A stretch of 58,521 nucleotides of DNA, the filler included, from Bipalium vagum (lineage: Eukaryota): assembly GCA_037834085.1 (NCBI GenBank). It is 3 parts of 3 records of this genome, joined end to end, with 100 filler letters (N's around TTAATTAATTAA, not from the genome) between each part and the next. Parts side by side here need not be neighbours in the genome. Positions count along the whole stretch, not along the records: positions 19,903 to 42,214 come from JBBMKC010223343.1; 2 more parts are not named here. The stretch is one strand, 5' to 3'. The translations under genes and the position numbers were made by a program. Shown here piece after piece: positions 1 through 58,521 of this stretch; positions within the stretch are counted from its first letter, which is position 1; each line of letters starts with the position of its first letter. Under the pieces are notes generated by a model. The model did not search any database, had not been told where the DNA came from, and saw nothing but the letters and a program-made list of their open reading frames with translations.

Positions 1-2639
1 TTACTACACATTGAAAAGACGTCAGAGTTATAAAAAGTATTTATTCAAACAAAACATAATTACGTAACACGTAACTGTTTCAATACTGAATATTATTGAT
101 GCTTCTTTTGTATTAAAATCCTTACATACATAAAATAAGCAAATTAATTCTATTAAAAGAATATTAAAATTTCTTATGAAAGTTGATTTTAGTTTCATTA
201 ATTCGAAATATCAATAAAATAGGTTCATTACCAAAACAAATTTTTAAAAAATTTATAATCTTTGGTGAAAGAGATATTTTTGGTAATACTGTTAATTAAT
301 ATTTAAAAGCTTGTAAATCTATATAGCTTTAATAAAGTGATTTTCTTTATAATTTTTATAGAAAAAGTGAATAAATTTTTTAATGATAATTTTCTTGAGC
401 TACATATCTTAACATAGATTCAAACAAATTACATTTTATTCATTAGTTTTTGTCTTTGAAGCAATTTTGACAATTAAAATATAATTAGTTAAATATTAAT
501 TACCTTTGTTTAATTTTCCAAAAAAATAGAATTATAAATAAATATTGATTATAAATAGTATATTTTTGAAAATATCATAAATAAAATGTCAAATTATAAA
601 TATAATTGGATTAATTTTATTTATTAATATATTTATTTTATAATTGATATCATTGATAGAATACGAATATTAAAATTTAAAATTAATTATGTATTTTACA
701 AAAAATTGTTTTATATTCTTTTTTTTATAAAATCCTCTTACAAATTAAATATATTTATCTAATTATGTAAGATTTTTTAAAAATTAATTTATATATGGTC
801 ACTAATTCTTACCAGTGATGATATCAAAAAATGTATGTATAAATATTATTTAAAAATATTTTATTCCAATAATAATTGTTTGTTCAGAACGTCAAATATC
901 TAATTTGTAAAATGAATTACTAAGTTTATAGATAAATTAAAAATATTATGAATTTTACAATACACCAAGGCATGAACCAATATTGTTTAAAAACTTTACA
1001 TTTAATCGGAAGTTTGCTCTGGTCAGTCAAATAAAACCATGGGAGATGAGAGTTAATGAATTCCTGGTAGACCAGTTTCACATCATTATTGGATATTGGT
1101 CTTCCTTGAATTGCTTTGACAGAAACATTAGTTAGAATTTTACTCTGTATTTGTACACGTGTTACGAACCTGTCACTTTCGCAGACTCTAAATTTTTATA
1201 TTATTGCACAGTTCTCTTAGATGTTCAGGATGGTAATTGTATTTCATCCATTGACAGTATCTTGCAACTGTGCTTCGATGAAGCTGTAAAAGATTTGTGA
1301 TTCTTATGTAGATCAATCTAGCATCAAATTTCAGGAAATAAATTCGATTCGAAAATCACTTAAGTATTTTGATATATAAACTATTCAAACAAATTTACTA
1401 ATAAAACATACTTATTTAATTATCTTTCAACTTAATGAGTTTATAATTTATAGTTTATAGATTAATTTATTTAATAAATACTAAATTGTTAAAGTATAAA
1501 ATTATTTGTCCACTACTGTATATCCATTTTAAATAAAATTGATTAATTAAAACAATTGAATTATATTTTTCAGCTTACAAAGATAAATTCAAACAGGATA
1601 AATATGTAAATTATACAAAAAATTGAACAGGAAATATTAGGCCAATGTCAAATAATTAACTATTAAATTTGGTAATATTATAAATTACAAATTTTAATCA
1701 TTGACAATCCTTATGAAGTTTTTTAAAATCTTGATTAAATTTATCTTTCCTACTATGTTTTGATTTTTATGTTTGCTGTAGGATAAAAGAATAGTAATTA
1801 AGCAGATTTAATAATATATCTTATATATGTATTTTAAAATAATAATACGTTAATAAATTATAACTAGTTACATATTGTTTTTTTACATTTTTAATAATAA
1901 AAATTAATTATTCTTTATAGCAATTTTCTTATGATTAATTGTTATTAGTTGCAATAAATCCGTTAAAGAGACACAATGATCCATCTTCTAATCTAAATTA
2001 TTTTTATATTCAAGACTGTTTTCGTTACTCTTATTAAAAATTATAATTGAAAAATCTTACATATCAAATGAAAAATGAAGTATAAAAATAAATTATTTCC
2101 TTCCAAAATAAAATGTTAAAAATACTCAATATTCAGAAATATCATTACATTTTAATGAAAGAGAAGACAAAAATATCCTTGGTTCTTTAGATATTTTTCT
2201 TTTTACAAAAGTAGTTGAGATAAATGAAAATGAATATATATTGAAATTATTCATGACTTTAATTTTAATATCTTATGTAGAACCGTTTTGTAATTTTACC
2301 TTTTCTTTGTAAAAAATATTATGAGAAGCTTTAATATTTTATTATTTAGATTTCATTCGATTATAAATTTTAAAATATTTGAAATATGAAATTGAGCTAT
2401 TAACCAAATATAAATAGATCTAAATTAAACAATATAAAATTATAATTGAGTTTTAAACAAGTAAATTTTCTTTTTTAATAGAATAAAATTCAAATAAAAA
2501 ACCCATAAAAATATTTTTAGTGTTACATTCATTATTTGGTTATACGCTTATAAAATTAATGAAATAATTAACAATACAAATTAACATAATTTATAGAATT
2601 AATATTTATCTATTGAAAAATATAATATTGCACAAATAC

Positions 2640-5600
2640 CTTTTACTATTAGATTGACTGTTTTATAAAAAACTTCATTTTTTAAAACTAAACTGCATCG
2701 ATATTCTCCTGCATCTGTTTCTTTCACTGGGTCGATTAATAAATTAAACTTTTCTGTATTAAATATTCCTTGAAAATTGATACGAAATCTTGGATCTGGA
2801 GTCACACGGTAAAATCCTCTGGTTAATAGACGCCTAGGATATTTCATCCATGTTACATTGGAGTAATCCTAGTATTGAGAGAAATCTTATTAAGAATTTA
2901 ATTAAAATTAACCTTTTTTAAGTTTAGATATATTTTCAAGATAAAATTAAATTTTTTTAATTTTAGAAATATTTTAAGGTAAAATTAAAATAAGCTAATG
3001 TTTTGTTTATATTCAATAGAAAAAATTTTATTAAAATAATATTTTTAATAAATATCTTATTAAAATATTTGTTTAACACAATTAATAAAATCAGAAGACT
3101 TACTGCCAGACTCAGTTTTGCATTTATGATACATTTCAATTCGACTGTTTTATTGTTTACTTCATTTATTGTCTCAGTTTTATTTATAAAATAAAAGTCG
3201 CTTGAGGATGAAGTTTTAAATTCTGAAAGAAATTTCAATTGATAAAGTGAAATAAAAATAAAATCAATAAATTTATACAAATCCATAATAATATTTTTGA
3301 AATGATCATTTTGTCTGAGATATGAAAGTTTTTGATCTAGGACATTTGGCTTAGACTCAGCTGTTGAGCAGGCCATAAGCAAACTTTGAATTAATAATTT
3401 TATTTCTTTATATCAGAAAATTTATGGAAAAATTATTTAATAAAACATTATTAAGAAAATGAATTACTGCGATATAATATATTTTCAAAAATTCTTTTTA
3501 TATTCTCTAAATTTATTACAATAAAATAAAATAAATAAAAACTATGATTGTACTGCAGTTAATTTTCAAAATCTAATTTCAAAGAATTAATATGAAATTA
3601 TCTTATAAAAAATCTTTAGAATAATAATTTAAAAATAATTACTATAAAAAGTTTAGGATAAACAGGCCATTTTTAATTAAATAAAAGAATTAATTAAAAA
3701 TATAAATTGAATTTAAAAACAACAAATTTATAATTAAGTTCTCATTGATTGACAAAAGTTTTCTTGTAATACAAGTTTTTTTTAATACTTACATAAAATC
3801 ATTATAAAACATTGAAATCATCAAGGTAGTATCTAAGAAAAAAATAATATTCATAGTTCAAAAGCCATTAAAATATCTGAAATATTGTTTAGATACAAAA
3901 TAATTAATATACAGGATTTTCGATAAAAATATAGAACGTTAATAGGCAAAACACGAAGTGATTCCAACAATGCTGTTTTTCAGTCATATTTTGAACCCAT
4001 TACTAATATTAAATAATTCAAACTTGATTAATCTATTTTATTGATAAATTATCCTACTTAAAAAATAATTTCTCAAATAAGCTTCTTTTGAAATAACTCT
4101 GAATATGTTTCGGATTCATCTCGACAACCTGTAAAAAATATTTCAATAATGAAAATAAAATTTGCCGTTGAATTTGGATATGGTAACTGACACAAAACAT
4201 CGTTTCATTTATTGGTGTACAACATTAAAAAAAATAAAAATAAATTCAAGTTTTTATCAAATAAAATACGTATGATAATCAATGAAAAGTAAATAATAAT
4301 TAAGGTAAAATTATCTTTTTTACAGTCAATAAGATCAATAATTATATATTTTTAAATTAATACACAAAATAGTTATGATTATGAACAAGAAAATTCAAAT
4401 AAGAGGCAAAGATCTGCGATTGTTTCAGTTATACCAGGCGAATCTAATATATACTGACTCTGTCATCAATTTAACTAGAAGAAATTTTATGAACTAATAA
4501 CTTGTTCAGATACCCATTCAGTCATCGTGTATGATTTCAGGAAAAGAAATTTTAATTCGACCTTTTTATTGAATCTTGTTTGCAGTCATATCTTACTTGA
4601 CTTTGCAAAAAATTTTTAAATATTATTAAGAAAGAGACAATACGGTAACAGATACTAAGCCTGGAATTCTTCAAAATTCAATTTTATTACCATGTGTACG
4701 ATAATTATCTACAATCAATATAAGAGCTTAATCCCTATTTCGTCACACTTGTCTTTTATCTCAGTTAGACCAACTTGGAAATTTTCTTCATTAACTGCAC
4801 AATCATGTAACGATTTATATCTGTTCACACCAACTACTAGGTAAATGTTTTGGTTTCTTACTTATGGAAATACTACTTTGTTATATTTATATTTTAAATT
4901 CAAATTCATCTAAAAATATAAATAATTCAATTAAAGTATTTTGCTCAAATTTATGAAACTCTTGAGAATACTTGAATCTTGATTCACTTATAAGATCAGT
5001 GTTTCTGGTACTCGAATAATACTGATTTTACCAGATATAATAGTGACTTAATTGGTTGTAACTCTTACTTGAGAACTGACTAAATCAAATACAATAATGA
5101 CCCAACCAATGGCAATAATGAATTAATAGATCGAAATAACTGTAGGTCAGGCAAAAAATGAGGAGCCTCTTTCCAACCAATCATAAGATAAAGTTATAAA
5201 AATTATAAAAATTTGAAATATAATATTATTTAGACTGATTACTATCATTGTTAAAGTTATAGATAATTTCTCTGAAAATTTTTAACTATTAAATAGTTTT
5301 ATATAAAAATAAATGCTAAAAAAATTCACAAATGTTAAGGTCTCAAAAATAAAAAGAAATCAATCTTAAGTTTAATTATTAATTTATTAACCATTAAAAT
5401 CCAATAACAAAATCTTTCTGGTGAAAAGATTAACATTCAAAAATATAATTTTAATAAATATTTATATTGGAAAAATGTTTCTAGAAATAATGAAAAATAG
5501 GAACATTATATTTATTCAAATAATTACCTTTCCAGAATTTATATATATTCTTAATAATCATTAATAGAAAAAATATTATTATTTGTTACAGTTATTAAGA

Positions 5601-5992
5601 GGTAAATCTAAAAAATTTTAATAGGATAATATATTTAGGAATGATACTTCTGATACACATTCGTTTCAAAGTAGCTAATGAAGTGGAATTTATAAAACAT
5701 TAATTGAATATCAATTTCTTATAATCCCCTACCTGCGGGACATCAATTAATAATCAAATAGTTTCTAAAATAATAGGTTTTCATTTCTATAGTAACGTAA
5801 AGATATCTATAAAATAAAAAGATATAATATAAAATTTATGAAAATAAAATAATTATAAAAAAATGCTAACTTTAGATATTAATGTATTAATGTAATTCTT
5901 TTATTTCAAGGTTTATTAATATAAAAATAAATTAACAAACCCAAGACAAGTAAAATTGAACTTATAAGTCTTAATAACACTGTTTCGGCCAT
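2640..5992 (-). CDS. Ig-superfamily cell-surface protein (lachesin/DIP/Dpr/IgLON-like), first three coding exons; 3' exons not identified
   Basis: Exons 5992-5941 (MAETVLLRLISSILLVL, signal-peptide-like), 3222-3104 (…TVELKCII…) and 2868-2640 (VTWMK…LLT…RF…FNLLIDPVKETDAGEYRC…KTVNLIVK) join in frame with GT-AG boundaries (phases 1,0,1). They give a complete V-type Ig domain with C, W and DxGxYxC. Confidence 0.8.
4570..4860 (-). mobile_element. Decayed Tc1/IS630-type DDE transposase fragment (inside Ig-gene intron)
   Basis: Minus-strand frames give IVDNYRTH and YLLPYCLFLNNI*KFF, resembling DNxxxH and YLPPYSPxLNPIE; stops and frameshifts present. Confidence 0.5.
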
Positions 5993-6429
5993 CTATTTCG
6001 TAACTTGTAACTCTTCAAAAGGAACCGATCTAAATGAATAAAAGTTTTAAAAGTAATAAATGTAATAAAGTAAATTTTTGTGCAGAATAAATTACTTCAA
6101 GAATATAAAATTATTTATTCACAGGTAATTAAAAATTATTATAATAAATAATAATAATAACTTTGTAATAATAATTAACTGATAGTTTCAAATCATTTTT
6201 CATATCTTTATATAAATTTCAAAAGATATAAAGAAATTACGATATATTATGATTTATCCTAATTGTTTAGCTGTTTCTCTACAAGACTCACGTATAAGAA
6301 TGTTCTTTTGGAAGACTTCAAATTCTTCTACCTAAATTACATATTAAGATATATGTTTCTTTGTCAGAGCATATTAATTCCTTTCAATTTTCCTTTCATA
6401 GTAACATCTACTGCAAATCGTCTACTAAG

Positions 6430-6730
6430 AATTAATAAAAGTTAAAATGGTGATATCTAAATCTAGTAAAATTTCTTGAACCGTTGTACATGATTCAACT
6501 GGATCCAATCCCTATAAATGGTAATTGTTGATGATCGTCTTTCGTTCACGGTCTTTCTTAACTTCGAGTGTCTCTTCTCCAACATGAAACTTTTTGAAAA
6601 AACGTAATAAAGTTCGTTCTTTAGTAATTCGTTTACCAAATAACTAGTTAATGTTGCCATTTGCTTCCGCTGCTTTAGGACCCAGTTTAAACTAGTATAA
6701 GAAAATGATACGTAATAGCATATTTTTCAT
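6430..6730 (-). mobile_element. Mariner transposase N-terminal (HTH) remnant
   Basis: Translation MKNMLLRIIFLY*FKLGPKAAEANGNIN*LFG…ERTLLRFFKKFHVGEETLE parallels the mariner N-terminus (IRAIFLFEFKMGRKAAETTRNIN…ERTVQWWFKKF). The listed ORF 6463..6660 is a different, spurious frame. Confidence 0.75.
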
Positions 6731-8222
6731 ATTACATTATCAAATTAATAATCAGGTAGTGTAAAATTAAATAATGAAGAAATACAGAAATATGTGGAAA
6801 TCAAAAACTAAAATGTTATATTATTCGAATTCAAATAATACAAAATTTATGTCAAAATAACATCAAATAAATAAGATTTATAAAACAGTCAATAATTTTT
6901 AAACGCAGTAAATCAATAGATCAGAATATGGTTTGACTTTTATTTTAATCTTTTTTTATTATTAGAGTTTTATTAAGAAAACATTGAAAAAGAAAGTTAA
7001 AGCAACCAGATTTTTATCATTCTGATTAATTTCCAGGTCGGTTGAAGATAAATGAGTTGAAGAATAGATTTTGTTAAAATAAATGTTATGATATAATTTA
7101 CTATTTAGCCCTAAAAAATATAGATATTGTTGGTAATTTTTTTCAGTAAACTAGAAGTGCCTATCAATAATTGTCCTACTAAAAATAAAATATTTTAACA
7201 TCATATATGGATTTTATAATAATATTGTTTTAAAATTAAAAAACATATTTAAAAATTCATCAAAATACAATTCTTGTCCTCTTTTATCAAATAGATTAAT
7301 TTCGCATTAGTGATTTCAATTTTAAGCAAAATTATTTAGAAAATACTTTAATGTTTTATTTTTGAATGTTAATATTATTTTAAAAATAATTAATAATCTT
7401 TTCTCAATTAATTAAATTCAAAATCTACTTACATTTTACATAATATTAATTATAATTATGCTAATTATTGTAAGTTTATAAAAACTTATATGATTCTTAA
7501 ATATGATTCTTTTATATTATTTAATTCAGAAAATAGTTTGAAAAAAGATGTATGTAAACTAAATATATAGACATACAAAAAGATATACGACAAACTATAA
7601 AAATCTTCAAAAATATGAAAAAATTAAATTAATGCAAACTTAAACAATGAGAAAAGTAATTTATTGATTAACAGAAATTAATGAGGTTTTCAGAAATATA
7701 AAACCGACAAAGATAAAATTAATTATTTTCTATCATTTAATTATATGTATCCAAATATATCTAATATTTTTTGTAAAAAATATTACATCATGAAAATACG
7801 AAATTATCAATTTAATAAAAAGTGGACATTTTCTAGAAAAATAAAAAATCATAAAACTTTATTTTACTAAATATAAATATACACAGAATAACTTTTGATC
7901 TATAAATATTACAACAAATATGACAGGAGACTCGGTGTGTGCAGAAATTAAAAATATATATAAATTATAAATAATATTTTACAATTTTTTATGATTTTTA
8001 AAGTTATAACCATAATATTTATTAAATAATAACTAAATAAAGTTATGGAGAAACGATTTATCACAGATTTTTAAAAAAGTGAAATTGTTAAATGAAGTTC
8101 TGAATAAAATATAAAATAAAAATTAAATTTTTAATATTTCTTTAAAAATTGATATAATTATTTTACTTAATGATATTAATAATTCGAAAATACAGAAAAT
8201 CAGCACATTATTATTAATATAT

Positions 8223-8700
8223 TATTAGGCTGTTCAGAAGGTTTTGCACAAATTTTGTACATTCATTTTAAAACACCATAAGTCAGTCGAAACAAAAGGT
8301 TTATTGATTAAATTAAAATTATTAGCGTTTACACACTTTTGCCAATAAATTGGTAGATTTTCCATTCCTATGCGATAGAATTCAGTAGATCTAGAGGCAA
8401 TGAACAGTTCAAATTTCTTTTTAGCACCTCTTCGTTCTGAAATCTTTTTCCATTCAAATAATTTTGTAAATGTTTGAATAAATGGAAATCATTTGGTGAT
8501 TAATCGGTCAGAACCAGATGTGACAGAATTTCATAATTTAAGCTTTTCAGCTTATCCGATGATTTGCTTTCCTATGTACGGATGGACATTGTCATATAAT
8601 AGATCAATGCTTGGTACATTCTTTTCAAATTTTCTTGCATAATATCAATTTCTAGGCATCATTTCTCTCTTTTCCTGGTAATCGAAGAATACTATTTTAG
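8223..8700 (-). mobile_element. Mariner transposase C-terminal remnant with probable terminal inverted repeat
   Basis: Minus strand reads LLYDN…SPNDFHLFKHLQNYLNGKRFQNEE…FELFIASRSTEFYRIGMENLPIYWQKCVNAN, a typical mariner C-terminus. TA+TTAGGCTG at ~8223 resembles a mariner end. Confidence 0.8.
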
Positions 8701-11180
8701 TGGTATAAAAAAGCTTCATATTAAAAGGCAAAAGTGTATTGATAAAAAGTTGAATATTTAGATTAACTAGGTTTTAGAAAAGTTATTTTTCAAAAAGTTA
8801 AATGTAAATATTTTCTCCTAAACCGGCAACCTATATATCGATACTATAAAAACTCCTTCTAAAACTTGCCTGTCCTGTGTTTTGGATATTAATTTTGCAG
8901 GATTTTAAAGAATTCTAATATCTTATGTATTATTTAAGAAGATCAAATAAACAAAATATAGTTTATGAATATTAGGCTGTTATTATATTTAAGTTCAATA
9001 AAACCAAAACATTCATGAGTGATTTCGTGAATTTTTACTTGACAATTAGTATTTAAAGTAATTTAAATATATTTTAATGTTATATATTTTACGCTCATTT
9101 TATTCTTAAGAAATGAAATAAGAAATTCAAGAATTACATTGTTTTACCAGAAACAGAATTGTATTCCTTAATTTTATATCTGTTAATCCATCTTCTAATA
9201 TGAAATATATATATCATTTTGACATGCTTAGTATTAAAATTTTTAATTTGGTTTCAAAAGTTATACTTTAAAAAGGTTTTAACCATAACCTATCGACTTA
9301 TTGTTTTAAATCTTAATTTTTTTATATAAAAATATACTCAAAACTAAAAAATTTACAAGCAGGCAGAATTTGAATAAAATCGATTTATAGAATTAAAAGC
9401 GATGTCACGTTTTTATTTAATTTAAATAATCAGGAAAAATCAAATTTTCATATTATTTTCTTTCCAAAGGCAATTTAGAAAAAGGTGCCATAGAAATATT
9501 ATTATTAGGGAATATTAAATTGTAAATAATAAAAATAGATTATTTTTGATATTTTTGTAAAGAAAAACCAATGTAAAGGAAAATGTATGGTAAATGAAGA
9601 TAATTGATGCTGAAAATATGATAGAACAGCTGTCAATGTGTCATGTCAAATGTTAAAACTTAAGAAAATTTGCCATATAATTTGAGAAAATTATTTCAAT
9701 GTGAATCTTATTATATTAAATTTAAGAAAGTCTGATTAGGACTTCGTAAGTATATGATGTATTAGACTCCATGACTGCATTAAAGATTTTTTTATTAAGT
9801 CTTGTGAAACATTGGGAATATAGTTTCATTATCTTTTGAATTAATTACATGTAAAATGTGGTAGATTATTTATTTATCCATCTATTACGAAGTCTGATAA
9901 TATTGATATAAATATCAATTAATAATTCAAAAGAATTATTCAGAAATTCTTAATTATTTAAAATAAAATATTAATAATAATTTAATTAATTAATAAAATA
10001 ACTTTTGTGTTCCTTAATAATGACTATAAGGATATGAAAACAAGATAAAAACTAAGAATTATAATCAATATTATAAAGCAAGTGATGAATTTATCTTTAC
10101 AATTACTACTTTCATTTATGTATAAATTATATATTAGATCAGATAATTATTTCTAAATCGTTAAATGAAGTTGTTATAAATGAACCCAATTTTATACTAA
10201 TTAAATTTTAATGAATTGAAGAAAATTAATTCGTATTATACATGCAAATAAGATTATTAAATAATTTAAGAAAGAAATTAAATCGAAAATAGAATAATAA
10301 TAAAAAAATAATAAAATATAAGTAATTATTAATATAATTAAATGATATTTAATGAATCTTGAAAATAAGATAATTTTGAAGTAAAATTGAAGATTATTAA
10401 GTTTTCTTGAATATATTTTCACCAAAAGGTTCATCGTATTGTACCAAAATTTTGCTCAAAAGTAATTTAAAATTTTTCTTTTAATTTTTGTTACGAAGTC
10501 AAATAAATAAATTGTTAAGGTTCCTCTTAAAATTTAATATTTTTGAAAAGATTTCTTTACTTTTCAGACATTCTATTGTGAACAGCTTGAAAATATGATC
10601 AAGACATATAAGTATAATTTAAACTGCGGACCATTTACATAAAATTATTCAAAAAATTATCCAACAACGATATTAAAAATATAAATGAAAATTTTGTTTT
10701 ACTGAAGGAAATCTCTATTCTATGAATTTTCTATATTATTTATTTATTTATTTAAAATATAATCTTTTGTGCAATATGTTAAGATACTTTACTGAAAAAT
10801 TTTTAGAATTTGCAATTAATTAACAATGAAAGATTTTTATAGTGATCCCACAGTATATACTATTGTATTAATATTTGTTATTACTAAATAAATAATAATT
10901 TAGATTAAACACAAATAAATTGACAACAATTTTAAGTGTTTTTCAAAATCACCAGAATTAATATTTAAATGAGCTTCTCGAAAAAATTATTTATTCAAAA
11001 TATTTAACAGATTTTATTTATAAAGGATCACCTAAGACCATTCAGTCTCTCATTTTTCTCACTTGAGATTTTTCTCAGATGATATTTGATTTATCAATAT
11101 TATTTATTAATTATTCTCTTAAAAACCAAGATAAAATATTAAAGAATACTCGTTTAAGCATTATAAAAACCAATACTTAC

Positions 11181-11560
11181 CTTCAACAAGCAGATAATTG
11201 AAAATTGTTAATCCCAATCATCCAATAGACATTTATAAGGAAAAAGTAAGACTCAAATGACCAATAAAAACACAATGAAAATTACAAGAAAATAAATCCA
11301 AGTTAATGTCACATAAGTGAATTAGCCAATAACTCCTAATTGAAATAGTCAATCCAGAATCCCATTGTCGTTGTCAGTTTTTTAATATGACGATTAACAG
11401 TCAAGGATGACGTATCTTCGATTTTAGCTACAATTTTGCTGTTTATTTGCATAATTTTTTCCGGGATTTTCTTTATAGGTTACATATATAACTTAATTGT
11501 GAGGAGAAACGGTGGTCTGTCTTCTGGGAAAATGAGAATCAACTGTAAGGCGTAAAAAAT
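11181..11560 (-). other. Probable non-coding first exon / promoter region of the Ig gene
   Basis: Consensus donor GAAG|GTAAGT at 11181/11180 at the edge of a locally GC-richer stretch, and a matching acceptor (CATTTAG) ~37 nt upstream of the Ig ATG at 5992. The upstream boundary is a guess. Confidence 0.35.
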
Positions 11561-13089
11561 AATTAGTTTGGTCGAATAGTTGCGTTATGAATTTTTAGAT
11601 TTTGTTGATATTGATTTGTGCGATATTTTTTAAAAATAATTTCGCACAACTATTAAAAATAACTATTATATAATTTAATTTAATTTTATTAATGCTAAAG
11701 CTCTTTATTTGAAAATTTCTAGTAAATCAATGAAATCAATGAAATAAATTAATAGAGTTTTATATAAATATTAAATTAATGATAAAAATAAGAAATTGGT
11801 GAATATTTATATTTTTTCAAATTTTCTAAACTAATTTTCTTATTAATTATGATATAACAATTTTTCATTTTACAATAGGAAGGAAACAAATCAAATTATA
11901 ATCTGACTTTTTTTAATTTACTTAAAATAATTACAAAAATAAATTAAATTATTTTTCAATCAATAAATTTCTTGAAAATAGGATAATGAAAACATAAAAT
12001 TTAATACATATTTATTTCTTTGGAATAAAGTTAAGTAAAATACGGTGATGTCTTGAACAATAAAGTCATAATTTTATTTTTCAGTAAATAATAAAATAAT
12101 AAAACTCATAATTATATATCATAAAAATTTATTACGCGATTATTCTACAACAATATTGGTTTCACTGTTTTATTACTTAATTAGAAATAAACTGAAGTTA
12201 TCTACGAAATTAAAGTTTATTATACAAGTTATTATAAATTCTTGCTCACAATTTTTTTCAAAAATATAAAAATAAAATTTAATATTTATTTTATATATAA
12301 TTAGTGAATATTAGAAACCACCAATTGTTCATATTTGTAATAAACTGAAAAAAGAGATAAGGTTTATTTAATTATCTTATTTTCAATAGAATAAAAATGA
12401 ATAAAATAAAAATTTCGATATTAAATGTATTTTTCTATTTTAGGTCAATAAGCAATTTAATTTTAATTAATTAACACCGTGACTGTAATTTATGACGGAC
12501 CCAACAAAACTTAGAAATATAAAATGAAACGAATTTCAATTACATTTATATAAAAATTACACATATATTTTTAGTAATGTATAAAGAAATAGTTCTGCGC
12601 TCAATTATAAAGTCAAATTTAGGTTAATAAGTGGGTTCACAATATGTGTTTTAATCCTCCAATATCATTATTATTCTGCTATTATTAAGAATAGATATGT
12701 TTATGGAACAAAGTGTTTGTATCAATTTAGATTTCTTGTTTTGAATCCTGAAAATGTTATACAAAACAAATGGAAATAAATGTATTTTTAAAACTGAAGT
12801 TCAATTGTGTAGAAACTGAAAAAATCACACAGAAGTCTATCAAAAATTAAGATAATGTTCAGTTTTCTTTTATTAGAATGTTGTGAACTCTGTATTCTTC
12901 ACGGAAGGTCAGTCATTCAACAAAGATTATTAACTGGAAATAATAAGATGCTTAATTGAAAAAATTAAATCGTAAGGGATACATATATGAAAAAGGGAAA
13001 TCGAGATTCAATATCTACCATTCAATGTGATAGTTATGAATAAATTTTTGGCTAAAAACAAAACAAATATAATTTAAAAAGCTGCATAA

Positions 13090-13290
13090 AGTCTGGATGT
13101 GACCAAATTTGACTTTTTTCTGTTTCTATAATGAAATTAGCACGACGAGAAAATTGTTTCCAGCCGATTGAAGATGTAAAAAGTCTAATTCGTAACTTCA
13201 AGCAATCCGGAAACATGTTTCCTAATATTGTATTGATCACTAGGTTAAGTATTGACATGTGTATCGCTTCAGATGGAGCTTTTTTGAAGT
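13090..13290 (+). mobile_element. Possible decayed Tc1/mariner-superfamily C-terminal fragment
   Basis: SLDVTKFDFF… and …CIASDGAF loosely resemble SPDLxPxDF and CIxxxGxxF; heavily decayed. Confidence 0.35.
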
Positions 13291-13344
13291 TGATAAAATA
13301 AATTTGCTGGCAGCTGTGATTCGAAAGTACCCGGGTCATATCCG

Positions 13345-13690
13345 TCGATGAAGAGCTCTCCTACACATTTCTAGTTTAGCCCAGCAAAAACTTCAAGAGC
13401 TTAATGGGATGGAACTGGTTGAGCATCCTGCATACTCGCCATCCCTTGTCCTTTCTGATTAATACCTTTTCAGATCGATGGCGCCGAGGCCAGGATCAGC
13501 GAATTCTTCGAGTCGAAACCCGCTAAGTGATATCGGACCGGAATTGAAAATTTGACCAAAAGATGTAAACAATTTATATATCGCAATGGATTGTATTTCG
13601 AAAATTGATTTGATTTCTTATTTTTATACACGCTTTTCATATTTTGTTAGTAAGTACGTTTAAAACCTAAAAATCATCCTAATGCACATA
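13345..13690 (+). mobile_element. Mariner transposase C-terminal remnant
   Basis: QQKLQELNGMELVEHPAYSPSLVLSD*YLFRSM…ISEFFESKPAK*YRTGIENLTKRCKQFIYRNGLYFEN* matches the HPxYSPDLAPSDY motif region and the mariner C-terminus; it carries an internal deletion. Confidence 0.85.
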
Positions 13691-13875
13691 TTTAGAAATT
13701 GACGAGGTTTTCGTCACATTAAGACTTTGATTTCCAGGAAAAAGTTATGAGATAGTCAATTTATTTTGAATACAACAATATGTATCGATGTACACAATAA
13801 CAACAATTAAATCATTGATAACAAAAAAATAATTTTGGATTTTATCTGATTGGAATGGATTTCTTGCCGTAAGAT

Positions 13876-13878
<3 letters not shown>

Positions 13879-13914
<36 letters not shown>
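13879..13914. repeat. (TA)n microsatellite
   Basis: About 17-18 uninterrupted TA units. Confidence 0.95.
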
Positions 13915-13916
<2 letters not shown>

Positions 13917-16900
13917 TTATTAAAGAGCTTAATATCATAGAAAATTCATCAGAATTTTCTTTCATGACTTCGTGGCTTTGTAATTATTTTTTTGTTATTG
14001 CAGTATCAGTTGCCAATACTTTCCTGTGAAGCCCTCAGAATTACAGATATTACAGGATCTGTGAGCTATTGGTTATCGTATTGGTTATAAACGGCAAACG
14101 TGCGGAGTTAGTAGTTTAAAAATCACTAAAAAATATTCTTGTTACTCATTGTGAAAGATGTAATTACCAATTTTGAAAAACGAAGCAAAAGAAAATGATG
14201 ATTTACGATATTCATCGATAAACTTTGTTGACAAGGAGATTGTGTAACAGTATTTCATTTTCTGATTATAATTACGACTAGGCTAAGGCTGACCACGAAT
14301 GACATATTAGGGTATTCATGGTTGATCTGGAAGCCTGGTACCAATACCCCGGCTCGGTGAAGCGTATCTTTCGTTTTTATTTTCAATTAATTTTATTCGA
14401 TATCATAATCAAATTAGTCATATTTTCCTAATTTTTCTATTCCATTAAATATCATATTAGGTCTTGAATTGCTCATATTGTTATATTATTGTTTCATTGT
14501 ATCTTATTTCATTCAACATTATATTTGAGCACAAATATGTCTTAATGTTCTTGCCATCTTTATTATCCTTATAAGAGCAATGTTGGAAAACAGCTGGTGT
14601 TATTTTAACTGAGTACATACATATCATGAGTGCGATTTAGAATTGTGTTGACTAATAACCGTGATTTTTAGCGTGATTAATATTGAAATTTAGTTTATTG
14701 ATTTGAATTGACTTAAAAAATCCTAGTTTTAAAGGTTATTTTTGGTTTATTAGTAGGATTATTGTAGAACCTAACCAATGAGAAATATTGGCTCAGATAA
14801 TCATAGCTGTTTAATATTAAAATATTGAAAATTATGATCACCAGTGACTTTCAATGTCATTATCGAATTTACTCATTACCACAGAAAATTTCTTTTCATG
14901 TACACATTTCATTTTCTGTATTTATAGCTTGCAATATGATCTAAATGTTTAACCTTTTTAAGTTTTTGAGAAAATATGCTCATTTGAATTTTTATGTTGT
15001 CGTTTCCTTTATATATACATAATAATAGCCCTCATATTTAACTTTATAAATAATGATGAAATGTTGAAATTTTGAATTTTAGAATTAAATAACATTTATT
15101 AATAAAAATCTTTTTTTAATTAAATAGTAAATATAAAATACATGTCTTACAAGGATGCTGTTAAAATTTGGTTTGCAATTTTTAAAACCAAATATCATGT
15201 AATATGAAAATATGTTACTGATTTAAATCTTTATTAAGTTTAAATAATTTTTCTATTCAAAATAAGTAAAATTAACGGGAGGTCTTGTTGTATATTTATT
15301 AAGTCAAGAAAGCTTCAACAGAGACATACCGCTTTCTAGTAGAAATTTGATTTTTCTAAAATATTTTTTACGAAATAGACAGAAAATATTATTTGAAAAA
15401 AAATTGATTTATTCTGAATAAACCAGAAGATTTAAATAAAATTATGAAGGAAATTTTTTTTTGTTATATAGAATATACAATATTTAAATATTTTAGTAAA
15501 AGTTAAGAATTCAATTCCACATTTTTTTAAATTTATAATAGATTATTCATGTCTATAAAAACCTAGAAAACATAAGCTGATTGAATATTGTTTCAGATTT
15601 TTTATTTTGATTTATTTATTTTATAATGAATAAGATAAATATCTCATTGAAGATCTCTCACGAGATGATTACTTAGACAGCTTTGATAAATAATGAAAAT
15701 ATTTTAATAAACAAAGTACATTAGCATTGCTATTGACATGGGAATATTGATTTATATTTCTTAAAAGAAGTAAAACGCTTTCTTTAAAAGAGCTGCATAT
15801 ATTTTACAAAGTAGTTGATTAATTAAAAAATTAAACTATAAAAAGAAATGAAAATTAGAATAAATTAATTGTTTGGAATGGATTTTTTGGTCAAAATTTT
15901 CTAGGATATCAGTATCTATATTTCATTCCAATTACTTTTTTTCTCAAAATTTAAATCAATAATTTTAGGTTATTTTAATTTTTATTCGTAGAAAATCATT
16001 TGTTTCAATCATATTATCTTAATTTTCAATATCCAGTTTTTCCAAAATTTTTAAAAAAATCCCTTAAAATTATTTCTACATATTAAGATATACGAAAAAA
16101 TTTTTACCGTTCAGGCATTTAAAAGAAATAAAAACATTTTATATTATTTAGTATATCAATTTTAACTAAATTTTTACACCGATATTTAATTGGACAGTAT
16201 TTTTGATAATGCTGAGTTGTCAATATCATTTATATTTCATTTATTTTCATACAGAAATAACCAATAGGATAATGTGATAATAATTATTTTTATTAATTAA
16301 GTAGTAGAATATAATTCACTGATTTGTTGAACTTTTATGAAAAGATATTGAGTAATTTTCTTTAGATCTCTACAAAACTCAGATTTTCAAATGGAGGTGT
16401 AGTTGGATTTTGATAATGTTCTGTATGCTTTCTTATAATTATGAAATTTATAGATAATAAGTACAACTGTTATAATTAACCAGGTATGCTTGATATATGT
16501 TGGTTTAAAATCAAAATGGGAATCAACAATTACTTTTCTATGAATCATCATTAATTAGCAACTATTCACCTCATTTAAAAAATTAAAAACTTGAAAACTT
16601 TTCATCGATTGTGGTATGACTTAATTTCTAATTTGTACTCATACCTAAATCCTATCACTATTAGATGGAACAACAATATTTTTTACCTACTTTAATATTT
16701 AATAACATTTTAGAAACTATGATATTAAATATTTAATCTAATATAGAATAAAAAATAATTTTTCAACAGTTGTCAATATTTATTCAAAAGAAGTAATTAT
16801 TTAAAAACTAAATAGAGATTCAATAGACCTAATTTCATAAATTTGTTTCTTCAGCAAATACAAAAGTAGAATTGAAATTTGTAAAAATTTATTTATAATA

Positions 16901-18784
16901 CACATAGAAGAAATTTGAGAAGCTAAATATATGAAATAATTTTTATTACTTTCTAACTTGTTTGAAATTATGACAAAATTTTGATTTTAACAGCTTTAAT
17001 AAATTAATATAGTATATAGTTTCTAAGAAAATTTTAATTTATACCAAATATAATATTTAATCATTAAATAAAATCAGTCAAAGTTTTGTATATTTTAATT
17101 ATTTGTTAAATTGTTTAAATAATCCAATGGATGGTCAATGATAACGTATTTAAATTTAAGAAATTATTTCTTTTTGACCTTGAATATCATTTACTTCATT
17201 TATTTCAGTGATTTTTGTAAGAAGTATTGTTTAATGATTTACAACTATGGGAATAGGTTTATATAACTAAAATTTTTTTATTATGATTTCTTAATTTTAA
17301 GGATGCTATTCTCTTGAAAGGCCGAAAATAAATTTTTCAGGACAAACAATAGAAATATCAAAACCTGCTTATGGATCAAAAACTATCATTTCTTTAGATT
17401 TTCCCTTTGTAAAAAAGTAACATATTATATAAAAATTTTAAATTTGCATATTTTTAAAGTGATTTGCATATTTATATTGCTATTTACTAATTAGAAGCAT
17501 TAGTAAGAATGTTTCATTGAATTTATAAAAATTTGAATTGGGAAAGAAGTGAAAAATTTATAATATTTTAATATAATATTAATGAAATTTAAAAAATAAT
17601 TTGACAGTCTTACCTAAACACTAATCTTCAAAGATTTATATAAAAAATTTTATATTGAATAACTGTCGTACCTTTTCAAAAAATGATGTGTTGTACATTA
17701 TTTTTATTAACAGAACCAAATTTTTTGTAATGAATATAACTTTGTAATAATAATTAATATTTTCTATATTTCTTTAAAATCATATAATTTAGTTATACTT
17801 TTCAGATATTTAAAAAAAGAAAATTAATTTTTTTCTGGTATATTTTTGTATCAATTTTTATATTATTTAAATTTGTATAATTTTTTAGGCACTTGTTCAC
17901 TATACCACTTTTATAGTTATCCGAAAATAAAAAAAATAACACTTAATATTTAAATATTTTTAAAAAGAAAATTTCCGTTACACTAAATATTCAAATCGGT
18001 TTATTTTGAATTAGTATGTCGACAGAAATTTGTAAATATATGAATAAAGATGTGTTCGATTATTAGAATTAAGGAGTTGGTGAAGTTCGAGCTAAAGTTA
18101 CATATTTCGATTATGGAAAATAGTAACAATATTGTTAAAAATATTTTTATTGAATATATAAAAGAATATTCTATACAGATAACAGTACCTAACTCACTGA
18201 AAAAATCATTAACTTTCATTATTACATTTATTTTAAAAGGAACCTTCGAACTCAACAACTAATATTAAAATTAGAAGTCTGTTAATAGAATCTTCAGGGT
18301 GATCATAGTCTAGTGAAATTAATTAATTTTCTCATAAGTTTCGTTGCACAATTCATTCGTATGGTTACTATATAGTTCTTTTTTCTGTTTCTCTATAAAT
18401 TTTGGATGTAAGAAAATAAAGTTGGTATATTTCCAGGATAACGTAACATTTTAGAATTTTAATAATTTTAAACTTTATTTTACTTGTAGCTATATCACCA
18501 ATCTAAGAAATTATCTGAAAATATTAGCTAATTATTATGACAAGTAATCCTGTTTTTAACAGCTATTTCAATAAATTCAGACATGATTTCTAAACTTTTA
18601 TTATTCTAATAAAAATAAAAATGCTTAAACAAATTTCCTTAAATTAATAAATTTAAATAAAGTGTCTCTGTTAGTATTTTTTAAAAAAGATATTTTAAAA
18701 TTAACTGATAAATTAAATTAATGAATATTCATATCGGATTTTAAAAAGGTCACTTTATAAAAATTTAAAAATTCAAAAATATGT

Positions 18785-19802
18785 TCAAATACTCACATCC
18801 CCTCCTTTCAAGAATTTTTTAATTTTTACAACATTCCTCACAATCAGTTTCCCATTTCTGTCTTCAAGTAGGTATCTTCTGTCATGGATTTTCCTGTTGA
18901 CTGTATATGGTTTTTCGTATCTTTCTTTATCTTTGCCAACCACTTTTACCAGCACTTCGTCACCAAGTTCGAACATTCTTCTTGTTTACATTACATTACG
19001 GATTACATTAACAGCATCAATATGTTCTCTAAATCTGAGAATATCATCATTGGATATTTCAAATTTTTCAATTTTTTTTTAACACATGGTGACAATTATT
19101 TTTTCGAATTCTTTTGTTTTCACTAGACTGTTCGACTAGTGCTTTGAAAACTTTAGATTAGAAAACATTTCCACAATCTGCATGAATTTCCTTCGCTGCA
19201 CCGTGTTTATATATCCATTTTTCCGTTATACGTTTGCTGACTGTCTCCTCATCTTGTTTCATGATCGCTGTGAATGAAATGTACCTGCTATACTGATCTA
19301 TAATCGTGAGTATATACAGTTTCCTTCAAAATGTTTCTTTTAACGGGCCAAAGATGTCTATATATATTATTTCAAAAGGTTAGTCTGCTGTTAATTTTAT
19401 TGTACCTTCTTTCGTCTTTGTTGTTACAACTTTATGTTTCTGACATATTGCACATTGTTGAATAACTTTAGTGACTCTCTCTCTCAAGTCTTTCATGTCG
19501 TATAATTCGGATATATACTTTATAACCTTTTCGGTTCCCGCATGTGTTAGGGATTTATGTACTTCTTCCACTAATCATTGGCTCTTGGTTTTTGGAATCC
19601 ATATCTTCCCTTCTTTCGTCTTGACCAAGCTATCTTCCAAAGGAAAATTAAATGGGCTTCCATTTTCAATATACCCTTTGATCTGATTGATCTCATCTTC
19701 ATTATTCTGATATTTATATTCTGTTGCTTCATGTACAGTATTTATGGCTCTAGTCTTTCTTTTTTCAGTTTTAGGTTCTTCATGTATCATCATACACTGA
19801 GA
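18785..19802 (-). mobile_element. Ty3/Gypsy LTR retrotransposon pol 3' end (integrase), pseudogenised and cut by assembly gap
   Basis: HHCC zinc finger (HKSLTH…CAIC), core PFEIIYIDIFGP…IIDQYSRY…IHADCGNVF, GPY-like C-terminus (FELGDEVLVK…KPYTV). Polypurine tract GAAAGGAGGGGA (18809-18798) is followed by TG at 18797. Several in-frame stops. Confidence 0.9.
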
Positions 19803-19902
19803 NNNNNNNNNNNNNNNNNNNNNNNNNNNNNNNNNNNNNNNNNNNNTTAATTAATTAANNNNNNNNNNNNNNNNNNNNNNNNNNNNNNNNNNNNNNNNNN
19901 NN
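19803..19902. other. Artificial scaffold linker N44-TTAATTAATTAA-N44
   Basis: Exactly 100 nt. The 12-mer has stops in all six frames, and an identical construct occurs at 42215-42314. Confidence 0.95.
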
Positions 19903-20640
19903 TTACACAACAATAAATAAAGATTTAATTGCATGCACACATGGAATTATAGTTATTGATCACAAAATTATAGTTCAAAATTATAGTTATTGGGATCCAC
20001 TTGACTTTGATGGTAACGGCACCTTTGTGGTTTTTGGAAGAGGGTTTTGAGGTTTTGGTCGTAGCCTCCACAATCCTAAAAGGGAATTGACATTTCCCAT
20101 TAATAAAATTGGTATACGGCTGATTAGTCGTCGATCAAAATACTATATAAGGAGAAGGATTCTACCATAAATTCGCCCACAATCACGAGAGCAGCCAGGA
20201 GAAAGGAACTCTTAAGAGAATCGTATTCGTATCGAAAATCAGTCTACTACAAAAGTATTTTTTCCTCTAAAGGTAATTTGCCTGGGATCGTGTTTAAGTT
20301 CCCCACCAGAGGGCTATTTTTAAGTAAGTGTAAAGCCTCAGCTAATAGTCCGGGAAGCTTAAACGAAGATTAGTCGTAAGCTTATTCCATTTTGTTTTTT
20401 TTACTATTATCATCTTAATTTTATTATCGGTTAAAACTTAGTAATTTTATTATATTATTTCATATTAACTATTGATTAACTTTAGGTATTGATTTGTGTT
20501 CTTAACTCGAATTTTATTAACTATTGTGTTTGATTGATAATTAAAGACAATTGCAGACATTTCAGATCCTATTGCGATCCCTTTTCTCTTGAGTTTGACG
20601 ATTTTGTGTAATTGTTATCACTGTGATTTCGTGTGAAGTT
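19903..20640 (+). repeat. LTR-like segment (possible solo LTR)
   Basis: GC-richer than its flanks, short direct repeats (AATTATAGTT x3), TATA box TATATAAGG at ~20144, no ORF, and next to Gypsy sequence across the gap. Boundaries uncertain. Confidence 0.35.
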
Positions 20641-21952
20641 TTTGTTATAAATATAAGTTTTCAATCAAATGTTACAATCGTCAATCACACTAAAAATCAA
20701 ATGTCGTGAATAATAATCAATTAAATTAAAATGAAAATTAAATGTGAATAAAGATTAAATATCAATTAATTTAAAAAGAAAAAAACAACAAAATCACGAT
20801 ATTTTCACCACTTGTGCGACTCGGGGACTCCTTGTCTCTCGTGGTGAGATTGTATCGATTTTCCTTTTTGTTATTTTTTTCTTTTGTGATCTTAACTATA
20901 ACTCAAATCGATTTCATTATTTATTTATTTTCATACCTTGGTTATTTGATATCACGAAAATTGACTCGGTAGTTTATTGACATTGATTAGTGGATTCGTG
21001 ATTTTTCTTTTCCTTTAAACGGTTATTTTAACATTTTTGAATTCAAGTGTTATTAGTTTTGTAAATTAAGAAAGTTTTTTGTGAGATTTTGATTCAATAA
21101 AGGTAAATTTGTGTAGCTATAATAGTGAACGAACACATTTTATAGTGATGAGTTATTGATTTGCGAGCGAAAGTTACTTTAAAAAGGATATATTAGTAAC
21201 ATTATCATTATTTTTAATAATTAATATATAAGGAGATCGTATTAGTAATCTTATATAACTTGAACCAACTAATGATTGATATCCACGTAAGCTAATTCTA
21301 CTTTCTACTTAAGCGCTCAACCAGAACCAGTTAATTCTTTTTCTTCTATATAATTATTTAATCTTGAAAATATATATTCAGAAGTATGTTCAATTTTACT
21401 GTAATCAAATATTATAAAAAATTATCAGAATAAAGATTATACCTAAAAATTGATCATCTCTTTTATATTCACATTTTAATTTGAAAAACATTTTTTTGTT
21501 TAATATGAAATAACTTTATTAATAAATTTTAAAAAATCTTTTAATTCATTTAGAGATTTTACTTTTTGACTAGATTTGATTAATTCATATTTTGAGTCTA
21601 AAAGTTTATTCATCTCATTATAACTTTTAGCATTACAATTTTTAATTAAATATTTTAATTATTTGTTAAAATTTTTATCAAAATAAAATTAGCTGTAAAT
21701 TTTAACAACATTTTACAAAAAAAATTAAAATAATTGATAACAATAATATTGATTTTATGACAAAAGGAAATTCAGAAGTATTTTAAAATCCAATTTCAAT
21801 AACCGAAATCGATTATTTTATAATCATTATTATTGATCTTAATAATCATCATTGATTTTTAAAAACAATAAAAATCGATAAAATGGATTTTTTAGAAAAT
21901 ATTTATCAAAATAAGCTTGTTCACATTTTCCAGATAAAACCATCTATATTCT

Positions 21953-24099
21953 TCAACCGTAAAACAGCCATGCGATCGGGTATCGAATGACGAAAGCTGT
22001 CACTGTGCAAAACACCTGAAAAAATAAAGAATGCAATGAGAGAGATATGCGAAAGATTACAAATGTAATGAGACAGCTATGATGGAACAAGGAACAGAAG
22101 AAAGGTGAGATGTTAAAAAATCGTTCGTTACTTGGAAACCGAGTAGGTTTTTAGTCAGAATCGATTCGTGTTCATCGCCAAAAATGAGGAGCCACAGATT
22201 GATGATTGTCAGATTATTGATCTCAATAAACCCATCCTCGTGATATGTGACTCTGATCAATCGCAGCGACTTCAGCACCATGAAAGAGACCTTACCCAGT
22301 ACATTCACCGATTCAAGTTTGAACTTGGTTGTCGACGTGCTGACTTTGTTTGTCGATGGAACAAAGCTAAAACCATTATAAGGTGAAGGTTACACGTCGC
22401 ACAGTTTTACAATCAATGGGGATATCGATTCGGAAATTCATTCACATTACTTTGAGAAGATTATACAAATTATCAAAAGAAATACCGATAATGATTTTTA
22501 TTTTAAAATTTTCAATTAATTTTTCAATATTACTATTTATTGGTTAAATTTTAAAATACTTTTTAATAATAACTATAAATAATGAAAAAACGATTTTTAA
22601 TAAAATTTATTTGTAAAACTTTTCTTTAATTATTATATTTTGATTTTATCACATTTTCGTCATCTGTTTTTAGTTGTCTTTCTTTATAGTAAATTGTGTG
22701 AATGAGTTACCAATAACAACGTAAATTTCGAAGTCAAAAAAAGATATCGATTTTCAATCAATCGATAAAAAATAAAAACAAACCGAGGTAATCGATGACG
22801 AGGACATGGTAGGAAGTGAAACAGTTGCGGAATAGAATAGATGAAATTGATTATCTGCGGAATGAAGAACAGAAGAAGCGTTTTGCTGAAATGTCCCAAA
22901 ATGCCGACGACAGCAAAAGTCATTCCGGAAAAATAGCAAAACGTGTCGCCAACGAACGCTTCCGCCGGATACCTGTGGTGAATGAAATGAATTTTGATTC
23001 ATACCAAGCCAGACAAAATTAACCAATTGAATTTCAACAGCCCCATACACACGAAGCAGTAAGGGATCATGAAGAACAGTGAGAACGTGTGATATTGCAC
23101 CAGCACTCCTGCACGGAAATTGATCAATTAATCAATGGAAATTAATTTATCAAAAATCAAATAGAAATTTGAATCGATTTCGAACGGAATTAAATCCAAC
23201 TTTGTGAATCGATTTAAATATTTCATTTCAATTTCAATCAACGAAATTAAATTGATAAATATTAATACTCTTCTATTATTATTAATTATTCTTATACGGT
23301 TTAAAAGTAATCCACACGTACCGGAAACTATCTCAATTAAATTGAAACAGCAAATTGAAATCGCTATGACCATGCTTTGGCCGGCCTCAATTCCATTGAT
23401 CCCAGCGTATATATTAATGGCATTCGTGCAAAACACGGCCAACATCCCCATATAAAGGTAATACAAAAACCCAATATCGACAGCATTGCCGAAAAGATTC
23501 CTCACAATGACCGGTAAGACAATATATGTCGTTCCGTTGGTAATGTAATACACGATCAGTAGTGGCAAGGAAGCAATGGTTGGCAACAAAAGCTTATGTC
23601 GCCATTTTAGTTCTAAGACATCGTCCACAAATCCCAACAAAGTCATACAACAAATCGACAATAGCCCGGCCAAATGTTGGATGAACTAAAAAGTAACCTG
23701 TTACCATAGTCAATATTAGTTAAATAATTACATCGGTTTTGGGAAATTCTTCAGAATACATCAGATATTGACGATTCGATATTGGCATGAACAGGAACAT
23801 TATAATAAAATAGGTGACACCACACCAAAGACCTTGTGCTTCGGGACTTAAATTGACGAAACACACATATATATATCGACTAGATGTCACTAATAATCTT
23901 ACATTTTTGCTGAAGATAATTTATTAAGATCTTTTCCTGACAAATTTGTCTTCGACTCATTCAGAAACATGTAAGCACAGCTTTTGATCAATCGCTTCAC
24001 CAAAACATACCCAATATATGACATAAGGCATAGTACAGAAATGTTAACAAACCAATCTTTAAATTTTTCAAAACAGAATTTATTGTAACACTTATCCAT
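21953..24099 (-). CDS. DPAGT1: UDP-GlcNAc:dolichyl-phosphate GlcNAc-1-phosphotransferase (ALG7/GPT)
   Basis: Seven phase-consistent exons: 24099-23903, 23846-23732, 23685-23322, 23108-23024, 22972-22784, 22366-22132, 22015-21953 = 415 aa. Motifs [71 protein letters not shown]. Confidence 0.97.
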
Positions 24100-24289
24100 T
24101 TTTTGAAATGACAAAATTTGGTATGCTAAAAATAATTTATTTAAACAAAACCAATTATATGAAAAAATAATTTCTTAAATAATGACTGAAAAATATTTTT
24201 CTATCAAATTATACAAAAATATTAAACCCTTAAAAAACTAAATTTCTATTTTGCAACCACAATACTACAGAAATATAAAGAATACAATC

Positions 24290-24750
24290 TTTAAATCCAC
24301 ACATAATTATAAACATTCTTTTTCAAAAATGACTGAATTTGATATTTTATTATCTTTGTTCCTTAATAAAATCCAGTAAAAAAAATACCTAGTCAAATAC
24401 TAAGAATATAGTTTTCTTAAAAGAATCATAAATTCCTTATATCTTAAACACAATAGTAGAGAAGTATTCACAAATCAATCTTTAGATCTTCCAAAACAAA
24501 ACATAACTTTTTCTCATTTTTTGAAATGAACGAGTTACTATTCGTAAAAATAGTTTATTTAAACAAAAGCAATTAAATAAAATATTAATATATTTCTGTA
24601 TCAACAGCTTTTGTACATGACTGAAATCCATTAAAATACTTCCCTATCAAATTATACAAAAATATCGTTGCCTTAAAAAAATTATCGTCCTTTATATAAT
24701 ATTGCAATCACACGTTTAAAAACTGATTTTTTTTTCAACCAATTTTAACG
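24290..24750 (-). pseudogene. Decayed tandem copy of DPAGT1 exon 1 plus its upstream region
   Basis: Minus-strand TTTTGTTTTGGAAGATCTAAAGATTGATTTGTGAATACTTCTCTACTAT aligns with exon 1 TTCTGTTTTGAAAAATTTAAAGATTGGTTTGTTAACATTTCTGTACTAT. Upstream blocks (catttttTgaaatga, tttatttaaacaaaa, ctatcaaattatacaaaaatat) recur ~420-440 nt apart. Confidence 0.75.
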
Positions 24751-25233
24751 GTAAAAATCCAAAAACAAAAAAAACTTTTATCGAGAAATGATTTTCTTTT
24801 TTACGTTAGCACTTGTCACAATAAATTTTAGTTCGATGACTGAACAATCAATCAATACTATGTCGATATTCATTATACATTAATCAATACACAAAAATGT
24901 ATATATAATCAATAGAATCTAATAATTTTTACAAATAAGGACATTTTTCAAAATCAATATTTCATATTATATTAAAAGATCTTTTTTCACCATCATTAAA
25001 AGAAATGAAAACACAAATCAGAAAATCTATCAGACAGACAGAGTGAAAGGGAGTGAGAGGAGAGAGAGCAAGTAATAAAAATATTTACACACAGTACAAA
25101 ATTTTGCGGAGGAATTTATAAATATTATTTTCTTTCCTTTTTCTCACAGAAAGAACAGAAGAAGGAACCATCAGCCCGACTGATCTCGGTTTCCCCCACG
25201 TGGTTCTCCAAAATTACACAATTACATATTTTT

Positions 25234-28200
25234 TCAAGAAATAATCATTTCGTTCCCTTGCACCGCTGACGACAGCTGACCGTTGTTGCCGCCACCGTTA
25301 TTGTCCTTTTCACAGAAGCTCAAATCGTTAAAGGTCAAAAACGATTTGCATTTCCGAATGTTTGCTGCAGCTGTGTCGGAGGAGCTATGTACGTTTTCCT
25401 GGTTCTGGGGATGGTCGTCTAGCTGCTGCTGCTGTCGGTCCTGTTGTTGCTCGTCGTCGTGATTACTGAGCAGGTGTAGCACTCCGGAAATCGATTGTGC
25501 CACCGTTTGGTCAAGAACGGTGGAAATCACTAAATTGAGCATCCTGACCTCGTGGTCTCGACTGAAACGGCCCCGGTTCACCGAGTGACTGGCAATTCGG
25601 TTCAGCAGCGCCCCAGACTGTCTGAGGAATTCCAGACTCGTTCCCATCAGCTCCGGTCGTGCCTGTAACGCTTCCATGCCCATCGTGTCGACAACCTGGC
25701 GAATCTGCGATTCCGTCGTTTCAATGAAGCTGATCAGGCCGTTGATGACATTGGGCCGAGCGCTGGCCAGGTAGAGGCAACCGATCCCGTTTTCGCCACC
25801 CATCGACAGGTAGTGCATGACGGCCAGCGACATCTCCCTGACAACTTGCTGGTCAGAGTAACAAAAAGACGAGGTCAGGTAATCAAACAGGTCACGAATG
25901 ACAGAGTCACATCGATCCCCTTTGTGGTCATTATTGGTGTGAGACGTTAAAATAAAATCGATATTTTTCTCGTGAACACATAGTCTCATGATGCTCTCCA
26001 GCGCCAATCGACGACAGCCCAAAAATCGATGATTTGGTGAGAGAGCGTCTTCGGCTGCTGCTGAATCTGGGCATGTTAGCCAATGGAGCAATCCTTCAAT
26101 GATTGGTCGAACGATGGCGTCGTGGTACTTGCTCAATTCCAAATATGACGAAATGTTGACCAGTGTGACGAAAACGTGTTCTCGAATATCATCGATCCAC
26201 CTCAACCACCAATAATCATTGATGTTAATGATATTTAACGATTGCTGCTGTTTATGCCGCCGCCTCCATTCATCATTATCGGTGCCATGCTCGTGACCTA
26301 GCAACAATAATCGTCCAAGAATCACCAAGGTCGTTCGATTGGAACCGATAATTCGATCGTTCCCATTTAAAAAACTCAAATTCCTTATGGCATTCGACAC
26401 GCAGATGCATCGCAACATTTTCTCTTCGTCCGATTCGTTGATTTTGAAAAACAGTGTTTCACTGTCATCGATTGATTCTGATTTGGCACCGCCTCCTATC
26501 ACTCGATAACGATTGTTGTTGTTGTTATCGTCGTTGTCGATACTCCTCTTTCTCCTAGTCCTACTTTTTCTTACTGATGTTGCTGTTATCGTTTTTCTTC
26601 TATCAACAATTTTTCCGTGAGGGAGTTTATAATTTATTATGACTTGATGGTGATTATCATCAAATTGCACCGGATTGGAAGATGGAGACGGAGAAGGAGG
26701 ACGATAATGAATCGTTAACGAAGACGGAGACCCATCAGGAGATGTACATCGCGGCCGATCACTGAACGAGTTATGATCCGGTGTGGGATGACCGTTGCTC
26801 TTTTCTTCTTCACCATCATCAGTATCGCCTTCGAAGTTTTCGTCGACATCGTCCTGGACGACAGAAATGTCAAAAACATTTTCTAACTCAAAAACCCATT
26901 CTTTATTGATTTTTTTATTTTGTGACATAAGCGGCGGTAAAATATGAAAACTGGAATCAGCTCCACCGAAATCCAAAAGACTACTCAAATTAGTCGTTGT
27001 CGGTGGTATTTTCAATTTTGACGAAGATTTGTTGTCATCATCAAAATAATTCTCATTGTTTCTTTTTCCGGTACCGTTACTATTAGTTTTATCGAGAACT
27101 GAACACGACGAAGAATCACAGCACATTTTGATAATAAAATTCGTCAAATCAAAATCGCCTTCAAGAGCGTATTCCAATTTCGGATTCAAATCCAGCTTGA
27201 CAGTGAGGCCCGATCGATTGATACTGTATTTTGCGCCGTGCAATAAATTTACGATTTTGTCTTGAGCACAATAAAAATCATCATCTTCTACGGTTTTCGT
27301 GTTAATAATTTTTGATCGACCGATCGATTCTCCGCCGCTTCCGCTACCGCCACAATCGTGTTTCAATTGAAATCTTTTCAATACTGTTTCGATTTTAATA
27401 ATTTTGGCTTTAATTTGCGCATTGTTGACCGAATTTTGATCGAGTAGTACTGGAAGTTCCAAATCGTCAATGAACATATCGCGACCGAAAATGCTGCCGA
27501 GACTGTTTCGCCAGATGTCCACAAGAGACTGAAACATGGGCATCAGATTCTTTAGGTTCAGCTTTTCCAAATAGGCATCGTCTTTTGTCCAAATATTCAA
27601 ATAGTTTAGTGCCCAACTGACCTCGGCAACCAGTCCCGATTTCAGAGCCATAGTAATGGTATTTGGATTAAATGCTTCTAAAAATGGAATTTCGGAAAAA
27701 TTATTTTTAAAAAAAGAGGGCAATCTCACTGATATCTTTGGAAACGTACTTTCTTTTTCGACTGTAATCAGGCTGCGTTGCTTCAACGGAATCAGATGGA
27801 AACAAACTGTCGAATCGTTTTAACCCGTTCAGGTTGCATTTCTAAAATAAATGTGGAAAATAGACAAAGTAAACAAAAAATTATAAATAACATTTCTAAT
27901 AAAAATTAAATATTGATTTTTAATATCAATTAATTTTTAAATTATTTATAATTAAATTATATTATTCAATATTATATCGATTTCCTCTGTATTTTATGAA
28001 TTGATTTCCAGACTCAATTTCTTGATTAATGATTCACAATTTTTCTTTAATTATAAAAAAGTTCTTTATTAGTACACAAAATTCATTTTCATTCATGCAC
28101 GTCTTTCCTTTCTTTATAACTAGCGGTGTGATCCAGTCTTCTTTTCTACATTTTTTGGAATGATTGCTTTTACTTCTTTATCATCTTTTCAATTTTCATA

Positions 28201-31200
28201 TATACCATTCTTAGCTTTCTTCTAATCTCATTCAACTCGATGTCAATATTCACAAGTCCGATGTGAATGACGAAAAAATCAAAACATACTCATAAATGGG
28301 AATTGTTTCAAGATTTTTCAAAAATTACCGATTTGAAAATGACTGGGGATAACATAAATTATTGAAAAGAATTAAACATTATAGTAGACCATGTGGATTT
28401 TTTAAACTTTAATTTATATTTTAAATTACAAATAAGTAACAAATCAATCAATAAATTCAGCGAAAAAAGTTAATAATGTAAATCAATAATTTTAATTAAG
28501 TTAAAAGACATTATGTCATAAAAATGTGTTTAACTTATTTTGGTACTTAAAATGCCTGATGGGTTACTTTTTAAATATTCTTTTAACACTTTTGGTAATT
28601 TGTTATTTAACTGTAAGATCAGTTTTAGTGTTTTATTTTAAGATTAAGTTTATTAATTATAAATAAGATTGTAATGACGTTTTGAAAAACACATGTAAAA
28701 GAACAAAATGATCTGTCTCAGGGTCATAGATAGCTCTTGAAAGTTTACGGTGCAATAAAACTATTTTAATTTGGAAAATATTTTGCAACATTTTCATTAT
28801 TCTAGATTAAGGAATTTTAAAAAATTTAATTTGATTTTAAATTATAATTTTAAAAAATCCATAAATGCAACAGTTAAATCAAAATAGATTTCCAATTTTA
28901 CTTTTTTATAATACTCTAAAATCATAAAATAATGCCTACTTCTTTAATAAAACATCATCATCTTTAAGTAATTATTCAGAATATTCAAGAAATTATTAAA
29001 AATATAATATAAAAGTAAGATTTATTAACCATATGTATATATCATTCAAACTTTTTCTGAAAAGTCCGATTCAGAGTTAACAGTTAAGTATTGAATTCTA
29101 TCAGTTAAGAAAGATGACTTTTCAAGATAAGTTGCCCATAAGATTGGTTCATTAATAATAAAAACGTCTGGATAATCACCACAAAAGCTAAATTAAAACT
29201 TTTTTTTGTTTAGATCCCAGTCTAATAAATCCTATATTTCATCAAGTCATTTTCCCATTACCTCAAAAAAAGTGTTTGATCTTTCCAGAACTAATTACTT
29301 CCTTATCAAGAGAATTTATCCATTTATAAGAAATCATTTTTAAACGGTACTTTAAACATTTAAATCAGTAAGTATCATCATGATTTTTCCTTTTCCATAA
29401 AACATATGTTGCTTGATAGTGAAAGTTCTTAACATAACCTTATTTAACCATCATTTGAAGACTTTTCGATCGATCATGAAGTTGTTAGCCTTTTCCTAAT
29501 GCTTTTATTAATTTTATACTCGGATATAGCTTTAATTTTGTATGATTTTTTATATTTTATTTAAAAGGATAAAACAATAGTTCAATAAGTAAACATTTCA
29601 TATTTACATAATTTTTGATTATGGGCGTTTCTTAAAAATTTTCACAAATTAATAGTCTCTTAATAAAACCCCCACAGTCTATTTCTCATGCTGGAGAAAC
29701 GAAGACGCGTGAGACATCATTTCAAATTTTATGGTACTTTACCATACTTGGACTATGGTTTATTTTATTAAATTAATTTAAATTTTAAAAAAACTTATAA
29801 ATTAGACATTTAAATCAATTTTTTACCCCCACATTAAAAAAAAGAAATCTTTTAAGCAAGATACTGATTTCTGAAGTTTTTCTCAGGTTAAAAAATAGAC
29901 CTAGAACTACAGAACCTTTTTCTTTAGGTAGTTCTGTTCTATTTAAGAAAAAGGATAAAACTATCAAGATACTTGAGAAATATAGATATAAAGCAATATC
30001 ATCGATAGAAACAGTTTGAAAATGGATTAGAATTACAATTCAAAAGTTTAGATTTTAGCTTTAGTTAAATCTCGTCCAAATTGTCTTTCCGCTTTCGATA
30101 AAAACATGTTACAGGAATGTGGACTCATTTAAAAAATCATAATTCATCAGTTGATACGATGTCTTTATTCTTGATTATTTGAAGAATTTCGCTAGAATTT
30201 AGACAAAAAATCTCCACTTGAAATAAATGAAAATGTATCTTTCCTAATGTGGAATATTGCAGGGAATGAGAAATTGGTCCATTATATATAAGATTGACAA
30301 GAAAAGTATTTTTGACTAGGACAGATTTGGAAAATTCATTAATAGCATTAAAAAATTATCTTCACCGAAAAAGTTACTAAGTGGTGGGATTTTAGAGGAA
30401 AAACCATTGTAAATAGCTGCCGCGCAACCAGACTTTCAGTTCTGAAATGTATTCCTCTCAGTGAATAGATCTCATAGCCGTCATTGATTTCATGCGACCG
30501 GGATTGATCAAATGGAGGTTGTTGATATGTATTATAATAATGCAAAACGGCAAATTTCATTGATATTGTACACCAAGATGTTCAGTGGTGTGATTTTTGA
30601 TCCTTATGACGGTTTACCCGACATACTCACCTGAACTTGAGCCCTTAGCTGATAAGCATATATTTTGATTTTTAAAATACTCAAGCAGAAGAGAAGTTGA
30701 TTCATTGGAAAAGACTATATCTAGATGACTTTTTCGACCATAGGTCAAAAATTTTGTATCAGTTAAGAATTTTTCATTTGTCTGACAAATGACAAATTGT
30801 AATTGAAGTATTTACATTTTTAATACTTTTCTCTGGAAACATTTTTGTCAAAATCCCGAGGATCTTCCTGACGACCATGTATAACATTATTTAAACAAGA
30901 TATTTTGTTAAAATGAAAAAAATTAAGATAAATTTCCCTTTAACAAAAGTTTTTGAATTTCAAATGACACCGAAATTTTTAACAAACAAGACCAAATAAT
31001 TTTTCTTTTGTAAAATATTTACCAGAGAACAAACTCACCGAATAGTTTATCGGCGTCACATACATGGGATTTAAGCGTGACGTTTCCATGTGAGATCGAT
31101 TGTGACATGTGCTGGTGAGCATTGAACTGGTCGAAGACGATCCCGACGATTTTGTTCCATTGAGATTGATGACTGATGGTTGATCACACAGATTGGCAGA

Positions 31201-34200
31201 GAGCGGCGGTTGTTGAAGAGAAGAATTTCGTGTAAGAGAAATTAAATTTGTTGACAGCGTTGGATTGGACGATCGTGGATGGTTGAATGAATTTGTAGAT
31301 GTCGTCTGATTCGAATAATTACAGTGAAGCATGGTGGAATGATTTCCGGGTCCGATTTGGGCGATGTTTGGAAGATTTGGTCTATTGGTTGTCTGAATAT
31401 TGGGAGGCGGTGGCGGTGGAGGCGGCATACCGCCGTAATTTGATTTCCAGTCAATTCTGCGAGAATGGTCTTGTAAACTTCCAACTGAATTATAAAAATT
31501 ATTATCTTATCAATTGATATTTTTGAATTAATATAATATATATTTATTTATATTAAAATTTTATAATATTAATAAATCTATCCTGATCATTTGAAAAATA
31601 AAGGCAATTAGTACCTGCCTCTAGTTTTCAAGCACTATCATAATCATTTTTTCATTAAAACTTATGGCTTAAATCACTAAAAACTGAGTCGACAAAGATT
31701 CTTTATTATTGAAATGTTTATATCACTCTAAGAACTGGGAAATGAACAAAATAAATTATTTTTCTTTATAGCCTTTGCTCGGATTATTTTCACCTGGTAA
31801 CCACTAAAGATGTTATTTTTATGATATCGTAGCAATGTCGAGGTAATCATTTTGCTGCATTTCTTGAATTTCTTCATTGAAAATTGAATATTTGTTGATT
31901 GTAACTATTCTGATTTCTATTTTAACTGTGTGCGTGTGTCAGTATTTCAAAGTACACAATAAATTTGTTTCAACTTTATTTTTTATTTTTATTGATTGAC
32001 AACACTGTAGGAAATAAATTCTTTATTTTCAGATAAATAATAATTTCAATAAATTCGAAAATTGATCAAGCCTTCTTCAGCAAAAATTTATTTTGTTAAA
32101 CGATTTCCTATAAATTTATATTTAATCCTGAAAAGGCTGAGTTTAAATGCTTTTTTGTGCCAAAAACCGATAACAGTCAATTTTTTGTTAAGAAATAATT
32201 CCGTGATCTCTTTCAAAGAATCAACATTTGACTCTACTGAACCTTTCCTTTAACTTAAACTATTACTGTTTATAAATCCGCCTCATGTGTTTTTTACAAA
32301 TTTGGTCGGCTTTTATTAAAAATTATAAAAATTTTAAAATAATAATCATACTAATATTAATAATAAAATTTTAAAATTTATATATATTTATATGCACACA
32401 ATACATGCAGAAAACGGACAAGTAATAAAATAACGAAAACCAAACGACGATCACAAGACGGCTACACACACTGATAGACAGACAGACAGACCGACAAGAC
32501 TACTTTTTTCTGCTGTTCTACTGGACTTACTGGGATAATATGTAGAAGTGGAATGCGGTGAAGCGACATTGCTGTTGTTGTTGGAAACGACATGGTGGGG
32601 GCTATTATGCTGGGACAGTGCACCGTTAGGGGAATAAATGTAATTCGGCGTTGGCGGATAGTAGGACGGAGGAAATGAGACGGAATTGTGGCCCGGCTGT
32701 CTATAGGACGAGCTATATTGTCGTGAGTATGAGAAGCAAGGATACTGGACAGGCGGATGGTAATATTGACCGTTGTTGTTGCTGATATTTGGTGGTGTCA
32801 TATTTTTGTAGTCGCATGGCAACAGTTCCTGACCGGCAGAAAATTCGATTAGGGAACCATTATTGCTATAATGAGAGAACGACGAGGACGTTGTCATCGT
32901 TGTTGTTGTTGATGATAACGACGATGATGATGACATCGATGATGACGATGGTAGATAATCGATTTTAGTGGAACCGAGTTCAGATTTATCAGCTTCTTTA
33001 ACACTACCAACCGCCAAATTATCAGATTTTTTAATCACTTTTTCAGAATTGTTACACCGACCCCCACCTCCACCAACACAACTGCTGCCGCTGCTGCCAC
33101 CTCCTCCACCACCGCCACCACCAAAATTAGAAACATCCGGTTTAGAAACATCTTTCGAACTCATCTCAAAACTATCGGGAGCTGTTTAAAAAAAATTACC
33201 AAAACAAAAAAATCGTAAATTATTGAATTTTAAAATAAATAGAAATAAACAAATTTTCGAAACTCACCCGGTGGTTGAGATTGTTGGGACAGAATAGAAA
33301 TATTATTGCTGCTGATGCTGTTGGTGTTCTGAGTACACCCAGGAGATATTGATCTTTGGCTGGGATGCGTTGAACAACAACTGGAATTTGAATTCGAGCT
33401 CGAACCGGGATTGTGAGGCCACTGGTGCTGCTGTTGCTGTTGATTCATTGGTGATATTGATTTATTCCAATTTTGTGGAATATTTGTCGCAGTCTCAAAC
33501 CGGGCATGGGGATGCATCGAATTCACTGGAGGAGGAGAACTGAAACCCATCATCCTCGGTCCTGTCGCACCATACGGACCACCACCACCGCCGCCGGGAA
33601 AGGGATTGTGGGCCCGTTGTTGTCCTTGGTAATGATGCATTTGGCCTCTTTGAATTATCTGTCCATTGTGAATGGCACTGTGGTGCTGGTGCGGATGCTG
33701 CTGCTGGGGATGGTTGTGTGGGTGATGTGGGTGAGGGTGATTGTAAGGACTATGCCCGTGGAACAGGTTCGGAGTATTGAAATCGGGATGTGGAGGGGGC
33801 CTGGGTGTTGATGACGTGCTGCTGCTGTATTCGGAATTGTGATGCGACGATATTGTAGAGGTCGGAGAGGACCCAGCGTTTCGGGAAGTGCTTTTCTTTT
33901 TCTTGTCTGACAAGCTTTGTATTTCTTGCAAAATCGGTCCTGGGTCGATGCCGTTGCGATCAAATTTGCACTCGTAATCCAAAAGACACTTGATATAATT
34001 TCTTCGCAAGGTGTAAGCTCCCGATGCCGAAGCATTGACATTCACGATCAGACATATTTCTTTCCAACGTTTCGTTTTCACGACGTTCAACAGACCCCCG
34101 CGCTCGCGAACTGCGTGATACAATCGAAACAGATCCAGAGGTTGCTTGACAACAGTTGGCACAGCGCTTAACGGTGTGTTGTTTTCATCCATGAAACGTA

Positions 34201-37200
34201 AGTATCTCTCGATCCACGGTTCTCGGTCGGGTTCGTTTCCCAGCTCCATCAGTTTTTGAAAACAATTACTGTTGGACTGAGACTCGCTGTTTTGGTGATA
34301 TTGACGATGTGGTGGGATTGTGTTCGGATTGACGTTAAAAGATTTGGGAGACTGTGGAGGCAAATGGGTGGAGAAAGAGTTCATCATACTGTGAGGAGGA
34401 CCTTGGTTGCCTGGATACGATTGTGGATAGACCATTGAGTGAGGCTGAGACATTTGTGGCGTAACTGGATATTGACTCAGGTGAGTTTGATTTGGAATCG
34501 AATTGTGATTCATAACGTTACTTTCACTGGGACCCAAGCTACTGACACTGTCCTCATTTTCATCGATCATAGAACTCATGCTTGTCTGTGACGGGGACGG
34601 GATTGTGTTACTCACAGGCGTTGGAGGATGACTTTCGTTCTGAAAACAAATAATTATCGATATTTGATATAAATAGTTATCAATATTTAAATCAATAACT
34701 CAATAAAAATATTAATTAGATAAATTTCTTCTCAATTATCCGAAAGCATAATGTTATTATAATAAAAAAACTTTAAATTAAGTTTTATTATGTCAATGTA
34801 ATCCAAAGATTAATTTGATTAAACATTTCCCTCTTAAAAACCCCATGTTTTAATATTGAAAAAAATTATAAATATTTTACGGGAGGTAAATATGAGAAAT
34901 GTGTCCAATATTAAAAAGGTTTTCTGAAAAAATTTTAATTGACATGTTATTTCACTGAAGTTACAACACAGCACAATGTCAATTAAACACATTTGGTATT
35001 CTAGAATTATTGTCAAAAATAAAACTCAACTATTTTATATTGTTAAAGAAGACTGAAAATAATTTATTTTATTTAATCTTCTAAAAACTTAATTTTAAAC
35101 AATTTAATAAATCGATCAAGTTATTGATTAATTAATAATTAAATCAATTCAAATTTTTATTTCTCTTATAATAGTACTAAATTATTTTTAACCTATAAAT
35201 TTGGTGATTAATAAGTAAATCATTTTTTTATTTCTGCCTTTTTTTATTTTTTTATTTATTTATTATTATTATTATTTTGTCGAAAATTTTCTATTTTAAA
35301 ACATTCTCACAGACATTTCTGGGAATTGTTAAAAATATCAGTGTCTTATCAATCAAAAGTAATTCGAAATATTTCAACACTGAATAAAAATATTCAAAAA
35401 AATTAATTTCGCATTAACTTAATATTTTGTATTGTATATTTTTCAGAAATATGAAAACGTCAATGGATCGATAAAACACTTATATTGTTGAAATCTTTTT
35501 CAATCAATACAACCAAAAACAGAAAATTATTTCCGTTGAGAAAATTTTTTCCAGATTTCATCATCTACACAGATTTAAATTTAATCGAACCAAAGACTAA
35601 ACTGAAATTGAATATTTTTGAAAAAAAAAATTAGAATAAAAAAGAATTTGATATTTATTTTTAATTATTCGATATTTAATCAATAATTTTCTCCCTCCAC
35701 TTTAATTCTTACAAGTTTCGATGTTGCACAATAATGGTAGGAGATATATTCAGAAATATTGTTTTACACTATTCTTATGATAATTTAATTGATCGATAAT
35801 TTCTTAAAGAATTGTTTACAAAATTTTTAAATTAAATTTTAACACAATTAATTTTTTTCCGATAATTAAATCGATAAATAATTAAAATTTAAATACGAAA
35901 ATCGATTATGTAAAACTTGATTTTCTCTCAGACTTTTTTATGATTTCTACTGAATTTATCGATTGCTTTTATTTGAACTTAGATGGAAATAGAATTATAA
36001 GATTTTATTTTTTGTCAAATAGAATCGAACTCGCACAGGAAAACGAATAGAGGTAGAAGATATGTGCTCGAAATACTTTCTAGAAATCGATTTTAAAACG
36101 GTGAATTATAATTTGAATAAAAAATTAAAAATAAATTATTCCTCCCTCTTTTAAATCAATATTTATTCAAATGTGTCGATCAATATTTGAATTCAAATAT
36201 GATAATAATAAGTCAGTTCACTAAAAGTCAGACAATGAACAATCGAGTTAAAAATATTTCCAAATAAATTTCAATTTTTTGTCCTGAACCGTCGCGACAG
36301 AGAAGGAAAAGCAAGCTGGCTATATTTAGACAAGTAGTAAAAATTGAGGTGGCTTATTTAGCTTCCAATGATAAACAAGTGAATAATGTAGATTTATTGA
36401 TTTTTATTATATAATATTAGTGATTCCAATTTAAAAATTTTGGTGGTGAAAGGGTTTTAAAAATCTAATTTCTGGTTTTTCGAAATTTCAATTTTTTAAG
36501 ACCATGTGTAAAAAAATTATTTTAATTAATCAATACTTAAACTAATAATTATTATTTAACGATTTTTTATTACCTTCTGAGTGGATTTCAATTTTGAAAC
36601 AGATGCTGAACGTGCGTTCACTGATTTGTTTGAATTGCTGCCGACACTGGACGTATCCTGGTTGATATTGGCTTCTTCTTCGTTAATTATAATGGTTAAT
36701 TATAAATAATGATTATGAAAAACCGTAATAAAATAATAAAATTATTGATAATTATTAATCAATAATAATTTATTTTTATCATTATAATAATAAATAAAAA
36801 TAATTTGATATCGATTACCACGTTACCTTTCCTGTCCGAAATTTCTTTCAGGGCTCTACTACTGTTCGGATGACGTGAACCCATAGATCCGTTCATGTAC
36901 ACATCGGGATTGGTACTAAATGAAGGATGTGAAGTTCCTCTTGGCACAAATGGACTGTGAACATTGAAGGATCGGCTTTGGTGCATCAGAACCGGTGGAC
37001 CACCCGGATACGTCCCATAACCCGGTCCCGGACTCGATGTTTGACTGTAATTTGGATAGTTCATCATTGGAGATCGGTTTACGTTACTGGGCATCATCGT
37101 GTTGTTTTGATTGATAAAATTGTGAACATTGGAGGACGACGAATTGTAGCGAAACTGTGACGGATGATTGTAATACGATGGATTTGGATGTTGCATCATC

Positions 37201-38234
37201 ATGGGATTGTAATTGGAGCTGTCATATCCCAACGATTGTGACAGTTGTTGTTGTTGTTGCTTCATTTGAGCTGAATTAAAGAGAGTTATTATCAAACTAT
37301 GCCCAGAATATGTCTGTTACATTGTTGATTGATTTTATTTTCATACACATTGTTATTAGATGGATTGTTTATGTCAGTTTTGTCTGTCAAATCTGCTGAA
37401 GTATTTAAATGAAAATTTGAATTAGCACTAGAATCTGGTTTCAATTCTATGGATTCTACTGAATTCAATTTGTCAGGCTTTATCTAAAAATTATAAAAGA
37501 AAATCGCAATGATATACGAATAAAATATGAAATAATTATAATGAAGTAAACAGTTTTAAATTTGAACTTTATTTAAACAAAAGCGAAAACTAATAATTAT
37601 TACTTCATCGTTTTTTATGGTATTATCGCTGTCATTTGAATCTAAAATATTGACCATTTCATTTTTAAATTTCCAATCAGGCATGTTTAATTTTGGTTTA
37701 TGGTCTTTTTGGTTTAGTTGATAATTTCTGTTTTCAAATTTATGCTTAGCATTGACTGGAAATTCACTAGTCATTTTATAATCAGAGCATTTCATTTTAT
37801 CAACTTTGGTTATATTATTTGGATTTGGTGGATAAATTTCATGATATTGTGAATAATACATCCGCTAAATAAATAAACTCATTACTCATTTCCATGTTAT
37901 CAAATGGGATACTTACGACAGACTCGCTCGGAGATCTCGATAAATTCCAATTAGTAGTATCATAATTTCGATAATTCCCATGATAATTCGTCGAAGCAAA
38001 AGGTCGTAAAGGTAAATTTGAATAAGGTCCATATTGATTGTTTTGCAACAGTTGATTAAGACATGACGATGGATTTTGATATTGATAACCTTGCTTTTCG
38101 TCATAATGACTGTAACTAGCAGGTGACAGTACTCCATGTTCAAGTGAATTTTCACTGATGTGGTGAACACTTTCCGATAGCATGCGATTTGGAGATTGCA
38201 AATTTGTTGTGGATCCAGAATTGGTATAATCCAT
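25234..38234 (-). CDS. ARID1: ARID1A/B (Osa/BAF250) SWI/SNF subunit
   Basis: Ten phase-consistent exons: 38234-37917, 37864-37604, 37483-37321, 37270-36827, 36677-36574, 34639-33268, 33181-32492, 31484-31039, 27841-27730, 27677-25234 (~2117 aa). ARID domain (EPDREPWIERYLRFM…PLDLFRLYHAVRERGG…WKEI…SGAYTLRRNY) and BAF250_C motifs (FPSDSVEATQP, MALKSGLVAEVSWAL, RCICVSNAIRNLSF, PELMGTS). Confidence 0.95.
30540..30680 (-). mobile_element. Possible Penelope-like GIY-YIG endonuclease remnant in ARID1 intron
   Basis: Reads GEYVG*TVIRIKNHTTEHLGV, resembling the PLE motif YVGxTxRxxxxRxxEHLG; short and interrupted. Confidence 0.4.
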
Positions 38235-38978
38235 TTACAAAAATTGTTCCAACTGATTTTTTCAACTGTTTAATATATATATGTATATATGTATGTAAAT
38301 CGTTAATGCAAAAAATACTGAAAAAGAATTTTAATATTATTATTGAAACCAGAGCTTCTAAATTACGGGGGAAAAACAGACAATAATTTAGAAGCCCGTA
38401 GTAGTAAAACTCAGCTCCGTACGCATGTTATTAAATAGCAAAGGATAACGTTGTTCTGAATGCAATTTCTAAAATAGGTACACAACTATTTCTAAAAATC
38501 CAATAGACAATTATAAACCTTGAAATAACGATGACTTGAGATATTTTGCTGAATAAATTTCCTTGCTACGTAACTTAAAACGGGGAATTTCGATAAATTT
38601 GCAAACACAGAGATTTTTGAAAATCGTTTTTAAATAACAAAAAATTATCTTTCCACATATGTGAATGGAGAAAAATCATAAAAATTATTATTTGAAACTA
38701 TATAGTGCAACTTAGAAATTCAAAGAAGCTTGCAAAATCTGAAGCGCAATGTCGCTTCAATAATGATTTATCGACTGTTACTTTGTCACCGTTCCATTAG
38801 CGATTGGCATTTGAAAACGGCGATTTTTCGCTACAAAATCGCCCGTTTCAATTGTTGTGACATGGCCATGTCAATTACAACATATTGATGGATTTTTCGT
38901 TGATTTTACCGATGAAAATTCGTTTAATTTTCAAATAATGAGCTTTTTATTGGAGAAATATTACGAAATCAAATTAAG

Positions 38979-39219
38979 CTACTTAGCATTGCAGTTGTTC
39001 GTGCGACAACACACTAAATCTACTGTCGCCTGCTGAATTTTTTCAAGCGAACGCTCATGATTCTCGCGTCCGTTCTCGTGCTACCTTTCCGGGCTGCAGT
39101 TCGCAGGACCCATTCGCAAGTCCCAGGTCTTCTTTCATGTCATAATCTTTTGTTCGCATTACCATTATGACACAATTTCCATTTAGATTCCAGATAATTG
39201 GAAAATCGCTGCTAGTTAT
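38979..39219 (-). CDS. Cryptic two-exon fragment of a Ly6/uPAR (three-finger)-like cysteine-rich protein; 5' end not found, possibly a pseudogene
   Basis: Exon 39219-39085, a 52-nt GT-AG intron, then exon 39032-38979 give ITSSDFPIIWNLNGNCVIMVMRTKDYDMKEDLGLANGSCELQPGKQATVDLVCCRTNNCNAK*, ending in CCxxxxCN. Confidence 0.45.
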
Positions 39220-39354
39220 CTTTTACGAAAAATACTCATTCTCTTCAGTCGTAATTATTATCTATAATTTTTATATATTATCAAAACTACACGGGGAATT
39301 CTGAAATTGAATATAGCTGATAGGCGTTGCTTAAAATAATATCCAAGAGCCAAT

Positions 39355-40000
39355 GAGAAATTTGCAGTTTTTGATTAGCTTTTTAAAATAAATTTATCAA
39401 TAAAATCAATCACAAAATCATTTTCAATTTTAATTAATAAAACGAAAACAACAATTTGGTTTATTTCAATACAATTTTATGTGAGAAAATGTTTTCTGTC
39501 CTCAAAACAACTTCGGTAATGGGATCACGGTAATCATGGGTATGAAGTTTGAGTGTTCAACCAGGTCAGTATTGAGGTTTATCCTTATCCCTTTGAAAAC
39601 ATGTAAATAGATAAACCTCGCTGTGTTTAGTGTTCGTAATTGTCTCTGTGCAACACCAATCGGATCTTTTAGAATGTCAATCTTAAATGGATTTTAGAAA
39701 TTGAAAAAATCGTAAATAAAACAAGTTTGGACAATAAATAAACTTTCTGGACGCCAAATTAACGAGAAAAGGTAACTGTCAAGCCAATTATCTTTCGAAT
39801 TTGGTTGAGCATAAATGATTGGCAGTGGTTAAAAATTCACTTTCGACAATCACAAAATATAACCGACATTCCAAATCGTTAAAACACAGATCCGATGTGA
39901 ATTTGTGCTCCTCTTAAATTGGACAGGACCTTGTTGACTGGATAAAATATCGTCGGTGATTAGAAACGAATCAAATTTTCCTTCATCTCTTTTGGAAAAT
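39355..40000 (-). pseudogene. Decayed tandem copy of the 3' half of PUS1 including downstream flank
   Basis: Collinear matches to 40030-40850 (gggatcacggtaatcat, tatgaagt, tgtcaagccaat, gagcat.aatgattg, ccgatgtgaa, gacaggac, aacgaatcaaatt) with many indels and no ORF. Confidence 0.9.
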
Positions 40001-40171
40001 ATTTTTTTAAATATTACCCAATAGTCTATTAGAAAATTTTTTACATTTTTATTAGATTTTTAAAAAAAAATTAGTCAATAAAAAATCACCCATAAATTAT
40101 TTTGATTTTAATTAAGTCAGAGAACCAAATAAGTAAAATTTATTTCAAGACAAATTCGTTGGATAAAATGT

Positions 40172-41326
40172 TTATTTTCCCTCAACAACTTCGGCTTTGG
40201 GATCACGGTAATCATAAGTATGAAGTCCTAGAGTATTTAACCAGACTAGCATAGACTTTTCCTCGTTCTCCGTCTTGAAAATATGTGAATAGACAAATCT
40301 CTCTCGAAATTCTTCAATTTGACTTTGATACAGAGTCCAATCGATCGGCTTGCGTTCAGCGTTGGCATATTTTTGATTGTAAGAATCGTAATTGACTCTA
40401 TCCAGCACCAGTCCGAGACCGGGAGCTTTTGGGATGTCGACCTAGAATCGATTCGAATTCAAAGTAAATTTTATATGAAAAATGTTAATTTATATTACTT
40501 TTGATAAAGTGAAAACTTTTTGGAAAATATCATCATCACAATATCCACGGACAACAGCCATTGTCAAGCCAATCATTTTTCGGATTTGATGGAGCATGAA
40601 TGATTGACCATTGATGACAATTGTCACGTATTCGCTTTCACCGATTAAAAAGGCCGGCTCACAAGAAAGACTGATCAAAAATCGTCGACAACTGGAATCG
40701 TTCGGCAAACGACCCGATGTGAAGTTATGGAAGTTGTGTGTTCCTTTAAAATTTGACAGGACTTTATTGATTTTATTAAAAATATCATCGGTCAGTCGGA
40801 ACGAATCAAATTCGCTTTCTTTCAACTCTTTAGGAGAAAATGCAAAACTTGGTGTTATGTAGCGATACGTTCGGTATTTACACAGGCCTTTGGCGTGGAA
40901 ACTTTTGGTTGTTCGGAAAACGTCCAAAATACGGATGTGGGACGGCAATTTTTCGTTCAATAGCTTTACGACATTATCACATTGAGGCAATTTGACGGAG
41001 CACACCTGTCCGATAGCTGATACGTTTTTGTCGGTTTTCGATGCTCTTTGAAAGCGCATTTTAGAAGGCTTCTTGAAATTTTCCTCATCAATGATTCCAG
41101 CGTCCAACATAGCTTGCAAAATGTCGCCTTCAATAGTCTGAAAGCCCTCATTACGTTGCATACCAAAATATCCAACTCCGGAATACATCATCATCATGGC
41201 GCACATCCGTTTTTTATGATTTGCGTCAGTTTTAGGTATTTTCGATTCAATTTTTTCTACATTTTCATCGGCTTTTCTTTTCAAAATATTATTTTCACAA
41301 ATTGGGCTGTTTTTCATTTCTGGCAT
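40172..41326 (-). CDS. PUS1: tRNA pseudouridine synthase 1 (TruA family)
   Basis: Exon 41326-40499, a 57-nt intron, then exon 40441-40172. Motifs YSGVGYFGMQRN, RASKTDKNVSA (catalytic Asp), GTHNFHNFT, GQSFMLHQIRKMIG, IPKAPGLGL. Confidence 0.95.
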
Positions 41327-41329
41327 TCT

Positions 41330-41563
41330 CTATAAATTAACTTTAGCTTCAATTGACTTTTTCAATGCTTTTGCTTCTGTATACAATTTACCTTCGATCA
41401 ATTTTTTCGGACGTATTTCTGTATAATACTTAAAGGCGCTAATTCCTAATTTACCAATCAACGAGCTAGTTCCTAAGATGATAAGTATTATTGATAATTT
41501 ATGTGATTTATCTAATATTTTTGAGGATATCGGCTTGTTATATTTCCGATTGAAAAATTCCAT
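41330..41563 (-). CDS. Small single-pass membrane protein, COX14-like (cytochrome c oxidase assembly factor)
   Basis: From ATG 41563: …SKILDKSHKLSIILIILGTSSLIGKLGISAFKYY… matches the D-x-x-H-(R/K) + transmembrane helix + aromatic/basic tail pattern I recall for Cox14. Length is 77 aa unspliced or 68 aa with a 62-nt intron. Pattern similarity only. Confidence 0.55.
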   Translation of the reverse strand: MEFFNRKYNKPISSKILDKSHKLSIILIILGTSSLIGKLGISAFKYYTEIRPKKLIEGKLYTEAKALKKSIEAKVNL

Positions 41564-42214
41564 AAAACGAAAAAATACTGATAGTGAAACCAAAAGGTAT
41601 ATTGATTACTTTATTACAAAAAAGTACGTACTTCAAAAAATTTTGATTATTAATAATATTTAAACAATTCTTCTAAATCTCTTTAAGATTTTTTATTAAA
41701 ATCTCATTTTTTAAACCTTTTTAAAAAATCATCTATAGAGCTCTCAGAATTTAAATATTCTGATTTTAATTATTACATCTATAAATTAATTATAGTTAAA
41801 CCAAAGATAAATATTAAAATATTAAAATTTACTATTATTTTCTAAAACTAATATTTTTTGTATTTTAATCAATCAAAAATTGGCCGAAATCAAGATACCT
41901 TTTTAAATCATTAAAGATTTTAATTAGAAACATTAATTAACCAAAATTAATTAATATTACGGTTGAAATTGAATATGAATACCTTTTTTCAAGGTTATTC
42001 TACTTGTTTTTTTGTAAAATAGTAAGTTTTAAAATTGTTCAATATTTAGGGTATCAAATTTAACCTAACTCTAAAAATCTTAGGTGGTGCAAAATCAAAA
42101 CAATCAGTAAAGCAACATGTGTATTTATACCACACCAAAATAAAATACAATACACTGAAATTCAAAAAGATAATGCACAAGCCTGGGATCACAATAAAAT
42201 GTCTGAAATGTTCC

Positions 42215-42314
42215 NNNNNNNNNNNNNNNNNNNNNNNNNNNNNNNNNNNNNNNNNNNNTTAATTAATTAANNNNNNNNNNNNNNNNNNNNNNNNNNNNNN
42301 NNNNNNNNNNNNNN
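42215..42314. other. Artificial scaffold linker N44-TTAATTAATTAA-N44
   Basis: Same construct as 19803-19902. Confidence 0.95.
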
Positions 42315-42946
42315 TTTAAGTAGTTTAAAAATAAAATCCCTGGGAATTTTTCAATGACTTTCAAGTATTAATTAATTTTTAATTATTAATAATAATACTA
42401 TTATTATTATTATTTATACATTATTTATAGTTTTTATTATTTATTTTTCCACGGGAGGTGTCTTGGTAAACCCAACAAAAGTAAGGTTCTTTCTTAGGAT
42501 TCCAAGTTTTATTAGTGATGTATCCAAGCTTTTGAGTGGTAGTGTATGCTAATATGAAACAAAATTTTAGGCTTTCCAAACAATACGACAAACGAGGGTG
42601 TCGAATTTTGCATGCCGTATTTTGAGCAGTCAAAGGTTGACTCTCATGATGATTGACCATATATATATATATCTTATATTCTGAATCAATAGCAGCCTCG
42701 GAGTGTTTCTCAATTTGGTACCATTGACATCCACTGTAATTAATTGAAACAGTTTTCAAGATAAACTTGGAAGAAATTATTTTAAATTTACCTAAATTAA
42801 TTTATTATGTATATATTTTACAATTAGCTTTTATGATGAAAGTATTTTCCATTGTATATCTTAAATTTCATTGGCTGCAATGGAAAAAAGTCTAAGAATA
42901 CTCTCTAGAAATAATATCATCATAAAATGTTTGTCATAATTTAGAA

Positions 42947-43744
42947 ATGGTTATCTGGATTTTCTCTCTTTTTGCCTTAAACCTTTCATGGCCAGCAGAG
43001 TCAGAGGTTTCGATGGAGTGCAGTTTTCGAAGTCTCATTAATCAAAAACGATTCTTTTTTATCAAGAATGGATCCTGTGTCATTCCTGAATCCAACTCCT
43101 CTAAATCACTCACATTCATGTCAAACTATACTTACAATATGTCCTCAGAAGGAAATACATTGTTCAGAGTTTTGTCTGGTTCAGAAGATGATGCCTACCT
43201 ACTTTACATAAACTCTGAATCAAAGGACCGAAGTCAAACTTTGTACAAAGAGACAGAGAATTTTAGAAGTGTTCTTCTGGATGAATGGCAGAGTTTGAGA
43301 CCCGTTCAAATGAATATCTCTATCAAAGACTATTTCGGAAAGGTTGTGGTAAATTTACTTTTCAAAGTTAAAGAGACAGATAGTCTTTTGTCTTGGTTCA
43401 ATCTGGAAAACTTATTCTTTTCCTCTCCATGGAAAATCGATTATTTAAAAAGAACCAGTTACAATCACTTTGACATTCAGATTCCTAGTGACCAGTCCAA
43501 AAGAAGGTTTTACATTAACCAAATTTTGATGGGGTGTGAAAAAGATGCCGGATTCCTTGCAATCGTTTCAGAAGACATGTGTCTTTATGGAATTTATTGG
43601 CCTAATAATACAATGTTTGCTTATCCCCAGATTTTGTATGTCAATAAAGAAGGAAAAGGAGGCAATTGGAAAAATTTCTCAACCGAAGCAAGAGATATGG
43701 AGATAGTCGGCAATTATGGTCCGAGTATCATCATTTATATGTGA
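42947..43744 (+). CDS. Intronless secreted protein of unknown function (265 aa)
   Basis: Hydrophobic N-terminal signal and a long ORF in AT-rich DNA. Motifs LFRVLSG, SWF…SSPW, RRFYINQ..GCEKDAGFL, YPQILY resemble an uncharacterised invertebrate extracellular domain common in molluscs. Confidence 0.75.
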   Translation: MVIWIFSLFALNLSWPAESEVSMECSFRSLINQKRFFFIKNGSCVIPESNSSKSLTFMSNYTYNMSSEGNTLFRVLSGSEDDAYLLYINSESKDRSQTLYKETENFRSVLLDEWQSLRPVQMNISIKDYFGKVVVNLLFKVKETDSLLSWFNLENLFFSSPWKIDYLKRTSYNHFDIQIPSDQSKRRFYINQILMGCEKDAGFLAIVSEDMCLYGIYWPNNTMFAYPQILYVNKEGKGGNWKNFSTEARDMEIVGNYGPSIIIYM

Positions 43745-44091
43745 CTTTTTGGACGATGATTGAAAGTGTCTGTACAATGAAAGCGCCTAACTTATATTTA
43801 ATTATTTTATTTTTTCCTCTTTTGCTCTTTCTTCTTTTCATTCTTTCTTTCATTTATATAAATAAATTTTAGCTCATTATTTTTTAATGATTGCAATGTC
43901 TCTTCTGACAATAGTGACATTTTTAATTTTTAATTAATTAATTAACTAATTAAACAATCAAATGAAGGGAATAAGTGACAAGATTGTCATAGAAAAGTTT
44001 GCCCTAACCTTTGAAAATAAAATAATTCGAAAAATTTTATACAGGAAGAAGAAAAATATTTACTTAAGAAATTTACTTAATTATTCACTTA

Positions 44092-44629
44092 CCGTAGATA
44101 CTCCAATATAAGTCGACCTGGTGTATAAATCGAGGAGGGAAATGGGAAATTCTGTGAAAAACCGTATGACTCATATATAAGTCAAGGTAAGAATATATAT
44201 CTGGGTAGTTTCTCTTTCGTACATTTGAAATATAACATAAAATAATAAGGAAAAAATGTCAATTTTTTTATACTTCATTGCAAAATATTCGTGATAATAT
44301 TTATATATTTTTATTTACAAACATGGCACCATAGGTAACATTTATTCAAAACCACAAAATTCGGAATCCGAGTCTGATTCAATTATGAACACAACGTGAT
44401 ACATTGCATAAATACAGCCATTACATTGGTTAAAACTGCTTAACTAACCTAATTATCGCCCATCATCTCTCGATCAATATCACGGGCGAACGGTGCACTA
44501 GCCTGGCTAAAATTCGTCGCTCGGCCCAGCAAAAATGTCCGTTTTTTGCTGACTCTTATATAAGTCGGTCCCATTTTTTTCATCAAATTTTATAGAAAAA
44601 AACTTCGACTTATATTTGAGTATCTACGG
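44092..44629. mobile_element. Non-autonomous Tc2/pogo-like DNA transposon (MITE), 538 bp, TA target-site duplication
   Basis: Left end TA|CCGTAGATACTCCAATATAAGTCGA; right end reverse complement TA|CCGTAGATACTCAAATATAAGTCGA (1 mismatch in 25). Internal GACTC.TATATAAGTC sub-repeats at ~44168 and ~44551. Confidence 0.9.
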
Positions 44630-44779
44630 TAATAATAAAACTTAATTTTCAGATCATGTTTTATTTTGACTGAAATTACTAACTAGTATCTTTACGATGT
44701 AATACATCATGTATAATGTTATTTATTTTATATAAATACTCAACTTTTATGTGATAATAAAGAAATTGATATTAAATTA

Positions 44780-45480
44780 ATTACCAGCATAGTGATGGGT
44801 GATCCATCCCATGCAATTCTGTTTTTAAGAAAAAACAGTCTGTTATTGCTATCAGGTAATTTACAATACTTATGTTACCTTATTAATGTTATTAAATAAA
44901 TGCGATGTTTGTTGCAAAATATTCAAAGAATGTATCCATTTATGGGCCCTATGTAGTAATATAAAAAATGTGAGATGTTTTCCTGTAAAAATCCAATAAG
45001 AACGGGTAGAACCGAACGAGTGATTCAAATAGACGAATCATTATTTTGGTAATTTTGTCTTTTTAGTTATTTTCATGCTAATTTAGTTATTTAAGATGCA
45101 AACTCAAAAATCATAAACGGCGCACTTCTGATCACGAGTTATGGTTTTTGGCATGGTAGATGACTCGAAGAATGCAAACATATTTTTGAAGTTAGTAGGA
45201 GACAGAAAAGCCTTCACTTTACTATCCTTTACTAACCTTTTCCACTTGAGCGTGACTCCATTATAATGAGTACTGAATGAAGACCCTATTCCAAACTGTC
45301 TAAAGATGAAAATTATGTTCATCAAACTGTCAAGATGGATTTTTTTGACAAAGAGACTGGTGCTCCACCCAAAGAATTAAATTAAAATCGATTTGGAAAA
45401 ACCTGAAGACTAAGATCGTGTCAATGAAGGGCGTCTATGGTGATCTCTTGGAATCATATCTATATGAAAGGATGTAGTGA
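44780..45480 (+). mobile_element. Merlin/IS1016 (ISXO2-like) transposase remnant
   Basis: GRTERVIQIDESLF, VFGMVD…DRKAFTLL, YVHQTV…FFDKETGA, SIWKNLK…LESYLYE follow the Merlin DDE motif order; frameshifted. Confidence 0.8.
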
Positions 45481-46335
45481 AAAAATATTCAATCGAGGAA
45501 TTGCCAATCAATTTTTTAAAAAATAAATTTGTAAATCGAAAATTGTTTATTTTTTAATATCTGTTTTGTTTTTTTAGTATCCTTTTTGAGCGAGTTCTAA
45601 CTTTCATGAAAGTAAAATACTTTTTATAAATTTAGATGAAAAATTATTATCATCAACATTTTTATTACTAGTGTGGGATACCGACATTGGTCAAATTTTT
45701 ATTGTTTCCTTTTGCATCTCCGTTTTTATTTTTAATTAATTGAAGCATCGTTGCTTTTAAATATATGAAATTAAGAATTTGTCAATATACCTCAAAATTT
45801 ATATCATAATATATAACAAATTAACCTCAGATGCAATCCCAAAATGATTAACAACCACTTAAATCGAAACCAACATCGACATACTTTTTAAAACTAGCAA
45901 TAAATGTTTGAACATCTTTAACGTTTCATTTGATTTCGTAAAAAAATTAATTTCTTTTTTCTATATATCATAAGACAAACTCAAAATTCAAAATATTTCC
46001 AAAGTGACCTATCAAATACTTTTAGTACTTTTCCTCGACTTCGCTGCTCTGAGGCCTGAGGGACAACAACTAATAGAGAGATAAAACCAACTTTCTCCAA
46101 AACACTTAAAATCGACATTTATTTGTTCTGCTACGACTTCTTAATAATTGTTTTAGAGACACATTTTATTACGGCTTCATTTTAAAACTGATTCACCGAT
46201 ATCGCTCCATAATAGTACGGGAAGAACAAGCAAATAACAAACCCTAACTGTACAACTATTATTATTAATACTTTTATGATAAAAACAGTAACCAGCCAAA
46301 CGGTCCGAGTGCCCGCAGTCCGGCCGTTCCCATCG

Positions 46336-47428
46336 TCACTGGATCGAACAGAACTTGACATCCTGAGCCATGTTGTCCGTATACCGCTGAACCAGCGCGT
46401 CTCTGATTTCTGCAATTCGCGTTTTAGCCTGCTTCACAACGCCGAGCTGATTTTGCAGATAATTTTTATCCATCAATCGATCAATGCTTCCGTTGTCGTC
46501 GCTGACAGTGAGGTTTTCTGGAAAACGGAAGTCAATATGACAAAAAAAATTCGCGGGAGGGAGGGCAGGAGATACACTGATGGCCCAGGAAGCGTTGCCA
46601 TGGAAATATATAAAAAACGCAACGGCACAAAATAAAGACGTACCCAGTTCGGAGCAGCCGAAAAGCACGGACAGGTCTATGTCCTGCTTCATCATTAAAC
46701 GATGAATGCAGCTGACGACAGTGTCTGTGTCACGGACGCACGAGAGAGTTTCACCCAAGAGACGCTGGAACAGTCGCTTCACTTTGTCCGCTGACCCCAA
46801 ACAATCGATTCGTTCGATCTCTTTCTCTAAATCGATCATGTTTCCCAAAATATTCTGTTTTTCCTGGGCCGACTGAAAACAAAGAGATGGAAACACGGAA
46901 TGCGTAGCGCATCAATATATCCATGTTATTGTTTTATCGGGATTGTGAAAAACGCTTACTGCTTTCAACTTTTTTTCGAGTTCATTGCACGTCATTTGGC
47001 GCGAATCGATTTCCTGTCGCAACGCAACGACCGTCTCCGCTTCCACTTCGAGCTGCGCGTGCAAGTCCTCCATTTTTTTCTGACAATCGCAAACGTGCTT
47101 CTGGAACTTTTTCCTTTCCGCGTCGAGCAGCTGAAGAACGAAATCATTTTCCAATGACAAAGAAAAGGTGAGAGAAAATTTAAAATAGATCGACTCTTCC
47201 CCGCCAACCTGTTTGGAATTGATCAGTTCGTTTTTGTAACGCTCCACAGTCATTTTAAGATCGACGTAAATGTCGGCCGAGTATTTCCAATCGTCGTTAA
47301 TCAAAGTCTGCCCTGCTCCCCCTCCTCGTCCTTCATTTTTACCTTCTTCTCCTGCTTCTCTTTTCTCCACTTTGACAAAAGACGAACATTTCACACTGGA
47401 CAATCTCTGAAATTGATAACGGAAAATC

Positions 47429-47461
<33 letters not shown>

Positions 47462-48244
47462 CAATTACGTCTCCCAACAAATCGATTTGGGATTTCATAA
47501 TAACTTCGTTATCGACCAGATTCGCTAATTGAACGTTTTTCTCTGCTACTTCGTTTTGTAATCGACATATAATCAATTCTGCCTCATGGTATTGATTTCG
47601 GTATTTGTCATTATCGATTTTCAATCTTCGAAGCTAAGATTTTAAAATATTGAAAATAAGTAACAAAAAATCAATAATAATGTTATAATAAAATATCAAA
47701 AAACCGTTTTATTCAATTTATCAGTTTCCTGGGGAGTGGGAAGAACGTTTATGTATTCATTGGCAACGCGATATCGCTCCTCCAACTTGTGATACTGATC
47801 AGAGATCGCTTTGTTCTCATTAATTTTTTCATCGGTTATCAATCGATATTTTTGGATCTCATCGTTCATGTGAAACATTTGATTGTCGAAACGATTTTTG
47901 CTGTGAAACATCTCTTCCTTTACTGCGTTCAACTCGTATTGGGATTTGTTCAATTGTTCCTCGTAATGTTTCACCAGATCGGTTCTGTCGTTTTCCATTT
48001 GACCCACGTAGGCTTTCAACTCATTGTTTTCCAAATACAACAACTGGAAAAAAGAATTTTATCGATTTGGTGATTTAGTTGTGAAGTAAAAGTTGGAAAT
48101 TACATCGATTTGTTCGGAAATAGTCAATTTATAATTATTATTGCTATTATTCCTGAATGAGAGAAGATTTAAAGATTTTTGGTCATGATTATAAATTGTC
48201 TCAAACCTTCCATCCCTAAAATTGTCCCAGTTTTTATTTGTCAT
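46336..48244 (-). CDS. CEP85/CEP85L-like centriolar coiled-coil protein (about 7 exons)
   Basis: Successive coiled-coil exons with short GT-AG introns. Motifs EYINVLPT, QDIDLSVLFG and C-terminal IAEIRDALVQRYTDNMAQDVKFCSIQ* parallel CEP85-family YLADLPT, PNLSLLLG and DRYAQDMGxNCxxQ. Confidence 0.7.
47429..47460. repeat. (AAT)n microsatellite in a CEP85-like intron
   Basis: About 10 AAT units; source of the spurious poly-Tyr in the ORF track. Confidence 0.9.
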
Positions 48245-49917
48245 GGAAATATCTTAAAATATATTAAATTTATTTTTAGAATTTTAGAGGGAAAATTTGA
48301 AATTGAAATTTGCGCAGAAAATCAATATTTAAACAAGTTAAATAATTCTATGGTAACAATATTGAGATAAAACTTATATTGAAAAATTAATAATCTTGTT
48401 AAAATTCTCAAACTATTATTATCTTTAAATACCTTAAAAATAAATTGAAATAATTTTTAAAAAATCAAGAATAACATTATGTATTGGCAGTAGTACTATT
48501 TATCTTTTACTAATTAGTTGAAAAACACCTATTAAAAATAAAAAATTAAGTTTATGTAAATAGCAATAATATGAATGATATTTAAAAAACTTTATAATTA
48601 AAATTTAAAAATTTTATGAATTTAATAAATTTTTATTCAACTTAATAAAAACTCTTATTAAGAAAAAGCTAAAGGTTATAAAATTAGATAACTATTTATC
48701 TATTTGGTAACTTAAGTGAAGTAAAATATATGAGTTATATTATTATTTTATTTATTGTGAGTCCATTTTCGGGAGAAATTAGTTTAAGTCTAGGAAACAA
48801 TGTTCAACAGAAGCAACAGGTGCTGTTCATTTACAAATCATTTTCGAATCTGACCCATTCGATTGTTTATTCTCATAAGAACGGGGTGTTATATTTGACA
48901 ATTTCCATTACAGGAATATATTAATTTGAAAGATTATTGAGTTAGACTTCCGTTTTATCCATCTTAACATCTTTATTCATGTAAACTTGACAACTAAAAT
49001 ATTTAATATTATATAATTATTTATTATCTCTATTATATTATTTATTTTATTTTTGGGACTATGGTGGCATTGCAGAACAACCTAATTAATTATCTGTATT
49101 ATTGTATATTATAAATTATAACATTATAACTTATAATATAATATAGAATTTGCAGTTTACAAGAAAATTCTTACTTTTATATAAAATTAGAAAAATTATT
49201 ATTATTTTTATAATTATTTGCATTTATTAAAAATCAACCATGAGAACGAAAAAGAAAAATATTAAATTTTGACATGGAATGTTATTTTGCTACTCAAATT
49301 ATATTATCCATCTAGCTTCGCCATGTAGGTTGCACATGACGACTTAAATACCAGTTTGAGATCATTTTTTGAGTATGTTACTATAATTTTCGATGATAAG
49401 ATTGAGTTGGAAAGTTCAGCTCTCTACCTTCAATACCTTTCATACTTCTTGGTTTTCTATCTTTCTATTTCCATTTCTTAAGATACTGATAATATGTAAG
49501 TAGTGTATTATATAAATATAATTTATCCATAGGTTCCTATCCTCACCCTTACAAATTAAAGAAACGGATATTCACAATGATTTTATGAATTTTATTTTAT
49601 CTTCTCTATTCTCCTTCGTCACCGGGGTTCTATTATAAAAGGATTTATAATAACTCAAGCGTAAATTCATCAAATTAAAATTGTAACAGTGGTTTTAAAT
49701 GTTATCAAAGGTTTTAAGTGTTAACCTTTTGACATTAATTTTTGTGCTTTTCAATTCGTAACCTGGTCCAAGATTTAAGTATTATAAGTTACCAAATTTG
49801 ATCATTAAAACAAAGGTCGTAAAAATTAATTCATTATTAAAAAGAAGAAAATAAAGGGAAAACATTCAATTCCGAAAAATCTGAAAAAGAAAAGAAAAGA
49901 TTGTTTCTTCCGCTTAG

Positions 49918-50874
49918 TTACAACTTGCTTTCTGTTGGATGATAATCATCTTCGGGATGTCGTTTCAGCAAAGATTTCCTCTTCGGCCTCGGTCTTGATT
50001 GGCTTTTGGAAATTCGACAGTATAAAACATAAACGATTATCAAGATGGCCATTGAAAACAGAAACGTCCATAATGCCATGACAACGAGAACTAAGACCAA
50101 AGTATTGCTACTTTCTGATTCCGGTTTTGATGACAGAGTCTGGTCAACTTGGTCTTTGGTTCCCGATGGGGCACGGATGATCGGCTTTTTGTTGGTAAAC
50201 CTCATGGAACATTCAGGCCGTGATGCCTCGATTGGACATTGGGTGTATTTGATGTTGGTCAATTCGTTGTTGTGGTTGATTTGTTTGAGATCAACAAAGA
50301 AGCTGTATTTGGGAAATCTGGTGGAATTGCATCGGAAGCATGAAGCCAGATAGTTTAGAAACAGCCCAATGGACTTGGACCGCGGTGCAAACAACAAAGC
50401 CGTATTGTTCATCATTTGAGAGTTGCGTATTAATTTTATCTCCTGCAGCTTTCTCAGACCCAAGAAAGCGTCGGTCGTGATGTTGTGGGTCCTGAAAATC
50501 GAAAGACTTCTCAGATTTGGGAACACTTTGCCGATCATTTTGCTATTGATTTCGGGAATATTGAACTCAAAATCAAAATGAACAATGGATTCCGATTCGG
50601 AAAGTGGCAAGCTCCAATCATCCGGTTCAATGCGATCAATTTTTTCTCTGGATCCAATTGTCAAAGTCAGTTTTCCGTGCATCGGTATCACTCCACAATA
50701 GACCTCTACGACGTTCTCGGGAAATATATCACGTCTCCGCTGACATTTCAGCACCCTGATGTCATGCTTGGGATTATAGAAACATCTGATGGAGCACTCG
50801 TTGGCCTGGACCAGATTTTGGGAGAAAAGTGCTAACAGGAAAAGACAAGTGACATTTAACAATAAATATTTCAT
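49918..50874 (-). CDS. Intronless type I membrane protein with degenerate leucine-rich repeats (318 aa)
   Basis: Signal peptide, Cys-rich N-cap, FPNLRSLSI…AFLGLRKLQEIKL LRR-like units, Cys-rich cap, a TM segment of ~27 aa and a basic cytoplasmic tail. Confidence 0.8.
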   Translation of the reverse strand: MKYLLLNVTCLFLLALFSQNLVQANECSIRCFYNPKHDIRVLKCQRRRDIFPENVVEVYCGVIPMHGKLTLTIGSREKIDRIEPDDWSLPLSESESIVHFDFEFNIPEINSKMIGKVFPNLRSLSIFRTHNITTDAFLGLRKLQEIKLIRNSQMMNNTALLFAPRSKSIGLFLNYLASCFRCNSTRFPKYSFFVDLKQINHNNELTNIKYTQCPIEASRPECSMRFTNKKPIIRAPSGTKDQVDQTLSSKPESESSNTLVLVLVVMALWTFLFSMAILIIVYVLYCRISKSQSRPRPKRKSLLKRHPEDDYHPTESKL

Positions 50875-51411
50875 CCTTTTTCAGTGGGTCCTACCTTCTT
50901 GAATATCCGAAATCAGATTCCATCTTTCTTCAGTCATCCTTATATAATCGTTGAGTCGCTGATTATGTAACGCATGTGGCATAATTGGCATCCTTTGAAT
51001 TCCAGAAGACGAATAATGTACTAACAATGCGCGTGCTTCTGTTCATTATTATTATTTTATTATTATTATTGACTGCCGATTGTTAACATTTCTTTTCAAT
51101 TGACTCCACAATGATTCCTGCTTGTAATTGGCCGGAAGTGAATATTTGCATTAAACCGAACCATCATATGATCAGGGCTCATATAAAGCAGCTCAACCAA
51201 TATTTCGGTCCTCCATTAACCACAACACATGGAAATCAATTAAAAGAGGAAATAAAAACCATTTTTTTTACTTCGATTAATTAATTAAAATCTCCTTAAA
51301 TTTATTGTCATTATTCTTTTTCCCATTTTCATTCGTTTTCCTTTTTTCTATTTGTATAAATTTTAAATTAATTTTCTTTCATTACTTATTTCTTGACCAA
51401 TACTTTTTATT

Positions 51412-51551
51412 NNNNNNNNNNNNNNNNNNNNNNNNNNNNNNNNNNNNNNNNNNNNNNNNNNNNNNNNNNNNNNNNNNNNNNNNNNNNNNNNNNNNNNNNN
51501 NNNNNNNNNNNNNNNNNNNNNNNNNNNNNNNNNNNNNNNNNNNNNNNNNNN
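51412..51551. other. Assembly gap (N run)
   Basis: About 140 consecutive N. Confidence 0.99.
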
Positions 51552-51579
51552 NGATTTTCTTTATTTTCACTTTTCTTTA

Positions 51580-52187
51580 TTGAGAGGCCTTGGCCCCCTT
51601 GAACCACATTGTGAATCCAATATGATCAAAGCAAAATGTACCGATTTCCCTATAAATGTTGGAGAGTTCCGTGGAGAATGTATGGCTACAATTTTTGATG
51701 AAGCTCATTTCTCTGATGTAAGTTGGGCGTACCAAGGTTTCTTTCATGTCATACATTTTCAGATGTATTCTGTGCTTGGATGTGCTCTGGTACTGCTCGT
51801 CAAGGCAGATTATTGCGATGTCACTATCCCACCGGAGGTACCTACATTAAGCCAAACCCTCTACATATTTTTCAGAACTATAAAAAATTTTACTGAATGA
51901 GTTGTGCCTTGAAGCCTCTAAAATGTCTCTCTTTGGAAAATGCGAAAAGTACTTCTATGAAAACCAGGAAAGTTGTCAATTTTGGACTTAACTACGATGA
52001 TCCATACGACATGCAGTTCAGCTATGATCGAGCAGCAAATGGAAAGAAATTCCTTAAGAAAATCTTAATCTCGGATAGAGGATGTCGTACCAGCAATGCT
52101 ACGGTTTTGAAAGCTATTTTCTTACTTTCATACTCTGCCATTTTCATGAAGGGGAGTCATATAATTTTTGATAGACCCCAAGATTGA
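51580..52187 (+). pseudogene. Spliced cysteine-rich surface-protein-like gene with one in-frame TGA (pseudogene or recoded); 5' end probably in the gap
   Basis: Introns 51718-51762 (GTAAGT…TTTTCAG) and 51838-51875 (GTACCT…TTTTCAG) place ORFs 51580 and 51897 in one frame, interrupted only by TGA 51894-51896. Hydrophobic stretch near the C-terminus. Confidence 0.45.
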
Positions 52188-52439
52188 TAGATCAAAGAAA
52201 AATAAATCATAATTTAATTTACGAGTAAAAATGAAAAAAATTGTCCTTTTAAATTTTCAAATCATTTTTTCTCATGCAAATGACGAGACGAAGTAATACA
52301 AATATTTGTATGTCAAAGATGGATTGGGTAACAGTTTTTTCTTTTTAATATTTTTTCAGTAAAATTATGTTTTGATTGTCAACGAAAGGCTTCCTTATCA
52401 ATTGTAATTGAAAAGTTAAACAACTTATTCTGTCATTAA

Positions 52440-53120
52440 GTTTCTGGTAACTGCGTCGAACTGACGCAAATCTTATTCATCAAAAATTTTTCTTTTTTTA
52501 ATACCCATCTGATATCCAGACAAGAAATCATAAATTTCTTTTTCATGGAAATTAGAATTTCTGGAGTCAGAAAACTGAGCATATACATTTTGAATGTCAC
52601 CTTGGTTCCGAAACATCTTATTTATTCAGTAATATATCAATATCTGATGTAATATCCAATATTTACTTTTCCCATGATTAATAGAAAAGATCAATTTAAT
52701 AATAGAAATAAATCATCTGTAGTAACAATATGACGCCAAAAGCGATCATTTGTGGGATTTCTACATATTTCCAAGAGTCTTTGAGTCTGACAGTTCAGAT
52801 AACTCATGCGATCTAATCTGTGTTTCTTTTAGGCGTATCCAAGTTTTCACAGGTGTCGATTAGTGGTGTCTTTCAATAGTTCATTTATCGAATATAAAAC
52901 GGGTATTGAGGCATGTGGGCGAAAAATTAATGCTTCGTGTAGCACCTCTTCGTTACCCTTCAATTACACCGATTCTATTAAAGGTAACTTAGAATTTTTA
53001 CTTTTATTTTTAAAAAGTTTATTTAATTCAGTAGTTTCAAATTCAAGTCCTCCAACCATATATTATGTTAAGTCTTTGTATTTTCTGAGATGATCAATTA
53101 CAATTTGATTTGCATTCATT
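52440..53120 (-). mobile_element. Decayed mariner-like transposase (N-terminal to mid region)
   Basis: NRHL*KLGY…DRFWRHIVTTDD resembles HLxxLG…FLxRIVTGDE, followed by a KMYMLSF (KVMLSVFW-like) segment; many stops. Confidence 0.55.
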
Positions 53121-53349
53121 TTTTAAAATTTTAAAAATAAATAAAAAATAAAAATGTTCATTCATAATGGTATTTTGGTTTCATAACGCATTTCATTACT
53201 TTAGAAAAATAATTAGCTTACAAATATCTTTGTCTCCCAGTGGGAAAATTATCCTTTTCAAATAGTCTTCATTTTTCAATTCTATTTCTCTTTCGATTCT
53301 AATTCGTACTTAATTTGTGACTCAAGCAACTCCAAAAGTTCATTAAATT

Positions 53350-53740
53350 TATCCTGAAGCGGTTAAGAGGAAATATAGATTCAAAAGTTTATCATAACTT
53401 ACTTGACAATGACATTGACCATATTTGTAAGTGCTTGGTATTCCCTCTCGAGCATTTCATTTTTAAACATGATAATGCTCTTTCCCATTGATCACTGTCA
53501 ACACTTTCATTTCTGAATGAACGAAACATAAAATTTTCAATGGCTTTGCAAATTCTACTGATGCTAATCCTATTGAGAATTTATGGCATTTAATTAAAAG
53601 CAAAATTAATACCCAGTTTCTCAAGATATTGAGAAAATTTTGTGTTATTTATAAAAAAAGAAATATGAGTAAAAAATTCAACAACAGAAAATAAAGTTCA
53701 GAGCTAAAGAAAATAGAAAGCAACAGAGGATTTTAACCGA
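53350..53740 (+). mobile_element. Tc1-like (DD34E) transposase C-terminal remnant
   Basis: FIFKHDNALSH and ANSTDANPIENLWHLIKSKI correspond to FQQDNAPCH and SPDLNPIENLW. Confidence 0.75.
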
Positions 53741-55360
53741 AATAATTTAGAATCATTTTTAAAATTTTAATTTTAATCTTATTTTTGTGTTAATATGATA
53801 ATAATAATAATGATAATTTTAATAAAGTTATAACGAAAGGAAAAATGGTAAATTATAATTACCACTTTTACATATTAAAGATTAAGTATTTATTGTTATT
53901 GATGATTTTATTTTAGAGGAAACATAATCCATTTAATTATTCAGCTCGGACAAACACGTTTTGATGGAGCTGAATAATTAAAGCTCTGGATCGTCATTAT
54001 GATAATTGAAAATAGGAGATAGAAAGCTTGTGGACATAGCATTGAGAGCAGCCGCAGAGTAAATTATTCAGCTCAGGCAACTAAGAAGGGAAAGAAAAGG
54101 GAAGATTATTGTGATTAGTGATTGGCCGATGGAAAAAAGCTGGAGAGTATATAAGCACATATCAGATTCTTCACAGTCAGACCAAAATTAGAGTTAAACC
54201 AAGAACAAAAATGAGAACAAAACAAAAACCAAAAGTAAACGATAGAGAAACGATGACGACAAAAAGGCAAACGAATGATTTGATTGAACAATACTGTTGT
54301 TAAGTCATTTTTGTTGTGAATAAATTGATTTCTATTACGATATTCTTTATTCTAATGGTCCATTATTTTGTAATTTAGAGTCAGGGAAATTATTTGAATA
54401 TTAACATAATTCATAAGGAAAGAAGAATTAACTGAATCAAAAGTGGTTGAATTTTTATCAGATTATTTGTGATTTGGCACATTTTTTATTCCTTAGTGAT
54501 ATTTGAATAAATTTGGTCAAATTGTGTTCATATTTGGTTTTCTTTATTTTAGTCCGCATGGCGAATGGACGAGAAAAATCCTTCTGATCAGAGAGCAATA
54601 ATAGATAGTTTAAGTACCACGAATTTAAAAAAATTGGTTAATATTCTTTGGAATATTAAAAGAAATATAGACTATTATGTTTTGTGTAATTTAGAATTGT
54701 CTTCAAGTTGAATATAATCGTATATTTTGGACTGTATTTGCCAATTATATTTTATCTTATTATTATATTATTTATATTATAATTATTATTGTATAGTTAC
54801 GGATTGTCCAAAGCAGTTCTCTATCATATCTCTTCACAACACCATAAAAATTTATTGTCACTTAGTTTCTAAAATATAAGGTTGCAAAAGTAGGATATAG
54901 ATATGTTATAATTTATCTATTTTATTATTACTAAAATTTGTTTTTAAGAACTAAACTTCCAAAAAATCCCACGGAATTATTTTTATATTCTTAAATTCTC
55001 TTTTAAAGTATTATTCTTTTTGTTAGAATTCTCAAGTAAAACTGAAAAAAATTCAATGTTAAAAAATTAAAATTTTTTATGTATTAGTAAAAATTACTGT
55101 AAAATTCAGAACAAATTCAAGTTTTATTTTTAAAAATTTCAGTCATTTAATAATAATATTAATAAAAAATAAATAATAAGTAAAATGATGAAGTAAAAAT
55201 CATTACATTTAATTAAAAATTTTCATTAAAAATATTTTTTAATATAAAATAATTTGTTTAAATATTACCTCAAAAGCCGCGCTCAAAAAATAACTAATCA
55301 ATCGAAAATCATTACTAAAACCAATCATCAATATGCAAGTAATATATTTAAATAACGGGT

Positions 55361-56458
55361 ATGAGTATATATTGTAAAATTGTCGCTCTTGATCTTTACA
55401 ATGAGAACAGAACTGGTATGGAAGTTGGGAATTACTTTGATGAACTATGTGAAGAATACGGAGCAAATTTCGATAAAAAAAGCGAATCTTCGGATGACAG
55501 CTTTGATGAAAATGACAAAACCGATAAATCTTTTGATATTGTCGAATTTGTAATAATATTTATATTATTATTTCCTTAATTTCCAAATAATTTCTTAAAC
55601 AGATGAAAACTGATCCAATATTGTCCAAGAGAAAAGCAAAAAAATTAAAACAAGTAAATAATATCAGATTTATTTATCCTCTATCAAATAATTTAAAATA
55701 GGAAAACAATCTGAAAACTTTGAAAAAATGGTTCAATCTCCCCAGACAAGAAATAACCGAAGATGTTGCAGTGTTTTCAACTAGACACGCATGGAATACT
55801 AAACAGTTCTACAAAGGAGATGATAGATCGAAACAGACCGAATACTTTCAGGTGACAATTTCGTATTCATGTCAAGCAATGATGATAACGTTTTTCTATC
55901 CCTTCAGAGAGGAGAAATCGCCAACTCGCTCTTCAATCCGTCCACAAACGTTTCCAGACAAACCAAGAACGGTGATATTCTTGATAACTTGCTACAGAGT
56001 GATGCTCTTAAGAGGTAACCTTCTTGATTCCTTGCATTTAATAACCCTTTTCTCCATCTATTTTCCCAGATTTACGTTAATTTATTACTTTTAGATCAGA
56101 AAACCTTTAATTTCGTTATTGTATAAATATTAATTTTTTTATTTAAATCAGTTTAATGATTAATTAATCAATTTAATATGAATGTATATTTATTTCGATG
56201 AGAATTTTTATGTTGTCAAGAGTTCAGTAGTTTCTTGTTGAAAAATCATTATCCCAACAGTTTGGTAAATTAATGGTCTCAATTGATTTTGATAGGAATC
56301 TGAAAAAGACCGAGAAGGCGAGAAGTTTCAGAGAAAAGCAGAAGGTGCTGGCCAAAAAGGGAATCGAGAAGAGCAGGTTCCGAAAGAAAGAGCAGGCTGC
56401 ACAAAAGTCGTCCAGCGCCAAATCATTCGGAAAAAAGAAGAACAAATCCAAAAAATAA
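55361..56458 (+). CDS. Fcf2 pre-rRNA processing domain protein (DNTTIP2/FCF2-like)
   Basis: Five phase-consistent exons: 55361-55549, 55603-55653, 55702-55851, 55908-56014, 56296-56458. KWFNLPRQEITED…KQFYKGDDR…EYFQ|RGEI…ILDNLL parallels the Fcf2 motif WF.M…KRFYKK.DR…YFQ.G.I…IVEELL; Lys-rich tail. The start could instead be ATG 55418. Confidence 0.8.
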
Positions 56459-56959
56459 ATCATTTTTGTTTTCGTCTTTATAGTTGATAATTTATTTTGT
56501 AAAAATGATTTCCCAAAAAAAATATTCAATGTAATACTTTCTTGGATTCAGTGAATCTTTGGGTCAGTTAATGTAAATCACCACTTGAAACAAGGTAAAA
56601 CTATGGTCCTTAAAGCATGCTTTCCTGACGGTTAATTTAGTTTTTGATAAATTGTAAAAAATAATAGCCTAAATTTTAAAATGTTGAAAATGCTAATGTA
56701 AATTAATCACAAAACTTACCATGGTATATTATCTCCTCTAATCAGAAAACGGGGGAAAACACGTCTTTGATCATTTATAATTCCAATATAATTTTCATAT
56801 TTGGTTAAAATAATAAAAAAAGTGAGAAAAATAGATTGGCGAAAAGAACAATTAGTTTTTGCCACAATAAATTTATTATTCAGAGAAGTCATAAAGCATG
56901 TGCTTGAAATGGCTTGGTCGACAATAATGCATAATGAAAAATAAAGCTCTTTTTGATCA

Positions 56960-57900
56960 AAACAGCCTTCAAAAGCACCTCAAAATAATCACCAGGCGCG
57001 GACGGGGTAATGTATGATGATTGGAAAATCATCGATCCCGATTATATATTCCTTAGGGAACTCTTTAATTATGTATCCCGCTTTCGCAAAATTCCCGATC
57101 AGTGGAAGTCCTTCAGGACCAAACTGATCCTTAAACTGGGGAAAGATTCGGAATCCCACTTGGTATCCTCTTGGCGGCCTATAGCTATTATGGACACATC
57201 GTATAGAATATATACGATAATCCTTAATAAGCGATTAATGGGATGGCTCTAAGTAGGAAAATTGCTAAGTCGGCATCAAAAAGCATTACTATCAAACAAT
57301 GGATGCGCCGAACACAATGGTACGCTCACAGCAATAACTGAGCACTCCAAAGTCCAAAGAAAACCGGTGTATGTGTGCTGGACGGACATTGCGGATGTCT
57401 TTGGCTCCATGCCTCATGAATTGCTAGGCTTATCTTGTCCAAAAGTGGATTAAAAAATGAATCGATCGAACTAATCAAATCATAATATAGAGAGGTGACG
57501 ATAGTCTATCAGTGTGGTTCAACCACTACTGATGGTATCCCTGTCCTGAAAGGGGTTAATAAGGGATGCCCTTTATCTATGTCCATCTTTTGCCTTAGCA
57601 TTAACTTTATTCTAGACATGTGCTCTAAACGAGCGAATCAACTGGAGATTTTCGACCAAAAAATCCCAGGATTGGCATATGCTGATGATCTTGTGTTCTT
57701 TGCTAGATCAACCAATGAACTCCAATTAATATTGGACGAGGTGAGCAATGCCTTGAATAAAGTGCATATTAAATTCCGGCCACAGAAATGTGGATATTTT
57801 AACACAGATCCCAATCCTGGAACTGGAATGAAAATATATGGGGAGCCAGTTCCAATATTGGATGACTCCAACCAAGAATGATAACGTACTCCGTCGACTT
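56960..57900 (+). mobile_element. Non-LTR retrotransposon reverse transcriptase fragment (R2/NeSL/Utopia-like), pseudogenised
   Basis: SPGADG, SSWRPIAI, HQKA…GCAEH, WTDIADVFGSMPH, GVNKGCPLS and YADD motifs in order across three ORF pieces separated by stops or a frameshift. Confidence 0.9.
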
Positions 57901-58471
57901 GGCTTCAAGGAGATGGACATTCATAAATTATCAACCGATATGATTGCGCCTGTTATCGCGCAATCATATCATATCTACCTACTACATGTAGGATGAGGCG
58001 GATAACGTGACTATTTAATAATATAACTAATTAATAATCGTTATTGTACAACTTATTCATATTTACCGCTTTATAAAATATTAATTAATGCTCAAATCTC
58101 TTATTCAACATGGTGTAAACAAGACTCTTAATTTTGTAATTGTATTTTTTTTGTAATTTTAAATCTATAATTGTATTTCTTTGGTAACTCAATGGGCAAC
58201 TTTCATGTAAAATTTATATCTTTATAATGTAATTTTAATTGGGTTTAAATATTGCTTTTTACTCAAGAATAACTTATCTTTCATAACATAAAATGAAATA
58301 AACCATAATAATGTACATATAAATACATTATTATTATCTTATTAATCTAATTACCTTAAAAATTGCTTTTAATCTATTAATAACTAATCTCAATATACTA
58401 AATAACTTCATAAAAATAACTTAAAAAAAACAATACTAATTCTATTCTTTCATTAGTTATTAGTTTAATAA

Positions 58472-58521
58472 AAAATGAAAAAAGTTTAATTCAAAATGAA
58501 AAAAGTTTAATTCAAAATGAA
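58472..58521. repeat. 21-bp tandem repeat (AAAATGAAAAAAGTTTAATTC), running off the window end
   Basis: Two full identical copies plus a partial third. Confidence 0.85.

Follow-up and report, generated by a model that had tools for sequence, protein, structure and literature searches.

Known systems that resemble the locus reported here include uORF-encoded mitochondrial microproteins and delayed reinitiation of the GCN4/ATF4 type. They also include the bicistronic genes of green algae, in which a small first ORF is separated from the second by a short inter-ORF distance, and in which the addition of an ATG lowers the output of ORF 2 (PMC11291117). A further case comes from flatworms themselves, where an operon resolved by spliced-leader (SL) trans-splicing carries the gene for cytochrome b-c1 subunit 7, a small mitochondrial protein, upstream of the gene for enolase (PMC12582326).

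The locus lies within a 58,521-nucleotide stretch of Bipalium vagum DNA (assembly GCA_037834085.1), hereafter called the window, in the piece derived from record JBBMKC010223343.1 (positions 19,903 to 42,214). At this site, a short ORF assigned below to COX14 is followed almost immediately by the gene for PUS1. The COX14 protein, which is small, mitochondrial and spans the membrane once, assists the assembly of COX1. The comparisons presented here suggest that COX14 is probably the 5' cistron of an old and conserved COX14-PUS1 bicistronic unit, and that the PUS1 start is reached by scanning ribosomes. Such a bicistron appears to be undescribed, as no paper on it was found in the literature searched.

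Organization of the locus

All features of the window discussed here are located on the minus strand. The small ORF (41330..41563) opens with an ATG at 41563 and continues for 77 codons to a TAG stop at 41332-41330. Reading of the sequence places only the trinucleotide AGA (41327..41329) between this stop and the PUS1 ATG at 41326, and the coordinates of this arrangement agree with those of an earlier note on the same DNA. The first exon of PUS1 (40499..41326), which contains a further in-frame ATG at 41317, opens a 278-codon ORF that matches the Pfam family PseudoU_synth_1 (E 1.3e-10). It is followed by a 57-nt intron that begins with GTAATA and ends with TCTAG (40442..40498), and by a second exon that includes the stop codon (40172..40441). 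Two PUS1 transcript contigs from relatives (L002 and L003), which reach only downstream of the PUS1 ATG, are continuous across the intron site, and the frame of the full 365-aa model was checked by computational joining of both exons. The sole sequencing run that matches the stretch is genomic DNA; its contig is collinear and has the PUS1 intron in place. The closest matches of the PUS1 protein come from four assemblies (69-73% identity), and the best named matches are from cestodes and trematodes (~50%). In addition, relatives P0001 and P0002 share the MPEM at the start of PUS1.

From just past the COX14 ATG up to the PUS1 ATG (41327..41562), no ATG is present in any frame. The nearest ATG upstream belongs to a mini-ORF of three codons (MRF, stop; 41696..41707) located 132 nt before the COX14 ATG. 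A cluster of poly(A)-signal hexamers occurs at and after the PUS1 stop (40107..40176), comprising AATAAA at 40176 and 40144 and ATTAAA at 40112, whereas neither AATAAA nor ATTAAA occurs between 41615 and 40777, which extends ~550 nt past the COX14 stop. The presence of three hexamers at the PUS1 stop, with no canonical one near the COX14 stop, was counted in favour of a bicistronic reading. The piece has a G+C content of ~30%, and an Rfam search of its whole length gave no match.

Assignment of the small ORF to COX14

The earlier note had described the upstream ORF as COX14-like. Pfam COX14 (PF14880) is the sole match of the 77-codon ORF (E 3.4e-4), although its score of 20.8 bits falls below the family gathering cut-off of 25. 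The same family is the top Pfam match of the orthologue from L001, a contig from a free-living relative (E 0.006, 16.8 bits against the cut-off of 25). The description is upheld by a feature search of a language-model atlas, whose top three clusters were all COX14 (0.90, 0.89 and 0.87), and by the positional orthologue from the trematode Dicrocoelium dendriticum (P0133), which scores above the COX14 cut-off of 25 with 35.5 bits (E 8.7e-9). The window ORF also has the layout of the family, whose members are about 55-90 aa long with one central transmembrane helix. Specifically, the 77-aa protein carries a predicted single transmembrane helix at residues 23-41 (41441..41497), where its best 19-residue Kyte-Doolittle window has a mean of 1.99.

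A profile constructed from the ORFs of the window, L001 and two cestodes recovered 12 proteins, 77-87 aa in length, from one trematode and from cestodes. Their alignment spans the full length and brings the transmembrane helix and the KYY and Y-x-E-A motifs into register, and the position of the helix is identical in all 14 aligned orthologues. The window protein is linked to P0133 by alignment A4, by an hhalign match between the free-living pair and the neodermatan alignment (E 1.6e-4, ungapped across columns 5-68), and by identical genomic position. Judged by its own sequence alone, the window protein would be a borderline COX14; once positional orthology is added, its assignment as the flatworm COX14 orthologue appears solid.

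Some searches did not yield relatives. A word-index search with the window ORF as sole query found nothing, a HMMER scan of 1.84 billion representatives with a two-sequence profile gave no significant relative and only the spurious repeat protein P0121, and a PDB sequence search using the profile found nothing. Two metagenome scans, one with a protein pattern from A1 and the other with a degenerate PUS1 DNA pattern, were both empty. UniRef labels the cestode orthologues P0123, P0124 and P0132 as 'COX16'; the family evidence favours COX14, and a COX16 profile gave no match at E up to 1.

The small ORF also shows evidence of coding constraint. The PUS1 of L001, a Logan contig, is 70% identical to that of the window, and the contig also contains the last 59 codons of the small ORF, with 47% identity over 59 aa. 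Between the two sequences pN is 0.36 and pS is 0.72 (dN/dS ~0.2), which argues for purifying selection. Among pairs of cestode COX14 sequences dN is 0.09-0.25 and dS is saturated. Codon-level conservation, whose absence the earlier note had named as grounds for refutation, is seen between the window and L001 and among the cestodes. A separate feature of the neodermatan proteins is the C-terminal sequence K-E-K-R-E-K-E-L-G-L-R-D (last 12 columns, A4/A5), which is nearly invariant from cestodes to a trematode. Because third codon positions vary while the residues are near-invariant, this KELGLRD tail is probably under strong protein-level constraint. It lies outside the COX14 model, and the tail of the free-living relatives differs.

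Conservation of the gene pair in flatworms

All eight loci examined have COX14 directly 5' of PUS1 and on the strand of PUS1; they are the window, L001 (free-living), five cestode loci (L004, L005, L007, L008 and L009) and one trematode locus (L006). The linkage in related genomes that the earlier note had proposed to look for was thus found in every case, with stop-to-ATG spacers of 1-21 nt. The spacer measures 3 nt in the window and 1 nt in L001. It is 8 nt in both a hymenolepidid-like transcript (L004) and Mesocestoides corti (L007), 7 nt in the Hymenolepis weldensis genome (L005) and in two taeniid-like loci (L008 and L009), and 21 nt in D. dendriticum (L006). The COX14 stop codon is TAG in the window, L001, L005, L008 and L009, TAA in L004 and L007, and TGA also occurs among the loci. 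Other neighbours are not shared: in the cestodes the pair lies between an upstream DUF747 gene and a downstream zinc-finger gene, whereas an ARID1/BAF250 gene is found downstream in the window. Among the neighbours compared, only the COX14-PUS1 pair appears to have been kept, and to judge from these sequences its adjacency is old and tight. A COX14-like ORF was not found within 10 kb upstream of PUS1 in Pecten maximus, which is a weak negative from one species searched with a flatworm-trained profile. Schistosoma bovis PUS1 (P0024) could not be placed in the contig index.

Each of the eight loci has this ATG-free tract: when the intervals from the COX14 ATG to the PUS1 ATG are pooled, their 1919 nt contain not a single ATG, whatever the frame. 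For the pooled tracts, a dinucleotide shuffle predicts ~21 ATGs and synonymous resampling with the proteins kept predicts 4.9 (P 0.0015). For the window tract alone, the dinucleotide shuffle predicts 3.1 ATGs (P 0.013), and 10 of the 368 inter-ATG gaps on this strand of the AT-rich piece are at least 237 nt long. Because the window gap alone is only mildly unusual, the argument rests on the recurrence in eight loci, which are related to one another but come from lineages between which synonymous sites are saturated. Internal methionines are likewise lacking in 14 of 14 COX14 orthologues. Such a tract is what access to a second ORF by scanning demands, and it is a signature of leaky scanning or of delayed reinitiation, as scanning ribosomes could reach PUS1 across an intervening stretch that has no start codon. 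The leaky scanning suggested in the earlier note is consistent with this absence of ATGs.

Start contexts differ between lineages. In the window, the COX14 ATG has a T at position -3 and the PUS1 ATG has an A, and this order is reversed in the cestodes (A for COX14, T for PUS1). All five cestode loci also carry a 3-codon uORF (M-S-I/V/L, stop) that starts 14 nt and ends exactly 2 nt before the COX14 ATG (L004:6-17, L005:3665-3676, L007:3987-3998 or from 3984, L008:301-312 and L009:48-59). With so small a gap between this uORF and the COX14 AUG, a ribosome that reinitiates would probably miss COX14 and cross the ATG-free tract to PUS1. The uORF has no counterpart in the 60 nt that precede the trematode COX14 ATG or in the 144 nt that precede that of the window.

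Two cestode contigs bear on the idea, put forward in the earlier note, that one transcript encodes both proteins. Relative to the H. weldensis genome (L005), contig L004 forms six collinear blocks from which five introns (69-711 nt) are absent, and the PUS1 introns are likewise absent from L009 relative to the genomic L008. Both L004 and L009 run unbroken from upstream of COX14 into spliced PUS1. Neither contains a splice inside COX14 or a spliced leader at its 5' end, and the 5' ends match genomic sequence. Because these contigs lack the PUS1 introns and yet carry both ORFs, they show a mature bicistronic mRNA in two cestodes, although as short-read assemblies they could in principle merge overlapping transcript species. 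The idea of a shared transcript thus gains its support from relatives, and presumably the mature mRNA of B. vagum is bicistronic too. In L004, the TAA stop of COX14 shares bases with an AATAAA hexamer (L004:255-268). The loci of H. weldensis and M. corti and the taeniid-like loci lack this hexamer, so its occurrence in L004 is probably due to chance.

PUS1 N-termini and flanking genes

Neodermatan PUS1 proteins begin with a basic, presequence-like extension of 22-25 residues with at most one acidic residue (L004:268-345, L005:3926-4003, L007:4249-4317, L008:562-639, L009:309-383 and L006:6256-6327). A second in-frame ATG comes after this extension, and the two features together suggest dual mitochondrial and nuclear PUS1 isoforms. 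The PUS1 N-termini of the window and L001 are acidic and are without the basic extension. The deposited H. weldensis model places the PUS1 start at the second ATG (L005:4001); the ORF is open from 3926. The ATG at 3926 is 7 nt past the COX14 stop and is used by the transcript-derived protein P0005.

Downstream of PUS1 in the window, on the same strand, is a multi-exon ARID1/BAF250 (Osa-type SWI/SNF) gene at 25234-38234. It includes Q/N-rich exons (36759-38234), an ORF with the ARID domain (33230-34615) and an ORF with BAF250_C (25234-27786). Another minus-strand ORF carries a glycosyltransferase family 4 (DPAGT1-like) domain (23128-23673). The last ~190 bases of the piece (42028-42214) belong to a repeat of very high copy number in the source run, at which contigs break. 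The summed contig depth there is about 2e5-4.6e5, compared to ~24 in the gene region.

Proposed translation of PUS1 and alternative explanations

In the arrangement that we consider probable, one promoter upstream of 41563 would drive the transcript, which would be polyadenylated past the PUS1 stop at about 40176-40107. COX14 would be made by ribosomes that initiate at its AUG, whose context is weak. Those that bypass this AUG would scan ~237 nt without encountering another in any frame before they start at the AUG of PUS1, with its A at -3. Presumably, ribosomes are delivered to PUS1 by leaky scanning, or by reinitiation after a tiny uORF as in cestodes. Counted against scanning is the fact that the COX14 AUG contexts of relatives are not uniformly weak, as the A at -3 in cestodes illustrates. 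Moreover, leaky scanning leaves the persistently short spacer unexplained.

This spacer would be explained by coupled termination-reinitiation, whereby ribosomes that finish COX14 would restart at the PUS1 AUG 1-21 nt farther on. The two ORFs are close together in every one of the eight loci, with 7-8 nt from stop to start in each of the five cestodes, whereas leaky scanning itself does not require a short spacer. However, an ORF of 77-79 codons is long for efficient reinitiation in the absence of a tethering element, no conserved nucleotide motif precedes the stop, and the ATG-free tract would not be required, such that we regard this route as quite improbable. A TURBS-like RNA motif before the stop was specifically considered and rejected upon inspection by eye of the cestode and trematode junctions, because third positions vary freely across the invariant neodermatan C-terminus. 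An operon resolved by SL trans-splicing is also an unlikely explanation. In such an operon the genes would be co-transcribed, the PUS1 mRNA would be trans-spliced at the AG of the TAG (41330), and the bicistronic RNA would serve COX14 only. Flatworms are documented to have both SL trans-splicing and operons (PMC12582326), an acceptor-like TTTATAG lies immediately before AGAATG in the window, and the stop is also TAG in L001, L005, L008 and L009. Nevertheless, L004 and L007 have TAA stops and spacers without AG, and in L007 the final ~25 nt of COX14 contain no AG either. The combination of an AG acceptor and a 3'-end signal between the cistrons was not found: the window has an AG in its TAG stop, but none is present in the spacers of L004 and L007. 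There is no room for a COX14 3' end and no AATAAA or ATTAAA to form one, the ATG-free tract would be left unexplained, and the spliced cestode contigs cross the junction. Furthermore, the pair is absent from those parts of the text and supplements examined of a 24-species pan-flatworm SL/operon study. SL trans-splicing in this species may still coexist with scanning, as TTTATAG is a fair acceptor.

The remaining two alternatives concern the protein products. The earlier note had raised the prospect of TAG readthrough to give a membrane-anchored COX14-PUS1 fusion, and in the window the ORFs are indeed in frame with a 3-nt spacer. In addition, the PUS1 N-terminus of the free-living species lacks the presequence-like extension of the parasites. 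However, only the window and D. dendriticum have the two ORFs in a common frame, and the stop varies among TAG, TAA and TGA. Because the relative frame is not conserved (spacers of 1, 3, 7, 7, 7, 8, 8 and 21 nt), and with the stop codon also unconserved across the eight loci, such a fusion seems extremely unlikely. The same note had proposed a cis-spliced isoform in which a 62-nt intron (41330..41391) is removed. Its strings are present as described, with a candidate donor G/GTAAAT (first intron base 41391), a candidate acceptor TTTATAG, and a resulting frame that would end out of frame within PUS1 at a TGA (41297-41295) to yield a 68-aa protein. The length is near that of the real 57-nt PUS1 intron, and the GTAAAT string occurs in L001 too, which is explained by the conserved codons that it spans. 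Yet the interval encodes 20 conserved residues and, compared with L001, evolves like the rest of the protein (pN 0.32, pS 0.73 over the last 20 codons). The spliced tail in L001 would be a wholly different 4-residue peptide, unrelated to that of the window because the spacer lengths differ, and cestode mRNA contigs are unspliced at this interval. The intron was therefore rejected as the main form, the interval is read as coding sequence instead, and a cis-spliced product, itself very doubtful, would at most be a minor isoform.

Implications of a proposed COX14-PUS1 bicistron

Comparative support for the COX14-PUS1 bicistron appears solid at the level of sequence, and the mechanism of translation is a proposal. 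A broader reading, which we advance only tentatively, is that for hundreds of millions of years COX14 has existed only as a translated leader of PUS1 in triclad-like free-living flatworms, cestodes and trematodes. In that case, the split of ribosomes between COX14, a COX1-assembly factor, and PUS1, a tRNA pseudouridine synthase, would be set by start context, by the 3-codon uORF and by an obligatory AUG-free tract. If true, this would be a phylum-wide bicistronic gene that does not depend on SL in animals that have SL trans-splicing at hand. Few animal nuclear mRNAs are truly bicistronic for two ancient conserved proteins. Close gene pairs in flatworms are usually presumed to be SL-resolved operons; COX14-PUS1 looks different because a spacer of 1-21 nt and an ATG-free tract have persisted while synonymous divergence reached saturation.

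COX14 has a role in COX1 biogenesis, and the loss of human PUS1 impairs mitochondrial tRNA pseudouridylation. The locus might represent a compact case of translational coupling between two factors of mitochondrial gene expression. There is also value for annotation, as gene sets of flatworms omit the small cistron or give it a wrong name (COX16 in some UniRef entries) and the PUS1 start is placed too far downstream in one assembly.

Comparison with known systems

As a member of the COX14/C12orf62 family (PF14880), the window protein is typical in its length of 77 aa, its one central transmembrane helix, and a family profile that is the only or top hit. It differs in scoring under the cut-off, and the neodermatan members differ in carrying the invariant KELGLRD tail. 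The flatworm gene is also proposed to be a PUS1 leader that lacks its own transcription unit.

Operons resolved by SL trans-splicing in flatworms share with this locus a gene for a small mitochondrial protein just 5' of a gene for a housekeeping enzyme, on the same strand and co-transcribed. They differ in having an intergenic region, in which the first gene has its 3' end and the second its SL acceptor. In contrast, the COX14-PUS1 pair has a spacer of 1-21 nt, which in some relatives contains no AG, and an ATG-free tract.

The likeness to uORF-encoded mitochondrial microproteins and to delayed reinitiation of the GCN4/ATF4 type lies in the presence of a functional small protein in the leader of another gene, and in the cestode 3-codon uORF that terminates 2 nt before the COX14 AUG. 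Unlike those systems, the upstream cistron belongs to an ancient and otherwise free-standing family, and stress-dependent control is not known from the flatworm case.

The leaky-scanning bicistrons of green algae (PMC7896298, PMC11291117) likewise have a small ORF 1, often encoding a tiny membrane protein, and a very short inter-ORF distance. Translation of their ORF 2 depends on the absence of upstream ATGs and on the context of ORF 1, and the flatworm tract is also free of ATGs. In green algae, however, such bicistrons are a genome-wide habit, whereas the flatworm case is a single pair conserved across a phylum, in an animal lineage that has SL trans-splicing, and is known here from sequence comparison. 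By analogy, the gene arrangement would work like the green-algal bicistrons and the uORF-encoded microproteins, which it resembles, and the features by which an SL-resolved operon is defined do not match it.
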